64,000 nucleotides of DNA. Origin: Deltaproteobacteria bacterium (lineage in GTDB: Bacteria > Myxococcota > Kuafuiibacteriia > Kuafuiibacteriales > Kuafuiibacteriaceae). The stretch's first letter is position 1; each line of letters opens with the position of its first letter. The stretch spans positions 224,001 to 288,000 of the forward strand of contig JAVJQW010000041.1 of NCBI GenBank assembly GCA_040218735.1, in the 5' to 3' direction. The translations under genes were made by a program, and so were the position numbers. This document shows, piece by piece, positions 1-64,000 of this stretch. Below the pieces are notes generated by a model, which had not been told where the DNA came from, did not search any database, and saw only the letters and a list, made by a program, of their open reading frames with translations.

Positions 1-75
1 GTGTTGCTGGAGAACAAGATGGTTCGGACCCGGGGAATCAGTCCGGAAGAATCGTCGGCTCGCGCCGGGGGGCTA

Positions 76-1182
76 TCAGAAGAGGTGCCTCCCCTCGATG
101 TAGAAGACCTGTTCCTCGTTCGAAAAACCCATGTCCGCGCGGACCACGATCAGGTCCTTCCAGCGCGCGCTGATCTCGAACCCCGCGCTGGGGCGTAGGC
201 GGTCGATCCAGTCGCGCACCGGTGTGTCGTCCGCCACGAGGGAGACGTCGACGAACCCGCCGATGCCGAAGCTCAGCAGGTCGAGGATCGCCGGGAAGTA
301 ATAGCGCAGCTCCTGGTTCGTCAGCGCCTTGTGTTTGCCGATGAAGCGCGACTCCGCGAAGCCGCGTTGGGTGAAGACGCCGCCGAGGCCGAAGGCGCTG
401 CGGCCGCCGCCGATGCGCGCGAGCTCGTAGAAAGGGACGTCGCCGCCGACCGACTCCACCATCAGGCGGCCCGCGTACACGAAGTCGGAGAACGGCGAGT
501 AGTAGAACGAGCCCTCCATCCCGATCCCTTGAAACGAAAACGCGCTCCCCAGCGGGCGGGTCGCGGCCTTGGCGTAGATCTGGAGGTACTCGCCGGAGGT
601 GGGGCGCAGCTCGTCGTCGCGACCGTCGTGCACGAGGGCGCCGAGCGCGATCAGGAGGTGCCCGCCGTCGAACCCGGTGGGGCGCTCCAGCGCGAGGCGC
701 GAGTCGTCGCGGTAGGTCGTGTGGGTGTACGCGAACGTCAGGCCGAAGCCCCAGCGCCAGGTGTCGTCGATGTCGTCGGAGAGGAACGACTGCATGCGCG
801 GTTCGGTGAGCCGGTACTGGTTGAACGGGTCGCCGGGTTCGTCGAGGCGCGTGACGTTGCCGACGCCGAAGTAGTTCGCGTCGTCGATGCGCAGGACCTC
901 GGTCAGCACGAACAGACGCAGCCCGAAGAAGGACGGCATGTCGAAGTAGAGCCAGTGCTCGTGCCGGTTCTTCGTGGAGTGGCGGAGCTTGACCTCCAGG
1001 AACCAGTCGAACTCGTCGTCGTCGCCGTACTCCTTGAGGATCGTGTGGACGCCGTACATGACGCCGATGTCGTTGTTGAACTTGAGCACCGGCACCGCGA
1101 GCCAGTCGAGGCCCTTGCCGGTGTCCGCAGAGGTCGAGGTTGCGGTCGCGGCCGCGAACAGAAGCAAGAGCGAAGCGGACAC
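76..1182 (-). CDS. Omp85/BamA-TamA-family outer-membrane beta-barrel (surface-antigen domain, no POTRA)
   Basis: Signal peptide; beta-strand pattern; 'PFYELARIGG...QRGFAESRF' matches the Omp85 loop-6 RGF motif; C-terminal Phe. Confidence 0.75.
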   Translation of the reverse strand: MSASLLLLFAAATATSTSADTGKGLDWLAVPVLKFNNDIGVMYGVHTILKEYGDDDEFDWFLEVKLRHSTKNRHEHWLYFDMPSFFGLRLFVLTEVLRIDDANYFGVGNVTRLDEPGDPFNQYRLTEPRMQSFLSDDIDDTWRWGFGLTFAYTHTTYRDDSRLALERPTGFDGGHLLIALGALVHDGRDDELRPTSGEYLQIYAKAATRPLGSAFSFQGIGMEGSFYYSPFSDFVYAGRLMVESVGGDVPFYELARIGGGRSAFGLGGVFTQRGFAESRFIGKHKALTNQELRYYFPAILDLLSFGIGGFVDVSLVADDTPVRDWIDRLRPSAGFEISARWKDLIVVRADMGFSNEEQVFYIEGRHLF

Positions 1183-1188
1183 GATGGC

Positions 1189-2205
1189 TCAGTCGAGGGA
1201 GGTCCCCAGGAAGAGGATGAGCGCGCTGCTGGGGTTCACGATCGCGCCGACCTGACCGGTGTTGCGACCCCACTCGGCGCCGATGCGGAGGCGCTCGCGC
1301 CAGTGTGCGTTGAAGCCGAGCCGGAACGCGACCGCGATGTCGTCGCGGGTGGAGGCGTTCGGGTCGATCAGATCCCCCGCGAGGAAGGGCTCCACTTCGA
1401 AGTCCTCGACGATCTCGAACCGCCGGCCGACCACGCCTCGCGCCGTGAACATCGTGGCGTCCAACCCCGTCTCCAACCCCGTCGCGCTCAGGAGTTTCAC
1501 GCGGCCGAGCTGCACCTCGCCCGCGGCGTACCAGCCCTTGCGATCGTAGGACACGAACACCGCCGCGAAGTTCCCGCGGCGATCGTCGGTCGCCGCGCCG
1601 CGCCGCGAGTAGCCGGTGACGGCGACGTAGAGCTTCTTCGCGAGGCGGAGGCGTACGAGCGCCGCGAGGTCCTCGGTGATCTCGTCGCCCTGCGGCCCGT
1701 ACGCGCCGAGCTGCACGTCGGGTTTGAGCGGGAGTGACTTGTCGCGCCACCGCACCCGCGCGCCGAACTTTCGACGCCCGAAGCCGAGGCGGTCACTCAC
1801 CACCTCGGACACCAACCCGCGCGTGAGCACCGGCATTCGCCAGCGGCTTTCCAGCTCGAGCACGCCGAACGGCGCCTTGTGCTGACCGACCCGGACGCTG
1901 AGCTCCTTGGTGGGCATCACCTGCAGATAGGCGTCGGCGAGGTCGGCGTTGGCGCCGCCGAAGTCGGGTTCGATGTCGACGCGGATCCAGTCGCCGTAGC
2001 TCAGGCGGGTCTTGAGTCGCGCGCGCTGCAGGTCCGACGACCAGCGCGTCTCGCCGCCGTCCGGGCGCCGGCCGCGACCGCGGATGTAGAGCTGGCCACC
2101 GAAGTCGATCGCGAAGCCTTCGTCGGCGACGGTCGACGATCGAATCTCGAAGGCGGATGCGGTCGCGGGGGTGAGGAGGGCGAAGAGCACCAACAGCGCG
2201 CGCAC
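1189..2205 (-). CDS. Outer-membrane porin, OprO/OprP (phosphate-selective porin)-like
   Basis: Start moved to GTG 2205, overlapping the upstream TAG; signal peptide MRALLVLFALLTPATASA; 'LQRARLK', 'LADAY', 'VRVGQHKAPFG.E' motifs of this porin class. Confidence 0.7.
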   Translation of the reverse strand: MRALLVLFALLTPATASAFEIRSSTVADEGFAIDFGGQLYIRGRGRRPDGGETRWSSDLQRARLKTRLSYGDWIRVDIEPDFGGANADLADAYLQVMPTKELSVRVGQHKAPFGVLELESRWRMPVLTRGLVSEVVSDRLGFGRRKFGARVRWRDKSLPLKPDVQLGAYGPQGDEITEDLAALVRLRLAKKLYVAVTGYSRRGAATDDRRGNFAAVFVSYDRKGWYAAGEVQLGRVKLLSATGLETGLDATMFTARGVVGRRFEIVEDFEVEPFLAGDLIDPNASTRDDIAVAFRLGFNAHWRERLRIGAEWGRNTGQVGAIVNPSSALILFLGTSLD

Positions 2206-2900
2206 TACAGGTCCACCTCGTGCTGCCCGACGACGAGCGCGACCTTCTGGTTCCCGTTTTTCTCGCGCACGGCTTCCATCAGCTTCTGACCTTCGGACTC
2301 GTCCTTGAGGACGATGGCGTAGACCGCCTCCTGGAGCACGCCGCCGCTGACGGTCTCGGTGGAGATCAGCCGGAAGTCGGCGAGGTAACGCTCGAAGACG
2401 TCGAGGAAGAGGCGGTCGAGGTCTTGGTCGGCGGGGATGCGGACACGGAGGATGCGCTCCGTGATGCGTTTGTCGAAGAAGTCGAGCTTGAACATCAGCA
2501 GCGCGACGGCGCACAGCGCCACGGTCGCGAACGCCGCGAGCGCGTAGAAGCGCGTGCCGCACGCCATGCCGATGGCCATCACGAAGAACACGAAGCCGAC
2601 GTCGCGCGTCTCCTTCACGGCGTTGCGGAAGCGGACGATCGACAGCGCGCCGACCAGCGAGAACGCTCGCGCGAGGTTCGAGCCGATGATCAGCATGATG
2701 ATCGCGACGATCATTCCCAGCATCACGAGCGTCTGCGTGTACGACTGCGAGTAGGACGTCCCGCGGTGGGTCGCGCGGTAGGTGAGGCCGACGAGCGTCG
2801 AGAGCGCGAAGCTGAGCGCGAGGACGATCGCGACGTCGGCGAGCGTGAACGCCGTCGTCAGATCCTGGAACCGCTCCATCTCCTTGAGTAGCTCGTCCAT
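2205..2900 (-). CDS. DUF4956 family membrane protein
   Basis: 'IGSNLARAFSLVGALSIVRFR', 'D.GF.F..MAIGMACG'; several TM helices plus a soluble C-terminal domain. Confidence 0.9.
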   Translation of the reverse strand: MDELLKEMERFQDLTTAFTLADVAIVLALSFALSTLVGLTYRATHRGTSYSQSYTQTLVMLGMIVAIIMLIIGSNLARAFSLVGALSIVRFRNAVKETRDVGFVFFVMAIGMACGTRFYALAAFATVALCAVALLMFKLDFFDKRITERILRVRIPADQDLDRLFLDVFERYLADFRLISTETVSGGVLQEAVYAIVLKDESEGQKLMEAVREKNGNQKVALVVGQHEVDL

Positions 2901-2963
2901 ACCTTCTCGCTCCCGGGCTCAGCCGCTTCGATACGACGCAACCGAGCCAGCCCCAAGCAGTTT

Positions 2964-3680
2964 CTACGACGCCTCCTGCAGCCGCGCGAGCCCGGCGCAG
3001 TACTTACTGACGCGTGTGAGCTGGCAGCCGTGGCGCGTGAGCATCCGCGTAACCCACAGCGGGACGGCCTCGTCCGCCTTCACCTCCAGGATGACGCGGT
3101 CGGGCGGAGCGAAGAGTCGATCGCGCATCCCCTCGAGCAGCCCGTGGTCGGGGGCGCGCACCGACAGCGCGCGGTCGAAGGTGATGCGCAGCCCGGGCTC
3201 GTAGGTGCCGCCGATCCATGCTTCGCGCAGATAGGAGATCACGCAGGCGGGCTCGAGGTGGAGCATTCGCGCGAGGTACAGCACCTCCGAGAGGACCTCG
3301 CGATCGTCGGCGTCTTCGCCCTCGGGCAGCTCGTGGCGTTCGATGAGATCCGTCGCGGCGCGCAACGAGGTGCGAACCCGACGTTTCTGCACGGTGCGGT
3401 TGATGCGTTGTTTGATCTCCAGCGCGATCTTCGAATCCATCGACGCCGCAGCGTGCCCGTAAGTTCTTACGCGAACCTTGCGGCGGTACTTGATGCCCTC
3501 GACCTTCGAACGGAAACACACGAAGTCGGGGGAGTCGTAGTACAGGCTCGTGACTCGGTAGACGCCGTCGGCTCCGTAGGGATCGAGCGTCATGTTCACG
3601 GCGAGGTCTTCGGTCAGAGCCTTCGCGACCGCGTCGTCGATGACGAACTTGAGCTCGAACCGATTGAAGCGGCGCTTCAC
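2964..3680 (-). CDS. VTC-domain (polyphosphate polymerase, CYTH/TTM fold) protein
   Basis: RFELKF, SLYYD, RRKVRVRTY, LEIKQR, Y.REA, LRITFD, ILEVK and SKY motifs. Confidence 0.9.
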   Translation of the reverse strand: MKRRFNRFELKFVIDDAVAKALTEDLAVNMTLDPYGADGVYRVTSLYYDSPDFVCFRSKVEGIKYRRKVRVRTYGHAAASMDSKIALEIKQRINRTVQKRRVRTSLRAATDLIERHELPEGEDADDREVLSEVLYLARMLHLEPACVISYLREAWIGGTYEPGLRITFDRALSVRAPDHGLLEGMRDRLFAPPDRVILEVKADEAVPLWVTRMLTRHGCQLTRVSKYCAGLARLQEAS

Positions 3681-4180
3681 GGGACGGTCTCGACGCGCAC
3701 CGCATTGCGGCGCTTCTTCTTGGGGAAGCGGAGCTCGATGAGTTGCGGGAAGCGGTCGTCGGGCGCCGTGAAGACGAACGGCGTGTCGGGCGTCGCTTCA
3801 CCTTTGGCCTTGGTCTTCCCCGCGCGTACCCGCACGCGGACGTCCTCGCGCGCGTGCACGCGGACCGTCTTGGGATCCGCAGCGCTGCGGCGGATGAGAT
3901 AGGCGAACTTGGCGTCGATGTGGCCGCGGTCGTTCGGGCTGATGATGCCGAAGCTGCGCCCCTCGACGAGGTTGTCCGCGAGGGGCGGGTGGCGGCGCAA
4001 GGCGTCTTGCAAGAGGCGCCGCTCGTCGGCGTCGAGTCGACCGCGGGCGCCGGACTCCAGGTCGATCGTGATCTGCCACGCGGCGTCGAGCGGCGGGGTG
4101 GCGGCCGCCCAGGCGAAGAACGCGACGACGCCGACCGCGACGAGGATCAGGTAGACGAAGCCGACGCTGGGGCGGGTCAC
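3677..4180 (-). CDS. Hypothetical membrane-anchored protein
   Basis: N-terminal TM helix; 4-bp overlaps with both neighbours. Confidence 0.7.
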   Translation of the reverse strand: MTRPSVGFVYLILVAVGVVAFFAWAAATPPLDAAWQITIDLESGARGRLDADERRLLQDALRRHPPLADNLVEGRSFGIISPNDRGHIDAKFAYLIRRSAADPKTVRVHAREDVRVRVRAGKTKAKGEATPDTPFVFTAPDDRFPQLIELRFPKKKRRNAVRVETVP

Positions 4181-6924
4181 GGTGCACCGCCCATCAGCGC
4201 GCCGACCCGGGCGTCGATCGTCGCGTAGTCCTCGATGCGGAGCACGTCGCGCCGGAGCCCGTCGAGGCGCCCGTCAACGGGCCAGGTCGTCGAGGCGCGC
4301 GCGCGGAGCTGCGTGTTCTTCGCGCGCTTCGTGACGCGGCCGCAGTCGACGGCGTGGACGTCGTCGGCGTCGATCGTGCTCGGTGCGTCGTAGTGCACGT
4401 CGCGTCGGTTGGTCTTGAGCGCAGTCTTGGTGCGGTAGATCAACGAGCGGGCGATGCGTGCGTTCGACGCGTTCTTCGCGAGGACGCCGACCTTCGCGCC
4501 GACGATCACACTCCCCACGACGCGGATGTCGGACTCTTCGCCCGCGGAGATCGCGTTGCTCTTGCAGTGAACGAGCAGCGCGTCGGTCAAACGGATCTCC
4601 GCGTTCATCAGGTCGAGGCATTCGTCTTCGGCGCCGAGTACGACCAGGCCGCGGACGTCCGCGGTGACGTGTTCGAGGTCGACCGCGTCGGTCGACGCGC
4701 GGACGATCGTGACCTCGTGCAGGGCGAGGCGGTCGACGTAGGTCGCGTGCAGCGCGTCGTCGGTGGTGGACTCGCGGATGCGCACGTCTTCGACGGTGAT
4801 GTCGTGGGTGTCGAGGACGGCGAGGGAGCCGCGGATCTCCGCGCCGTCGATGCGCGAGCCCGCGGTGGCGGGGCCGCGCAGGACGACGGGGCCGCCCGAG
4901 ATGTGGATCGGCCGCGTGGCGTCGCCGCGGAGCTCGACGCGGCCGAGGAACGTGACGTCGCCGTCGACGGTGAGCTCGGCGCCTGGCTCGACGACGACCG
5001 TGGTGTGGGCGCCGTAGCGTCGGTCGAGCCGCGCGGCGCCGGCGATGCGCACGGTTTGGGGCCGGGGCGCGGCGTCGAAGCGCCAGGGGTGCGGCGACGT
5101 CTCGCCCGGAGCGAAGCGCGGCACGGTCGTGATCGGGTCGCCTGTGTTGGACGCGAGCGCGACGTCGTCCGCGGTGATGCGCCGCCGCGTCGACGCGCCG
5201 GTGACTCGGCTCTCGAGCTCGACGTCGACGGCTTCGATCGTCTGACGCGGCGCACGGACGAAATAGCGGAAGACCCGCGGTCGGCGCTCCAGGCGAACGG
5301 AGCCCGCGACATCTTCGTCGCCGACCGCAACCAGGGTTGCGGCGGAGGTGAGGTGTGCCCGCGCCCAGGGACGAACCTCACCGACGCCCTCTGCGACGAG
5401 GGGGTCCGCGGGGCCGAGCGCGCCGTCGTCGTCCTCGTCGGCGTAGACCTCGAGCGCCACTTCGAGGCCGGGCGCGGTGAACGATAACACCTCGACCGAC
5501 TCCAGCCCGCCGACCTCGATCGCGACCGCGAACGCTTCGCCGGACGGCATCCCCGCGAAGCGCAGGCTGCGCGCTTCGAGGTGATCGCGGAGGAAGCGGC
5601 TGCGGCGCTCGTACGTCGACAGCTCCGCGCGCGACGCGGTCAGCCACCGGCCGACGTTCATCGGTCGCAGCATGAAGCGGTGGAACCGGGACGCGCGCGG
5701 GAGCAGCTTGTACGCGTCCCAGTACGGGTCGGCGGCGAGCTCGGGGAGGAGCGCTTCGAAGCGTCGGTCGACGTCGGCGCGCACCCGCGCGACGGACGCG
5801 GCGCCGTCGAGGAGCCGGTAGACGTGGCGGTCGCGCCTCCACAGGTAGTCGGGGAGCGCCTTGAGCCGGAGCTGGATCGGGCTCTCGGCGCGGTTGACGA
5901 ACGGCTCGTGGGAGAACGCGCGGAAGTCGCGCGCGATGGGCTCGAAGCGCTCGCGGTAGGGGTCGTAGTAGAGTTTCTGGTTCGAGTCGAAGTCGTGCTG
6001 GTCGCCGCCGAACACGACGTCGAGCGCGTCGAACAGCGCGAAGCGATCCAGATCGACATGGTCCGCGGCGTAGGTTGCGAAGTCGGCGTGCGAGGCGCCC
6101 CTGACCTTGGCGAGGAGCGTGTCGATCTCCGCGTAGTCCTCGCGCTGGGCGGCGGACGCCGCGCCGAACTTGCTCCACCCTCCGTGTGGTTCCTTCGCGC
6201 TCTTCTTCGCGAAGTCACCGGAGTACAGGCTCCCTGGCATGCGCGCCTGCCGGCGGAGCAGGCCTTCGTCGGGCTGTGCTTCGAACCGATACACACCGAG
6301 GTCCGCGTTGTTCACGCGCACGCGCACCGCGTGGAAGGCGGGGGAGAGGAGCCCGCCGTCACGGGCGAGGTCGAGGATGATCGACTCCTCGAACCCGAAC
6401 GGCGTCACGCCATTGAGGAGGTTGAACACCCGCACGCCGTCGACGAGGTCGCCCTTGTCGGTGCGCACCTTCATCGACTTCTGCACGCCGAGCGCGTGCC
6501 AGTGGCGGCGGCCCTGGTGCCGAACCTGCACGTCGTGAATGCGGCCGTCCTTGCGGAGCGTCGCGTCGACGTAGCGGCGTTTCTTCGTAGAGCGCGCGTC
6601 GGCCTCCAGCGTGGTGAGCGCGTCGGGGGCGAGCGCGAGCTCGAAGGTCGGGAGGGTCGACGGGTTCGGCGCGCCCGGGAGACGTAGGCGGCGAAGCTGC
6701 CGCGTGAGCTCGTCGTGCGCGAAGATCTGGAGCAGCTCGGCGTCGAGGGTGACGTCCGCCTTCACGTGGCGGCGGTACCTCTCGAAGCGGGCGTAGGCGG
6801 ACCAGGCGGACCAGGCGACGACGAAGACGATGGGGAGGCTGAGGATCAGGGCGGAGGACAGGCTGACGCGGAGGATCCGACGGCCCAGGCGCAGCGGCCG
6901 GCGTCGTATCGCGAAGGTCCTCAA
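4177..6924 (-). CDS. CotH-family kinase with C-terminal right-handed beta-helix domain, N-terminal membrane anchor
   Basis: QKSMKV, 'VRVNNADLGVYRFE', 'H.FDSNQKLYYDP..RFEPI..D' CotH-like motifs; beta-helix repeats (DDALH, DAVDL, DECLDL, NAISAGE). Start uncertain: TTG 6924 chosen, ORF open to 7020. Confidence 0.8.
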   Translation of the reverse strand: MRTFAIRRRPLRLGRRILRVSLSSALILSLPIVFVVAWSAWSAYARFERYRRHVKADVTLDAELLQIFAHDELTRQLRRLRLPGAPNPSTLPTFELALAPDALTTLEADARSTKKRRYVDATLRKDGRIHDVQVRHQGRRHWHALGVQKSMKVRTDKGDLVDGVRVFNLLNGVTPFGFEESIILDLARDGGLLSPAFHAVRVRVNNADLGVYRFEAQPDEGLLRRQARMPGSLYSGDFAKKSAKEPHGGWSKFGAASAAQREDYAEIDTLLAKVRGASHADFATYAADHVDLDRFALFDALDVVFGGDQHDFDSNQKLYYDPYRERFEPIARDFRAFSHEPFVNRAESPIQLRLKALPDYLWRRDRHVYRLLDGAASVARVRADVDRRFEALLPELAADPYWDAYKLLPRASRFHRFMLRPMNVGRWLTASRAELSTYERRSRFLRDHLEARSLRFAGMPSGEAFAVAIEVGGLESVEVLSFTAPGLEVALEVYADEDDDGALGPADPLVAEGVGEVRPWARAHLTSAATLVAVGDEDVAGSVRLERRPRVFRYFVRAPRQTIEAVDVELESRVTGASTRRRITADDVALASNTGDPITTVPRFAPGETSPHPWRFDAAPRPQTVRIAGAARLDRRYGAHTTVVVEPGAELTVDGDVTFLGRVELRGDATRPIHISGGPVVLRGPATAGSRIDGAEIRGSLAVLDTHDITVEDVRIRESTTDDALHATYVDRLALHEVTIVRASTDAVDLEHVTADVRGLVVLGAEDECLDLMNAEIRLTDALLVHCKSNAISAGEESDIRVVGSVIVGAKVGVLAKNASNARIARSLIYRTKTALKTNRRDVHYDAPSTIDADDVHAVDCGRVTKRAKNTQLRARASTTWPVDGRLDGLRRDVLRIEDYATIDARVGALMGGAP

Positions 6925-7007
6925 CGGCCGGAGGATCCCCCGCGGGAGGTCTTGCGTGCAATTCGAAAGTCGACACACCGCGAACGAAGCGCGCAACATC
7001 GCCGGCC

Positions 7008-8792
7008 GTGACCAACCCACTCGTTTCGGACCGCGACGTCGCCTTCATCCTCGAGCACACGATCGATCTCGATCGCCTCTTGGAGTTGCCCTACTTCGAG
7101 GACCACTCGCGGGAGACGGTGACGCTCTACCTCGAGAACGCCCGGCGCCTCGCGCGGGAGGTCCTCGCGCCCGGCTACAAGGTGACCGACGAGGAGGCGC
7201 CGAACCTCGTGGACGGCAAGCTGCCGCTGCACCCCGAGATGCACAAGGCGATCGACGCGCTCGTCGAGCTCGGCGTCGTCACGGCGACGCGCCCCTACGA
7301 CCTCGGCGGCGCGCAGCTCCCGGCTGCGATCGCCGTGCTGGCGGAGTCCTACCTGATGGCGGGGAACCTCTCGGCGACGGCCGGCGTCGGCCTCACCACC
7401 GGCGCGGCGCGGTTGATCGAGACGTTCGGCTCCGAGGAGCTCAAGCGGAAGTTCATGGATCGAATGTATTCGTGTGAGTGGACCGGGACGATGGCGCTCA
7501 CGGAGCCGCAGGCGGGGAGCAGCCTCACCGACGTCGAGACGGTGGCGAAGCCGACCGACGACGGCCACTACCTGATCCGCGGCAGCAAGGTGTTCATCAG
7601 CGGCGGCGACCACGACGTGCGCGACAACATCGTGCACCTGACGCTCGCGCGCATCGAAGGCGCGCCGGCGGGCATCAAGGGGGTGTCGCTGTTTGCGATC
7701 CCGAAGCGCCGGGAAGAGGGCGGCGGGTTGGTCGACAACGACTGCACGACGGCCGGCGTGTTCCACAAGCTCGGGTGGCGTGGGCTGCCGAGCATCGCGT
7801 TGAACTTCGGCGAGAACGAGGACTGCCACGGGTGGCTCGTCGGTGAGCCCCACCGCGGCATCAAGTACATGTTCCAGATGATGAACGAGGCGCGGCTGAT
7901 GGTCGGCGTCTCGGCGATGGCGACGGCGTCGGTCGCGTATCAGCAGTCGCTCGTGTACGCGAACGAGCGTCCGCAGGGGCGGCGTCTGGGCGACAAGGAT
8001 CCGTCGAAGCCGCAGATTCCTATCGTAGAGCACGCGCAGGTGCGCCAGCTGTTGCTGCGGCAGAAGGCGATCGTCGAGGGCGGCATGGCGTTGGTCGCGA
8101 AGACGGCGTACTTCGCGGACCTCTCCGAGCACCTCGCGGACGAGACCGAGCGCCGCGAGGCGTTCCTGCTGCTCGACTTGCTCACGCCGATCGCGAAGAG
8201 CTTCCCCGCGGAGCGTGGGTTCGAGTCGAACACCCTCGCGATCCAGGTGCACGGTGGCTACGGCTACACGAGTGAGTACCTGCCGGAGCTGTTCTGGCGC
8301 GACCAGAAGCTGAACTCGCTGCACGAGGGCACGACGCAGATCCAGGGGCTCGACCTGTTGGGCCGCAAGGTCGTGCAGGACGCGGGCAACGCGCTGCGCC
8401 TCTTCGCGGGGCTGGTGGAGACGTCGGTCGCGAAAGCGCGCGAGGCCGGCGTCGAGGGCGCGTGGTGCGACAACGTCGCGACGGCGATGGGGGAGATCGT
8501 CGAGCTCACCATGCAGCTCGGCGCGAAGGGCATGTCCGGCGATCTCGACGGGATGCTCCTGCACAGCGCGAACTATCTGGAGGCGTTCTCGAACCTCGTC
8601 GTCGGGTGGGTTTGGTTGGAGCAAGCCACCGCTGCGAAGCCGAAGGCGGGCTCGGGCGACGGCTTCTACGAGGGCAAGCTGCGTGCGGCGCAGTACTGGC
8701 TCACGTCGGAGCTGCCGAAGAACACACTCCTCGTTCGCCTCGCGAAGGACGCCGAGAGCTCCTTCGCTCAGATGCAGTCGGACTGGTTTTAG
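7008..8792 (+). CDS. Acyl-CoA dehydrogenase (long, about 600-aa type)
   Basis: MALTEPQAGS, GSKVFISGG, MFQMMNEAR, IQVHGGYGY, HEGTTQIQGLDL. Confidence 0.95.
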   Translation: MTNPLVSDRDVAFILEHTIDLDRLLELPYFEDHSRETVTLYLENARRLAREVLAPGYKVTDEEAPNLVDGKLPLHPEMHKAIDALVELGVVTATRPYDLGGAQLPAAIAVLAESYLMAGNLSATAGVGLTTGAARLIETFGSEELKRKFMDRMYSCEWTGTMALTEPQAGSSLTDVETVAKPTDDGHYLIRGSKVFISGGDHDVRDNIVHLTLARIEGAPAGIKGVSLFAIPKRREEGGGLVDNDCTTAGVFHKLGWRGLPSIALNFGENEDCHGWLVGEPHRGIKYMFQMMNEARLMVGVSAMATASVAYQQSLVYANERPQGRRLGDKDPSKPQIPIVEHAQVRQLLLRQKAIVEGGMALVAKTAYFADLSEHLADETERREAFLLLDLLTPIAKSFPAERGFESNTLAIQVHGGYGYTSEYLPELFWRDQKLNSLHEGTTQIQGLDLLGRKVVQDAGNALRLFAGLVETSVAKAREAGVEGAWCDNVATAMGEIVELTMQLGAKGMSGDLDGMLLHSANYLEAFSNLVVGWVWLEQATAAKPKAGSGDGFYEGKLRAAQYWLTSELPKNTLLVRLAKDAESSFAQMQSDWF

Positions 8793-10501
8793 TGCGCCGA
8801 CTCCTGCTTACGCTCGCGCTCCTCGTTCCGTCGTCCGCCGAGGCCAGCGGCCTCGACGTCGCGAAATGGCTCCGTCGCCCTGGCGTGAAGCTCCTCGCGG
8901 TCGAGTTCTACGCGACGTGGTGCAAGCCGTGTATGGAGGCCGTGCCCCAGTGGAAGGCGCTCCACGAGCGGTACAAGAAGGACGGCCTGCGTCTGGTCGT
9001 CGTCGCGACGCAGGACCCGCAGGGCGGCTGCGTGAACCCGGGCTGGAACCCGGACGACGTGGTGTGTGACGACGAGGGCCTCCTCGCGGAGCGCTTCGGC
9101 GCCAACTCACTCCCGTCGGCGTTCCTGTGGACTTGGCAAGGTGGCTTGCTCGTCCGGCAGAAACACGTCGACGAGGTGGAGCGCAGCGTCGAGCGGTGGC
9201 TGAAGACGACGCCGCGGGTGGACGTCGGGGTCGAGGGGCTCCCGCGCGGCGTCGGCATCAACCGCGGCGCGCTCGAAGACCTGGTGCGCGCGCGGCTGCG
9301 CGACGAGGACAAACTGATCGTCGTCGCGAGCGAGGCGGAGCGCAAACAGCTCGACGTCATCCGGCGGCGGGCGTTGTCCGAGCGCTACGACCAGTCGTCG
9401 GCGTGTGAGATCGGGATGGAGCTGTCCGCGAACTCACTCCTGCAAGTCTCCGTGACGTCCGGGCGCCGGAAGCTCCTGCGCCTCGGGCTGCTCTCCGCGG
9501 AGAAGGGGTGCCTGATCGGTAGCGCGGTGGTGGACTGGAACGCCGCGAAGCCGGCCGTCGCGGTGGCGGAGGGCGTCGCCGAGCTGATGGCGAAGCTGCG
9601 CGCTCCGCCGCAGATGCCGTGGCTGAAGGACGCGTCGGGTCGCCAGACGAAGGCGCTGTCGTCGTACGAGCGCATGGCGCGGGAGCTCGAAGCGGAGAAG
9701 GCGCGGTCGAAGCGCCTCGAGGAGGCGTGGCGCGTGGTGAAGGACTTCGCGGCGGCGCGGACGATCGACCGGGCGCGGCGCGCGTCGGCGGTCGAGGGGT
9801 TCCTGAACGACTTCCCGAAGAACAACCCGCACGAAGGCGAGGCCCGGACGCTGCTCGCGACGCTGCGGCCCAAGGCGTCTCCGCCGCCTCCGTCTCCGCC
9901 TCCGCCTCCGCCGCCGAAGGCGGTGGCCTCGGGCGACCGGGACTTCGACGGGATCCGCGACGCCGACGACGTGTGCCCTACGCTCGCGGAGGATCGCGAC
10001 GGGTTCGAGGACGAGGACGGCTGCCCCGATCCCGACAACGATCGCGATGGCATCGCGGACACGGTGGACAAGTGCCCGGGGGCCCCCGAGACCAAGAACG
10101 GGTTCGAGGACGAAGATGGGTGTCCCGACCAGCCCAAGGTGGTGCGGGTCACGGGCCGCCGCATCGAGATCCTCGACAAGGTGTACTTCAAGCGGGGGCG
10201 GGCGACGATCCTGAAGAAGAGCCTGCCCACGCTCGACGACCTCGCGCGGACCCTGAAGAGCAACCCGCAGATCCGGAAGCTGGAGATCTCCGGGCACACC
10301 GACAACCGCGGCGCTTCGCGACTCAACAAGCTGCTCTCCGAACGCCGCGCGAAGGCCGTCCGCGTGTACCTGATGAAGCGCGGTGTCTCCGGCGATCGTC
10401 TCGTCGCCGTCGGCTACGGCGAAGAGAAGCCGATCGCCTCCAACGCCACGGAGGAAGGACGCGAGCGCAACCGGCGCATCGAGTTCTTCGTCCGCGACTG
10501 A
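8792..10501 (+). CDS. Exported thioredoxin(TlpA)-like + TSP3 Ca-binding repeats + OmpA-C peptidoglycan-binding protein
   Basis: Start moved to GTG 8792 (overlaps TAG); signal peptide; FYATWCKPC; Pro linker; DRDFDGI.D..D.CP repeats; GHTD...LSERRA...NRRIEF. Confidence 0.85.
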   Translation: MRRLLLTLALLVPSSAEASGLDVAKWLRRPGVKLLAVEFYATWCKPCMEAVPQWKALHERYKKDGLRLVVVATQDPQGGCVNPGWNPDDVVCDDEGLLAERFGANSLPSAFLWTWQGGLLVRQKHVDEVERSVERWLKTTPRVDVGVEGLPRGVGINRGALEDLVRARLRDEDKLIVVASEAERKQLDVIRRRALSERYDQSSACEIGMELSANSLLQVSVTSGRRKLLRLGLLSAEKGCLIGSAVVDWNAAKPAVAVAEGVAELMAKLRAPPQMPWLKDASGRQTKALSSYERMARELEAEKARSKRLEEAWRVVKDFAAARTIDRARRASAVEGFLNDFPKNNPHEGEARTLLATLRPKASPPPPSPPPPPPPKAVASGDRDFDGIRDADDVCPTLAEDRDGFEDEDGCPDPDNDRDGIADTVDKCPGAPETKNGFEDEDGCPDQPKVVRVTGRRIEILDKVYFKRGRATILKKSLPTLDDLARTLKSNPQIRKLEISGHTDNRGASRLNKLLSERRAKAVRVYLMKRGVSGDRLVAVGYGEEKPIASNATEEGRERNRRIEFFVRD

Positions 10502-10504
10502 CGC

Positions 10505-10726
10505 TCAACGCCGCCGGCCCTCGCGGGGGCCCTTCACCCGGTACAGGAACTCGAAGTCGTGCGCGGTCTTCTTCCACCGCCACTCCCTCGGGAGCTCCTT
10601 CGCATGCACCGGCCGTGGCCGCACGGACTCCGCGATTCGGGCCGCGATGGCGTCGGCGAGGCCGAGCACGAAGGTCAGCGCGAGCAGGAGCCCCAGCAGC
10701 CGGGGCGCGGTGCGTCGTGTCGTCAT
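10505..10726 (-). CDS. Small hypothetical membrane/exported protein divergent from the MocR regulator
   Basis: 73-aa ORF with hydrophobic N-terminal segment; fills the gap between flanking genes. Confidence 0.55.
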   Translation of the reverse strand: MTTRRTAPRLLGLLLALTFVLGLADAIAARIAESVRPRPVHAKELPREWRWKKTAHDFEFLYRVKGPREGRRR

Positions 10727-10755
10727 GCAGTCGAGGTTCGGCGATCAGCTGTGAA

Positions 10756-10796
10756 CTAAACAGATACAGATTGTTCGAAATGTAACCTAAACAGAT
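10756..10796. promoter_or_regulatory. Putative MocR operator: direct repeat CTAAACAGAT
   Basis: Identical 10-mers at 10756-10765 and 10787-10796 (31-bp period) in an AT-rich divergent intergenic region. Confidence 0.6.
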
Positions 10797-10832
10797 GTCG
10801 ACAGCCGACCTCGTCCAGGTCACGATGGAAAC

Positions 10833-12248
10833 GTGTCGCGCGCCGATACCTTCCTGTACCAGCAGGTCCTCGAGACCGTTCGGGGGCGCATCGAGAGCGG
10901 CGCGCTGCGCGTCGGCGACAAGCTCCCCTCTCTGCGGCGGCTCTCGTCGGAGATGGACGTCAGCGTCCCCACCGTGCGGCAGGCGTACGTCGAGCTCGAA
11001 CGGGAGGGCCGCGTCGAGGCACGACCCAAGTCGGGTTACTTCGTCACGCCGACGGAGGCCCGCGGTCTCCTCCGCAAACACGGAAGGCAGCCGGCGCCGA
11101 CGAGCGTTCGCTGCTGTTCACTGATCGACGAGGTCTACGCCGGCGCCGCGCGCCCCGGTGTCCTGAACCTTGCGACCGCGAACCCGTCGATGGCGTGCCC
11201 GGCGACCAAGACGCTGCACCGCGCGATGAAACGCGTGATGAACCGAGCCGAGGAGCGAAGCCTCGCGTACGCCCCGACGGTCGGGGACCCGGCGCTCCGC
11301 CGACAGATCGCGTTCCGCTACCTCACGCAGGGCGGCTCGATCGATCCCGAGCAGGTCATCATCACCAACGGTGCGCAGGAGGCGCTCTCGCTCGCGCTCC
11401 GTGCCGTCGCAGGGCCGGGCGACGTCATCGCCGTCGAGAGCCCGTCGTACCACGGCCAACTCGAGATGATCGAAGCGTTCGACATGCTCGCGCTCGAGAT
11501 CGAGACCTGCCCCGAGGAAGGCATCGAGCTCGACGCCCTCGAACGCGCGTTCAAGTCGCACAGCGTGAAGGTGTGCATGTTCTCCTCGGCGATCAACAAC
11601 CCGCTCGGATCGAGGATGTCGGACGCCAAACGCAAAGCGCTGGTCGAGCTGTGCGAGCGCTACGGCGTCCCGCTGATCGAGGACGACGTCTACGGCGATC
11701 TCTCGTTCGACGGCTGCCGCCCGCACCCCGCGCAGCTGTTCGCGAAGAAGGGCCTCGTGGTGACGTGTTCGTCGTTCTCCAAGACCGTCGCACCTGGGTA
11801 CCGCATCGGGTGGCTCGTCGCGGACCGCTACCTCGCGCAGCTCGCCGCCGCGAAGCGCGCGAACTCGTGCTCCTCGGGCCTCCTGCAGCAGATGACACTC
11901 ACCGACTTCATCGGCTCCGGCGACTACGAGCGCTACCGCCTACGGCTGGTCGCAGCGTTGAAGCAGAACTCGATGTGCGGCTCCTCGGTCGTGGCGCGCA
12001 TGTTCCCGAAGGACACGCGGATGTCGCGGCCCCAGGGGGGCTCCGTGCTGTGGATCGAGGTCCCGGGCGTCGACTCCGTCGAGCTCTTCCGCGCGGCCCT
12101 CGGCGAGGGCGTCGCCATCATGCCGGGGACGATCTTCGCCGCGAAGAACCGCTACAAGAACTTCATCCGCGTGAGCTTCGGCTGCCCGTGGCCCGAGGTC
12201 GATCGCGGACTCGAGACACTCGGCGCGATCGCGACACGGCTCAGCTGA
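10833..12248 (+). CDS. MocR/GabR-family GntR regulator with PLP aminotransferase domain
   Basis: GntR wHTH (KLPSLR..S...VSV.TV.QAY..LE); IEDDVYGD; SSFSKTVAPGYRIGW. Confidence 0.95.
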   Translation: MSRADTFLYQQVLETVRGRIESGALRVGDKLPSLRRLSSEMDVSVPTVRQAYVELEREGRVEARPKSGYFVTPTEARGLLRKHGRQPAPTSVRCCSLIDEVYAGAARPGVLNLATANPSMACPATKTLHRAMKRVMNRAEERSLAYAPTVGDPALRRQIAFRYLTQGGSIDPEQVIITNGAQEALSLALRAVAGPGDVIAVESPSYHGQLEMIEAFDMLALEIETCPEEGIELDALERAFKSHSVKVCMFSSAINNPLGSRMSDAKRKALVELCERYGVPLIEDDVYGDLSFDGCRPHPAQLFAKKGLVVTCSSFSKTVAPGYRIGWLVADRYLAQLAAAKRANSCSSGLLQQMTLTDFIGSGDYERYRLRLVAALKQNSMCGSSVVARMFPKDTRMSRPQGGSVLWIEVPGVDSVELFRAALGEGVAIMPGTIFAAKNRYKNFIRVSFGCPWPEVDRGLETLGAIATRLS

Positions 12249-13329
12249 ACGTCCCGTCCGAAGCGAAGATCTCCGCGGGCGGGTCGTGGTGGATGAACGC
12301 CTGTGGGCTCGCCGTCAGGCCGTACGCGCCCCGCTCCGCGAACACGAACAGGTCGCCGACGCGCGGCGCCGCCACGCGATGATTACCAAACGTGTCCAGC
12401 GGCGTGCAGAGCGGTCCGCAGATCACGACGTCCTCCGGCGGCCCCGACCTCGACACGTTCCTCACGCGAGGCGGGTCACCGCCGACGTGGCCCGTCGCGA
12501 AGAGGTTGTGGTTCAGGCCGCCGTCCAACACCACGAAGCGCGTCCCGCGGCTGTCCTTCACGCTTACGACGCGCGCCACGTAGATCCCGGCGTCCGCGAC
12601 GAGGTGTCGCCCGAGCTCGAACCCCATCGTCGCCGCGCAACCGGTCGCCGCGCGGAACTTGTCGACGGCCGCGCCGAACATCGCGCCGAAGCGCTCCACG
12701 TCGAAGTCCGGCGTCCAGCCGCCGCCGAAGCTCACCCAGTCTACGCCGCCGAGGCGCTCCACCAGATCCAACGTCGCCGTCACGCTGCGCATCACGCCGC
12801 GCGGGCTGTCGATCACCGACCCCGCGAACACCTGAACGCCGATCGGATCGGGCAGCGCCCACAGCGCCTCCTCGTCCACGCCGAACGGCGAGGGCACGCC
12901 GCCCATCGCGACCCGGTACGCGTGCACCCGCGCCCGCGGATTCACGCGCACCGCGCGCGGCGCATACGTACCGATCCGGGCCCACTGGTCCTCGGACTCC
13001 GCGGTGATCCGTGCGCCCGCCGCCTGCGCCGCCGCGATCGCCGATGCCGTCTTGCCCGGACCGCTGAACGTCACCCGCTCCCCCGCGAACCCCGCCGACG
13101 TCGCGATGGCGAGCTCACGCGCCGACGAGACGTCGACACCGTCGAGGATCGGCGCGAGCGCCTCCGCGATCCGAGGGTGTGGGTTGGCCTTCAGCGCGTA
13201 CGCGATCGACGCAGGCACCGCGGCTTTCACCCGCTGGGCCTTCGCGCGGATCGCGTCGAGGTCGTAGAGGAAGAAGGGCGTCCCGAACCGCTCGGTGAGC
13301 GGCCCGAGGATCTCGGCGGTCGGCGTCAG
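12241..13329 (-). CDS. PLP-dependent decarboxylase, LysA/ornithine (group IV) family
   Basis: YALKANP (PLP Lys), GPGK, ELGR.LV, GPLCTPLD, GAYG. The frame extends upstream of the track start (13230) through GTPFFLYD to a CTG at 13329. Confidence 0.85.
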   Translation of the reverse strand: MTPTAEILGPLTERFGTPFFLYDLDAIRAKAQRVKAAVPASIAYALKANPHPRIAEALAPILDGVDVSSARELAIATSAGFAGERVTFSGPGKTASAIAAAQAAGARITAESEDQWARIGTYAPRAVRVNPRARVHAYRVAMGGVPSPFGVDEEALWALPDPIGVQVFAGSVIDSPRGVMRSVTATLDLVERLGGVDWVSFGGGWTPDFDVERFGAMFGAAVDKFRAATGCAATMGFELGRHLVADAGIYVARVVSVKDSRGTRFVVLDGGLNHNLFATGHVGGDPPRVRNVSRSGPPEDVVICGPLCTPLDTFGNHRVAAPRVGDLFVFAERGAYGLTASPQAFIHHDPPAEIFASDGTFS

Positions 13330-16253
13330 CGCCGCCGCCGCACCACGAGGCCGAGCACGAGCAGGAGCGCGACCGCTGCACCGCCGCGCCGGTCGGTCGT
13401 CGAGCAGCCGCAGCCGCTCCCGTCCTCGTCGAGCATGTTCGCGTTCGGATCGATCGCCGGCGTCACGATGCAGGAAGCCTCGCAGCCGTCGCCGTCCACG
13501 GTGTTGCCGTCGTCGCAGGCTTCGTTCATCTCCACCGCGCCGTTGCCGCAGATCGGCGCCGGGCTGATCGTGCAGTCGAGCTCGCAGCCGTCCAGCGGGA
13601 GCTGGTTGCCGTCGTCGCAGGCCTCACCCTGGCCGACTTCGCCGTCGCCGCACACCACGGAGGGGCCGTCCCACGCCACGATGCAGACGTCGTCGATCGT
13701 CCAGCCGCCGGTGTCGCTCCGGAACTGATCCGTGCGCATCGAGAACTCGACGTTCACTTCGCCCGAGGCGGCCGCCGCGCTCAGGTCGACGTCGTGGAAG
13801 CGCCACTCGCGGTCGAGGTGGTGCACGCGGTCGCCGCCGCTCGCGAGGTTCGACCAGACGACCTCGCCGTTGGCGTAGATCTCCGCCTGGTCGTTGTCGC
13901 CGTCTTCGACGAGCAGCCAACGCCGGTACTGGAGCCGGATGTTCGGGGAGGTCACCGGGATCGGCGGCGCACGCATGACCTCGGTCTTCGCGCGCTCGTA
14001 CCGACCGTCGCTGTCGCCGCCGAGGTCCTGCCCGATGACCCGCGTGCCGGAGTAGGCCGTCAGCGGATCGCCGCTGCCCCAACCCTCGCGCGGGATGCCC
14101 CACTCCCACTCCAGCTGGTTGCGCTGGCGATCGGACTGGGTCATCTCGGCGGTCCAACCGTCCGCGAAGGGATCGTTCTCGAAGTCGGTGCAGTACAGCT
14201 CCGTCACCTCGCCGAGGAACATCTCGTACATCGGGTCGGCGTCGTTGTTCGGCCACTGGAGGATGCGCCCGCTGCCGAGCTCGAGCTCGATGCGGTAGCG
14301 GAGCACCTCGCCCTCAGGGCTCCTCGGTAGGACGGCGCCGAAGCCGTCCGGCGTACGCGCCATGTCGACCTCGGTGTAGGTCTCGGGCTGCCCGCGGATC
14401 TCGTGGGTGACCGTCGCGCGAACGTACTCGGCGCCCGGGCAGAGCGCCTCACCCGCGCTGACCGGCAGCAGGATGCCGCCGCGCTCGACGATCATCTCCC
14501 CGAGCTCCGGCCCCGGCGTGTAGCCGAGCGCGATCCCGTGCAGCTCGAACGCCGCCGTGATGTCGCAGAGGTTCGGCGTCCCGTTCGAGAGGTTCCCGTC
14601 GTCGTCGTCCGCGAGCACGACCTCGACGTAGGCGTTCGTGATCCCGCTCGAGCGCTGCAGCGTGGCGAACCAGAAGTCGTCGACCATCCGCACCGCCGTC
14701 TCCATGCCGTGTTTCTCGATCATCGTCTTGCGCAGGTCCCACAGCGCGCCCGCGAAGATCAGGCCCGTGACGTGCGACTCACCGACGTCCTCCGGGTAGA
14801 CGGCTTCGTCGTTGAGGGGGTCGATGTGGCGGAGCGGGTCGTCGGTGCGGAAGAAGCCGCGCCCCATGCCCGGGTCGTTGACGATCGTCGCCGCGAGGAA
14901 GTCCGAGGCGCCCTCGGAGAGCGCGGAGTCGAACGCACCGACGCCCGGGATGACGGCGTTGGCGTGGACCGCGTGACCGTACTCGTGGCGCACGACGTCG
15001 GGGAGGCGCCCCGTGTTCTCGCAGCGCTCGCTCGACAGGAAGAAGTTGATCGTCATGCCGTCCGAGAACGCGTTGCACTCGTTGTCGATGTTCACGGTCG
15101 CCTCGAGCGGCTGGTCCAGGAACCGCATCGTCGGCGCGATGACCTTCACGTAGTCGCGTGCGTCCTGCGACGCCATGTACGTGATCACCTGGGCGTCGAC
15201 CTCTTCGTCGCCGCGCGGATCCCAGATCACGGTGCCGCCGTCCTCGACGGGGAGCGTCGCGGAGGCTTCGGGGCCGGAGTCGTTCAGCACGAAGGCGTGG
15301 CGACCCGATGCGCGCACGACGACCTCGGTCGTGCTCGCGGTGAACGTGAAGGCGCCGTCGGCGTCGGTGCGGACGTCCGTGCCGGCGATCGTCATGTCGG
15401 TGAGCGGCGCGACGTGGTTCACGCGCGGGAAGAGCTCGGTCGGGCGACGCCCGGGGATCGCGTACTGGAGGTTCGCGCCCGCGAACATCAGCGTCTGGCG
15501 GCGCGCGAAGCGGTCACCGTCGAGCGTGACGTCGACCTCCCACCGGCCGATGTTCTCGGTGGTGCGGACGATGACGCGGCGGACGCGCGCGGCGCGGACG
15601 GTGCCGTCCTCGAGCACCACGGCGCGGACGAGCGGCGCCGACACGTGCTCGATGCGGCCCGCCTCGCCGATGTCGTCGAAGACCCACTGCTTCGCGACGT
15701 TCGCGGCCGCGATCGAGGAGAGCGTCTGCTTCGCGGCGGGGACCGCGAGGTTCGGCCAGGCTTCGCCGCGCAGGACGACGAGGCGATCGTGTTTGAAGGA
15801 GAAGCTCACCTGTCCGCCGTCGACGCGCAGGCCTTCGTGGTTCTGCACGAAGCCGACGCTGCGCACGCCGTCCTTGGACAGCACGTTGGCGGACAGCTCG
15901 AAGTCCTCGGCGCGCGCGCCCGGGGCGAGCAGGTCGATGTGCGTACGCAGCGCGCTGCGGGCGAAGGTCTCGGCGACGGTTTTGTCGGCGACGCTGCCCG
16001 GCGCGGGGATGCCGGAGCCCCAGATGCGGGGGGGGGCACCGGTGTCGGCGTCGTAGATCGCCCGCCATCGTCCGCCGGCGGCGTCGACGAAGCGGTCCCA
16101 GGCCGCCTTGTCGCGGGGGCTCGCGGCGACGCGGGGGGCCGAGCGAGCGGTGCCCTCACCGAGCGTGGTGACGGTGGGCGAGCTGGATTGGAAGGCGGCC
16201 GCGGGGGAAGCGACGGCGACGCCGATCAGGGCCAAGGCGAGCTTGCGGATCAT
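13326..16253 (-). CDS. Secreted M4/M36-like zinc metallopeptidase with Cys-rich repeats and MYXO-CTERM tail
   Basis: Signal peptide; propeptide; HEYGH...SEG.SD; CG(D/N)G..E.CDDGN repeats; GCGCSTT-TM-RRRR. Confidence 0.9.
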   Translation of the reverse strand: MIRKLALALIGVAVASPAAAFQSSSPTVTTLGEGTARSAPRVAASPRDKAAWDRFVDAAGGRWRAIYDADTGAPPRIWGSGIPAPGSVADKTVAETFARSALRTHIDLLAPGARAEDFELSANVLSKDGVRSVGFVQNHEGLRVDGGQVSFSFKHDRLVVLRGEAWPNLAVPAAKQTLSSIAAANVAKQWVFDDIGEAGRIEHVSAPLVRAVVLEDGTVRAARVRRVIVRTTENIGRWEVDVTLDGDRFARRQTLMFAGANLQYAIPGRRPTELFPRVNHVAPLTDMTIAGTDVRTDADGAFTFTASTTEVVVRASGRHAFVLNDSGPEASATLPVEDGGTVIWDPRGDEEVDAQVITYMASQDARDYVKVIAPTMRFLDQPLEATVNIDNECNAFSDGMTINFFLSSERCENTGRLPDVVRHEYGHAVHANAVIPGVGAFDSALSEGASDFLAATIVNDPGMGRGFFRTDDPLRHIDPLNDEAVYPEDVGESHVTGLIFAGALWDLRKTMIEKHGMETAVRMVDDFWFATLQRSSGITNAYVEVVLADDDDGNLSNGTPNLCDITAAFELHGIALGYTPGPELGEMIVERGGILLPVSAGEALCPGAEYVRATVTHEIRGQPETYTEVDMARTPDGFGAVLPRSPEGEVLRYRIELELGSGRILQWPNNDADPMYEMFLGEVTELYCTDFENDPFADGWTAEMTQSDRQRNQLEWEWGIPREGWGSGDPLTAYSGTRVIGQDLGGDSDGRYERAKTEVMRAPPIPVTSPNIRLQYRRWLLVEDGDNDQAEIYANGEVVWSNLASGGDRVHHLDREWRFHDVDLSAAAASGEVNVEFSMRTDQFRSDTGGWTIDDVCIVAWDGPSVVCGDGEVGQGEACDDGNQLPLDGCELDCTISPAPICGNGAVEMNEACDDGNTVDGDGCEASCIVTPAIDPNANMLDEDGSGCGCSTTDRRGGAAVALLLVLGLVVRRRR

Positions 16254-16366
16254 GTATGGCGGACGCTTGTGGTCGACGTGGCTCGTCGAAGCAAGCGAAT
16301 TGCGAGTCGGTCGGTCGTCCGAGGCGACCCTTCCCCACCTTTTGGGCCTGTGGCAGCGTGCGCGCC

Positions 16367-18106
16367 GTGCACGTCCTCGTCATCAACTGCGGCTCCTCCA
16401 GCGTGAAGTACCGACTCCTCGAACCCGACTCGGGCGCGGTCGCGGTGAGCGGGAAGATCGAGCGTGTGGCGGCCGACGGGTTCGAAGCCGCGGTCGCCGA
16501 GGTCCTCCAAGCCTGCGCGGATCATCGGATCGACGCGGTGGGTCATCGGGTCGTCCACGGCGGGGATCGCTTCTTCGAGGCCACGCGGATCGACGCGGAG
16601 GTCGAAGGCGCCATCGAGGCCAACGTCCCGCTCGCGCCGCTGCACAACCCCGCGAACCTCGCGGGCATCCGCGCCGCCCGCGCCGCGCTCCCCGACGCGG
16701 TGCACGTCGCGGTGTTCGACACCGCGTTCCACAACCGGATGCCCCGCCGCGCGACGACCTACGCGATCGATCCCGAGGCGCTCCCCGGCGCGCGTCGGTT
16801 CGGCTTTCACGGGACGTCGCACCAGTACGTCGCGAAGCTCGCCGCCGAGCACCTGCGCCGACCCATCGAAGAGCTCCGCCTGATCAGCTGCCACCTCGGC
16901 AACGGCGCGAGTGTCTGCGCCGTCGAGTACGGCCACTCCGTCGAGACGAGCATGGGCATGACCCCGCTGGAGGGCCTCGTGATGGGCACCCGCAGCGGCG
17001 ACCTCGATCCCGGGCTCGTCCTCTCCCTCGCGCGCGCACACGGGGTCGACGAGACCGACGCGCTGCTCAACCAGACCAGCGGGCTCTCGGGGCTGTCGGG
17101 CGTGGGGCGCGACCTGCGCGACGTCGAGGCGGCGGCCGAAGCGGGCAACGACCGCGCGCGCCTCGCGATCACGGTCTTCGCGCACCGCGTGAAGAAGTAC
17201 ATCGGCGCGTACGCAGCGACGATGGGTGGCGTCGACGCCATCGTGTTGACCGGCGGCATCGGCGAGAACGCCGCAGCGATGCGACGCCGCATCCTGCAGC
17301 GCCTCGACTGGTTCGGCGTCGTGCTCGACGAGGACCGCAACGCCGCCGCGCGGGTCTCCGACGAAGAGCCGGTGTTCGAGGTCAGCGCGGCCAACGCACG
17401 CACCAAGGCGCTGGTGGTGAAGACCAACGAGGAGCGGCGTATCGCGCAGGAGACGGCGGAGGTCGTCCGCGGCGCGCACGACGTCGCCGCGAAGAAGCCG
17501 ATCCCGATCGCGGTGAGCGCGCGACACCTCCACCTCACGAAGGAGACGTTTGCGTCGCTGTTCGGCCCCGACGCCGAGCTCACGAAGTACAAGGACATCT
17601 CGCAGCCCGGCCAATACGCGAGCGAGCAGAAGGTCACGCTCGTCGGGCCGCGCGCGCGCATCGAAGGGGTGCGAGTGCTCGGTCCGCTGCGGCCGAAGAA
17701 CCAGGTCGAGATCTCGCGCACCGACGAGTTCAAGCTCGGGGTCGACGCGCCGGTCCGGCGCTCCGGCCACGTCGAGGCCTCCGCCCCCATCACGCTGGAG
17801 GGCCCGGCCGGGACGGTGCACCTGGAGGAGGGCCTGATCTGCGCCTGGCGCCACATCCACATGACGCCCGAGGACGCCGAGCTGCACGGCGTGAAGAACG
17901 GCGACAACGTCGAGGTCGCGGTTCGCGGCGGGCCTCGGGACCTCGTGTTCGGCGACGTCCTGGTCCGCGTGAGCGAGAAGTACGTGACCGAGATGCACAT
18001 CGACACCGACGAAGCCAACGCCGCCGAGATCATGCGCGGCGCGGGCGGCGAGCTGATCTACACCCCGGCCGATACCGCGACCGCCGGCATCACGAGTAAG
18101 AGATGA
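16367..18106 (+). CDS. ackA: Acetate/propionate kinase fused to PduL-type phosphotransacylase
   Basis: AckA motifs INCGSSS, GHRVVHGG, PLHNP, FGFHGTSH, HLGNGAS, TGGIGEN, TNEE; then PduL motifs SARHLH, QVEISRTD, RHIHM, MHIDTDEANAA. Start moved to GTG 16367. Confidence 0.92.
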   Translation: MHVLVINCGSSSVKYRLLEPDSGAVAVSGKIERVAADGFEAAVAEVLQACADHRIDAVGHRVVHGGDRFFEATRIDAEVEGAIEANVPLAPLHNPANLAGIRAARAALPDAVHVAVFDTAFHNRMPRRATTYAIDPEALPGARRFGFHGTSHQYVAKLAAEHLRRPIEELRLISCHLGNGASVCAVEYGHSVETSMGMTPLEGLVMGTRSGDLDPGLVLSLARAHGVDETDALLNQTSGLSGLSGVGRDLRDVEAAAEAGNDRARLAITVFAHRVKKYIGAYAATMGGVDAIVLTGGIGENAAAMRRRILQRLDWFGVVLDEDRNAAARVSDEEPVFEVSAANARTKALVVKTNEERRIAQETAEVVRGAHDVAAKKPIPIAVSARHLHLTKETFASLFGPDAELTKYKDISQPGQYASEQKVTLVGPRARIEGVRVLGPLRPKNQVEISRTDEFKLGVDAPVRRSGHVEASAPITLEGPAGTVHLEEGLICAWRHIHMTPEDAELHGVKNGDNVEVAVRGGPRDLVFGDVLVRVSEKYVTEMHIDTDEANAAEIMRGAGGELIYTPADTATAGITSKR

Positions 18107-20019
18107 GCGTGCGCTTCGGTTGGCTCGTCGGCGTCGCCGTCCTCCTCTCCCTCGTCGGCTCGGACGCCGGCGCTGCGCCGGCTTCGTTCGAGGTCGAGTG
18201 GCCCGCACGGCGCGTCTGGGTCGGCGCCGAAGGGGTCGAAGGCATCCGCGTGATCGCGCGGGACGCCCGCGGCGGCGTGGATACTTCGTTCGCGGGGCCG
18301 CTGCGCATCGAGGGCCTCACCGGCACGTCGTCCCTCGCCGCCGAGGGCGGCGTCGTGAAGGTGCCGCCGACGACGATCGAAGCCGAGACCCTGGTGCTCT
18401 CGGGCGACGGCGCTCGGTCGGAGATCGGCGTCGCTGCGTTGGGCGGGGCGTGGACGCTGCTCCCCGCGTTCCTCGCGATCGCGCTCGCGCTGATCACGAG
18501 GCAGGTGTTGCTCTCGCTGTTCGGCGGGGTGTTCCTCGGTGCGGCGCTCCTGCACGGGAGCTTCTGGCAGGCGTTCCCGCGTTCGTTGGACCTGGTCGTC
18601 GGCGTGACGGCGGACCCGGACAAACTCAAGATCATCACGTTCACGATGTTGATGGGCGGGCTCGTCGGCATCATCAGCAACAACGGCGGCACGGCCGGCA
18701 TCGTCGACAAGATCGCGAAGCGCGCGACGAGCGCCCGCTCGGGTGCGCTCGCGACGTGGGGCATGGGGATGCTCGTGTTCTTCGACGACTACGCGTCGTC
18801 GCTGTTGATCGGTACGACGATGCGTCCGGTCACGGACCGCTTCAAGATCTCGCGCGAGAAGCTCTCGTACATCGTCGACTCCACCGCCGCGCCGATCTCC
18901 AGCCTCGCGCTGATCTCCACGTGGGTCGGCTACGAGGTGAGTGTCCTCGGCGACGCGCTGAAGGCCGCGGGGATCGACCGTGACCCGTACGAGGTCTTCA
19001 TCGCGGGGATCTCGTCGCGCTTCTACCCGATCTACGCGCTGATCTTCGTGTTCATCGTCGCGTGGATGCAGAAGGACTTCGGGCCGATGCTCGCGGCGGA
19101 GCGGCGTGCGTTCAAGGAAGGCAAGCTCATCCGCGACGGCGGCGCGCCGCTGATGGACGCGGGGCTCGTCGCGGAGGCCGACAAGATGAAGGCCGCCGCG
19201 CCGAAGTGGTGGATGGCGGCCGTCCCGCTCGTCGTGTTGGTCGGGACGGTGATCGTCGTCCTCCTCTACACCGGCCTCGCCGCCGCCGAGCTCGACCCCG
19301 ACGGCTTCGCGGCCGCGCGCGCGGAGGGGGCGGTGCGGGTGCTCGGCTACATCCTGTCGAACGCTGCGTCCTACGACGCGCTGGTGTACGCGGGCGCGGC
19401 GTCGAGCGGTGTCGCGTTCTTCATGTCGGCGCGCTCGATGGGTCTCACGCCGTTGATCGACGCGTTTGTCAGCGGCCTGCGCGCGATGACACTCGCGGTG
19501 GTGGTGCTCTGCCTCGCGTGGTCGATCGGCAAGGTGATGACGGACCTGTACGCCGGGGACTTCGTCGCGACGCTGATCGGCGGCGCGCTCCCGGCGTGGT
19601 CGATCGGTGCGATCACGTTCGTGCTCGCGGCGGTCATCGCGTTTGCGACCGGGACGTCGTGGGGGACGATGGCGATCCTCTTCCCGATCTCCATCAAGGT
19701 CGTCGCGCTCCACACCGGCTCGCCGGACTTCGAGGCGTACCTGCTCGGCGCGTCGAGCGCGATCCTCGCGGGTGCGGTGTTCGGCGATCACTGCTCGCCG
19801 ATCTCCGACACGACGATCCTCTCGTCGATCGCGTGCGCCGCCGACCACGTCGACCACACGCGCACGCAGGCGGCGTACTCGGTGGTGTGCGGCGCGGTCG
19901 CGATCGTCGTCGGCTACATCCCGTTCGGGTTGGGGCTGCCGGCGTGGGTGTCGGTGGTCGTGGGTATCGCGTTGCTCGCGGGCATCCTCCAGGTCTTCGG
20001 CAAGTCCCGCGAAGCCTGA
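18103..20019 (+). CDS. NhaC-family Na+/H+ antiporter-like transporter with N-terminal exported domain
   Basis: FFDDY, SREKLSYIVDSTAAP, FATGTSWGT, GAVFGDHCSPISDTT; about 130-aa N-terminal soluble region after a signal peptide. Confidence 0.9.
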   Translation: MSVRFGWLVGVAVLLSLVGSDAGAAPASFEVEWPARRVWVGAEGVEGIRVIARDARGGVDTSFAGPLRIEGLTGTSSLAAEGGVVKVPPTTIEAETLVLSGDGARSEIGVAALGGAWTLLPAFLAIALALITRQVLLSLFGGVFLGAALLHGSFWQAFPRSLDLVVGVTADPDKLKIITFTMLMGGLVGIISNNGGTAGIVDKIAKRATSARSGALATWGMGMLVFFDDYASSLLIGTTMRPVTDRFKISREKLSYIVDSTAAPISSLALISTWVGYEVSVLGDALKAAGIDRDPYEVFIAGISSRFYPIYALIFVFIVAWMQKDFGPMLAAERRAFKEGKLIRDGGAPLMDAGLVAEADKMKAAAPKWWMAAVPLVVLVGTVIVVLLYTGLAAAELDPDGFAAARAEGAVRVLGYILSNAASYDALVYAGAASSGVAFFMSARSMGLTPLIDAFVSGLRAMTLAVVVLCLAWSIGKVMTDLYAGDFVATLIGGALPAWSIGAITFVLAAVIAFATGTSWGTMAILFPISIKVVALHTGSPDFEAYLLGASSAILAGAVFGDHCSPISDTTILSSIACAADHVDHTRTQAAYSVVCGAVAIVVGYIPFGLGLPAWVSVVVGIALLAGILQVFGKSREA

Positions 20020-20031
20020 TATTTTCTCGGC

Positions 20032-20817
20032 GTGACGAACGTCCTCATCACGGGCGCCGCCTCCCCCGGAGGCATCGGGCGCGCGACGGCGCGCGCCTTC
20101 ATCGAAGCCGGCGCGCACCCCATCCTCGTCGACATCGATGAAGCAGGCCTCGCGGACGCCCGCGCGAAGCTCGGCGACGCGGTGACGACACACGTCGCGG
20201 ACCTGTCCGACGCCGCGGCGATCGCTGCGCTCGTGGAGCAGCTCGACGGGGTCACGCTCGACGCGTTGATCAACAACGCGGCGCGCGTGGAGCGGGTGCC
20301 GTTCGACGCGATGACCCCCGAGAAGTGGCGGCACCTCACTTCGGTGAACCTGGACGCGGCGGTCGAGCTGACCCGGCTCTGCCTGCCGCTCCTGGAGCGC
20401 TCGGCGGCGCCCTCGGTCGTGAACCTCTCCTCCGTGATGGGCGGGCCGTGGGGCTGGGGTCAGCACGTCCACTACAGCGCAGCGAAGGGCGCGCTGGAGG
20501 CGGCGACGCGCGCGCTCGCGGTCGAGCTCGGGCCGCGCGGGATACGCGTGAATGCGATCGCGCCGGGGTTCATCGCGACCGCGCAGAGCACGGGTGCAGA
20601 GCAGGGGGGCGGCGCGGATCGACTACAGAGCGCGGCGCGGTTCATCCCGCTGCGGAGGATCGGTGTGCCGCCGGAGGTCGCGGAGGTCGTGACGTTCCTG
20701 TGTTCACCCGGCGCGCGCTACATCACGGGCGCGACGCTGGTCGTGGACGGCGGACTGACGCTCGGTGATACGTTTGCGTTGTTCCGGCTGCTCGACGACG
20801 CAAAGGGTGCCGAGTAG
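20032..20817 (+). CDS. SDR-family oxidoreductase
   Basis: TGAAS.GGIG, NNAA, YSAAK, VNAIAPG, VDGG. Confidence 0.93.
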   Translation: MTNVLITGAASPGGIGRATARAFIEAGAHPILVDIDEAGLADARAKLGDAVTTHVADLSDAAAIAALVEQLDGVTLDALINNAARVERVPFDAMTPEKWRHLTSVNLDAAVELTRLCLPLLERSAAPSVVNLSSVMGGPWGWGQHVHYSAAKGALEAATRALAVELGPRGIRVNAIAPGFIATAQSTGAEQGGGADRLQSAARFIPLRRIGVPPEVAEVVTFLCSPGARYITGATLVVDGGLTLGDTFALFRLLDDAKGAE

Positions 20818-20828
20818 GTTCGTTGACG

Positions 20829-22070
20829 ATGAAACCCACGCGCGCCGATCTCGACGAGAGGTTCGCCTCCCCGAGTTACTTCGTCGACCCGTACGACGTG
20901 TATCGCCAGGCGCGCGCCGAGGCTCCGATCTACTGGAGCGAGCTGTTCCACGGGTGGGTCGTCACGAAACACGCAGACGTGGTGCGGACGAAGCGCGACT
21001 TCGACAACTTCGGCAACTCGGGGCGCTACGGGAAGTACGTCGATCGCCTCCCCGAGGACGTGCGCAAGGAGATGGGGCCGCTGTACGAGGCCTGGGACAC
21101 CGGCATCATGCACGCCGACCCGCCGCACCACACGTTCCTTCGGAACATCATGATGCGTGCGCTGACGCCCAAGATGATGCGCGCGATGGAGGAGCGTGTC
21201 TTCGAGCTGCTCGACGAGGCGCTCGACAAGGTGGTGCCGAACGAGCCGTTCGACTTCGTCGAGACCGTCGCGGGGCCGCTGCCGTGTACGATCGTCGCGG
21301 ACCTGATCGGCGTGCCGGCCGAGACGCAGCCGACGTTCCGCAAGTGGGCGAGTGACATCACGGAGTTCGTCATCCGGCCGAACGTCGAGGTCGCGTGGCG
21401 TACGCGCGCGACGATCCTCGAAGCGAAGGCGTGGCTCGAGCGCCTGATGGAAGAACGGCGCGCCGAGCCGCGCGAGGATCTCATCACGGCGTTTGCGTGT
21501 ATGGAGGAGGACGGGCGCCGCATGTCCACGGTGGACGCGCTCTCCAACGCGCGCACGATCATGGTCGCGGGACACGGCACGACGACGTCGCTGCTCGCGG
21601 TGGGGTTGCTGTCGGTGTTGGAGCGGCCCGAGGTCTACGCGGCGATCGCGGAGCCGGTCCGCGCCGGCGACGAGTCGCCGTTGAAGCTCGCGGTCGAGGA
21701 GATGATGCGCTTCGAGTCGCCGCTGCAGCGCGACCAGCGCATCGTGCGTCAGCCCGTGGAGCTCGGTGGCTGCGCGATGTCGCCCGGGGAGCTGGTGTTC
21801 CAGATGCTCGGCGCGGCGCACCGCGACGAGGAGGTCTTCGATCGTCCGGATGACTTCGTGCACGACCGCAACCCGAACAAACACCTCGCGTTCGGCTACG
21901 GCATTCACGCCTGCACGGGGGCGACGCTCGCGCGCATCGAGGCGCGCGTCGTGTTCAAGCGGCTCTTCGAACGGTTCTCGAAGGTGGAGCTCGTCGAGCC
22001 CCGCGAGGCGGTCGCCTGGGAGCGCAGCGTGGTGCGGCTCCCGAAGCGACTCCTCGTCAAGGTGAGTTAG
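20829..22070 (+). CDS. Cytochrome P450
   Basis: DPP.H..LR, E.MRFESP, HLAFGYGIHACTG heme-Cys motif. Confidence 0.95.
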   Translation: MKPTRADLDERFASPSYFVDPYDVYRQARAEAPIYWSELFHGWVVTKHADVVRTKRDFDNFGNSGRYGKYVDRLPEDVRKEMGPLYEAWDTGIMHADPPHHTFLRNIMMRALTPKMMRAMEERVFELLDEALDKVVPNEPFDFVETVAGPLPCTIVADLIGVPAETQPTFRKWASDITEFVIRPNVEVAWRTRATILEAKAWLERLMEERRAEPREDLITAFACMEEDGRRMSTVDALSNARTIMVAGHGTTTSLLAVGLLSVLERPEVYAAIAEPVRAGDESPLKLAVEEMMRFESPLQRDQRIVRQPVELGGCAMSPGELVFQMLGAAHRDEEVFDRPDDFVHDRNPNKHLAFGYGIHACTGATLARIEARVVFKRLFERFSKVELVEPREAVAWERSVVRLPKRLLVKVS

Positions 22071-22077
22071 AGCTGAG

Positions 22078-23289
22078 TTAGGGCAGGGGAGGCAGCGGCC
22101 CGACGAACGTCGAGGCGCAGCCGCTCGACGGTCCGCTCAGCCCGTTGATCACGGTGAGGGCGTCGAGCGTCGACAGGACGTTGTCGTTGTTCACGTCGAG
22201 GAAGCCGTTGTTGTTCGGCTGCACGAGCTGCACGCCGGCGCTGATCGCGTTGATGATGCGCAGCGCATCCGAGGGCGTCACGTTGCCGTCGGCGTTGGTG
22301 TCGCAGGGGTGCAGCGGGTTGTGGAAGCCGAAGCCGTAGCCGTCGGCGCCGGTCAGCGCGTTGTCACCGTTCACATCGGGGAAGAGGCCGAGGTCGTTCG
22401 GCACGGAGAGCGCGCCGGTCCCGTCGCGGTCGATCAGCTGCAGGAGCAACAGCAGGTCGCTGATGCTCGAGCCGCCGCTCATGTCGAGGTCGCTCGCGTT
22501 GTTCGGGTTGGTGAAGCCGGCGAACCAGGCGTCGTGGTTCGATGCGTCGAGGATGAAGTTCAGCTCGGTGTCGGTCTGCTGGAAGATGCCGTAGCTGCAG
22601 CTGTAGAGCTCACCCGACGCGATGCCGACCACGGCGTCGAAGGTGCCGGTCGCGAGCGCCGGACCGCCGGAGTCACCCTGGCAGATCGACGCGCCGTCCG
22701 AGACGTGCACCCAGAGCTCGTCGAGGTAGTAGAACAGGACGTTCGTCGACGCGCTGTTGCGCTCGGTGGCGGTACCGGACGGCGTCGTCGGACCGTAGCC
22801 GACCAGCGTGACGGTGGCGGCCGGGAGCGCGAGCGCGCCGAGCGCGACCACGGTCGGCGCGATGGTCGTCACCGGCTGCGTCAGGCGCAGCACCGCGATG
22901 TCGTGCTGCCCGTAGAACGCGTTCGGGTTGTAGCTCGGGTGGACCTCGAACGCCGCGACATCGACGTTCGGCGGGAGGGGGCCGTACGGGAAGAAGCCGG
23001 CGCCCGTGAACTGGATGCCGAGTGTGTTGGGGTTCGCGCCGTCCACGCAGTGTGCGGCCGTCAGCGCGGTCTGCGGGCCCACGAGAACGACGCTGCAGAG
23101 GGTGTTGTCCGCGTAGTCGAGGAGGTGGCCGACCGACACGTGGGTCGAGTCCGGCTGACCGTTGATGATCGCCGACGATTCGACGCCGATGTCATCGGGA
23201 CCGATCGCCTCGGGCCCGAATTCATCGGAGGCCACGCCGCCGCAGCCGACGACGAGGCAGAGAGGGAGGATACGTTTGTAGGTTGTCAT
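22078..23289 (-). CDS. S1 (trypsin-like) serine protease lipoprotein with C-terminal dockerin-like repeats
   Basis: IING, TAAHC, DIAVL, GDSGGP; lipobox-like VVGC; D.N.DG.V...DAL.IIN repeats. Confidence 0.88.
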   Translation of the reverse strand: MTTYKRILPLCLVVGCGGVASDEFGPEAIGPDDIGVESSAIINGQPDSTHVSVGHLLDYADNTLCSVVLVGPQTALTAAHCVDGANPNTLGIQFTGAGFFPYGPLPPNVDVAAFEVHPSYNPNAFYGQHDIAVLRLTQPVTTIAPTVVALGALALPAATVTLVGYGPTTPSGTATERNSASTNVLFYYLDELWVHVSDGASICQGDSGGPALATGTFDAVVGIASGELYSCSYGIFQQTDTELNFILDASNHDAWFAGFTNPNNASDLDMSGGSSISDLLLLLQLIDRDGTGALSVPNDLGLFPDVNGDNALTGADGYGFGFHNPLHPCDTNADGNVTPSDALRIINAISAGVQLVQPNNNGFLDVNNDNVLSTLDALTVINGLSGPSSGCASTFVGPLPPLP

Positions 23290-23397
23290 GCGTCTCATGT
23301 TGAACAGACGCAGTCCGAGCACCAGGGCTGTGGGAGCGCACACGACCGGCCCCGAGCGAACCTCGGGTCCAGCGCATGCAAGACAAGTTGACAGCGC

Positions 23398-25722
23398 TCA
23401 CGCGCGGCGGCGGCGGCGCGTGATCCCCAGCGCGACGATCAACATCAACACCCATCCGTCGGTGCTCCCTGGAACGTTGGTACAGCCAGACGGCTCCGGC
23501 TGTACGGGCTTCGGCTCGACGCGCATCGACAGCGGCTGCACGTCCGTCTGACCCGACTCGTCCTCCACGCGCACGACGAAGGCGAACAACCCGTCCTCGG
23601 TGGGCGTGCCCGAGATCGTCCCGTCCGTCGAGAGCGCGAGGCCGTCCGGGAGCTCACCCGCCCCTGCGAGCACCGACCACGTGGGCGTACCGTCGGCGTT
23701 GGCGACGCCGAGGTCGACGAAGACCTCGGTGCCGACCTCCGCCTCGCGCAACGTGCGCGTCGTGATGACGAAATCACGATCCGTCGCGACCTCGACCAAG
23801 AACACCGCGGTGTCGATGACGTCCGTGGCGTCCTGCACGCGCACGGTGATCGGGAAGAGACCGACGCGCTGAGGCACGCCGCACAGCGCGCCGTTCGACG
23901 CGAGCTCGAGCCCCGGCACGCCACCGTCGACCGCGCTCCACCGGTACGGCTCGAGGCCGCCCTCCGCGATCAGCTCCACGTCGGACGTCTCGCAGTACGA
24001 CTCCCCGACGACCGCCGACGGGAGCGGCTGCGAGAGGATCTGCACGGCGTCACTCGCGCGGAGGACGTGCAGCGTCAGGAGCTTCTGCGCGGTGACGTCG
24101 AGGTCGTCCTTCACCTCGAAGGTGATGTCGAAGGCACCCGCCGCCTGCACCGTGCCGCAGAGCAACCCTTCTTCGGAGAACGTCACGCCCGGCGGCAGCG
24201 TGGTGACCGCACGCCAGACGTACGGCGTCTGTCCGCCGACGGCGACGAGCGCGTGGCAGAACGAACGGCCCACGAAGACCGCGGGGAGGGAGGTCGTCGC
24301 AAACGCCGGCGAGACGGTCGGGCTCAGCACACGCATCGCGAAGGTGCGATCCGCGTGGGCCGTTCCGCTGTTCGCGCGCAGCGTGACCTCGTAGCGACCC
24401 TCGTTCGTCGGGGTGCCGGTCAGGAAGCCGTCCGGGTCGAGCGTGATGCCAGGCGGGAGCGCGCCGCTCGCGATCGACCACGTGACCGGGAGCGGACCGC
24501 CCAGGGCGTACAGGCCGAGCTCGTAGGGTACGCCGACCGTCGCCGCGTCGAGGTGATCGGTGGTGATGACGATCGTCGCCGAGTAGATCGGCACCTTTGG
24601 CCCGACCGCGAGGTTGTTCGTCTCCTGCACCTCCTCGACGACGTCGTCGCCGTCGAGACGCAGGAGCACGCGATACTCGCCCGGCAGGACGGAGCCGGGG
24701 ATGCGAACGACGTCGACGCCGTAGTCGAACGTGTCCTGGGCGACCGACGTCGCGAAGCTCGCGAGGGGGACGTCCAAGGGATCGAGGCGATCGTCGCGCG
24801 ACAGGAAGTAGTCGTAGGGCACGGCGGGCGCGTCCGCGGGACCGATGTTCGAGATGATGCGCGTGATCGCGAGCTCCTCACCCGCGGCCGCCGCGGTCGC
24901 GGTGCCCACGACCTCCGCGGTGAGGTCCGGCACCGGCCAGAGGATCTGCACGGCGGGGCGAGCGGGGAGGCCGTTGTTGTTCACGTTCGACTCCAGCAGG
25001 TCGGCGAAGATGTCCGCGAGCGCGCCGATGTACCAAGCGCCCGTCGACGTGAACGTCCCCGGGAGCACGAGGGTGTCGGTGAACGTGATGGTCTGGCCCG
25101 CCGGGATCGAGACCGGGCCGAACGTCTGCAGCTCGGTGTCGAAGATGCGGATGCGCGCGTCGTCGGAGACGTAGTAGCGATACGAGAAGTCGTTGGCGTC
25201 GATGGTGCTGTCGTTCTGAAGCGTGATCGACGCCGCGAACGGCCGGCCGAGGAAGACAAACGGGTCGGCCGTGACGCTCGTGACGCGGATGTCCGGTCCG
25301 AGGATCGTGAGCAGCGACGAGGACGCCACGCTGTTGTTCGTCTCGTCCGCTTCGGCGACCAGGCCGTCCGGGTCGATCACCGCGAACAGATTCACGGGCA
25401 CACCCGGGACGACCCCGCGGCCCGGCTCGACCGTCAGTGGAAAAGTCACTTCGAGTATCTCGGCGCCCGGGAAGAACACGTAGCCGGTGTAGAGCACCGG
25501 ATCTTGGGTGTCGAAGAGCGGGTCGCCGGACGCGACGATCGCCACCGGCACGTTGCCGGTGAACGGCGCGCCGACCGAGCTGAACGTCGCGGTGACGTCG
25601 ATCGTATCGCCGAGCTCGACGGACGTCGGGGACACCGGGAGGAAGGAGACCGCGGTGAAGTCCGGGAGGGCGGGGCCGCTCTGAGCGATCGTGGCGAGGC
25701 AGAAGGCCAGCGGGAGCTGCAT
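23398..25722 (-). CDS. Cell-surface CARDB + putative-Ig repeat protein with MYXO-CTERM-like tail
   Basis: Three CARDB-like units ending E..ETNN/ESNVNNN; LP.G.TL...G..TGTP Ig repeats; SGC-TM-RRRRR tail. Confidence 0.85.
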   Translation of the reverse strand: MQLPLAFCLATIAQSGPALPDFTAVSFLPVSPTSVELGDTIDVTATFSSVGAPFTGNVPVAIVASGDPLFDTQDPVLYTGYVFFPGAEILEVTFPLTVEPGRGVVPGVPVNLFAVIDPDGLVAEADETNNSVASSSLLTILGPDIRVTSVTADPFVFLGRPFAASITLQNDSTIDANDFSYRYYVSDDARIRIFDTELQTFGPVSIPAGQTITFTDTLVLPGTFTSTGAWYIGALADIFADLLESNVNNNGLPARPAVQILWPVPDLTAEVVGTATAAAAGEELAITRIISNIGPADAPAVPYDYFLSRDDRLDPLDVPLASFATSVAQDTFDYGVDVVRIPGSVLPGEYRVLLRLDGDDVVEEVQETNNLAVGPKVPIYSATIVITTDHLDAATVGVPYELGLYALGGPLPVTWSIASGALPPGITLDPDGFLTGTPTNEGRYEVTLRANSGTAHADRTFAMRVLSPTVSPAFATTSLPAVFVGRSFCHALVAVGGQTPYVWRAVTTLPPGVTFSEEGLLCGTVQAAGAFDITFEVKDDLDVTAQKLLTLHVLRASDAVQILSQPLPSAVVGESYCETSDVELIAEGGLEPYRWSAVDGGVPGLELASNGALCGVPQRVGLFPITVRVQDATDVIDTAVFLVEVATDRDFVITTRTLREAEVGTEVFVDLGVANADGTPTWSVLAGAGELPDGLALSTDGTISGTPTEDGLFAFVVRVEDESGQTDVQPLSMRVEPKPVQPEPSGCTNVPGSTDGWVLMLIVALGITRRRRRA

Positions 25723-25776
25723 CGCCCACTCCCTTCCCGCGAGCGCGTCGGACCTTCAGAAAAAGATCGTCGCGGC

Positions 25777-26373
25777 TCAGAACGCGCGGCTGAAGCGGAG
25801 CGCGACGGTCGGGACCCACGTGGGGATGGCGTCGATCTGCTCATCCAAGAAACGTGGGTCCACCTGCTGCGAGCTCAGGATCGAATCGTCGTCCACCACG
25901 GAGACCCCGAGGAGCCACCGGACGCCGACGCCGAGCGTGAGGTGATACGTGTGCGCGAGCGCCCAGCTGTACCCGACCTCGCCGAAGACGTTCTGCGACG
26001 CCGTGCCGAGCTCGGGGAGGAGGTTCAGCAGGTACCCCGCGCCGATGTACGGGCGGTAGCCGCCGAAGTTCATGAGGTACCGCAGCGACAGCGTCAGGTG
26101 CACGGCGGGCGCCGCTTCCACGCCGACGCCGGCGTACAGCTCGAGGCCCTTCACCTGCGGCATCAACCACCCCGCGACGATGCCGAGGTTGCCCTCGGGG
26201 CCCGCGCCGACCGCCGCTTCGATCACGAACTGACGTTGGTTCTGATCGAGGACGTCGCCGATCGTCTCGCTGTCGTCGTAGATCTGCCGGCCGGACGGCG
26301 TGCGAAACGCGTGGCTCTTCGCGAAGGCGGAGACCGGCGTGAGCAGGAGCAGGATCGTGAGGAGCGCCTTCAC
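25777..26373 (-). CDS. Hypothetical exported protein, probable small outer-membrane beta-barrel
   Basis: Signal peptide; alternating strands (RPYIGAGY, GEVGYSW); C-terminal Phe. Confidence 0.65.
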   Translation of the reverse strand: MKALLTILLLLTPVSAFAKSHAFRTPSGRQIYDDSETIGDVLDQNQRQFVIEAAVGAGPEGNLGIVAGWLMPQVKGLELYAGVGVEAAPAVHLTLSLRYLMNFGGYRPYIGAGYLLNLLPELGTASQNVFGEVGYSWALAHTYHLTLGVGVRWLLGVSVVDDDSILSSQQVDPRFLDEQIDAIPTWVPTVALRFSRAF

Positions 26374-27005
26374 TCGATCCTCCGCTGGAACACGATGCGC
26401 ACGAACCCTTCGAAGGGCGCGCCGATCTCGTCGTCGAGGCGGTCGCGCGCGATCTCGTTGTCGAAGCCGTTCGGGTCGACGAGGAACCAGTTCACCAGGT
26501 TGCCGTCCGCGGCGTACCGCACGCCGGCGAACAGACGCGCCGAGAACGACGGTGTCTCGTGGAGTGTCACGCCGACCTCGAGCAGGTTCACGTAGGCGAG
26601 CCAGAAGTGATCGGCGAGGCGCGCTTCGCCGGACACGCCGAGGCCCGCGCTCCAGTCCAGCCCGAGCCTGAAGTAGTAACGCACGTCGAGGCCGAGCTGC
26701 CCCCGAAGCTCGAGGAGGCTCGAGCGCTCCAGCTTCGGAGAGACCAACAGCCGAAACCCCACGCCGACGTCGCGGTAGCGATACGTGACCGCCGCCCCGA
26801 TCAGCTGATCGCCCAAGAGGTCCTCGCCGTAGATGCTGTCGTCACCGCGCTCGAACGCAATGCCGACGAGGAAGTAACGCTCGGGGTCCGGCGCCCAGTT
26901 CACCGCGTCGACCGGCTCGGTCTCGGGCATGTACGCGGACGCCTCGCGCGCGGACAGCGCCAAGAGCACCAACGGCAAGACCCGGATCGCGGCGTGCTTG
27001 TTCAC
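26370..27005 (-). CDS. Hypothetical exported protein, probable beta-barrel
   Basis: Start moved to GTG 27005; signal peptide ending ASA; amphipathic beta strands; 4-bp overlap with the next gene. Confidence 0.6.
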   Translation of the reverse strand: MNKHAAIRVLPLVLLALSAREASAYMPETEPVDAVNWAPDPERYFLVGIAFERGDDSIYGEDLLGDQLIGAAVTYRYRDVGVGFRLLVSPKLERSSLLELRGQLGLDVRYYFRLGLDWSAGLGVSGEARLADHFWLAYVNLLEVGVTLHETPSFSARLFAGVRYAADGNLVNWFLVDPNGFDNEIARDRLDDEIGAPFEGFVRIVFQRRIE

Positions 27006-27032
27006 GACTGGCTTCGTTGATACTCGAAATTC

Positions 27033-27929
27033 GTGGCGCGTACATCCCTGGTGGCGCTGCTCTCGCTGACGCCGTTCCTCGCGACGTGCGGGAGCCTTCT
27101 CGACCTGTGCCCGCCGGTCGACGGCCGCGTCGGCTTCTTCTCGCGCGGCGACTGCGTGTTCACGCGCGGGAGCTTCTTCGCCGGGCACGAGTGGGTGACG
27201 TACTTCGGCAACGACGCGATCGACCCGGCCGACCGCTTCTCGGAGTCGGAGATCGGCTACGTCGTCGAGGGCAACCGCCGCACGGACTTCCCGATCGAGA
27301 TGCTCGTGCACCTCAACACCAGCGTCCTCGCGTACACCAACGCCGTCGTCGAGTACCAGGACCGGCCCGAGAACCAGGCGATCCACTTCCTCCTCCGGGC
27401 CGACTCGCAGACACCCGCCGCCAAGGAGGAGGCGGAGGCGCTGATGCTCGCGAAGTCGAAGGAGGCGGTGCGGCTGTGGTCGACGGAGCGCATCCGCGCG
27501 CTGACGCTGATCGGTCAGGTCTGCCACACGATTCAGGACTCGTACTCGCCGGCGCACGTCGTGCGACGCCGCACGGCGAACGGATCGCGGTGCATCGATG
27601 TGATGAAGTCGTTCGTCACGCGCGCGCCGGGCTTCGAGATGGACCACAAGGGGCGGCCCGCTCAGTTCCACGGCGGCGACGAGACGACCAACATCGGGCA
27701 CACCACGACCGAGGACTCCATCTACCGCGAAGGTCGCGACTGCCACACGCCGCGTACCGCCCAAGAGGTTCGTGACTGTCTGTCGGAGGACGCGCTGGCG
27801 GCGGTGGACGGGACGACGGACTACCTCGCCGCGATGCACGACCTCGTCGTCAACGGCGCGTCCGAGGACGCGGTCGACGCCGCGCTCGCCGACTACTTCG
27901 CGCGACGCTTCGCATTCTGTCCGGACTGA
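27033..27929 (+). CDS. Hypothetical lipoprotein, possible Zn-dependent phospholipase C/P1-nuclease-like fold
   Basis: Lipobox-like LATC; GHE..T, N..TD, IHF, G..CHTIQDSYS.AH motifs. Confidence 0.55.
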   Translation: MARTSLVALLSLTPFLATCGSLLDLCPPVDGRVGFFSRGDCVFTRGSFFAGHEWVTYFGNDAIDPADRFSESEIGYVVEGNRRTDFPIEMLVHLNTSVLAYTNAVVEYQDRPENQAIHFLLRADSQTPAAKEEAEALMLAKSKEAVRLWSTERIRALTLIGQVCHTIQDSYSPAHVVRRRTANGSRCIDVMKSFVTRAPGFEMDHKGRPAQFHGGDETTNIGHTTTEDSIYREGRDCHTPRTAQEVRDCLSEDALAAVDGTTDYLAAMHDLVVNGASEDAVDAALADYFARRFAFCPD

Positions 27930-28036
27930 ACCCGAGACGAGCGTGGCGAAGTGGCACGGTCGAGGCACGATGCGTCACGGGATCGCCGACGCGACGGGCC
28001 ACGCGGTTGGCCCGCGCCTTGAATTCACCTCCGCGC

Positions 28037-28246
28037 ATGAAGACGATTCAAGCTGTCGACACCCAAGAAGTCCTCGAGAACGCCAAGACCATGGGCTCGA
28101 ACGCGCTCGACACCGTGAAGGACGCGAGTGTGCGCGCGAAGGACTACGCCGTGGAGCACAAGGCCATCACGATGGTCGGTGCCGTCGCGGTGGCCGCCAT
28201 GGCGTTCGGCGCGTTCGCGCTGTTCAAGAAGAAGCAGGACGCGTGA
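28037..28246 (+). CDS. Small C-tail-anchored protein, ElaB/YqjD (DUF883)-like
   Basis: Charged helix, C-terminal TM helix, KKK tail. Confidence 0.65.
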   Translation: MKTIQAVDTQEVLENAKTMGSNALDTVKDASVRAKDYAVEHKAITMVGAVAVAAMAFGAFALFKKKQDA

Positions 28247-28247
28247 C

Positions 28248-28610
28248 TCAACCGCCGCCGACCGACGAGGTCTTCGTCATCGGCGGCGCCGCATGGAGGG
28301 TGGGCTCGCAGATCGCCGTGATGCGCGCGATCGGGAACGAAACGAGCAGCCACACCTCTGCGTAGTAATCGAGCTGCACGGAGTGGATCCGTGCGCAACG
28401 ATACCGCCGCTTCGCGCGTGCCATCAGCACCGCGAAGTGGTCCGGTTCCGAAACCTGGAACAGCGACAACAAAGAGAGGCCGCTGTCCTCCTCCGTGATG
28501 AACGTCGCGTCGTGCGAGGGCTCGATGGCCTCGACGACCGCCTGCCGCGAGTAGTGCAGCGTGCAGCCGGAGAGCGCCGCGGCCAACACGACCATGAGCC
28601 ACGCCTTCAT
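28248..28610 (-). CDS. Small hypothetical lipoprotein
   Basis: LSGC lipobox; 4-bp overlap with the upstream gene. Confidence 0.7.
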   Translation of the reverse strand: MKAWLMVVLAAALSGCTLHYSRQAVVEAIEPSHDATFITEEDSGLSLLSLFQVSEPDHFAVLMARAKRRYRCARIHSVQLDYYAEVWLLVSFPIARITAICEPTLHAAPPMTKTSSVGGG

Positions 28611-29359
28611 CGTGGCGGAGGTTTAGCGGATCTCGGCCCGCGGGGCGAGCGCAACGGGGCCGGAACCCACCCGTCGATCGCGCGCGCCGCGGCCGGGCAC
28701 ACCCGTTTGTAGGAAGCGACGCGTTCGGCGGGGGTCTCGCCGGTCGCGCGCGCGAGCATCTCGACGAGGCACTCCGGAGGCGCCCGATCCTCCGCGAGCC
28801 GGTGCGCCAGGCGAGCGCCGAGCGGGTGGGGATCGAAGCGGAGGTCCGCGAGGGCGAGCGCCGACCAGTCGTCCGAGGCCGGGGCCGTCACACGACGCTC
28901 CACCCCCTTCGCGATGAAGTCCGCGACGCCCTCCTCGGCGGCGCGGTGCAGGCGCTCCGTCGGCATCGATGCGGTCGACGTCCCGATGCGGCGCTCGAAG
29001 ACGGCCACGTGCACGAGCTCGTGCACCCACACACTCGGAGGTAGCGCCTCGCCCTCGACGAGCACCACGCCGTTCAGCACTTCGATGCGGTCGAGCGGCG
29101 CACCGTCCACCTCGGGCCCGAAGAGGATGTCGACGCGCTTCGGGGAGATCGCACCGAGCGCGCCGCGGGCGGTGCGTGCCGCCATGAACGCGCGGTAGGG
29201 GGCGCCGCGTTCGCAGCGCGCGAGCTCCCCTCGCATGGCGGCTCCGTTCGCGACGCGCCCGCCCGCGAAGACACGAAGCGTACCGTCATCGAGGTTCGGT
29301 CCGGGGCACACCGTCGACTCACACCCCGCGAGCAACAAGAGCAGATACGCGTGCCTCAT
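28607..29359 (-). CDS. Lipoprotein with gluzincin-type metalloprotease motif
   Basis: LAGC lipobox; HELVH ... EEGVAD. Confidence 0.65.
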   Translation of the reverse strand: MRHAYLLLLLAGCESTVCPGPNLDDGTLRVFAGGRVANGAAMRGELARCERGAPYRAFMAARTARGALGAISPKRVDILFGPEVDGAPLDRIEVLNGVVLVEGEALPPSVWVHELVHVAVFERRIGTSTASMPTERLHRAAEEGVADFIAKGVERRVTAPASDDWSALALADLRFDPHPLGARLAHRLAEDRAPPECLVEMLARATGETPAERVASYKRVCPAAARAIDGWVPAPLRSPRGPRSAKPPPR

Positions 29360-30630
29360 CGGGTGAGTCGGTAGATCAGGAGGGCAGCGCGCTCCGTCGC
29401 GACGCGAAGGTGTGCGATGTCCATGCGCTCCTTGCGGGTGTGGGCGCCGCTCCCCGCGGGACCGAGGCCGGCGAGGGACGCCTTCACGATCGGCGCGACG
29501 AACGAGATGTCCGCGGCGCCGCGTTTCGACGGCGGGACCAGGCCGAGCTTGCCACGCCCGAGGTCCGCGTTGACGCCGGCGAGTCGATCGAACAGCGCCC
29601 GGTTCGCATCGGTCGGCGACATGGCGGGGTAGCCGTCGGTGAACTCGAGCTCGACCTTCGTCTTCGGGAGCGCCGCGCTCGCGATCTTCTTCATCGCGGC
29701 GCGCGCTTCTTCCTTCTGCTTCTCAGAGAGGAAGCGCAGGTCGCCGCTGATCTCGACCGCAGCGCCGAGTTTGTTGCTCTTCCCCGACGCCTCGCCGTGG
29801 GTGTTCGTGCCGTTCAGCTTCGCGTCGGTGCCGCCCGCAACGACGCCGGGGTTGATCGTCAGACCCTCGTGCGCCGCGAACCACGCGCGTGTTGCTTCGA
29901 GGAAACGCGCGGCTTCGTAGATCGCGCCGTACCCCATCGCGCCGCCGATGCCGGAGGAGTGTCCGCCGGGTGCGGTGATGCGCGCGCGCCAGCCGCTCGA
30001 ACCGCGCCGGGCGATCGACACCTCCGCTTCGCCCATCCCCGGCTCGAAGCCGAGCGCGACGTCCGAGATCTTCGCGGCGTCGATCAGCGCGCGGCGCGTC
30101 CGTTCGACCGGCTTGCCCGGCTTCTCCTCGTCGCCGATCAGCGCGACGGTGATCGTCACGTCGTCGAGCGCCTTCGCCGCGTGCAGCGCTTCGAGCGCCG
30201 CGAGGATCACGACGTCGCCGCCCTTCATGTCGTAGACGCCGGGCCCGACGAGGAACTTGCCGTCCCGCTTCACGCGTTGGAACGGGTCGTCCGGCTCGAA
30301 CACGGTGTCGAGGTGTCCGATGAGCAGGATGCGTTGCCCGCGCGTCCCGCGGCGTGTGGCGAAGAGGTGCCCGCCGCGCTTCATTCGCTTCGGGAGGGTG
30401 ATCCAGCGGGTGTCGAAGCCGATCCCCGCGAGGCGCTTTCGGAAGACCTCACCGACCTTCCGAACGCCCGCAGGATTCAACGTCCCGCTGTTGATGCGGG
30501 ACGTCTCGGTCACGAGCGCCACCGCCTCGTCCGCGTGCGCGGCGACGTGGGCGACGATCGCGCGTTCCGAGGCGTCGAGATCGGCCGAAACGAGCGTGGT
30601 GGCGACGGTCAGCGCGAGCGGCGCGAGCAC
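29356..30630 (-). CDS. M20-family metallo-hydrolase (glutamate carboxypeptidase-like), exported
   Basis: GHLDTV, GPGVYDMKGG, GDEE, FEP, GAHT..E. Confidence 0.92.
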   Translation of the reverse strand: MLAPLALTVATTLVSADLDASERAIVAHVAAHADEAVALVTETSRINSGTLNPAGVRKVGEVFRKRLAGIGFDTRWITLPKRMKRGGHLFATRRGTRGQRILLIGHLDTVFEPDDPFQRVKRDGKFLVGPGVYDMKGGDVVILAALEALHAAKALDDVTITVALIGDEEKPGKPVERTRRALIDAAKISDVALGFEPGMGEAEVSIARRGSSGWRARITAPGGHSSGIGGAMGYGAIYEAARFLEATRAWFAAHEGLTINPGVVAGGTDAKLNGTNTHGEASGKSNKLGAAVEISGDLRFLSEKQKEEARAAMKKIASAALPKTKVELEFTDGYPAMSPTDANRALFDRLAGVNADLGRGKLGLVPPSKRGAADISFVAPIVKASLAGLGPAGSGAHTRKERMDIAHLRVATERAALLIYRLTR

Positions 30631-30705
30631 CCCGCGAGTCTACCCAGGGAGCCCGAACCGTGCCATAAGGCCGCCGAAACAGGCGTTTCTCGGAGGGAGC
30701 AGCAC

Positions 30706-31449
30706 TTGGGCGGTTTCATGCGCACGTTGGCCAAAGTGGGCCTGGTCGAACTGGAAGACGACGAACTGCGGGGGCCGGACGGCGCGCCCGCCGAAGAGAT
30801 GAGCGACGACGAAGCGCGTCGGATCATCGCGGAGGCGTCGGGCCGAAGCGGCGACGCGACCCAGCCCGCGCCCGCCGCGAGCCCCGAGCCGGAACCGCTT
30901 GTCGACCTGCCCCCTGGGACCACGATCGAAGAGGGCCAGTCATTCGATACGCTCTACGAAGAAGCCGGGGTGCGACCGTCCCCGTTCAGCGCCGAGAAGC
31001 TCCTTCGTCTCCTCGAAGGGCTCAAGGTGATGGACCCGGCTTCGCGGAAGACCGCGGTCCGCGCGATGGACTCGGCGGACGACTCCTGGACCATCGAGGA
31101 TCCGATGATCGACGCGCAGCGAAAGATCGGGGCGCTCGAAGCCGGGAAACGTCGGCTCGCGGAGCACGTCGGTCAGGCGCAGGCGAAGGCCGAAGCCGAC
31201 CTGAAGGCGCAGGCGGAGTACGAGGTCCAGGCGACCGAGGAGATCCGCAAGCAGATCGCGGAGCTCGAGGCGTTGCTGCAGCGGGAGGTCCATCAGGTCG
31301 CCGAGCAGCGCGCGAAGATCCAAGCCGAAGCCGAGGCGACCCGTCAGGCGGCCACGCGCGAGAGCGCGCGGTTGGACGCCGAGATCGGTCGGCTCGCCGA
31401 GATCACGAAGCTGTTCTCGCAACCCACCTCAGAACCAGGGAGTCAGTGA
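30706..31449 (+). CDS. Hypothetical protein with C-terminal coiled coil
   Basis: TTG 30706 follows GGAGGGAG (alternative ATG 30718); acidic/Pro linker; long heptad-rich C-terminus. Confidence 0.8.
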   Translation: MGGFMRTLAKVGLVELEDDELRGPDGAPAEEMSDDEARRIIAEASGRSGDATQPAPAASPEPEPLVDLPPGTTIEEGQSFDTLYEEAGVRPSPFSAEKLLRLLEGLKVMDPASRKTAVRAMDSADDSWTIEDPMIDAQRKIGALEAGKRRLAEHVGQAQAKAEADLKAQAEYEVQATEEIRKQIAELEALLQREVHQVAEQRAKIQAEAEATRQAATRESARLDAEIGRLAEITKLFSQPTSEPGSQ

Positions 31450-31453
31450 ATCG

Positions 31454-33124
31454 ATGGCCAAGCTCACGCCAGCCGCCAAGGGTCTCATCACCATCACCAT
31501 CCTCGCCATCGCCGGCGCCGCCGCATGGCACCTCGGGGTGAAGGACATGATCGCCGGTAACGCCGGCGGCGGAGGGGACCCGCCCCCGAACAACAACAAC
31601 ACCGGGGGCAACACCGACGTCGCGACCAACAACGGCGGCGACGGTGCGCTCGGGAGCGCGAACAACCCGCTGAAGGTGTCGATCGTGAGCTTTCACGGCT
31701 ACGCGCCGGCGCTGGTCGCGAACGGCAAGTCGCTGAAGACGCAGCCGGGCTCGATCTACGCGAAGAAGGGGATCAACGTGGAGTTCGTCATCCAGGACGA
31801 CATCCCGACGCTCTCCACGATCTTCACGTCGAACGTCGCGCAGTGCGCGTGGCGTACGAGTGACTTCTGGGCGCAGGAGCACCCCAACCTCAGGAACGCG
31901 GGGCTCGACGGCAAGGCGATCGTCGTCGTCGACAACACGCAGGGCGGCGACGCCGTCATCGCGCGCGACCCGGCGATGAAGCGGATCGAGGACCTCGCGG
32001 GGCGCTCGGTCGCGCTCCTGCAGTACACGCCGTCGGACGGCATGGTGATCGACGCCGTCGACAACTCGTCGTTGTCGGCGCGCAAGAAGAAGTCGGTGAA
32101 GTACGTCTACGTGAACGCGGACGAGGGCACCGCCGGGGTGCGAGCGGCGTTCGAGAGCGGCAACGTCGACGCCGCGGCGCTGTGGGATCCGGACCTGTCG
32201 CTCGCGCTGAAGAACACCCCCGGCGCGCACGTCATCTACTCGACGAAGACCGCGACGAACCTGATCTACGACGTCATGGTCTGCAACAAGAAGTACCTGG
32301 ACGACCCGGCGAACGAGGCGGCCTTCTCCGGCTTCGTCGCGGGCTGGCTCGAGGGTGTGGAGGTCGCGAACAACAACCACGACGAGGCGCTCGACGCGCT
32401 CGTGAAGACGGAGGAGTTCTTCGCGCTGTTGAAGCAGAAGGAAGGCGACGCGTTCGTGAAGGGGCTGTTCAAGAACCTGGTGTGGACGGGCCTGAAGGAC
32501 AACGCCCGCATCCTGGGGCTCTCCGGTCAGACCAACCACTACGAGCGTGTCTACAAGCGCTTCGACATCATCTACCGCGGCGCGGGCGCGCTGGCGGATC
32601 CGAACTCGCCGGTCATCAACCCGCAGGAGTCGTTCGACTACCGCTTCGTGAAGAAGCTGTTGGCGTCGAACCCCACGGCGCAGGCCGAGGCCAAGAAGCC
32701 CGAGTACACCTTCACGGCGAACGCGGCGGTCGAGGCGGCGAAGAAGCCGGCGAGCCTCACGAAGCCGGTGACGGTCGGCTTCAAGTCGGGCTCGGCGGAT
32801 CTCACGAAGCGCGCGCAGAAGACGATCGACGAGGAGATGGTGCCGCTGATCGAGAACAACGGCTCGGCGTACTTCGAGGTCTCGGGTAACACGGACTCCA
32901 CGGGCAGCAAGGCCGTGAACATGAAGCTGTCGAAGAAGCGCGCGCAGGCGGTCGTCGACTACCTCGTCGCGGAGTGGGAGTTCGGGAAGGATCGCTTCGT
33001 CGTCGTCGGGTACGGCCCGTCGCGCCCGCTGTGCAACGAGAAGAATCCGAAGGAAGAGGACCTGAGCCTCGAGGACTGCCGCGCGGCGAACCGCACCACG
33101 CGCCTCGCCGTCCTCGCGCGCTGA
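31454..33124 (+). CDS. NMT1/SsuA-type ABC substrate-binding domain fused to OmpA-C domain
   Basis: N-terminal TM; DNTQGGDA.IAR, DL.G..VA, VDAAALWDP; C-terminal GNTD.TG...NMKLSKKRA.AV...NR. Confidence 0.88.
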   Translation: MAKLTPAAKGLITITILAIAGAAAWHLGVKDMIAGNAGGGGDPPPNNNNTGGNTDVATNNGGDGALGSANNPLKVSIVSFHGYAPALVANGKSLKTQPGSIYAKKGINVEFVIQDDIPTLSTIFTSNVAQCAWRTSDFWAQEHPNLRNAGLDGKAIVVVDNTQGGDAVIARDPAMKRIEDLAGRSVALLQYTPSDGMVIDAVDNSSLSARKKKSVKYVYVNADEGTAGVRAAFESGNVDAAALWDPDLSLALKNTPGAHVIYSTKTATNLIYDVMVCNKKYLDDPANEAAFSGFVAGWLEGVEVANNNHDEALDALVKTEEFFALLKQKEGDAFVKGLFKNLVWTGLKDNARILGLSGQTNHYERVYKRFDIIYRGAGALADPNSPVINPQESFDYRFVKKLLASNPTAQAEAKKPEYTFTANAAVEAAKKPASLTKPVTVGFKSGSADLTKRAQKTIDEEMVPLIENNGSAYFEVSGNTDSTGSKAVNMKLSKKRAQAVVDYLVAEWEFGKDRFVVVGYGPSRPLCNEKNPKEEDLSLEDCRAANRTTRLAVLAR

Positions 33125-33128
33125 CGCG

Positions 33129-33923
33129 ATGTGGAACCCGTACGACGAGCTGCCGCAGAAGAAGCGGCAGCTGCTCGGGGTGGCCGCGGTCGCGGGGGTG
33201 CTCGTCCTCTGGTCGATCGTGTCGGGGCTGGAGCTGGTCGCGAAGGCGAAGCTCCCGGCGCCCTGGCACGTCGGTGAGGCGTTCCTCCAGCTCCTCTCCT
33301 ACAACGAGGCGAAGGGTGAGCGGCTGCTGGTGGTCGCGACGCTCTACTCCGTGGCGCGGGTCGCCGCGGCGGGTGTCGTGGTCATCGTGGTGGGCCTGCC
33401 GATCGGCATCCTCATGGGCGCGTCGACGCGCGTGAACGCGGTGTTGTCACCGCTGGTGGATCCGTTCCGCTCGGCGCCGATCGTCGCGGTGCTGCCGATC
33501 CTCGTGATGTGGCTGGGCATCGGCGAGGAGATGAAGGTCGTCTTCTTGAGCCTGGGCGCGGTGGTGTACCTCATCCCGATGGTGCGCGACGCGATTCAGG
33601 CGGTGCCGTCGAGTTACTGGATCAGCGCGCGGGACCTCGGCGCGACGCAGTGGGAAGCGGTGCGGCTGTCGGTGATCCCGATGGCGATGCCGCGGATCGC
33701 GGACGCGATCATCGTGGCGATCTCCGTGATGTGGACGTACATCACGGTCGCCGAGTACGTGAACGCGCAGAAGGGGCTGGGGCAACTCATCCAGAACGCG
33801 CGTCGCTTCTCGGCGATGGACCAGGTCTTCGTCGGCATCATCGTGATCATCGGGCTCGCGCTCGTGACCTACTCGCTGATGACGACGATCAAGCGGAAGC
33901 TCTACCCGTGGGAGGCGCAATGA
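33129..33923 (+). CDS. ABC transporter permease (SsuC/TauC type)
   Basis: Six TM helices; EAA-like ARDLGAT; TVAEY...GLG. Confidence 0.92.
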   Translation: MWNPYDELPQKKRQLLGVAAVAGVLVLWSIVSGLELVAKAKLPAPWHVGEAFLQLLSYNEAKGERLLVVATLYSVARVAAAGVVVIVVGLPIGILMGASTRVNAVLSPLVDPFRSAPIVAVLPILVMWLGIGEEMKVVFLSLGAVVYLIPMVRDAIQAVPSSYWISARDLGATQWEAVRLSVIPMAMPRIADAIIVAISVMWTYITVAEYVNAQKGLGQLIQNARRFSAMDQVFVGIIVIIGLALVTYSLMTTIKRKLYPWEAQ

Positions 33924-34750
33924 GCGACGAGGCGCTGACGATGGAGCTGAAGGACATCGTCCAGGAGTATCCGAAGCCGGACGGCTCCGGCCCGCTGCGG
34001 GTCGTGGACGGCGTGAACCTCGTCTTCGACAAGCCGGGCATCAACATGTTGCTCGGGCCGTCGGGGTGCGGGAAGTCGACGATCCTCAAGATGATGGGCG
34101 GCGTGCGCCCGATCGGCGTGAAGACGCCGACGGAGGGGGTCGTCACGATCGACGGAGCGCCGTGCCACGGCGCGCACGACGACGCCGTGATGGTGTTCCA
34201 GCGGTACGCGAACCGGCCGGACCTCACGGTCGAGGAGAACGTGCGGCTGCCGTTTCGGATGAAGCTGTGGAAGTCGCGGGTGCCGGACGCCGAGCGGGAG
34301 GAGCGCGTGAAACACATCCTCGAAGCGGTCGGGCTCGCCGAGAAGGCGAGCCTCAGGCCGTCGCAGCTCTCGGGTGGTCAGAACCAGCGTGTCGCGTTGG
34401 CCCGGGCGCTCGTCCTGCGGCCGAAGATCCTGCTGATGGACGAGCCGTTCGGAGCGCTCGACGCCCAGACGCGCGAGGAGATGCAGCACCTGTTGATCGA
34501 GCTGTACAACGAGCGGCCGTGCATCATCGTCTTCGTCACGCACGACATCACGGAGGCGTTGCTCCTCGGCGACCGCGTCATCGTGCTGTCGACGCAGCCG
34601 GCGACGGTGGCCTCGGACTTCACGATCGCCGAGCCGCGCCCGCGTTCGGCGGTGTGGCAGCGCTCGACGGAGGCGGTGAAGATGGAGGAGGACGTCCTCG
34701 CGATCCTCCACGGCGGTGGCTCGCGCGGTCAGATGCGGGTGTCGATCTGA
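33920..34750 (+). CDS. ABC transporter ATP-binding protein (SsuB/TauB type)
   Basis: GPSGCGKS, LSGGQ, LLMDEPFGALD, VTHD; ATG 33920 overlaps the permease stop. Confidence 0.95.
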   Translation: MSDEALTMELKDIVQEYPKPDGSGPLRVVDGVNLVFDKPGINMLLGPSGCGKSTILKMMGGVRPIGVKTPTEGVVTIDGAPCHGAHDDAVMVFQRYANRPDLTVEENVRLPFRMKLWKSRVPDAEREERVKHILEAVGLAEKASLRPSQLSGGQNQRVALARALVLRPKILLMDEPFGALDAQTREEMQHLLIELYNERPCIIVFVTHDITEALLLGDRVIVLSTQPATVASDFTIAEPRPRSAVWQRSTEAVKMEEDVLAILHGGGSRGQMRVSI

Positions 34751-34759
34751 GTTGAAGCG

Positions 34760-35593
34760 GTGGCGGCGAAGGAAAAGAAGAAGCCCTCCTACCTGAAGGA
34801 GATGTTGCTGCACCCGAACAACGGCTACGCGGCGGCGGCGGCTTTGGTCGGCGGCGCCGTGTTGTCGATCCCGTTCGGGCTCGGCGTCGGGCTCATCCCG
34901 GTGATCGCGTTCGGCGCCGGGGAGGCGATCGCTTCGCTCTTCATTCCGAGTAGCCCGAAGTTCCGCGAGAAGGTCGACAAGAAGTTCCGCTCGCGCGGGC
35001 GGGAGGAGGTGCGCAACCACCTCATCCAGGAGATCCAGACGCGGGTCGGGTTCGAGTCCGAGGACATGTGGGCGACGTACCGGCGGATGCGGGATCGGAT
35101 CACGTCGTTGCAGGCGATGGCCGCGAAACACGAGACGCAGCTCTCGGACCGCGACGTCGAAGCGCTCGACGACGCGACGGTGAAGTGGCTCGGATACTGG
35201 CTCGCGAACCTCACGATGGCCGATCGTCGCAACATGATCGACGAGACTACGCTCCAATCGCGTGTGGCGGACATCGCCCGGCAGATCGAGAAGGCTTCGT
35301 CGCGCTCCGAGCGGGTGCGGCTCGAGAAGACGCGGAACGATCTCGAGGCGCTCATCAAGCGGCGCACGACGCTCCGCACGCGGCAGACCGAGGTCGAAAC
35401 GACGATGCTCACGATGGCGGACTCCCTGGAAGAGGTCTACCAGCAGGTCGTCGCCAACCCGACCGCGCCCGAAGTGGGGACGCAGCTGCGCGAAGCCGCG
35501 GAGCGGATGCGCGTCGAGGAGGCGCTCGACCACGCGATCGAAGACGAGCTGGACGCGATGCTGCGACCCCAGCCCGCGAAACAGACGACCTGA
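34760..35593 (+). CDS. Hypothetical protein, two N-terminal TM helices + cytoplasmic coiled coil
   Basis: Hydrophobic hairpin at about residues 22-62, then long charged helices. Confidence 0.75.
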   Translation: MAAKEKKKPSYLKEMLLHPNNGYAAAAALVGGAVLSIPFGLGVGLIPVIAFGAGEAIASLFIPSSPKFREKVDKKFRSRGREEVRNHLIQEIQTRVGFESEDMWATYRRMRDRITSLQAMAAKHETQLSDRDVEALDDATVKWLGYWLANLTMADRRNMIDETTLQSRVADIARQIEKASSRSERVRLEKTRNDLEALIKRRTTLRTRQTEVETTMLTMADSLEEVYQQVVANPTAPEVGTQLREAAERMRVEEALDHAIEDELDAMLRPQPAKQTT

Positions 35594-35608
35594 CCAAGGA
35601 GGTGCCCG

Positions 35609-36463
35609 ATGATTGGGCTCGAAGACCTGAAGGCCCACCACGATTTCGACGCGAGTCATCAGCGCGTGGAGGCGGTCGTCGACCACATCGTGAACGACCC
35701 GATCGAGCGGGTGCGCGTGCTCGCGAACTACACCTCGTGGAATGGGTTCTTCGGAGCGGGGGTCGCCGCGCTCGCGGGTAAGATCGGGCGGTCGAGGCGG
35801 ATGTTCCTGGATCCGGATCAGCCGATACGGGCGGTGGCGGATCGAAGTGTGCTGGTGGCGAGTTACTTCTTCGATGCCGCGCGCGATGAGTTCGATGACT
35901 CGACGACGCAGCAACGCGACACCCACCGGTGCCTCGCGCAGGCGTTCATCGCGGGGTTGATCAAGTACGGCGCCGAAGCGGAGGGCGTCGCGCCGCTCGC
36001 GGACGTCGAACAGGTGAACGCGCTGCTCGTGGAGCCGGAGTGGCTGAAGTCACTCAACGACCAGGTCGCGTACGGTTACGGCGCGCGCGGGAACGACACG
36101 GCGCTCGCGGTGTTTCGGGCGATGGGTTACCACCTCGGCAGCGAGGTGCTCGCGGACGTGGAGTTCTCGGTGCTCGACGAGAAACTCACCGCGAAGGCGC
36201 CGGCGCTCACCGCGTACCTGAAGAACACCGAGCTCGATGTGGCCGGTGAGAAACACGTGCCCTACGCGTGGCTCGAAGTGCACTCCGGTCATGGCGGTGG
36301 CGCGGAGGCGGACCACTTCGAGTGGGCGGCGCGGGGGGTCGAGCGTGCGTTCGACTACACACCGAAGGACCAGCACGAGGAGCTGCGTCACCAGGTCGTC
36401 TCCGGCTTCGAGGACTTCGCGAAGGACCACGATGAGTTCTTCGCGCGGGTGCTGAAGGACTGA
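35609..36463 (+). CDS. Heme-oxygenase-like (CADD/PqqC/TenA-fold) putative diiron enzyme
   Basis: AAGGAGG RBS; ligand pattern DE...THR ... GSE ... VH...EADH; all-helical. Confidence 0.65.
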   Translation: MIGLEDLKAHHDFDASHQRVEAVVDHIVNDPIERVRVLANYTSWNGFFGAGVAALAGKIGRSRRMFLDPDQPIRAVADRSVLVASYFFDAARDEFDDSTTQQRDTHRCLAQAFIAGLIKYGAEAEGVAPLADVEQVNALLVEPEWLKSLNDQVAYGYGARGNDTALAVFRAMGYHLGSEVLADVEFSVLDEKLTAKAPALTAYLKNTELDVAGEKHVPYAWLEVHSGHGGGAEADHFEWAARGVERAFDYTPKDQHEELRHQVVSGFEDFAKDHDEFFARVLKD

Positions 36464-36464
36464 C

Positions 36465-37628
36465 GTGGAGGTCCAGTGCTACCGCCACGCGGGGGTGGCC
36501 GCGTTCGACACGTGCTCCGGCTGTACGCAGGCGATGTGCACGGTGTGTACGTCCATGGTGGGTGGGCGAGTGTTCTGTCCGCCGTGCGCGCAGAAGGCGC
36601 ACCGCAGCAAGAAGGTCACCACGGCGCTGGTCGTCGGGCTCGCCGGCGCGGCGGTGGTGGGCCTCGGCGTGTGGATGGCGCTACAGGAGCCGAAGTACGA
36701 CTACGGGCGTTACGCGCGGGACATCGATAAACTCAGCGCGCAGCTCGAGAAGGAGCCGTGTGACCGCGCGAAGATCGTGCAACTCACGGACAAGATGTTG
36801 TCGGCGGGTGACAACCGCGGCGCGCTCACGCGCGCTCAGCAATTCTTCGATCAGTGCGGTGAGTTGCTCAGGCTGAGGTGGATTACCTACGAAGCGCACA
36901 AACGTCTGAGTGAGCTCGACCTCGCGGTGAAGGACGTGACGATGCTGATCGACGACCGCCCGGAGGACGCGGACTTCTGGTGGTGGCGCGGCATGGCCTA
37001 CGAGCAGGCAGGGCAGTGGGACAAGGCGGCGGCGGACTACCGGCAGTGCATCGCCAACAAACCGCGCATCACGCGCATCCCGTTCAACCTCGCGCGTATG
37101 TACGAGAAGATGGACCAGCCGTGTGAGGGCATCTTCCCGATCGAGCAGTTCCTCTACTACCACCCGAAGGCGTGGTCGGACCTGAAGGTGAAGAAGCAGC
37201 TCGACCGCCTCAAGTCGAACCCGAGGTGCAGCGCGGTGACGACACGCGGGAAGGCGAAGATTCGCTTCGACGCCGAGTCGGGCATCATCCGCGCGCCCGT
37301 CGAGCTGAACGGAAAAACCACCGCGAGCCTGATCCTCGACACCGGCGCGACGTACGTCGTGTTGTCCCGAGCGCTCGCCGAGGAGGCCGGCGTGTCGATC
37401 GACCGCGAGCAGCGCATCCTCGTCGCCACCGCCGGCGGGCTGCGTGAGGCGTACCTCGTGACGTTGGAGTCCGTGAAGGTGCAGGGCATCGAGGCGAAGA
37501 ACATCCCGGCCGTCGTGCAAGACGACTTGCCGGAGGGGATGATCGGGTTGCTCGGTCTGAGTTTCCTCGCCCGCCACACGATCGAGATCGATCGCGCCAA
37601 GGGCGTCGCGCACCTCGAAGCGCGCTAG
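36465..37628 (+). CDS. B-box zinc finger + TM + TPR + retropepsin-like aspartic protease
   Basis: C..H...C..C...C..C...C..C; TM helix; TPR-like helices; ILDTGAT ... GLLGLSFL. Confidence 0.85.
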   Translation: MEVQCYRHAGVAAFDTCSGCTQAMCTVCTSMVGGRVFCPPCAQKAHRSKKVTTALVVGLAGAAVVGLGVWMALQEPKYDYGRYARDIDKLSAQLEKEPCDRAKIVQLTDKMLSAGDNRGALTRAQQFFDQCGELLRLRWITYEAHKRLSELDLAVKDVTMLIDDRPEDADFWWWRGMAYEQAGQWDKAAADYRQCIANKPRITRIPFNLARMYEKMDQPCEGIFPIEQFLYYHPKAWSDLKVKKQLDRLKSNPRCSAVTTRGKAKIRFDAESGIIRAPVELNGKTTASLILDTGATYVVLSRALAEEAGVSIDREQRILVATAGGLREAYLVTLESVKVQGIEAKNIPAVVQDDLPEGMIGLLGLSFLARHTIEIDRAKGVAHLEAR

Positions 37629-38335
37629 GACCGGCTCGCGAGGTACTCCGCCTTCAGGCCCTCGAAGTCGGGGGTGAAGGGCGCGTCGTCCTGAACCTTC
37701 GGGCGGCGCACGCGGTCCATGCGGAACATACGCGGAGCGTCGCGTTTTCGATCGCGGGTCAGCAGGTACCACGCGGGGTGCTCCACCAGGAGGCCGTGCG
37801 GCTCCACGGTGCGTCGCGTGCGACGACCGTGGCGGTCCACGTACGAGAACGTCAGGCATAGATCCTCCGCGAAGGCGCGCTCGAGCGTGGTGAGGAGCTC
37901 CGGCGGAGGTTGGCCGAGGTCCGCGAGGACCCGCGGGGTGGCGAGCGGGCCGATCACGACGCGGCGGACGAGGCGGCGCAGCGTTCGGGCGCGGTCGTCG
38001 GGGACACTCGCGAGGATCTTGTCGAGCGCGGACCGCGAGGCGGCGCTCCAGGGGAGGGTGCCGGACCGCGCGCTCAGCTGCGCCGCGAGCCACAGCGCGA
38101 TGATCTCGTCGAGGCCCAGGTGTACGGCGCGCAGGCCGCGGTCGCGGTCCAGGTACACGCCGCCGCCGGGGCCGGTGTCGGATCGGATCGGCCAGCCCCG
38201 GGCGCGCAGCGTCGCGAGGTCGCGGAGGATGGTGCGGCGGCTCGTCTTCAGCTCGTCCGCGAGCATCTGCACGGAGCAGAGGTCGCGGGCGCGGAGGAGC
38301 TCCAGGAGATCCATCACACGATCAGCGCGGATCAT
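37625..38335 (-). CDS. YafY-like HTH-WYL transcriptional regulator
   Basis: LADEL..SRRTILRDL..L; G.GGG; R.VEP.GL....AWYL; R.FR.DR. Start moved to ATG 38335. Confidence 0.92.
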   Translation of the reverse strand: MIRADRVMDLLELLRARDLCSVQMLADELKTSRRTILRDLATLRARGWPIRSDTGPGGGVYLDRDRGLRAVHLGLDEIIALWLAAQLSARSGTLPWSAASRSALDKILASVPDDRARTLRRLVRRVVIGPLATPRVLADLGQPPPELLTTLERAFAEDLCLTFSYVDRHGRRTRRTVEPHGLLVEHPAWYLLTRDRKRDAPRMFRMDRVRRPKVQDDAPFTPDFEGLKAEYLASRS

Positions 38336-38337
38336 TG

Positions 38338-38354
38338 GTGACAGATTCTGACAC
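38338..38354. promoter_or_regulatory. Imperfect palindrome GTGACAGATTCTGACAC, putative WYL-regulator operator
   Basis: Lies in the 42-bp gap between the divergent WYL and DJ-1 genes. Confidence 0.5.
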
Positions 38355-38377
38355 GAATCGAGTGTTGAATCGAAGCC

Positions 38378-39016
38378 ATGAAACAACGCACCCTCGAGCT
38401 GTTCCTCCCCGACGCCCTCGCGGACTGGGAGATTGGATTCCTCACTGCACACCTCGCGGGCGGGCATGGTCGACCGCTCCCGGGGGGCTTCACGATCCGC
38501 ACGGTCGCGGAGTCGAAGGCGCCGCGCACCACGATGGGGGGCTTGCGGGTCGCCGTCGACGCGACGTTGGACGAAGTCGCGTCCGAGCGCCCCGCCGTGT
38601 TCGTGCTCCCGGGTTCCTCCGCGTGGGACGAAGGCCAGCACGGTGCGGCGCTCGAACGTGCGAAGGCGCTCGTGGACGATGGCGTCGTGGTGGCCGCCAT
38701 CTGCGGCGCGACGTCCGGCCTCGCGCGGGTGGGTCTGCTCGACGATCGCGACCACACGAGTAACGCGCGGGAGTACCTGCTCGGCACCGGCTACGCGGGG
38801 ACGGAGCGTTACGTGGAGGCGCCCGCGGTGTTCGATCGCGGCGTGGTCACGGCGGGCGCGACCGACGCGGTGGCGTGGACGGCGACGGTGATGCGCGCCG
38901 TCGATGCGTACACGTCGAACGTGATCGATGCGTGGGAGCAGCTCTACCTCACGTCGCGGCCCGAGCACTTCTTCGCGCTGATGACGGCGCTCCAGGGCGG
39001 CGGGGAAGCGGTCTAG
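38378..39016 (+). CDS. DJ-1/PfpI-family protein
   Basis: ADWE, TMGGL, LPG, AAICGAT, GLL...HTSN. Confidence 0.92.
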   Translation: MKQRTLELFLPDALADWEIGFLTAHLAGGHGRPLPGGFTIRTVAESKAPRTTMGGLRVAVDATLDEVASERPAVFVLPGSSAWDEGQHGAALERAKALVDDGVVVAAICGATSGLARVGLLDDRDHTSNAREYLLGTGYAGTERYVEAPAVFDRGVVTAGATDAVAWTATVMRAVDAYTSNVIDAWEQLYLTSRPEHFFALMTALQGGGEAV

Positions 39017-39017
39017 C

Positions 39018-40721
39018 TCAGCCGTCGTCGATCGCCGCGAGCCCGCGGTCCGCTTCGGCGCGCACCGCGGGACCGCCCTCCGCGCGCCCGCGGACGAACG
39101 CGTCACGCGCGGCGTCGACGTTCGACCGTGCCAGCTCGCTCCACCCCAGCAACACCCAGACCTCGGGGGCTCGCGTGGCCTTCGGGTGGCGCGCGACGAA
39201 CGCCCGCAGCGCCTGAAGCGCCTCCTCGCGCTTCGCGCGCAGCAGCGCGATCGCGCGCCAGTACGCGGCGTCCTCCGCGAGCGCGGAGGACGGGGCGATC
39301 TGCTCCACCTTCGCGAACGCACGCGCCGCGTCGTCGAGGTCTTGGGCGCGGAAGGCCGACCACCCTCGCTCGAATGCGAGCTCCGCGTCGGAGCGCGGGC
39401 GGGCGTCGGCGGCGGGCGCCGAGGGGGCTTCGGCGGAAGGATCGTCGCCTCCTTTCGGCGCGCGCGCGGACGCGTCGTCACGAGCGGCGGGAGAAGGCGG
39501 CGCGGGCTCCGCGCCTCGGGCGCCTCGCCGCGTGGCGGCGTCGGTCGGCGCATCGTGCGTTCCGGTCCGGCCATCGGGCGTCCGATCGGAGACTCCGCGC
39601 GCAGACGGGGCGCTTGTGTTCCCGTTCCGTCCCGCGGAGGCGCCGGGCGCCGACGGCTCGGTGGCGTGCCCTGCGAAGGCGCCGGGCGCTGGTGGTCCGG
39701 TCGTGTTCCCGTTCCGTCCTGCGGAGACTCGCGCCGCCGGTGCGGTGGCGTGCCCGTTCCGCCCTGCGGAGGCGCCGGGCGCTGCTGGTCCGGTTGTGTT
39801 CCCGGTCCGGCGTGCAGAGGCGCCCGGCCTCGACGGTTCGCTCCCGGTCCATCGCGCAGGGGCGCGCGGCGCCGGCGGTTCGCCTGGGTTCGCGGCGCGC
39901 GGCCACCGTGCGGAGGCGCCGGGCTCCACGGGTGCGGCGCTGCTCCGGTCGGACCAGGGCTCGAATCCGTCCGGCGTTTTGTCCCGTTCGTTCATCCGAG
40001 GCTGCGCCGAGGCTCCGGCGGCGCCTGCTCCGACCGTAGGTTCGGCGGTCGCAGGAACGCCCTCGGTCACCGCGCTCCTCCCGTCGGCGTTCGCCGCTCC
40101 CCCGGCGGTCCATCGCTCGCCGACCTGAAGCAGGCGCGGCGGTCCCTCGCCCCGCCACAACGCGACGGAACCCGCGCGGACGGTGAGCTCGACGAGGCGT
40201 TCGTCGACGACGACGACGTCGAACGCCGTGCCCTCGACGCGCACGTCCGACGTCAGGAGGCGGAGCGGTACGCCTTCCGTCGCGTCGAGGCGGAGGTGGC
40301 CGCGTCGGACCCGCACGATCTCCTGCCGAGCGCGTTCGCCGTCGTAGCGCACCGAGCGCTCGTAGTCGGCGTCCGCGATGGGCGTGACGCGGGCGGCCTG
40401 CGGCGCGCGCGGGTACCACGGCGCCCACCAGAGCAACAGCGCGACGATCGTGAGGACGGCCGCGCCGACGAGGCGAAGGTCGAGCGGCTTCGCGGTTCGA
40501 ACCGCGGCCGAAGGGGAGGTCCTCGCCCACAACGCCTGCGCTACGCGTTCGGCCGCCGCGTCGGAGAGCGGGGGGACCGGCGCGGAGGCGGCGTCGCGTA
40601 CGGCGCCGAGATCACGCCACGTCGCGGCGCAGCGCGGGCAGCCGCCGACGTGCCGTTTCGTCGCCGCGTTCCCCTCCGAGAACGCGCGCGAGAGATCGTC
40701 GAAGGACGGACAGCGCTTCAT
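39018..40721 (-). CDS. Anti-sigma factor-like protein (zinc-finger ASD, TM, FecR-like region, low-complexity linker, TPR)
   Basis: ATG 40721 overlaps the sigma stop; H...C..C; TM; V.GT.F.V; C-terminal TPR (AEDAAYW). Confidence 0.75.
   Translation of the reverse strand: MKRCPSFDDLSRAFSEGNAATKRHVGGCPRCAATWRDLGAVRDAASAPVPPLSDAAAERVAQALWARTSPSAAVRTAKPLDLRLVGAAVLTIVALLLWWAPWYPRAPQAARVTPIADADYERSVRYDGERARQEIVRVRRGHLRLDATEGVPLRLLTSDVRVEGTAFDVVVVDERLVELTVRAGSVALWRGEGPPRLLQVGERWTAGGAANADGRSAVTEGVPATAEPTVGAGAAGASAQPRMNERDKTPDGFEPWSDRSSAAPVEPGASARWPRAANPGEPPAPRAPARWTGSEPSRPGASARRTGNTTGPAAPGASAGRNGHATAPAARVSAGRNGNTTGPPAPGAFAGHATEPSAPGASAGRNGNTSAPSARGVSDRTPDGRTGTHDAPTDAATRRGARGAEPAPPSPAARDDASARAPKGGDDPSAEAPSAPAADARPRSDAELAFERGWSAFRAQDLDDAARAFAKVEQIAPSSALAEDAAYWRAIALLRAKREEALQALRAFVARHPKATRAPEVWVLLGWSELARSNVDAARDAFVRGRAEGGPAVRAEADRGLAAIDDG
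39601..39930 (-). repeat. Degenerate about 45-48-bp coding repeats (PGASAGRNGNTT/HAT..P) in the anti-sigma linker
   Basis: Variants of the plus-strand unit GTTCCCGTTCCGTCC.GCGGAGGCGCCGGGCGC recur near 39618, 39670, 39705, 39752, 39798 and 39910. Confidence 0.75.
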
Positions 40722-41293
40722 CGCTCCGCCTCCAGCGCGGCGCGGAGGCGCCGACGCGCGTGGTGGAGTCGGCTCCACATAGTGCCCGGGCGTACGCCGA
40801 CGACGCTCGCCGCCTCGACTCCGGAGAGGCCTTCGAGATCGCAGAGCACAAACGCGACCCGCAGGTCGGCGGGCAGCGTGGCGAGGCGATCCAACACCCG
40901 CGCCACGAGCTCGCGCTCTGCGACGACGTCGTCGATGCGCGGAGGCTCGGCGCGAAAGCGCACGGCGAAGCGGTCGAGGAAACGAAGCCGCCGCTGCTCC
41001 GAGCGGGCGTAGTTGAGCGCGACGTTCGAAGCGATGCCGAAGAGCCAAGAACGCACCGTCGCGGTCCCCGCGTAGGAATCGGCGCGACGCCAGGCGGTGA
41101 GGAAGGTGAGCTGGAGCGCGTCCTCGAGGTGCGGGCTGGCTGCACCGAGGACTCTCGCCAGCACGCGGTGCACTGCGTCGCGGTGCCGGGCGAAGAGCTT
41201 CTGCAAGGCAGCTTGCTCTCGACGAACGCACGCGGCGAGGAGCGCTTCGTCGCTCTCGGTGGCTTCGGACAGCGCGATGACCTTCGCGCTCAA
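40718..41293 (-). CDS. ECF RNA polymerase sigma-70 factor
   Basis: ED..Q.TFL, RSWLFGIA.N, LP...R..F.L...EGLS..E.A, GT..SRL..AR; TTG 41293 overlaps the upstream TGA. Confidence 0.92.
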   Translation of the reverse strand: MSAKVIALSEATESDEALLAACVRREQAALQKLFARHRDAVHRVLARVLGAASPHLEDALQLTFLTAWRRADSYAGTATVRSWLFGIASNVALNYARSEQRRLRFLDRFAVRFRAEPPRIDDVVAERELVARVLDRLATLPADLRVAFVLCDLEGLSGVEAASVVGVRPGTMWSRLHHARRRLRAALEAER

Positions 41294-42135
41294 AAGAGGC
41301 CCCAGCGGAGGCCGGCGCCGAGCCTCGCCAGCCAACGTGGCGCGACTGCGCGGAGGAAACCCACCGGTGACACATCGATGACCCGAAGGTCGGGCCGATC
41401 GACCAAGGGGAGGTAACTCGCGGAGGCCGCGAGCTCGAGCGCGAAGGTGTCGCCCAGCGGGATCGCGATGCGCGTGCCCGCGTGGAGCACGAGTCCTGGC
41501 GAGGTCAAGGAGACGTCTTGGAACCCGAGCGTCGAGTGGGTCACGCCGAAGCCGCCGCCGACGCCGGGCGCGATCGATATCGCGCCGACCTGCACGCGGT
41601 ACTCGACGCCGACGAGGAAGTCGCTCTGCGTGCGAGACCCGAGGCTGGCCCAATCCGGGTCCTCGAGGGTGTACGTGAAGCGACCGGCGCCCCAGAAGAA
41701 GACGTCGCGCACGCGGACATCGCCGCGCACCACCAACCCCGCGGTCGTCGCCGCGCCCTCGCTGGTCCCGCCCTCTCCCCGAACCGACAGCCCGACGACG
41801 GCTTCGTTCTCATCCTCGAGCGCCGTCGAAGCGGCGGGCGCCACCGCGGGGGCGGGCCTCGGCGGCGGCGCCACGGCACCGAACGCGGGGGGCGTCGCCC
41901 ACGACTCCACGACCGCGGCCGCCAGGCTCGGGGTGGAGACGCGGCGGGTGTCGCCGTCGACGGCGACCTCGATCGCGCCGTCGACGCGCGCGAGCGAAAC
42001 CTCTACGCGCCGGCAGGGGGTCGGCACCCGGAGGCGGACGCGCACGTCGTCGAGGAGATCGGGCGGACCCGCGAGCCCGACGCAGGCCGGCGGCGCGGAC
42101 GAGAGCGTGAGTATCAGGGCAGCGAGCGAAATCAC
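41290..42135 (-). CDS. Exported protein with probable C-terminal beta-barrel, first gene of the ECF operon
   Basis: Signal peptide, Pro linker, amphipathic strands, C-terminal Phe; coupled to the sigma gene. Confidence 0.7.
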   Translation of the reverse strand: MISLAALILTLSSAPPACVGLAGPPDLLDDVRVRLRVPTPCRRVEVSLARVDGAIEVAVDGDTRRVSTPSLAAAVVESWATPPAFGAVAPPPRPAPAVAPAASTALEDENEAVVGLSVRGEGGTSEGAATTAGLVVRGDVRVRDVFFWGAGRFTYTLEDPDWASLGSRTQSDFLVGVEYRVQVGAISIAPGVGGGFGVTHSTLGFQDVSLTSPGLVLHAGTRIAIPLGDTFALELAASASYLPLVDRPDLRVIDVSPVGFLRAVAPRWLARLGAGLRWGLF

Positions 42136-42312
42136 GGGTTACCTCGTCACGCATCGGACCCGACCGGCGGCGGGGCCACCGACACGATGGGTTCCGAGAC
42201 GAGGTGTCCGCAAGGGGGCTGAGCCTTGTCCGATTTCTTCGATTTCTTCGATCGAGCGCGGCGGGTTGCGGGCGGATTGCGGGTCCGCGCACCTTCTTGA
42301 TAACGCCGTGTC

Positions 42313-43680
42313 GTGCGTGCGTGGTGCTTCGTGGCAGGCCTGTTCCTCGCCGCTTGCTCGGGGAACGAGCCGATTACCCCCGACGTGGCGCACGACGCCG
42401 GATCACACCTCGACGGGGGCGCGCTCCGGGACGGCGGCACGCGGGCCGACGCCGGCCCGCTCCGCGACGCCGGCCCCGCGGGTGACGCCGGACCTCCTCA
42501 CGACGCCGGACCTCCTCACGACGCCGGTCCGGCGCGCGACGCCGGGCTACCGCCGATCGACCCCGCCTGCACCACGAACGGCTGCCTCCGCGAGGTCCGA
42601 GTGTTCGCCTCCGCCACCCGCGCGCAGCTCGCCGCCCTGATCGCGCCGTCGCTCACGATCGACAACGGCTACACCGTCTACACGATCCGCTTCGCGACCA
42701 ACGGCGACGAGTCCCTCGCGACCGTTACCGTCCCCGACGCCGAGCCCCCGCCGGGGGGCTTCGCGATCGTCGGCAACAACCACGGCACCTCGGGCGTCGA
42801 CGACCCGTGCCGCCTCTCCGACTCCGCGTACGGCGCCGGACTCGCCGGCCTCTTCGGCGCGCGCGGAATGATCGGCGTCGCCGTCGACTACCCCGGCCTC
42901 GGCACCCCCGGCCTGCACCCGTACCTCGTGCGCGAGAGTGAAGGCGCCGCGTCGCTCGACGGCCTGCGCGCGGCCACCGCGCTCGCCGCGCGCCTCGACG
43001 TCGCGACCTCCGGACGGTACGCGGTGGTCGGCCTCAGCCAGGGCGGGCACGCGACGCTCGCGGCCGCGATGATGCACGACGACTACGCCCCCGAGCTCGA
43101 CATCAAGGCCTTCTCCGCCACCGCCCCGGCCTCGGTCTGGGATGCGCAATGGTCGACGTCCGCGCCGCTCTTCGGGAGCCACCACGTGTTCTTCGTGATG
43201 GCGTTCGCCGCGTGGGCCGATCACTACGGCTGGACGAACGACGTCTTCCTGCCTTCGGTCCGTCCCACCATCGACGGCGCCCTCGCGACGTGGTGTGTGA
43301 CGAACGACGCCGGCGGGCCGACGCTCTTCACGACCATCCCCTACGACCCCGCGCAGCTCTACGCGCCCGGCTTCGCGCAGGCCTTTGCTGCGCGGGACTG
43401 GAGCACCTACGCCGAAGTGGGCGCAGCGTTCGACGCCAACGCGGTCGCGCCCTACACACAGACCGCACCGCTGCGGATCTACCAGGGGTCGGCCGACACC
43501 GTGGTGCCCGAAGCGTTCACCACCGAAGTGGTGCAGTCGCTGCGTGCGGGCGGCGTGGACGTCGACTACGTCGTGGTCGATCAGGGCACGCACACCGATG
43601 TCGCCTGGGGCTTCCTCGCGTTCGAAGAGCGGCGCACCACCGAGTCGATCGCGTGGCTCCGCGCGCGCCTCGCAGAGTGA
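42313..43680 (+). CDS. Secretory lipase (LIP)-family alpha/beta hydrolase lipoprotein
   Basis: LAAC lipobox; HGTSG, DYPGLG, GLSQGG, QG.AD.VV, H. Confidence 0.88.
   Translation: MRAWCFVAGLFLAACSGNEPITPDVAHDAGSHLDGGALRDGGTRADAGPLRDAGPAGDAGPPHDAGPPHDAGPARDAGLPPIDPACTTNGCLREVRVFASATRAQLAALIAPSLTIDNGYTVYTIRFATNGDESLATVTVPDAEPPPGGFAIVGNNHGTSGVDDPCRLSDSAYGAGLAGLFGARGMIGVAVDYPGLGTPGLHPYLVRESEGAASLDGLRAATALAARLDVATSGRYAVVGLSQGGHATLAAAMMHDDYAPELDIKAFSATAPASVWDAQWSTSAPLFGSHHVFFVMAFAAWADHYGWTNDVFLPSVRPTIDGALATWCVTNDAGGPTLFTTIPYDPAQLYAPGFAQAFAARDWSTYAEVGAAFDANAVAPYTQTAPLRIYQGSADTVVPEAFTTEVVQSLRAGGVDVDYVVVDQGTHTDVAWGFLAFEERRTTESIAWLRARLAE
42484..42527 (+). repeat. 18-bp tandem repeat GACGCCGGACCTCCTCAC within the DAG-repeat linker
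   Basis: Two exact copies plus a partial copy, among degenerate DAGP.. units. Confidence 0.8.
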
Positions 43681-45702
43681 TCACCGTTCGAGCTGCGCGG
43701 CGCGCTCCACCAGCTGGACGAGCTCCTTGCGTCGGCCGTCGCGATCCTCGCCCAGCGATCCGCGCGCGAGTTTGGCGATCGCCTCGTAGGAGATTCGTCC
43801 CTGGTACGGCGAGTCGGCGAGGCGCATCCCGAACGCCGCAACCGCGGTTGCAAACCGCAGGTCGTGCGGTGCGCCGAGGTGGTGTCCCTTCCACGCGTGG
43901 ACCGAGCGTTCGATCTTGCGGCTCGTGTCGCCGTGCGGCGGTTTGTACCGGACGCGGACCCGGAACAGGTCGTTGCGTTTGTCGACGCCGTCCGTGCTGG
44001 TCGTGTCCTGGTACAGGAGCTGGTCGTCGTCGTTCCCGGGCGCGGGGATGAGCTCGTAGAGCATCGTCACCGCGTGGCCGGCGCCGATCTCCCCGCCGTC
44101 GACGCTGTCGTTCGAGAAGTCGGTGTTGGCGAGGCGCCGGTTCTCGTAGCCGATCAGCCGGTACTTCGCGACGCGGCGAGGGTTGAGCTCGAGCTGCACC
44201 TTGGTGTCCTTCGCCACGATGGCTAGCGTCCCGCCGACGAGCTGCGAGAGCACCCGGTTGGCTTCCTCGGCGCTGTCGATCACGTGGTAGTGCCCGTCGT
44301 CGCGGTCCGCGAGGTATTCGAGGAGGCCGTCCTTCAGGTCGTCGCCGAGGCCGAGCACCGTGAGGAACGTGTTCTTCGCGCGCTGGGTCTGGATCAGTCG
44401 CACGAGCGCATCGCGGTCCGTCGGCCCTTCGTTGAAGCCACCGTCGGTCGCGACGATCACGCGGTTGATGCCGCCCGGGATGTGGTTCCTGGCCGCGACC
44501 GCGTACGCGGTACGGAGCCCCTCCGCGCCGTTCGTCTGACCGCCCGGGACGAGGCGACGGATCGCGTGATCGATCACGTATTGGTTCGCGGCGGACGTCG
44601 AGGCGAGCAGCGTCTTTGCGCTCGAGGCGTAGCTGACGATCGCGATCTGATCGTCCTCGTTCAGCCCCCGCACCGTGCGGGCGAGCGACGACTTCATCAG
44701 CGCGAGTTTGTTCGGTTCGCTCATCGAGCACGAGACGTCGACGAGGAACACGAGGTTCGCCCGCGCGCGCTTCGCCGGCCGGGCAGCTTTCGACGACAGC
44801 GCGACGCGCGCGACGAGGTGGTTCGGGTTCCACGGCGCATCGGTGACGTCCGCGATGATGGCGAGCGGGTGCCCGTCGGTCGGCGCCGGGAGGTCGTACG
44901 CGAAGTAGTTGATCATCTCCTCGACCCGAACCGCGTCGCGCGGCGGTCGCTCGCCGCGCATCAGATGGCGACGGACGTTGGCGTACGCGGCGGTGTCGAC
45001 GTCGACCGCCAGCGTCGTCACCGGGCGGTCCCTCACGGCGACGAAGTCACGCTCGATCACCGCGTCGTACTCGGGGGCCGCGTCCGGCGTCGCATCGTAC
45101 AGCGACGACTTCATCAGCGCGCGCGGGTCGTTGTTGGGCGTCGCCGTCTTCTGCTTCCACTCCATTGGCGGCTGACGGTCGACGGCGTTCGGCGAAGCCT
45201 TGCGCCGAGCGAGGGGTGCGCTGGCCGCGGGCTTCCCAGCGACCCGGCTCCGCGCCCGTCGCTCGGCGATCGCGCGCGCCCGCACTGCGCGTCGTTTGGG
45301 GTCGGCCTTCATCGCCGGGAGGGTGTCGTACCCGGGCATCGGCCGGCCGGCGGGAAGGGCGGCGTCGTACATCGTGCCGACCATCAGGAAGGCGCCGAAC
45401 GCACAAACCGCTGCGGCGACGCTCGCCGCCCCGAAGACCCAGCGCAGCGGTCGGCGACGCTTCGCGCGGTGGGCGTTCCGCGTCGCGTCCGCGGGTCGCG
45501 AGAGCGCCGCGTCGATCGCGGCGTGTCGCTTCACGTCCAGGCCGTCGGCCGGACGCGGCGCGGTGGCGAGCAGCCCCGCGAGGGATCGGATCTCTTCGAC
45601 CTCTTCCCGTTCGGCGTCCGTGAGCGTCGCCTCCAGCGAGCGCGCGGCTTCCTCGTCCAACTCGCCGAGGGCGAGCGCGGTGATCTCGACTTCGCGGTTC
45701 AT
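43681..45702 (-). CDS. YfbK-like vWA domain protein with N-terminal anti-sigma-like domain and TM
   Basis: DVDTA.Y..VRR, R.EEMINYF, NLVFLVDVSCSM, ATDG.FN, YRLIGYENR; ATG 45702 overlaps the sigma stop. Confidence 0.88.
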   Translation of the reverse strand: MNREVEITALALGELDEEAARSLEATLTDAEREEVEEIRSLAGLLATAPRPADGLDVKRHAAIDAALSRPADATRNAHRAKRRRPLRWVFGAASVAAAVCAFGAFLMVGTMYDAALPAGRPMPGYDTLPAMKADPKRRAVRARAIAERRARSRVAGKPAASAPLARRKASPNAVDRQPPMEWKQKTATPNNDPRALMKSSLYDATPDAAPEYDAVIERDFVAVRDRPVTTLAVDVDTAAYANVRRHLMRGERPPRDAVRVEEMINYFAYDLPAPTDGHPLAIIADVTDAPWNPNHLVARVALSSKAARPAKRARANLVFLVDVSCSMSEPNKLALMKSSLARTVRGLNEDDQIAIVSYASSAKTLLASTSAANQYVIDHAIRRLVPGGQTNGAEGLRTAYAVAARNHIPGGINRVIVATDGGFNEGPTDRDALVRLIQTQRAKNTFLTVLGLGDDLKDGLLEYLADRDDGHYHVIDSAEEANRVLSQLVGGTLAIVAKDTKVQLELNPRRVAKYRLIGYENRRLANTDFSNDSVDGGEIGAGHAVTMLYELIPAPGNDDDQLLYQDTTSTDGVDKRNDLFRVRVRYKPPHGDTSRKIERSVHAWKGHHLGAPHDLRFATAVAAFGMRLADSPYQGRISYEAIAKLARGSLGEDRDGRRKELVQLVERAAQLER

Positions 45703-46217
45703 CGCGCGACTCCTTTCTGCAGGGTGACGGGCTCTTCGGTGAGGCCCTGACGGACCGCTTTCAGCCCAACGTGGATGAGGTAGCCGACGTTGCTCACCGA
45801 GAGCGAAGTGACCTCGGCGATCTCGCGGTAGGTCAGCTCGTGGAGGAACTTCAGCTGAATGCACTCCCGCTGGTTCACGGGGAGGCGTTCGATGAGCGCG
45901 AGCGCGGCGTCGAGGTCCTCGGTCTCACGTGGACCGGGCGACTCGAGCTGAGCGCTGGGGGTGTCGAGGGTGGTCATGCGGCCGGCCTTTCGAAGCTCGT
46001 CGAGGCAGAGGTTTCGACAAACCTTGAAGAGCCACGGCGCCACCCGCTCGTCGGGGAGCTCCTCGGGCTCGCGGCAAAGACGAAGGAAGGACTCCTGCAC
46101 GAAGTCCCGCGCGCGCTCGCGGTCGCGCACCAGCCCCGTCGCGTAGGCGACCAGGTGGCGCTCGTGTCGCTGCACCGCGCGACGGACCCGCGCCGCCCTG
46201 TTCCTCCCGCCCGCCAT
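45699..46217 (-). CDS. ECF RNA polymerase sigma-70 factor
   Basis: D.VQESFLRL, WLFKVCRN..LD, LP.NQRE.I.LKF...LTYREIA. Confidence 0.92.
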   Translation of the reverse strand: MAGGRNRAARVRRAVQRHERHLVAYATGLVRDRERARDFVQESFLRLCREPEELPDERVAPWLFKVCRNLCLDELRKAGRMTTLDTPSAQLESPGPRETEDLDAALALIERLPVNQRECIQLKFLHELTYREIAEVTSLSVSNVGYLIHVGLKAVRQGLTEEPVTLQKGVAR

Positions 46218-46344
46218 CGGTTGTCACCCGCACAACGGGCGACCGAGACTTTTCTTAGGCCCGATCGGAAAAAAAGCCGAATCGGGCCGTACGACCGCCA
46301 ATCAAAGGGTGACAAGGCGGCCGGAATCGCGTTGGAACCGGGGT

Positions 46345-46524
46345 ATGGCTGTGTACGAGTGCGCCGAGTGTGGGGACGAGACCGACGAGGCCGTCCGCAT
46401 GAAGGTCGGGCGGAAGACCGTGAAGCTGTGTGAGGACTGCGCGGATCGCATCCGCGAGGAGCGCGAGATCGCCGGCGAGGCGGAGTCCGCCATGCAGTCG
46501 ATGATGGAGTACAAGGGGCGCTGA
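46345..46524 (+). CDS. Small zinc-ribbon protein
   Basis: CAECG ... LCEDC followed by a charged helix; 59 aa. Confidence 0.75.
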   Translation: MAVYECAECGDETDEAVRMKVGRKTVKLCEDCADRIREEREIAGEAESAMQSMMEYKGR

Positions 46525-46548
46525 ATCGCCGTGACGTTCGGCGTCAGC

Positions 46549-47367
46549 ATGGGGAAGGGCGCATCGCCCGCCCGTTGGTCGCGCCCGCGTTTCATCAAGC
46601 GCGGGACGGGGACGTGGTACCGCAAGTACCAGTCGCTGAAGTTCCTCGTGACGCGCGACCGCGACGAGGTCGCGCGTTTCCTTCGTGCGTCCTACCCGTT
46701 CGACTTCCCGCTGCGCGAGCGGCTGCGATTCCTCGCGGACATCACGAAGACCACGAACGCCGTCCGCGGCTACCACACCCTCGAAGAGATCCTCCGCGTC
46801 TGCCACCACATCTTCCTGTGCGCGGGGCGCGACGATCTCACCGTCGTCGAGTGTGGAGCCGGATCGGGATCCAGCACGGCGAAGCTGAGCCTCGCCACCA
46901 AGATCGCGGGCGGTCGGCTCGTCGTGTTCGATTCGTTTCAAGGGATTCCGGAGAACGACGAACAACATCACCTCCTGGACGGACGTGAGCTCGTGTTCCG
47001 CCGCGGCGCGTTCAAGGGGCGCCTCACCGCGGTGAAGAAACGCGTCGCGGAGTTCGGCGCACCCGAGCTGTGCTCGTTCCACAAGGGGCTGTTCGCCGAG
47101 ACGCTGTCGGCGTTCGACGGGCACGTCGACGTCGCGCTGTTCGACGTGGATCTGATCAGCTCGACAGAGCAGTGCACGTCGCACTTCTATCCGCGGCTGC
47201 GCGAGGGTGGGGCCATCTTCTCGCAGGACGGGCACCTGCGCGCGACGGTCGACCTGTACGAGCGTAGAGATTACTGGGCGGGGCTGCCGAGCCCGCCGCC
47301 GAAGATCGACGGGCTCGGCACCGGGAAGATGTTACGTCTTACGAAGCCCGCTCAGGGCGCTTCGTAG
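46549..47367 (+). CDS. TylF/MycF/NovP-like SAM-dependent methyltransferase
   Basis: VECG...GSST, FDSFQG.P, KG.FAETL, DVDL..S. Confidence 0.85.
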   Translation: MGKGASPARWSRPRFIKRGTGTWYRKYQSLKFLVTRDRDEVARFLRASYPFDFPLRERLRFLADITKTTNAVRGYHTLEEILRVCHHIFLCAGRDDLTVVECGAGSGSSTAKLSLATKIAGGRLVVFDSFQGIPENDEQHHLLDGRELVFRRGAFKGRLTAVKKRVAEFGAPELCSFHKGLFAETLSAFDGHVDVALFDVDLISSTEQCTSHFYPRLREGGAIFSQDGHLRATVDLYERRDYWAGLPSPPPKIDGLGTGKMLRLTKPAQGAS

Positions 47368-48284
47368 GCGATCGCGAGATCCGCGATGATGTCGAACCCG
47401 ATCGCTCGACGCAGCAGATCTTCGTTCACGTGATCCTCCAACGGCATCGCCGGAGGCATCGTTCGCTCCTCGAACACGTAGACGAGTCGCTCGCGCAACC
47501 CGAGCGTCTGGTTCGGATAGTTCAGCAGACCCACGTGTCGAAGGTTCCCCGGATTGCTCGGCACGTGACACGACGTGCAGTCCGCGGAGCGCATCGCATA
47601 GACGAAACCGTCGGCGGTCTCTTCCAGCTCCGCTGCGTACGGGTTGTCGGACGAGAACAGGTAGCTGAACTGCGCCGCGTACGGCTGCGTGACGCCGTGG
47701 TCGTCGACCCAGGTCCAGTCCGTCACGAGCGGACCGGGGTCGCGCGACGCACGCTCCGGATCACGACCCGACATGTAGATCGCGACGATGCGTTCGTCGA
47801 TGAACGTGAACACGATCTCGGTCGTCTGCTGGTACGCGTCCCAGACGTTCGCGTCCCACCAGAACGGCTCCGGGTACGCGCCGAGCTCCATCGCGTTGCG
47901 GAACGTGACGGGCATGCGCAGGATGATCGTGGCGTCGTCGATCTGCTCGATCGTGCCTTCGTCCTGGAACTGGAACATCGACAGGTACGCGCGACGCGCG
48001 GTGAGCGAGCCGAGCTTCGTGAGCTCGTCGTTCGCCTGTGGATCGAACGAAGCGTCGGAGTCGATTCGACCCCAACGGATCAGCCCGTCCATGTAGTCGA
48101 ACAACACGGCAGAGCGCGCGATGCCATCGGCACACGCGTCCCGTGCGGACTCGTTGTTCAGCGAAGCATCGGGACACACGACGACGAGGTCGCGTGCGAT
48201 TCGCTCGGCGGGTTCGAACGTGAAGTCGTCACCGCAGGCGGTCATCAGGGAAGCAGAGATCATCAACAGAAGGGTTCGTTTCAT
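47352..48284 (-). CDS. Lipoprotein with C-terminal c-type heme motif
   Basis: MTAC lipobox; CTSCH and downstream MPP. Start moved to ATG 48284. Confidence 0.7.
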   Translation of the reverse strand: MKRTLLLMISASLMTACGDDFTFEPAERIARDLVVVCPDASLNNESARDACADGIARSAVLFDYMDGLIRWGRIDSDASFDPQANDELTKLGSLTARRAYLSMFQFQDEGTIEQIDDATIILRMPVTFRNAMELGAYPEPFWWDANVWDAYQQTTEIVFTFIDERIVAIYMSGRDPERASRDPGPLVTDWTWVDDHGVTQPYAAQFSYLFSSDNPYAAELEETADGFVYAMRSADCTSCHVPSNPGNLRHVGLLNYPNQTLGLRERLVYVFEERTMPPAMPLEDHVNEDLLRRAIGFDIIADLAIAYEAP

Positions 48285-48473
48285 CGAGGTCCATTGTCTG
48301 GTTCTCTCTGACATAACTGGTCAGAGTGACCGACGGGCTCCGAAGCCGCTCGGCACGCTCGGGTCGCGCGACCGCTTTCCTTGATTGATGTAGATGTGAC
48401 CGCGAACGCTTAACGGGGACAGTTAATGTTTCGACCTTGCGGCGATTAATGCGCTTGTCGTTGGATCGCCCCC

Positions 48474-50648
48474 ATGAGGAACGTCTGCGCGTCTCGCCTA
48501 GCTCCCCTGCTCGTTCTGGCTGCGTCGGTCCATGCCGCCGAAGCGGCTGCACAGACCACGTCGACCGTCGCCGTGCCGGCCACGATCGGCACCGTCGTCG
48601 TGCCGGTGACCGGCGGATGCACCAACACGAAGACCGGCGAGTTCTACACCTGGTCGACCGGACTGGGCGTCGTCGACTTCCGCGCGCAGGCCGGCGCCGT
48701 CTCGTACGAGGTTCGGTTCATGCAGAACGGGCGAGAGGTCGTACAGCGGCACGGCGCCCACGGTGACGAACCCGCGGGGGACAAGGTCGTTCACCGCTCC
48801 TCGTGCGGGGAGGGCGAGATCGATCCACCCCTCGGGACACACTGGCATCCACTGGGCGGCATCACGGTCTGGAATGGTGACGGCGGGCCTGCCGAAACGT
48901 GGGTCAACGAGAACTACTCGGCGCCGGTCGTCATCGCGACCATCGAAGAGGACGAGACGGGGGAGGTCGCTCTTAGCGCGGGCGCGACGACGGTCGTGAT
49001 TCCAGACCATCGCCTCGACCGCGCGACGCTCGAGGCCGAGATGATCACTGCGTACGGCGACACGTCAACCGTCTTGGACGTCGAGGTCACCACGGACGAC
49101 GGCGACCCGCTCGGCAACGCGCTCGTGCGGGTCGAGGTGGCGAACGCAGACGGCCGAGCCGGCCACGTCGGAGTCGCGCGTTCCGCCGACGGTTCGTTTT
49201 TGTCTTCGGTCGATCTGAGAACCAACGCGGCGGGCGTGGCGCGGGCCTGGCTCAGGACCTCGGACCTCTTTCGTGGGGAGGATCTCTCCGCGATTACGGT
49301 GCGCGCCCTACACGGGATGAGCGAGTCATCCGTGGAGCTCGAGGTCATCGACAACCTCGAGGAGCTGACGGAGCGTTTCGAAGGTGCGGCGCCGTTCATT
49401 CCCTACGGCGCGATGAACGAGGTGCGCAGCGGTCTGCGCGGTGACATCGGTACCGTGGACATCGCGTTGTGGATTATCGACTCGTACGCTGGCAACCCGC
49501 TCACGGGTGAGAGTTGGCGGGTCGGTCCCAACGCTCCCAACGAAGCCGACGTGGGGACCAACGTGTTCTGCCAGGAGTACCAGCACATCACCCTCGTGTG
49601 GTTGAACGCGCTTCGCCACGATCGCAGTCGCGCCTGGATTCTCAACGGGCTCGACTACGGACCCGTGCAGTGGACGGGCGGCGACCATCACTATGTCGTG
49701 GTCTACGCGGCATCCGCGGGGTTCGACCCGAATCACGAGGACGAAGACATCCTACGCATCTTCGATCCCTGGCCGTCGCAGCAGCCGGCGACCTACACCT
49801 ACGAAGAGTACGACGGGAGCCGGCTCGTCCCGTACAAAGCGGACATCGATCCGCGTCCACACCCCTACGCGGGAGCTTGCGTCCGGGCGTGTACCTCCGG
49901 TGGCGAGACGACATACCTACCGCCCTACTACCCGTCGGCCGGCGGCCCCTACCCGTACTATCCGGAGAACGAGGATCTTCCGCTCTACGAGCTCGGCCCC
50001 GGGGGTATCGGTATCAATCTCGTCCGGTTCGACGGGTGCCAGAACGACTACCTCGACGCGTGCCAGCGCGAGCTGGGGGCGCCGTACGAGCTCATCGATT
50101 GGCCGGTGTCCCCCACGGATCCCTCCGGCGGACTCTACATCGGGTCGCCTGTGGTCTTTCACCTCGCGTATCCGTCCGGCGGCACGTACGGAATCGAGCC
50201 GGACGGCGCGCTCGTGAGCAGCTACGGACGGACCCGCACCACCGGGTTCATGTCGGTGCCCGAGGCGAACGACGAGCGCGGGTGGTACGTCGACTTGCCC
50301 GAGGCCGGCCCCTTCAGGCTGACGCTGACGGCGACCGGTGCAGGAACCATGTCGGTCGTCGTGCTGGACGAAGCGCAGCGTCCGTGGGGCGCGTTCGTCG
50401 ATGTGCCCATCGAGGTGGGCGAGGTGTTCGAGGTCGAAGTCGACCCGACGGGCGTCTGCGCGCCGCTGATCTCCGCCGGACGAACGATCGAATGCTACGA
50501 ACCGAGACCCGGCCGCGACGATGGCGCGGAGCAGGCCGGGTGCGGCTGCCGGACCCATCGTTCGCGCTCGTCGATCGCCGAGGCCTTCTTAATCGTCGGC
50601 GCAGCGCTCGTGCTGCGTCGTCGGCGCGCCCAGAACGGCCGTCAGTAG
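48474..50648 (+). CDS. Secreted MYXO-CTERM protein of unknown function
   Basis: Signal peptide; Ig-like segment; GCGC-TM-RRRR tail. Confidence 0.8.
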   Translation: MRNVCASRLAPLLVLAASVHAAEAAAQTTSTVAVPATIGTVVVPVTGGCTNTKTGEFYTWSTGLGVVDFRAQAGAVSYEVRFMQNGREVVQRHGAHGDEPAGDKVVHRSSCGEGEIDPPLGTHWHPLGGITVWNGDGGPAETWVNENYSAPVVIATIEEDETGEVALSAGATTVVIPDHRLDRATLEAEMITAYGDTSTVLDVEVTTDDGDPLGNALVRVEVANADGRAGHVGVARSADGSFLSSVDLRTNAAGVARAWLRTSDLFRGEDLSAITVRALHGMSESSVELEVIDNLEELTERFEGAAPFIPYGAMNEVRSGLRGDIGTVDIALWIIDSYAGNPLTGESWRVGPNAPNEADVGTNVFCQEYQHITLVWLNALRHDRSRAWILNGLDYGPVQWTGGDHHYVVVYAASAGFDPNHEDEDILRIFDPWPSQQPATYTYEEYDGSRLVPYKADIDPRPHPYAGACVRACTSGGETTYLPPYYPSAGGPYPYYPENEDLPLYELGPGGIGINLVRFDGCQNDYLDACQRELGAPYELIDWPVSPTDPSGGLYIGSPVVFHLAYPSGGTYGIEPDGALVSSYGRTRTTGFMSVPEANDERGWYVDLPEAGPFRLTLTATGAGTMSVVVLDEAQRPWGAFVDVPIEVGEVFEVEVDPTGVCAPLISAGRTIECYEPRPGRDDGAEQAGCGCRTHRSRSSIAEAFLIVGAALVLRRRRAQNGRQ

Positions 50649-51424
50649 AGGAACGCGTCGTCGCCGTTCGTCACGGTGACGTACACGATCGTGTCGCTCT
50701 TGGTGTTCGCGTCGATCGCAGCGTACGCGGTCTCGAGCGACTCCGCGTGCTGCGGGCTGTACGCGATCACCGAGAGGATCTGCTTCGACCACGCGAACGC
50801 GGGCTTCACGTTCGCGGAGCTCAAGAGGATGTCCGCGAGTTTGTCTTCGAGGAGCGCCTGCGCGTCCGCGACGGGGTAGGGGTCGTCGAAGGGGAACTTC
50901 ACGGCGCGGGTGACGCTGACGCCGATGCGCTCGCCGTCGATCGTCACGACGAGGTCGGTGATCTTGCCCATCATGTCGACGTACTCGACCTCGGTCTCCG
51001 TCCACTCCAACGCCGCGCCCTCGCAGCGCTCGAGCACCTCGTAGGCGAACACCTCCGAGAGCAACGAGCTCCCGCCCGCGTTCCCGTCGCGGATGATCTC
51101 CTGGCCGCCGTCCGTAAGGCGCCCGAAGTCGCCGTCGTCGTAGCCGTCCATCATGAAGTCGATCGCGTTGTCGAGCTTGGAGGACGTCGCGGCGGTCAGC
51201 TCGTCGTCGAGCTCGCCGCACGCTCCGGAGATGACGCCGAAGCCCTCCGGCTCCGTACCGGCGTCGCGCTCGCCACCGTCGCGCGCACCGGCGTCGACGG
51301 AACCGGCGTCCAGGGGACCGCCGTCCACCACCGCGCCGCCGTCGCGGTCCGCGGGGGCGGTGTCCTCACCCGCGCACCCCGCGAGCAGGAGCAGGAGCGG
51401 GAGAGCTAAGCGACGAGCGCCCAT
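50642..51424 (-). CDS. Lipoprotein resembling the AAC4-like family
   Basis: LAGC lipobox; DAG linker; NAGGSS..SE...E.L, TE.E..Y, KITD, GVSVTRA. Start moved to ATG 51424. Confidence 0.65.
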   Translation of the reverse strand: MGARRLALPLLLLLAGCAGEDTAPADRDGGAVVDGGPLDAGSVDAGARDGGERDAGTEPEGFGVISGACGELDDELTAATSSKLDNAIDFMMDGYDDGDFGRLTDGGQEIIRDGNAGGSSLLSEVFAYEVLERCEGAALEWTETEVEYVDMMGKITDLVVTIDGERIGVSVTRAVKFPFDDPYPVADAQALLEDKLADILLSSANVKPAFAWSKQILSVIAYSPQHAESLETAYAAIDANTKSDTIVYVTVTNGDDAFLY

Positions 51425-52377
51425 GATCCCGCGAAGTGTACGGCGGTCGCGACCGCGAGCGGTACCGAGAAGTTGTCGTCGACGCGCACCGTGAACAGCT
51501 CCGCGATCGCCCCCGCGATCGCCGCGGCGCCCGCGAGCGCGAACACCGAGGACAGCGGGAGCGCCGTCGTGAACACGAGGTACACGGACGCCACGATCAA
51601 CGCTGCGCCAAAGAACGCCGACGTCCCGACGAGGCTCTTGCCGCGGAACAGCTTGGTGCGTCCGTAAGCACGTCCGAGGTTCGACGCGATCGGATCTGCG
51701 AACCCGAGCACCACGCAGGCCACCTCGACCGGCAACTTCGCGTACAAGCCGATGCTCAGCAGCAACCCGAACGCGTACCAGGTCGACGAGTTGATGCCGT
51801 GGTACTCGTGCGGCCGCGCGATGCGCCGCAGGAGCGGGATGCCCATCAGGAAGTCGTTCGCCGAAGCAAATCGGTGGCGCACGATCTCCAACCCCGCACC
51901 TCCGCCCGCGACGCAGACCATGACCCACACGGCCTGCTCGGCGGTGAGGAGGAAGTGGAGGATCAACGCCGCGCCGAGGCCGCCGGCGACGTGGAAGACG
52001 TTGCGCGCGTAGTTCTTCGGCGTGAGGCGTCGGACGGGGAGGTCGAGGCGCTCCGGGAGGGTCTCCACGGCGCGCGCGATCTGGTCGTAGTTCTTGGCGA
52101 GCGCCCCGTACAGCCGCCGCCCTTGCTCCGCCCCGGCCGAGGACGCGAGCGCCGTGGCCAGCTCCTCCAGCGTGACACTCGCCGACGCCAGCGCCTCCTC
52201 CAGCCGCTCGTGCGCGGCCTCCTTCGTGAGGCGCCCGCGGAGCGTTTCCAGCTCGGCGGCGAGGGCGCGACAGCGGGCTTCCGCCTGCTCCCTCAGCGTA
52301 TCCCAACGGGCTTCGGCCGGGTCGAGGAGGAGCACGATCTGGGAGAGCTCGTGCATCGAGGGCGCGATCGCCTGCAT
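51406..52377 (-). CDS. CTP-dependent diacylglycerol/polyprenol (phytol/dolichol) kinase family membrane protein
   Basis: RNVFH, AD..AS..G...G, KS..G, E....DDN..VP; N-terminal helical extension. Confidence 0.85.
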   Translation of the reverse strand: MQAIAPSMHELSQIVLLLDPAEARWDTLREQAEARCRALAAELETLRGRLTKEAAHERLEEALASASVTLEELATALASSAGAEQGRRLYGALAKNYDQIARAVETLPERLDLPVRRLTPKNYARNVFHVAGGLGAALILHFLLTAEQAVWVMVCVAGGGAGLEIVRHRFASANDFLMGIPLLRRIARPHEYHGINSSTWYAFGLLLSIGLYAKLPVEVACVVLGFADPIASNLGRAYGRTKLFRGKSLVGTSAFFGAALIVASVYLVFTTALPLSSVFALAGAAAIAGAIAELFTVRVDDNFSVPLAVATAVHFAGSWALVA

Positions 52378-52462
52378 GGCGACGTCACGGTCTGGCACGG
52401 GGAACCGCGCGTCAAGCGCGAGCGTTCCCAGGTGCTGCGAACGCGCGTATGTTGAGACGGTG

Positions 52463-54013
52463 ATGCGTTGGTCGAATGCGGCGTTGGTCGTGCTTTGCGT
52501 CGGTTGTGCCTCCGAGCCGGAGGACCTCCTCGATGCGCCGCCGCCGCCGCCGCCCGCGGTCTGCACGCTCCCCGAGCTGGGACGCCTCGAACTGGGCCAC
52601 AGCGAAGACCTCGAGGTCGCGGCGGATCGCGTGGGGCGCAACGGCGAGCTTCGTGGCGTCGACTTCTCGCTCGAAGGTGTCTTCGCCGAGCACGACACGA
52701 TGCTCCCGAACCCGTGCTGCGACGGACCGCTGTGTCTTCACGCCGAGCTCGGCATCGTCCCGGACGTCGACACCGCGGAGCCCGTGCGCGTCGTGCGCGT
52801 GGGTGTGAACCTCGCGGACCCGGAGGAGGAGATCGTCGAGGTACGGCGCAACCTCTTCGTCGCGGTCGACCTCTCCGCATCGCTCCGCACACCGGAGTCG
52901 ACCGACCTGATCCGTCGAGTGCTCGGCGGCCTGATCGACGGCCTGCACCCCGAAGATCGGCTCTCGCTGATCACGTTCCGCAACCAACCGCGCATCGAGG
53001 TCGACCTCGCCGAGGTCGGCGACGACCGGGCCGCGCTGCACACCGCGGTGTCCGAGCTCGAGTTCGGCGGCGCGACGAACCTGTGGGGAGGGCTCGAAGG
53101 GGCGCTGTTCCTCGCGGTCACCAACTTCGACGCGGAGCGAGAGAACCGCGTCCTGCTGATCACCGACGGCCGCCCGACGTGGGGCGTGAGCAACGCGGAA
53201 GAGGTGGTGCGCGAGACGTACGGCTTCGTGCGCCAGGGCGTGCTGTTGTCGATCGTCGGCGTCGGTGACGCGCAGGTCGACACCCTCACACGGCGCGTCG
53301 GCGGCGCGGCCGATGGCTTGTTCCACTCCATCCTCGACGCGGAAGACGCCGACACCTTCGTCGCGGCGCAGCTCGCGAGCACGTGGCGCGCGATCGCGAA
53401 GGACCTCGCGCTGGAGATCACCCGGACGGGTGCGTTCGAGGTGGACGTCGGGGGCGTCGACGCGAGCCGGTGGGACGGCGCTCGAATGCGCTTGGAGCGC
53501 CCGGTGCTGCTCCAAGGCCCGGACGGTGCGCTGCGCACGCCGGGCCACGGCGACGGCGGCGGCAGCATGGTCACGCTGCGCCTCGACGGCGGCCTCGCGG
53601 CGGGGGAGCGCCTGTTCGCGACGCGCCTGGTGTTCGAGCGCGGCGAAGAAGAATTCGAGCAACGCATCGAGGTCGCGGTGGACTTCGACACCGCGGCGCC
53701 GCCCATGGATGCGTACTTCGACAGCCCCGAGATGGAGTACGCCACGCTCGTCGACGACATCGGGCGACGCATGGTGCAAGCTGGCTTGCACTTCGATCGC
53801 CACGAACACAGCCTCGCGCTCGACGCCCTCTACGCGGCGCGCGCGCGCATCGACGGGTGGAACGCGGTGCACGGTCCTCGCGCGGATCTCGACGCGACGC
53901 TCCAGGTGCTGGAGCGAGCGATCGGCGAGTACGAGTCCGACGAGGTCGAGCCCACGAAGCCGGCGCCGGGGCCGGCGTGGCCGTCCGACGGCGTCATGCC
54001 CGGGATGCAGTAG
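52463..54013 (+). CDS. vWA-domain lipoprotein
   Basis: VGC lipobox; NL.VAVDLSAS, GGATN, NRVLLITDG. Start moved to ATG 52463. Confidence 0.85.
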   Translation: MRWSNAALVVLCVGCASEPEDLLDAPPPPPPAVCTLPELGRLELGHSEDLEVAADRVGRNGELRGVDFSLEGVFAEHDTMLPNPCCDGPLCLHAELGIVPDVDTAEPVRVVRVGVNLADPEEEIVEVRRNLFVAVDLSASLRTPESTDLIRRVLGGLIDGLHPEDRLSLITFRNQPRIEVDLAEVGDDRAALHTAVSELEFGGATNLWGGLEGALFLAVTNFDAERENRVLLITDGRPTWGVSNAEEVVRETYGFVRQGVLLSIVGVGDAQVDTLTRRVGGAADGLFHSILDAEDADTFVAAQLASTWRAIAKDLALEITRTGAFEVDVGGVDASRWDGARMRLERPVLLQGPDGALRTPGHGDGGGSMVTLRLDGGLAAGERLFATRLVFERGEEEFEQRIEVAVDFDTAAPPMDAYFDSPEMEYATLVDDIGRRMVQAGLHFDRHEHSLALDALYAARARIDGWNAVHGPRADLDATLQVLERAIGEYESDEVEPTKPAPGPAWPSDGVMPGMQ

Positions 54014-55432
54014 TCAGCCCGCGAGCCGGAGCGAGCGCTTCGCGCTGCGCGGCATGCGGTTGTGCGCGTCCAGCGCGGCGACCTTGTAGGCCTCGGCGAG
54101 CGTCGGGTAGTTGAAGACGTTCTCCAGGAAGTAGTCGAGCGTCCCGTCGAGGTTCAGGACCGCCTGGCCGATGTGGATGAGCTCCGTCGCGCCTTCGCCG
54201 AGGATGTGCACGCCGAGGACGCGGCGATCCTCGAGCGCGACGATCAGCTTCAGGAGGCCCGAGTCGAGCCCGAGGATCTGGCCGCGCGCGATCTCGCGGA
54301 GGCGCGCGACGCCGACCTCGTAGCCGACGCCCTCTTCGCGGAGCTGCTGCTCCGTCTTGCCGACCATGCTGATCTCGGGGACCGCGTAGATGCCGAATGG
54401 GAACTGCGAGCTCGTCGAGCAGGAGTCCGCGCCGAACGCGTGGCACGCGGCGAGGCGGCCTTGCTCCATCGACGTGGACGCGAGGCTCGGGAAGCCGATC
54501 ACGTCGCCCGCCGCGTAGATGTGCGGGACCTCGGTGCGGAAGGCGCCGTCCACGGCGAGGCGCCCGCGGTCGTCGGCGTTGAGGCCGGCCGCGTGCAGGT
54601 CGAGCCCGCCGGTGTTGCCCACGCGGCCCGCGGTGACGAGGGCGACGTCGGTGTGGACTTCGCGGCCGCTCGCGAGACGGGTGATGACGCGGCCGCCGCT
54701 CTTCTCGAGCGTGGCGACCTCTTCGCCGAGCCGGAGCGTGACGCCGCGGTCGCGGAAGAGGGCGATGAAGGTGTCGACGATCTCTTGGTCGACGAAGTCG
54801 AGCATCGACGCGCGGCTGTCGACGAGGGTCACGCGCACGTCGAGCGCCGCGAAGATCGACGCGTACTCCACGCCGATCACGCCGGCGCCGACGATCACCA
54901 TGCTGCGCGGGAGCTCTTCGAGGCGGAGGACGTCGTCGCTGTCCATCACGACGCGGCCGTCGAATTGGAAGCAGTCCGGGTGTCGGGGGCGGGTGCCGGT
55001 GGCGACGAGGATCTTGTCGCCCTCCACCGTGGAGCTGCCGGTCTCGTCCTCGATCACCATGCGGTGCGGGCCGACGAAGCGCGCGAGGCCGCCGAGGACC
55101 TCCACGCCGTTGCGCGCGAGCTGGTCACGGACGATCTCCACCTCGTGCTCGACGGTGATCGCGAGGCGCTCGGTGAGGTCCTTCGCTTCGATGTCCTGCT
55201 TGAGCCGGTGCCCGCGCCCGTAGAAGGTGCGCTGCTTGAAACCGGAGAGGTAGAGCACGGCCTCGCGGAGGGTCTTGCTCGGGATGGTCCCGGTGTGCGT
55301 CGAGACGCCGCCGAGGCTCATCTTCCGTTCGACGAGCGCGACGCGGTGGCCCAGCTTGGCGGCTTGGATCGCCGCCTTCTGGCCCGCGGGGCCGCTCCCG
55401 ACGACGACGAAGTCGTATTTCGATCGCACCAT
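54014..55432 (-). CDS. sthA: Soluble pyridine nucleotide transhydrogenase
   Basis: GSGPAGQKAA, HTGTIPSKTLRE, GAGVIG.EY, GFPSLASTSMEQGR, FNYPTLAEAYKVAA. Confidence 0.93.
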   Translation of the reverse strand: MVRSKYDFVVVGSGPAGQKAAIQAAKLGHRVALVERKMSLGGVSTHTGTIPSKTLREAVLYLSGFKQRTFYGRGHRLKQDIEAKDLTERLAITVEHEVEIVRDQLARNGVEVLGGLARFVGPHRMVIEDETGSSTVEGDKILVATGTRPRHPDCFQFDGRVVMDSDDVLRLEELPRSMVIVGAGVIGVEYASIFAALDVRVTLVDSRASMLDFVDQEIVDTFIALFRDRGVTLRLGEEVATLEKSGGRVITRLASGREVHTDVALVTAGRVGNTGGLDLHAAGLNADDRGRLAVDGAFRTEVPHIYAAGDVIGFPSLASTSMEQGRLAACHAFGADSCSTSSQFPFGIYAVPEISMVGKTEQQLREEGVGYEVGVARLREIARGQILGLDSGLLKLIVALEDRRVLGVHILGEGATELIHIGQAVLNLDGTLDYFLENVFNYPTLAEAYKVAALDAHNRMPRSAKRSLRLAG

Positions 55433-55494
55433 GGCAGGGGATCGAATCGACCGTCGGGCCCCTACGCAGTAACCCGGTGCCTCGTTTCGAAACG

Positions 55495-55947
55495 TCAGTC
55501 CTGAAAAGCGGTCGACACCGCGATGTGCCAGCCGTCGTCGCCGCGGATGAACACACGCTCCGAGAGGCCCTCGGTCGTCACGCCCTTGATGGTCACGGCG
55601 TAGCGGTAAGCGCCGTACACGACGCCGGGTGCGACGGCGTGCACGACGAGGTCCTTCGCGACGAGGGACTCCGGCCACTCGGACGCGACGGACGAGGTCT
55701 GTGCGGCGAACGCTTCGAAGCCGAGCTTCGTGCCTTCGGCGCCGGCGCGGATCAGGCCATCGTCCTGGCGGTAACACGCGAGGTACGCGTCGCGGTCCTT
55801 GTCCTGGATCGCCTGAATGTTTCGCTCGAAGAGCGCCTTCGCGGCGGCGAGATCCTCCTCGACCGTCGGGGCCGCGGGGGCCGGCGGCGGCGCGGGCGGG
55901 GTGGAGGCGCAGGCGCAGAGCATCAGGAGCGCGAAGTACCGTTTCAC
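55495..55947 (-). CDS. NTF2/SnoaL-like lipoprotein
   Basis: Lipobox CAC; AIQ.KD.DAYL..Y; VF....GW.I. Confidence 0.8.
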   Translation of the reverse strand: MKRYFALLMLCACASTPPAPPPAPAAPTVEEDLAAAKALFERNIQAIQDKDRDAYLACYRQDDGLIRAGAEGTKLGFEAFAAQTSSVASEWPESLVAKDLVVHAVAPGVVYGAYRYAVTIKGVTTEGLSERVFIRGDDGWHIAVSTAFQD

Positions 55948-55966
55948 GCCGCCCCCTCTAACCGAC

Positions 55967-57232
55967 TCAACCCGGGAGGACAAACGTGTGTTCGAGGAGG
56001 ACGGTGTCTTCGGCGTCTCGACCCGTGAGCCGGACCTCGATCTCGTGCGTGCGGTCCTCGACTTCGACGAGTCCAAACTGCCCGCGCCCCACCGCGACGC
56101 CGTGGCTGTAGGGGCCGCCCTTTTCGGAGCCGCCCTGGTCGAGCGCGGCGACGTGGAACACCGGGAACTGCGCGTGGCCGGCGTGGCCGTAGCGGTTGTT
56201 GCGGCCGTCGTCGATCGCGAGCATGTGGGCGTCGCCCGCGAGCATGAGGACGTTGTCGATGCCGTGCTCCGCGAGGAACAGCGCGAGCTCGGCGCGCTCC
56301 CCCGGGTAGCCGGGCCAGGCGTCGTCGTCGAGCGTGGCGCCGATCCACCCGACCGGGCTGACCCACACCACCAGCGCGTAGCGGCCCTTGCTCGCGAGGA
56401 GCTCCTCCTTGAGCCACGCCTTCTGTTTGGCGCCGAGCATCGTGCGGTAGCGGTGCGCGACGCCGCGTGGGGTGCGTTGGGATCGGCAGTCCGTCATCAA
56501 GAAGCGGACGCGCCCGACGGTGAACGCGTGGAAGACGCCGGTCTCGGAGATCAGCGGGTGGTGCGGGACACACGCGCGGTACGCGGCGTTGGCGGCGTTG
56601 CGGCTCGCGGACGTGCGGTCGGAGTTGTTGCGTCCGAAGTCGTGGTCGTCCCAGACGTACGCGACGGGGACCTCGCGGTAGAGGCTCGACTGCGACTTGC
56701 TCGTGAGCACCACGTCGTACGCGGCGCGGAAGCGCGCCTCGGAGTCTTCGTCGATGTCTTCGTAGTGGAGGTCGCCGAGCTGCACGAACACGCGCGGATC
56801 GTGACGGCGCATCGTCTCGAACACGGGGTGCGCGCTGCCGGTTTCGCAGCAGCTCCCCGCGACGAATTTGAACGACGTCGGTCGTTCTTCCGGGAACGTT
56901 CGCACCGCACCGATCCACTCCGCGCCGGTGTCCGCGCGGACGTGCAACGGGTAGCGGCGGTCGGCGTCGAGGTCGGTGAGCTCGAACGTGAAGACGCCGC
57001 GATCGTCGCGCCGCACGGGCGAGACATGTCGGTCACGGTCGACTTCGAGTGTGGCGTCGACAGCACCCTCGAAACGCGTCACGACCTTCGCGCCGCTCGT
57101 CGTGACCGCGCCGGTCCAACCCCACGACAGGCGCGGCGGGAGCGTCGACGGCACCGTACGGCAGCCTACGGCCGCGATCGCGGCGGCCCCGAGCACCTGA
57201 CGACGCGTCGTGCGCACGCGGCTCGAAATCAT
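55967..57232 (-). CDS. phoD: PhoD-family alkaline phosphatase, Tat signal
   Basis: TRRQVL; GSC; LGD.HY.D; WDDHD; D.RS; MLG..Q..WL; GD.H. Confidence 0.88.
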   Translation of the reverse strand: MISSRVRTTRRQVLGAAAIAAVGCRTVPSTLPPRLSWGWTGAVTTSGAKVVTRFEGAVDATLEVDRDRHVSPVRRDDRGVFTFELTDLDADRRYPLHVRADTGAEWIGAVRTFPEERPTSFKFVAGSCCETGSAHPVFETMRRHDPRVFVQLGDLHYEDIDEDSEARFRAAYDVVLTSKSQSSLYREVPVAYVWDDHDFGRNNSDRTSASRNAANAAYRACVPHHPLISETGVFHAFTVGRVRFLMTDCRSQRTPRGVAHRYRTMLGAKQKAWLKEELLASKGRYALVVWVSPVGWIGATLDDDAWPGYPGERAELALFLAEHGIDNVLMLAGDAHMLAIDDGRNNRYGHAGHAQFPVFHVAALDQGGSEKGGPYSHGVAVGRGQFGLVEVEDRTHEIEVRLTGRDAEDTVLLEHTFVLPG

Positions 57233-57386
57233 TCGGAGTCGGACTGGGTCAACTCGTGTCCCGACCCGTCCGTCCAGCGGCGCGCGCTCGACTGACGGAC
57301 AGTACAAAGATCCGTGAGCAAACTCGGTGAGTTGTGGCTGAAGCGCGTATTGACGCTACACGCGGCTGAAACGCTACCGTGAACGC

Positions 57387-58589
57387 GTGAAGTCGAAGCT
57401 CGCCCACCCCGGTTTGTTCCTCGTCGCCGTCCTCGCCTGCGTGCCGGATCCCATCCAGCCGTCGAGCCCGGTCGTGCGTGATCCCAACGCTCCGTCGAAC
57501 CCGTCGAACCCGAGCGACGACCCGATGGACACGAAAAAGCCCGTCGACAAACCGGCCGTCGTCACGTCGCTGGTGATCACCCCCGCGGAGGTTTCGTTGG
57601 CCGCCGGAGAGTCGGTCACGCTCACCGCGTCGGCGACCTACGACGACGACACGATCGCCGACGTCACCGCCGACGTGACGTGGGGCGTGAGCGACGGTGC
57701 GCTCGGAGTGTTCGACGCTGCGCCCGGGATGTTCCGCGCGACGGCCGAAGGTGTCGCGACGATCAGCGCGACACACCCGTCGGCGTCGGCGTCCATCGTC
57801 GTTCCGATCACGCCGCCGGTGCTGACTTCGCTTCGCCTGGATACGACCGCGCCATCGCCCGTCGTGCTCGGCAAGGGCGAGACGCTCCAGCTCGAAGTCG
57901 TCGGCGTGTACGGCGACGGGACCGAGGAGTCGCTGACGGACGTCGTCGCGTACGGCGCGACGACGACCGCGGTGACCGTCGATGCGCGTGGGCTGGTGAC
58001 CGCGGTCGGGCTCGGTCCGGCGACCGTCGTCGCGACGCACGAATCGCTGGAGGCCACGCTCGATCTCGAAGTGCAGTGCGCCTACCCGCCGGGTGCGCCG
58101 ACTTCGATTCGCAACGGACAGATGGTCCCGAACCTCTCCTGGTCCACCGTCTACGACGCGTCCGGAAACGAGGTCGAGTTCGACCTCGAGTCGGCGTACT
58201 GCGGCGCGCCCGGATTCGAAGGGGTGAAGTCGATCGTCTTCGTCATCGGCGCCGGGTGGTGCCCGTACTGCCCCGACTACATGCGCAACGTGAACAACCG
58301 CTTCGCCGACATCGAGGCCGCGGGGGGCATGGTCGTCTACGTGGAGATCGAGGACTCCGGTCGCCGCCCCGCCGGCAGCGACTACGCGCTCGACCACATC
58401 AACGACATCATCGGCGCGGGGCCCGGCCTCCGCGTGGGCGACGGGGACACCAACCCCTCCCGCGCGATCGGGCGCGCGAGCTTCGTGACGTCGCTCCCGA
58501 ACCAGTTCGTGGTCCGCACGAGCGACATGAGTGTGATCGACACCGGGCAGACCAGCATGACGAACCTCCTGCGGCTGATCGATCTGTAG
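57387..58589 (+). CDS. Lipoprotein with two Big_2 Ig-like domains and a thioredoxin-like domain
   Basis: LAC lipobox; ATY.D....DVT...TW Ig repeats; AGWCPYC. Confidence 0.8.
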   Translation: MKSKLAHPGLFLVAVLACVPDPIQPSSPVVRDPNAPSNPSNPSDDPMDTKKPVDKPAVVTSLVITPAEVSLAAGESVTLTASATYDDDTIADVTADVTWGVSDGALGVFDAAPGMFRATAEGVATISATHPSASASIVVPITPPVLTSLRLDTTAPSPVVLGKGETLQLEVVGVYGDGTEESLTDVVAYGATTTAVTVDARGLVTAVGLGPATVVATHESLEATLDLEVQCAYPPGAPTSIRNGQMVPNLSWSTVYDASGNEVEFDLESAYCGAPGFEGVKSIVFVIGAGWCPYCPDYMRNVNNRFADIEAAGGMVVYVEIEDSGRRPAGSDYALDHINDIIGAGPGLRVGDGDTNPSRAIGRASFVTSLPNQFVVRTSDMSVIDTGQTSMTNLLRLIDL

Positions 58590-58628
58590 GCTGGACGACG
58601 GCCCGCCGACGCGGTCCTATGGCGCCCG

Positions 58629-58928
58629 ATGAAGACTGCGATCGGACGTCTGCGCACCATCGGCATGATCGAAGGTGTGTCCTTCCTGGTGCTCCTCGGA
58701 ATCGCGATGCCGCTGAAGTACCTCGCCGGCCAACCGATGGCGGTGAAGATCGTGGGTTGGATCCACGGTGTCCTCTTCGTGGCGTTCTGCTACGCGCTGC
58801 TGCGCGCGAAGATCGAGAAGAACTGGGGCATCAAGGAGACCGCCATCCCCTTCATCGCTTCACTCGTCCCGTTCGGGCCGTTCGTGATCGACCGGCGCCT
58901 GAAGTCCATGGAAGACGATGCCGCCTGA
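58629..58928 (+). CDS. DUF3817 membrane protein
   Basis: EGVSFL.LL.IAMPLKY, GWIHG.LF, S.VPFG.F. Confidence 0.9.
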   Translation: MKTAIGRLRTIGMIEGVSFLVLLGIAMPLKYLAGQPMAVKIVGWIHGVLFVAFCYALLRAKIEKNWGIKETAIPFIASLVPFGPFVIDRRLKSMEDDAA

Positions 58929-59424
58929 GCTCGACGCCGACGCCGACGCCCACCCGCTCGTCGCCACGCCGACGATCCTGAAGGCCGGCGCGAACCGGCT
59001 GCCCGGACCGGCGGGAGAGCGACGCCCCACCGGTACCTTCGGCCGTCGCAGCACCGAGACCATGCTCGCGATCGGCGAGGCGATCTTCTCGACCTCCGAC
59101 CGCCCGTGTCCTCCTGACCGCATCGACTACCTGCGCCGCGAGCTCTGTGACCTCATGGGGCGGGCCGCGCCGCGCGGTCGTCTCCTGTTCAAGCTCGGTG
59201 CGTTCGCGGTGTCGGTGCTCGCGCCGCTCCTCGTCGGGCGGCTCCCGCCGTTTCGTCGACTGCCGCTCGACGTGCGCATCGCGGCGCTGCGGAAGATGGA
59301 AGCGCGCCCGATCGGCGCGGTGCTGATCGCCCTGCGCGCGGTGTTGTGCCTGCTCTACTACGAGCACCCGGACGCCGCGGCGGAGATCGGGGTCCGCGTC
59401 ACGGAGGGAGGGCGCCTCCAGTGA
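58918..59424 (+). CDS. Hypothetical partner of the GMC oxidoreductase (gluconate-dehydrogenase subunit 3-like)
   Basis: PF..L....R...L ... YYE.P.....IG pattern; overlaps the GMC start. Confidence 0.65.
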   Translation: MPPELDADADAHPLVATPTILKAGANRLPGPAGERRPTGTFGRRSTETMLAIGEAIFSTSDRPCPPDRIDYLRRELCDLMGRAAPRGRLLFKLGAFAVSVLAPLLVGRLPPFRRLPLDVRIAALRKMEARPIGAVLIALRAVLCLLYYEHPDAAAEIGVRVTEGGRLQ

Positions 59425-60938
59425 ACGTCGTGCACGGACGTGATCACGCGGGCGACCTGGAGATCACCACGGAGGTCGTCGTGGTGGGCTCGGGCGCGGG
59501 CGGCGCCGTCGTCGCGGCGACGCTCGCCGAGGCGGGCATGGACGTCGTCGTGTTGGAGGAGGGCGGCCACGTCCGCTCCGAAGAACACGCGCGGATGCGG
59601 CCGAGTGAGTCGCTGCGCCACCTGTGGCGCGACGCCGGGTTCACGATGGCGATCGGCCTCGGTCAGTCGCCGATGATCAACGTGATGATGGGGCGGTGCA
59701 TCGGCGGCTCGTCCGCGCTCACCGGCGGCGTGTGTTTTCGCATCCCCGACGCGGTGCTCGCCGACTGGCGCGCGCTCGGGCTCTCCGACTTCACCCCCGA
59801 GCACCTCGAGCCGTTCTACGACGACGTCGAGACGAACGTGCACGTGGAGGAGGTCCCGGTGCAGGCGCGCTCGCGGTCGACGCAGCTCTTCGGGGAGGGC
59901 GCCGAGAAGATGGGGTTCTCGCTCGAGAGCATGCGCCGCAACACCAACGGCTGCGTGGGGTGGGCGACCTGCAACTTCGGTTGCCCCGAGCGCGCGAAGA
60001 TGAGCGTCGACATCAGCTACATCCCGCGCGCGATGAAGGCGGGCGCGGTGGTGCACTCCGATTGCCTCGTCGAACGGGTGCTGACGAAGGGCCGTCGCGC
60101 GGTCGGCGTCGCCGGTCGTGTATTGAATGGACCGAGCGGCAAGCCCGGCGGGCGCCTGCGTGTGAACGCCAAACGCGTCGTGCTCGCGTGCGGCGCGATG
60201 TTCACACCGCTGGTATTGAAGGCGAGCGGGATCGGGAAGCGGAGCGGGCAGGTCGGGCGGAACCTCACGCTGCACCCGGCGTTTCGGATCATGGCGCGCT
60301 TCGACGAGCGGGTCGCCGGTTGGAACGGCGCGCTGCAGAGCGCGTACTCGTCGCACTTCGAGCCGGACGGCATCCAGCTCAACAGTGTGTTCGTGCCGCC
60401 GGCGATCCTCGCCGCGACGCAGCCGGGGATCGCGGACGACCACGTCGCGCGCGCGAAGACGCTGGAGCACCTCGCGATCTTCGGAGCGAACCTCCACGAC
60501 GAAGCGGGCGGCGTCGTGCGGCGCGGGCTCGGTCGCGAGCCGATCGTCACCTACCGCATGGCCAAGAAGGACGCCGCCGCCGTCCCGAAGGCGCTGCGCA
60601 TCGCGGGCGAGACGTTCCTCGCGGCGGGCGCGAAGGAGCTGTTCCTCCCGGTGCTCGGTCTGGAGGGCCTCACGCCCGACGCGTTCCGCGCGCTGGACCT
60701 CGAGAAGATCTCGCCGAAGCGGCTGGAGTGCACCTCGCAGCACCCGCTCGGCACGTGCCGCATGGGCGTGGACGCCAAGGACTCGGTGGTCGACGACCGC
60801 GGCCAGTGCTGGGACGTCGAGGAGCTGTTCGTCACCGACGGCAGCACCGTCCCCACGAGCCTCGGCGTGAATCCGCAGCTCGCGATCATGACGCTCGCGA
60901 CGCGCTTCGCGCAGCGCATGGCGGACCGCCGCCCCTGA
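59421..60938 (+). CDS. GMC-family oxidoreductase
   Basis: GSGAGG, GGSS...GG, C.G...C.FGC, VG.NL.LHP, HPLGTCRMG, PTSLGVNPQ; GTG 59421. Confidence 0.93.
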   Translation: MNVVHGRDHAGDLEITTEVVVVGSGAGGAVVAATLAEAGMDVVVLEEGGHVRSEEHARMRPSESLRHLWRDAGFTMAIGLGQSPMINVMMGRCIGGSSALTGGVCFRIPDAVLADWRALGLSDFTPEHLEPFYDDVETNVHVEEVPVQARSRSTQLFGEGAEKMGFSLESMRRNTNGCVGWATCNFGCPERAKMSVDISYIPRAMKAGAVVHSDCLVERVLTKGRRAVGVAGRVLNGPSGKPGGRLRVNAKRVVLACGAMFTPLVLKASGIGKRSGQVGRNLTLHPAFRIMARFDERVAGWNGALQSAYSSHFEPDGIQLNSVFVPPAILAATQPGIADDHVARAKTLEHLAIFGANLHDEAGGVVRRGLGREPIVTYRMAKKDAAAVPKALRIAGETFLAAGAKELFLPVLGLEGLTPDAFRALDLEKISPKRLECTSQHPLGTCRMGVDAKDSVVDDRGQCWDVEELFVTDGSTVPTSLGVNPQLAIMTLATRFAQRMADRRP

Positions 60939-60980
60939 AATCCTGTTGGCCGTCGAGGCCCGCGCCCCCACAATCGCGTC

Positions 60981-61814
60981 GTGCTCGTCGTGACCCCGAC
61001 CATCGTCGACCGCCTGGTTCGCATCGAAGCGGAGAACCTGCGGTCGAGGCTGCAACACTACGTCGACGGGGATGCGAACCCCTGCGGCGTGCACATGAAG
61101 CGCTTCGGCGACGCGACGGCGTTCATCGCGCTCGACATCCCCACGCGGTTCTTCAACTCGGTGCTCGCCGTGTCGCTCGAGACCGCGAAGCACCTCGACG
61201 CGATCAAAGCGTTCTACGCCGAGCACGGCCGCAAGCCGATCTTCGAGATCGCGCCGGGGCGCTTCGACGAGGCGTTCGGCGAAGCGCTCGCGGAGCGTGG
61301 CTACCGCATGGTGGAGTTCCACACCGGCCTCGCCCGTGAGCTCACGCCCGACGACCGCCACCGCGAAGCGCCGGACGTCGAGCGTGTCGACCCGTTCGAC
61401 GCCGCCGCGTTCGACGCGTGGATCGACGTCTTCAACGAGGGGTGGAGCGGCCCGGGTGATCACTCGGGCGCAAAGTCGAACATGCGGAAGTGGAAGGCGA
61501 ACGACGCGTGGCAGTTCTTCCTCGCGCGGGTCGACGGATCGCCGGCCGGCGCCGCGATCCTCGACGTGCAGGGGCCGACCGCGATGATGGGATCGGCGAG
61601 CACCCCCGAGGCGTTCCGAGGGCGGGGGCTCCAGCGTCAGCTCCTCGACCGCCGCATCGCCGCCGCGGCCGAGGCGGGGTGTGATCTCGTGGTGGGGGGC
61701 TCGTACTTCGACAACGTCAGCATGCGGAACCAGCAGCGCGCGGGCCTGTACACGGCCTTCACGCGCGGCATCTGGACCCACCGCGACGACCCGGCGCCGC
61801 CGCCCTCCCACTGA
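60981..61814 (+). CDS. GNAT-family N-acetyltransferase
   Basis: T..AFRGRGLQ..LL..R, S.RN..R.G. Confidence 0.9.
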   Translation: MLVVTPTIVDRLVRIEAENLRSRLQHYVDGDANPCGVHMKRFGDATAFIALDIPTRFFNSVLAVSLETAKHLDAIKAFYAEHGRKPIFEIAPGRFDEAFGEALAERGYRMVEFHTGLARELTPDDRHREAPDVERVDPFDAAAFDAWIDVFNEGWSGPGDHSGAKSNMRKWKANDAWQFFLARVDGSPAGAAILDVQGPTAMMGSASTPEAFRGRGLQRQLLDRRIAAAAEAGCDLVVGGSYFDNVSMRNQQRAGLYTAFTRGIWTHRDDPAPPPSH

Positions 61815-61898
61815 ACGCCCGGTGACGGCCCGCACTCGGGGCGCCGCGCCGCGCGGGATTGCTTCTAGCGGAGGGAACCGTGGGGTAGGCTTTCGCCG

Positions 61899-64000
61899 AT
61901 GCAATTCCGCTCGGCACTCCTCCTCTCCTACGCATCCCTGTGCCTCGCCTGCTCCGGCGACGAACCCGAAGTGATCGACTGCTCCCGCGCGGGCGCGTGT
62001 CAGATCACCATCGTCTCCGGCGACATGCAGACCGCGGAGGTCGGCGCGCTCCTGCCCGACGCTCTGGTGGTCAAGGTCACACACGTCGCGTCCAACACGG
62101 TCCCGCCGCCGGTCACACTCGAATGGACCGCGACCGAAGGCGGTGGCTCCCTCACGCCGGACAGCACGGTGATCGACGGCGTCATGGGTGTGGCCCAGAC
62201 CAACGCCACGATCGGCACCGTCGCCGGCGAGACGAGCAACACGTTCACGGTCCAGATCAAGGACCAGCCCGACTCCGCGATCACGTTCGTCGCCGGCGGG
62301 ACCTCCGGCCCGGCGCGGATGATCGAGGTCGTCTCGGGCAGCGGGCAGACCGCAGAAGTCGGCACCGTCCTCCCCGAGCCGCTCGTGGTCCGGGTGGTTG
62401 ATCAGTATGGCAACCCGGTCGCGGATCGCCGCGTCGCGTGGGTCGCGACGGCGGGGGAAGGCGACGTCGAAGGGGAGAGCGCGGCGTCGGACGAAAACGG
62501 CGAAGTCCGCGCTACGGCGACCCTCGGTGAGATCGCCGGCGAGGAGAACAACCTCTACACGGCGACGTCGCCCCAGCTCCCGGGCTCGGCGCGGTTCACG
62601 GCGACGGCGATGCCCGGGGCGGCGGCGATCCTCGAGAAGATCGACGGCGACCGTCAGGGCGGGACTCGGGGCGAGCTGCTCCCGGTGCCGCTCACCGTGC
62701 AGGTCACGGACCTCCTCGGCAACGCGATCGAAGGGGTCACCGTCGAGTTCGAGGCGGGGGTCGGTGACGGCATGATCGAGTCGGCTTCGGTCGTCACGGA
62801 CGACGAGGGCGCCGCATCGACCATCGCGACCCTGGGGCCCGACGCCGGCGAACACGTGTTCACGGCGACGGTCGAAGGGCTCATGGGGTCCCCGGCGGTG
62901 TTCACGGGCATCGCGTTCCCGCCGATCTGCAGCCCGAACGAGTGGTGCTGGGCCAGCCCGATTCCGCAGGGCAACACCATCCGCGGCTCGCACGCGCTCG
63001 CGCCGGACGACGTGTGGATCGTCGGCGACCGCGGCACGACGCTGCGGTGGATCGGCACCGCGTGGGAGGGTTACCTCACCTCGACGGAGGCGAACCTCAA
63101 CGCGGTGTGGGGCGCCGCGGCGGACGACGTGTGGGCGGTCGGCGACGGCGGCACGATCCTTCGCTTCAATGGATTCTCGTGGACGTCGGTCCAGAGCGGA
63201 ACGAGCCTGAACCTGACCGGGATCGCGGGCGCCGGTCCGAACGACATCTGGGCGGTCGGTGACACCGGGACGCTGCTGCACTGGGACGGCACGAACTGGC
63301 TCGGCGCGCAGAGCCCGACGATGGAGAACCTCAACGGGATCACCAAGGCGTCGGACTCGAACTTCTGGGCGGTCGGGGACCGCGCGGTGACGCTGACGCT
63401 CGCGCAGTCGACGTGGGAGATCGTCGACGTCACGGTCACCAACGAGGACCTCAACGCGGTGCACGCGCTCACCGGGACGGACATCTGGGCGGTCGGCGAC
63501 GGCGACACGTACATCCGCTGGAACGGGACGGTCTGGCTCGCCTTCGCCGGCAACAGCCAGTTCGACCTGCGCGACGTCTGGGGCAGCTCGACTTCGCCGA
63601 ACGACGTATGGGCGGTCGGCGACCGCGGGCGCATTCGCCGCTTCGACGGGTCGCGCTGGAACCCGGTCATCTCCCGCACGGCCGACGACCTCAACACGAT
63701 CTCACCGACCTCGCGGGGGCTCCTCGCGGCGGGCAACGGCGGCCTGGTCATGCGACGCGTCGACAACGAGTGGCAGCCGGAGTCACGCCGTCGTCTGCAC
63801 ACGCTCCAGGGGGTGTGGGGCCCCGCGCCCGACGACGTCTGGGCGGTCGGCGCCAACGGCACGATCCTGCACTGGGACGGGGCCGCGTGGACCGACGCGC
63901 CCGAGATCCCCAACGCGCAGATCTACGCGGTGCACGGCAGCGGAACGGACGACGTCTGGGCGGTCGGCGAGCTGGGCTTCGTCACGCACTGGGACGGCTC
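61899..64000 (+). CDS. Large lipoprotein with Big_1 Ig-like domains and beta-propeller repeats (truncated by the window end)
   Basis: Not in the ORF track because no stop lies in the window. ATG 61899 gives MQFRSALLLSYASLCLAC; SG..Q...VG..LP..L.V.V repeats; L..VWG....DVWAVG..G.I..WDG repeats. Confidence 0.85.
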   Translation, partial: MQFRSALLLSYASLCLACSGDEPEVIDCSRAGACQITIVSGDMQTAEVGALLPDALVVKVTHVASNTVPPPVTLEWTATEGGGSLTPDSTVIDGVMGVAQTNATIGTVAGETSNTFTVQIKDQPDSAITFVAGGTSGPARMIEVVSGSGQTAEVGTVLPEPLVVRVVDQYGNPVADRRVAWVATAGEGDVEGESAASDENGEVRATATLGEIAGEENNLYTATSPQLPGSARFTATAMPGAAAILEKIDGDRQGGTRGELLPVPLTVQVTDLLGNAIEGVTVEFEAGVGDGMIESASVVTDDEGAASTIATLGPDAGEHVFTATVEGLMGSPAVFTGIAFPPICSPNEWCWASPIPQGNTIRGSHALAPDDVWIVGDRGTTLRWIGTAWEGYLTSTEANLNAVWGAAADDVWAVGDGGTILRFNGFSWTSVQSGTSLNLTGIAGAGPNDIWAVGDTGTLLHWDGTNWLGAQSPTMENLNGITKASDSNFWAVGDRAVTLTLAQSTWEIVDVTVTNEDLNAVHALTGTDIWAVGDGDTYIRWNGTVWLAFAGNSQFDLRDVWGSSTSPNDVWAVGDRGRIRRFDGSRWNPVISRTADDLNTISPTSRGLLAAGNGGLVMRRVDNEWQPESRRRLHTLQGVWGPAPDDVWAVGANGTILHWDGAAWTDAPEIPNAQIYAVHGSGTDDVWAVGELGFVTHWDG

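Follow-up and report, generated by a model that had tools for sequence, protein, structure and literature searches.

A CotH, VTC and DUF4956 gene cassette with an OprP/OprO-like porin in Myxococcota: a candidate module for polyphosphate export and use in the bacterial envelope

Genes of the CotH, VTC ('polyphosphate polymerase') and DUF4956 families are already in print as a trio of accessory genes beside Gram-positive pel loci, according to a preprint account (bioRxiv 10.1101/768473). The S. intermedius genes SIR_1592-1594 are described as the same trio, and mutants of its DUF4956 and CotH homologs are reported to display lower Pel and aggregation (PMC12345266). Other described relatives are (i) the yeast VTC complex (Vtc4/Vtc3/Vtc1; 3g3q, 7ytj, 8i6v), for which a cryo-EM preprint lists the triphosphate- and metal (Mn)-binding residues of Vtc4 and gives K458 as the one such residue differing between Vtc4 and the inactive Vtc2/3, (ii) the Bacillus CotH spore-coat kinase (5jd9), with a catalytic Asp (D228) and a metal-binding Asp (D251) reported from mutant data in B. 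subtilis (PMC7821199), and (iii) the phosphate/pyrophosphate porins OprP and OprO of P. aeruginosa (2o4v, 4rjw), which serve uptake, are Pho-regulated and are induced when phosphate is limiting (PMC9769906). Here, we compare with these systems a locus from the window, i.e., a 64,000-nt stretch of myxobacterial DNA with 68% GC. The three families lie side by side in this locus, as described for the Gram-positive pel cassette, again with a CotH protein predicted to be extracytoplasmic. In contrast to that cassette, the locus belongs to a diderm, its CotH protein is TM-anchored and carries a beta-helix, and both an extra gene (called here X167) and an OprP/OprO-like porin gene are present. In addition, the family scan revealed no pel or other glycan-synthesis genes within 41 kb in the window, and neither pelDEA(DA)FG nor DUF4832 families were found among the genes scanned at 7-41 kb or downstream.

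The initial annotation had described six co-oriented, tightly packed genes, and this arrangement is confirmed on the minus strand between positions 76 and 6924. In the order CotH, X167, VTC, DUF4956, porin and Omp85, the first two junctions are overlaps of 4 nt each; VTC and DUF4956 are then 63 nt apart, DUF4956 and the porin share 1 nt, and 6 nt separate the porin from Omp85. The VTC, DUF4956, CotH, Porin_O_P and Omp85 assignments, all proposed from the letters of the sequence, were recovered by HMM scans above the Pfam gathering cut-offs. The called frames have a GC3 of 0.81-0.95 (0.92 for the porin), which distinguishes them as real from the many spurious ORFs of DNA with 68% GC. Omp85 ends the operon and is followed by a 94-aa ORF and then by a plus-strand pectinacetylesterase-like gene. 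On the upstream side, a divergent acyl-CoA dehydrogenase gene starts at 7008, and the intergenic region from there to the CotH start (6925-7007, if CotH starts at 6924) is the presumed promoter. A sigma-70-type promoter match was absent from this region, which is uninformative in this phylum.

The VTC gene (2964-3680, minus strand) is the sole VTC gene in the genome, and the VTC domain covers the entire 238-aa product, with a Pfam match (6.6e-44) that spans positions 1-234 of the 235 in the profile. When a profile of 28 VTC homologs was compared to solved chains, yeast Vtc4 (3g3q_A) was matched over its full length (3-235) with an E-value of 2.1e-17, while the matches to the inactive Vtc2 and Vtc3 were weaker (4e-10 and 4e-7). 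According to the printed profile alignment, from which the residue numbering was mapped, the Vtc4 residues K200, R264, R266, K281, Y359, R361, E426, S457 and K458 correspond to K11, R70, R72, K90, Y150, R152, E199, S225 and K226 in the window. All of these are invariant in the 28 homologs except Y150, the Y359 equivalent, which is nevertheless present in the window. The catalytic residue set is thus intact, in line with the Vtc4-like catalytic role first proposed. The yeast complex and this locus share the full-length tunnel domain with its substrate and metal residues, as well as a dedicated membrane partner, here encoded next door. They differ in that the enzyme is free here, with neither the SPX domain nor the C-terminal 3-TM fusion of the yeast type, and in that the system here also takes in proteins of the periplasm and outer membrane. 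No TM segment was predicted in the VTC protein, which by homology is most readily taken as a cytoplasmic, Vtc4-like triphosphate-tunnel enzyme. Note that conservation of the tunnel residues is no proof of polymerase activity, because TTM-family enzymes are described as also including phosphohydrolases (PMC9582702).

The DUF4956 gene (2205-2900, minus strand; 231 aa) was identified by its Pfam match (1.6e-15), with a weak additional MgtC match (0.0017) that reaches ~2e-5 in DUF4956 homologs from a second family within the phylum. Four TM segments are predicted (20-38, 58-76, 101-119 and 121-139), followed by a soluble C-terminal domain, and the invariant positions are R90-F91-R92, D100 and G111/A113/G115. 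The gene immediately after VTC is DUF4956 in 79 of the 80 loci that span many phyla, and likewise in 38 of the 40 within the phylum, so that the coupling of the two proteins suggested by the initial annotation concerns a near-invariable pair. By sequence comparison, the DUF4956 profile matched none of the solved chains at E<=10, although chains of the Vtc complex were in the library; this four-TM, MgtC-like protein has no detectable sequence similarity to the Vtc TM domains. A polyphosphate channel could not be built from four TM helices otherwise than by oligomerization, and would therefore require a DUF4956 oligomer.

The CotH gene (4177-6924, minus strand) encodes 915 aa when read from the TTG at 6924 (alternative starts are found at 6999 and 7020). 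Its kinase-like part was matched by Pfam CotH (3.9e-11; 43.5 bits for a cut-off of 23.8), and a profile of 13 CotH homologs matched B. cereus CotH (5jd9_A) over chain positions 2-325 with an E-value of 5.6e-15. The C-terminal part (~residues 600-896) forms a predicted right-handed beta-helix (0.95 in Atlas features; structure TM 0.72-0.83). Eight K/R residues ahead of a single TM segment (20-38) predict an N-in/C-out topology, which agrees with the membrane-anchored location outside the cytoplasm attributed to this protein at first reading. The catalytic-loop Asp (D311) is kept in all 13 homologs and N315 in 11 of them, and D311 and D333 would be the equivalents of B. subtilis D228 and D251, as the link between B. 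subtilis and B. cereus numbering was inferred from an equal spacing of 23 residues. At the DFG-like position, the window has D333, while the column contains S in 8, D in 2, A in 2 and N in 1 of the 13 sequences. Members of this subfamily may therefore not be ordinary kinases, as the DFG-like metal-binding Asp is not conserved. Compared to Bacillus CotH, with which it shares the kinase-fold chain and the equivalents of the catalytic Asp and Asn, the protein would thus be periplasmic, anchored and fused to a beta-helix, with Ser in place of the D251 equivalent in most of its subfamily.

Between CotH and VTC, X167 (3677-4180, minus strand) encodes 167 aa for which the Pfam and NCBIfam scans gave no family; the initial annotation had counted it among the six genes without naming it. 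Its AF2 model (pLDDT 92) displays a TM helix at the N-terminus as well as three further helices and a small beta-sandwich, and the fold search returned only sub-threshold CBM-like or RetS-sensor-like matches (Z<=6.3). X167 has 225 representatives at E<=1e-3 among 1.84 billion proteins and occupies the same position between CotH and VTC in 16 of the 40 phylum loci and in 17 of the wider set of 80; it is a conserved member of the cassette in this lineage.

The porin gene (1189-2205, minus strand) encodes 338 aa with a signal peptide, and its Pfam Porin_O_P match (6.5e-6; 26.1 bits for a cut-off of 20.9) covers just positions 27-124 of the 370 in the profile. The AF2 model (pLDDT 82.6) has 16 strands and an internal loop (111-144), and the best two Foldseek matches were OprP (2o4v_A; E 2e-14, TMq 0.74) and OprO (4rjw; 1.4e-13, 0.74), while a profile of the myxobacterial porins found no solved chain by sequence. 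OprP and OprO, members of the same Pfam family, thus have the closest folds, but identity is ~10%, and anion selectivity is presumed here; conserved basic residues are R61, R63, K110, R129, R145 and R307. Of the 149 VTC genes listed, 92 have a porin homolog at a distance of up to 6 kb (77 of 128 genomes), and for 86 of these it lies within 1.8 kb. Across the phylum, porin homologs adjoin VTC genes in any of three gene arrangements, so that the linkage of the porin to the trio assumed at the outset is recurrent in other genomes. Several loci with the whole CotH-X167-VTC-DUF4956 set lack a nearby porin (L007, L018, L020, L022 and L023). Flow through this porin could run either way, since OprP and OprO are uptake channels, whereas here a synthesis module is encoded alongside the porin.

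At a larger scale, VTC was found in 133 of 301 sampled genomes of the phylum, 130 of which also have CotH and 3 of which have VTC alone, while 24 genomes have CotH alone and 144 have neither. Note that these genomes are related and not independent, so that all such counts overstate the support. DUF4956 loci number more than 585, spread over Myxococcota, Chloroflexota, Streptomyces, candidate phyla and one archaeon. Of the 17 set-B loci of the phylum with flanks scanned, 10 have an HlyD-type adaptor, a TolC-like OEP protein or both after VTC-DUF4956, and the porin is absent from all 10. A trans-envelope conduit therefore appears as a recurrent partner, and this swap of the porin for an HlyD-type adaptor and a TolC-like channel in other lineages suggests that the product of VTC-DUF4956 crosses the envelope. 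Such variants share the VTC-DUF4956 core and an outer-membrane exit with our locus, but their conduit is of the tripartite-pump type and a PPDK_N lipoprotein often replaces CotH-X167. Indeed, PPDK_N ATP-grasp proteins, a second exported ATP-type fold, are linked in 12 loci, and most of the 11 with N-termini examined show a readable lipoprotein-type signal peptide. Judged from sequence, five of the six genes (CotH, X167, VTC, DUF4956 and porin) make up one form of an envelope module that is widespread.

That the cassette exports polyphosphate and uses it to drive phosphorylation is what we infer from these sequence data. Our preferred reading, to which we would give a little less than an even chance, is a five-gene module in which polyphosphate is made, passed to the periplasm and used by CotH/X167, with the porin as outer-membrane passage. 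The cytoplasmic VTC enzyme would use ATP to build polyphosphate on the inner side of the membrane, and a DUF4956 oligomer would hand the growing chain, or phosphoryl groups, to the periplasm, where ATP is lacking. There, the anchored CotH/beta-helix protein and X167 could use polyphosphate on a glycan or protein acceptor, and the OprP/OprO-like porin would pass phosphate species through the outer membrane, with either polyphosphate leaving or Pi/PPi returning. Several observations speak against this five-gene model, namely the 24 CotH-bearing genomes with no VTC match, the loci with the four other genes but no nearby porin, the non-conserved DFG-like Asp of CotH, the uptake role of OprP and OprO, and the absence of glycan-synthesis genes within 41 kb in the window that could point to an acceptor. 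Two questions are at stake, namely which phosphoryl donor serves exported kinase-fold enzymes where ATP is absent, and whether a VTC-type polyphosphate synthase is coupled to export in bacteria. It is conceivable, though we regard it with some doubt, that a general ATP-independent extracytoplasmic phosphorylation exists in bacteria, in which a split VTC-DUF4956 synthase/translocase threads polyphosphate to the periplasm, CotH kinases and PPDK_N ATP-grasp lipoproteins use it on envelope glycans or proteins, and anion porins or TolC-type ducts carry polymer or products out. If true, this would give bacteria a new way to make and export polyphosphate, and envelope chemistry a new energy currency, and would account for the published, so far unexplained pel-associated genes of streptococci and clostridia. 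With residues and partners now defined, the question is directly testable with four or five proteins.

Other readings of the same genes have to be weighed. VTC-DUF4956 and the porin (or the adaptor and TolC-like channel) could serve polyphosphate secretion only, with CotH binding, anchoring or processing the polymer or a glycan and no use of polyphosphate as phosphoryl donor. The non-conserved DFG-like Asp of the CotH subfamily fits this proposal, as do the conduits that recur with VTC-DUF4956 where no CotH is adjacent (L028, L033 and L035-L037) and the phytase-like proteins of loci L029 and L030; however, CotH is present in nearly all VTC-bearing genomes (130/133) and retains the Asp and Asn of the catalytic loop, as a protein that only binds would not be expected to do, and we consider secretion alone unlikely. 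A reversed flow, in which Pi, PPi or polyphosphate enters through the porin and is imported by DUF4956, VTC hydrolyses or remodels it in the cytoplasm, and CotH releases or captures phosphate outside, would suit the uptake role of OprP/OprO under phosphate limitation, the hydrolases of the TTM family and the Na/Pi cotransporter-PhoU gene that follows DUF4956 in L016. Such scavenging seems improbable given that all 28 homologs have the Vtc4-specific Lys (the equivalent of K458), that HlyD/OEP partners are typical of export and not of uptake, and that CotH has a transferase fold. We would give equally little credence to a regulatory module, in which an MgtC-like/ACT-type DUF4956 protein and VTC sense phosphate or energy status (e.g., short polyphosphate) and control CotH secretion or activity with no bulk export. 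Indeed, the MgtC similarity is weak here and stronger in the homologs of another family, and the streptococcal homolog is described as an MgtC-like TM plus a cytoplasmic ACT domain (PMC12345266), but the recurrent outer-membrane conduits and the strict VTC-DUF4956 adjacency would be left unexplained.

The five-gene reading departs from the initial annotation over Omp85. Linkage, VTC residues, CotH topology and porin all agree with the model first proposed, in which the Omp85 barrel and the porin would also work together to move polyphosphate, or what CotH produces, through the outer membrane, and neighbourhood conservation likewise holds for CotH, X167, VTC, DUF4956 and the porin but fails for Omp85. 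The Omp85 gene (76-1182, minus strand; 368 aa, signal peptide) is well supported as a barrel (Pfam Omp85 3.9e-12; 46.8 bits for a cut-off of 24), has a full-length match to the barrel-only NCBIfam NF047779 just below the cut-off (190.5 for 200 bits), and appears to be a barrel-only form, as no POTRA family was reported in the Pfam scan. Its short gap after the porin on the same strand, and the same layout in the same-genus genome G108 (8-nt gap), would favour a six-gene machine. In contrast, G108 is the sole genome where Omp85 adjoins the porin, and tblastn gave no Omp85 match in the 40 phylum loci or the 80 wider cassette loci. The gene next to the porin elsewhere encodes an unrelated lipoprotein, and Omp85 proteins are known as protein insertases or translocases, not as solute channels. 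A six-gene machine is thus highly improbable, and Omp85 is probably a genus-level neighbour outside the machine. In the same-family genome G083, the Omp85 ortholog (52-53% identical) is located at 5.77 Mb, ~4 Mb away from the cassette at 1.70 Mb, and its neighbours there encode a TPR protein and a regulator of the Crp type. Omp85 paralogs with ~30% identity occur in 150 of the 301 genomes.

The six minus-strand genes at 76-6924 form a real operon, and five of them belong, as judged from linkage, topology, conserved residues and folds, to a conserved putative envelope phosphate module. The operon comprises CotH (4177-6924), an unannotated 167-aa gene (3677-4180; hereafter X167), VTC (2964-3680), DUF4956 (2205-2900), a porin (1189-2205) and Omp85 (76-1182), and its neighbouring genes overlap at three junctions (4, 4 and 1 nt) and are separated at the other two (63 and 6 nt). 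These coordinates and junctions, combined with GC3 values of 0.81-0.95, which tell the real operon frames apart from the many spurious ORFs of GC-rich DNA, confirm the co-oriented arrangement described in the initial annotation, and its five named families all pass the Pfam gathering scores. No sigma-70 promoter was found at the operon, and terminators were not enriched (4 found versus 3.1 expected). The listed sequencing runs that contain this stretch are all of DNA. The upstream neighbour is a divergent acyl-CoA dehydrogenase gene, while the downstream side of Omp85 carries a 94-aa ORF and then a plus-strand pectinacetylesterase-like gene. The host genome has a size of 11.6 Mb with roughly 68% GC, and the relatives that public records name belong to the Myxococcota, for the most part Polyangiaceae MAGs and Byssovorax.

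A chance co-orientation of six unrelated genes was rejected in view of the conservation data. VTC and DUF4956 were adjacent in 38 of the 40 loci fetched around VTC homologs of the phylum, and 16/40 kept the order CotH-X167-VTC-DUF4956, with a porin homolog in 8 of these 16, there located upstream of CotH. When the DUF4956 alignment was used as query over all phyla, VTC preceded DUF4956 in 79 of the best 80 of more than 585 loci; these best 80 also contained the window's CotH subfamily (22 loci), X167 (17) and the porin (13), which lay downstream of DUF4956, as in the window, in three of them (L056-L058), and the flanking gene of the non-myxobacterial loci was usually another CotH. Note that genes in other loci were called with a crude home-made GC3-based finder, the calls of which only picked proteins for Pfam scans. 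Family-level searches of 301 phylum genomes identified CotH in 154 and VTC in 133, that is, both in 130 (129 when the unpublished genome G195 is left out), VTC only in 3, CotH only in 24 and neither in 144. The single VTC-protein query was less sensitive (46/301), and the suggestion drawn from it that most CotH genomes have no VTC was overturned by the family-level search. Altogether, VTC-DUF4956 most likely represents the shared core of the module and CotH, most likely, its near-constant genomic companion. VTC genes split into two or three frames were observed in Byssovorax cruenta, a Streptomyces and a Latescibacterota MAG (L075:488-1188, L122:8074-8754 and L066:8222-8939, in coordinates local to each fetched locus), where frameshifts or assembly errors are possible.

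The initial annotation had counted both the porin and Omp85 as members of the system. Linkage in other genomes held for the porin: among the VTC and porin matches listed, with G195 left out, a porin homolog is located within 6 kb in 92/149 VTC places (86 of the 92 within 1.8 kb), distributed in 77/128 genomes. It did not hold for Omp85, whose pairing with the porin is kept only in G108, a genome of the same genus (contig C446, 8-nt gap). In the same-family genome G083, the Omp85 ortholog (52-53% identity) is located at 5.77 Mb, next to both a TPR protein and a regulator of the Crp type, and the cassette at 1.70 Mb; moreover, Omp85 was found in 0/40 phylum loci and in none of the best 80 of the more than 585 DUF4956 loci. 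Relative to the five-gene module, Omp85 is a local neighbour. It is a barrel-only form of 368 aa whose full-length match to NCBIfam NF047779 scores 190.5 bits, slightly short of the 200 cut-off, and which matches nothing in the PDB by sequence; paralogs of about 30% identity occur in 150/301 genomes. The small TPR protein beside the cassette-unlinked Omp85 of G083 (L047:7074-7613) matches TPR_Slam, the TPR of surface-lipoprotein assembly modulators, at 6.9e-6, under the cut-off; this weak match hints at a role of the barrel-only Omp85 in handling proteins, not phosphate.

Concerning the enzyme, a single VTC sequence matched nothing in the PDB and a profile was required: built from 28 homologs, it matches the catalytic domain of yeast Vtc4 over its whole length (3g3q_A, E 2.1e-17), and the inactive Vtc2 and Vtc3 less well. 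In the available text of the cryo-EM preprint 10.1101/2023.01.27.525886, triphosphate is bound by K200, R264, R266, K281, R361, K458, S457 and Y359 and Mn by E426, K458 being the sole ligand among these that differs in Vtc2/3. Counted along the printed alignment, K200, R264, R266, K281 and R361 correspond to K11, R70, R72, K90 and R152 of the window VTC, and K458, S457, Y359 and E426 to K226, S225, Y150 and E199; all of these positions except Y150 are invariant in 28/28 sequences. The window VTC contains neither a TM segment nor an SPX domain. DUF4956, a putative channel, shows four predicted TM helices, a soluble C-terminal third, weak MgtC similarity and, in the TM2-TM3 interval, an invariant R90-F91-R92...D100 stretch. 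Its profile reached no solved PDB structure at E<=10, though the yeast Vtc complex chains were in the library, and the complex prediction with VTC (both as alignments) scored 0.00, with controls not run, and has no bearing either way.

CotH carries eight basic residues before its single TM helix, so that the bulk of the protein is predicted to be periplasmic, in agreement with the membrane anchor and the domain outside the cytoplasm that had been proposed. Built from 13 homologs, its profile covers chain 2-325 of B. cereus CotH 5jd9 (E 5.6e-15); the catalytic-loop equivalents are kept (Asp D311 in 13/13, Asn N315 in 11/13), and the metal-binding Asp equivalent is D333 in the window protein, in a column holding Ser 8, Ala 2 and Asn 1 times among the 13. 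The available text of PMC7821199 names D228Q and D251A as inactive CotH mutants in B. subtilis. The proposed beta-helix is also supported, since residues 600-896 appear as a right-handed beta-helix by Atlas (features 0.95; structural TM 0.72-0.83), and some Atlas clusters matching the C-terminus show CotH and Beta_helix on most members; the Pfam scan of this C-terminus returned NosD at E 0.25 and nothing else. The host genome holds one VTC gene only versus four further CotH genes (C42:491025-492029, C42:374457-375356, C21:100889-101674 and C56:146356-147168); a single VTC-DUF4956 pair would be shared by several CotH enzymes, provided that these depend on the module.

The module is also linked to another exported 'ATP-type' fold, that of PPDK_N ATP-grasp proteins. 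These proteins (670-1014 aa, with the PPDK_N domain C-terminal, two of them also carrying a lamin-tail domain) recur beside VTC-DUF4956 or the porin (L006:14621-17665, L013:6911-9205, L017:1530-3551, L018:13736-15916, L019:315-2636, L029:7237-9327, L033:7219-9471, L036:7075-9489, L037:10222-12252, L039:7443-9467, L042:7200-9476 and L044:9554-12535). A lipoprotein-type signal peptide is readable in most of 11 N-termini, four being obscured by over-extended gene calls. In the host genome, homologs are located elsewhere, the closest (52% identity) at C43:26445-28502 with 2 in-frame TGA.

X167 has no family in Pfam or NCBIfam. Its confident AF2 model (pLDDT 92) combines a TM helix and three other helices with a beta-sandwich of eight strands, for which Foldseek gave no meaningful match (TM <= 0.34) and Atlas no usable match. 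The top VIA-align match, to RetS-sensor/CBM-like jelly rolls, had a Z of 6.3, below the noise level of about 8. A word-seeded search found only 9 proteins, and an HMM of 15 members retrieved, out of 1.84 billion, 225 representatives at E<=1e-3; the 150 listed of these are all 85-223 aa, mostly about 170-200.

The porin AF2 model (pLDDT 82.6) displays 16 strands and an internal loop (111-144) in which the most conserved residues sit. Its best Foldseek matches are OprP (2o4v_A, E 2e-14, TMq 0.74) and OprO (4rjw, 1.4e-13, 0.74), general porins come next at 0.6-0.7, and the family profile reached no solved PDB chain by sequence. Other families of the phylum have an HlyD-type adaptor and/or a TolC-like OEP protein after VTC-DUF4956, as observed in 10 of 17 loci with scanned flanks, and the porin is present in 0/10 of these. 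In diderm hosts, VTC-DUF4956 most likely has a recurrent partner in an outer-membrane conduit, which is either a porin or an adaptor with a TolC-like channel. Six loci were scanned from the largest sampled family of the phylum, whose genomes are mostly 9-13 Mb; their combined gene calls gave [CotH]-VTC-porin-(thymidylate-kinase-like, about 560 aa)-DUF4956; none of the six contained all five genes, and only L138 had a Porin_O_P Pfam match.

Altogether, the simplest reading, in which every biochemical step is inferred, is that polyphosphate would be made at the inner membrane and passed across, that exported enzymes with normally ATP-requiring folds would use or process it in the periplasm, and that phosphate species would cross the outer membrane through the porin. 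However, TTM enzymes can be hydrolases, and the usual metal-binding Asp is lost in most members of the CotH subfamily. In addition, five complete cassettes are without a porin in cis, and no acceptor-making genes were found near the cassette among the genes scanned within 41 kb in the window. OprP and OprO themselves are described as uptake pores in the available text of PMC9769906. All these points stand against the polyphosphate reading or leave it open.

As for prior work, the CotH/VTC/DUF4956 trio is reported as a contiguous accessory set at Gram-positive pel loci (10.1101/768473, available text), and the available text of PMC12345266 assigns it to SIR_1592-1594 in S. intermedius, where mutants of the DUF4956 and CotH homologs showed lowered Pel and aggregation, the authors leaving the mechanism open; a VTC/'tubulin'/CotH neighbourhood is tabulated for C. 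perfringens NELoc-2 (PMC2879425, available text). In the literature on DUF4956, CotH, VTC and polyphosphate, the figures and supplements of which may show more architectures, we found neither a diderm porin form nor a proposal of an export and phosphoryl-donor mechanism. The window form shares the three families with the Gram-positive trio but is diderm, porin-linked and equipped with X167; this form is new here, and what was known before is an unexplained gene set around a Vtc4-like enzyme.

Several minor observations concern the neighbourhoods of these genes. The protein of about 560-616 aa with an N-terminal thymidylate-kinase-like P-loop domain adjoins VTC and/or DUF4956 in five scanned loci of the largest sampled family (L136:6213-7913, L137:5766-7616, L138:9805-11487, L139:9039-10736 and L141:9476-11158), and the window has no such gene. 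In six loci (L006:12836-13501, L044:8880-9557, L045:9714-10388, L056:6647-7582, L057:10758-11531 and L058:6635-7387), the immediate neighbour of the cassette-type porin is a member of an unannotated lipoprotein family (220-310 aa, no Pfam), which occupies the position of Omp85 in the window and to which none of the window's six proteins corresponds. The profiles of VTC and DUF4956 do not match the two 224-225-aa neighbours in L044 and L045, which are members of this lipoprotein family. VTC-less second porin modules were observed in G040 (L045:7985-10388; porin, DUF4956-like protein and lipoprotein) and G083 (L044:6046-12535; porin, lipoprotein and LTD+PPDK_N protein), both after a He_PIG/CARDB protein and a pyruvate kinase; the window too has a He_PIG/CARDB gene (23398-25722). 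An Alginate_exp-family barrel is convergent to DUF4956 at L020:1453-2700, a Na/Pi cotransporter-PhoU gene comes directly after DUF4956 at L016:1882-3564, and one porin homolog is split in two frames (G112:C3:258415-259402), possibly by a frameshift or assembly error. Finally, the window contains two plus-strand OmpA-family proteins (8462-10501 and 31454-33124), the former with a thioredoxin-like region and a weak thrombospondin type 3 repeat match upstream of its OmpA domain.
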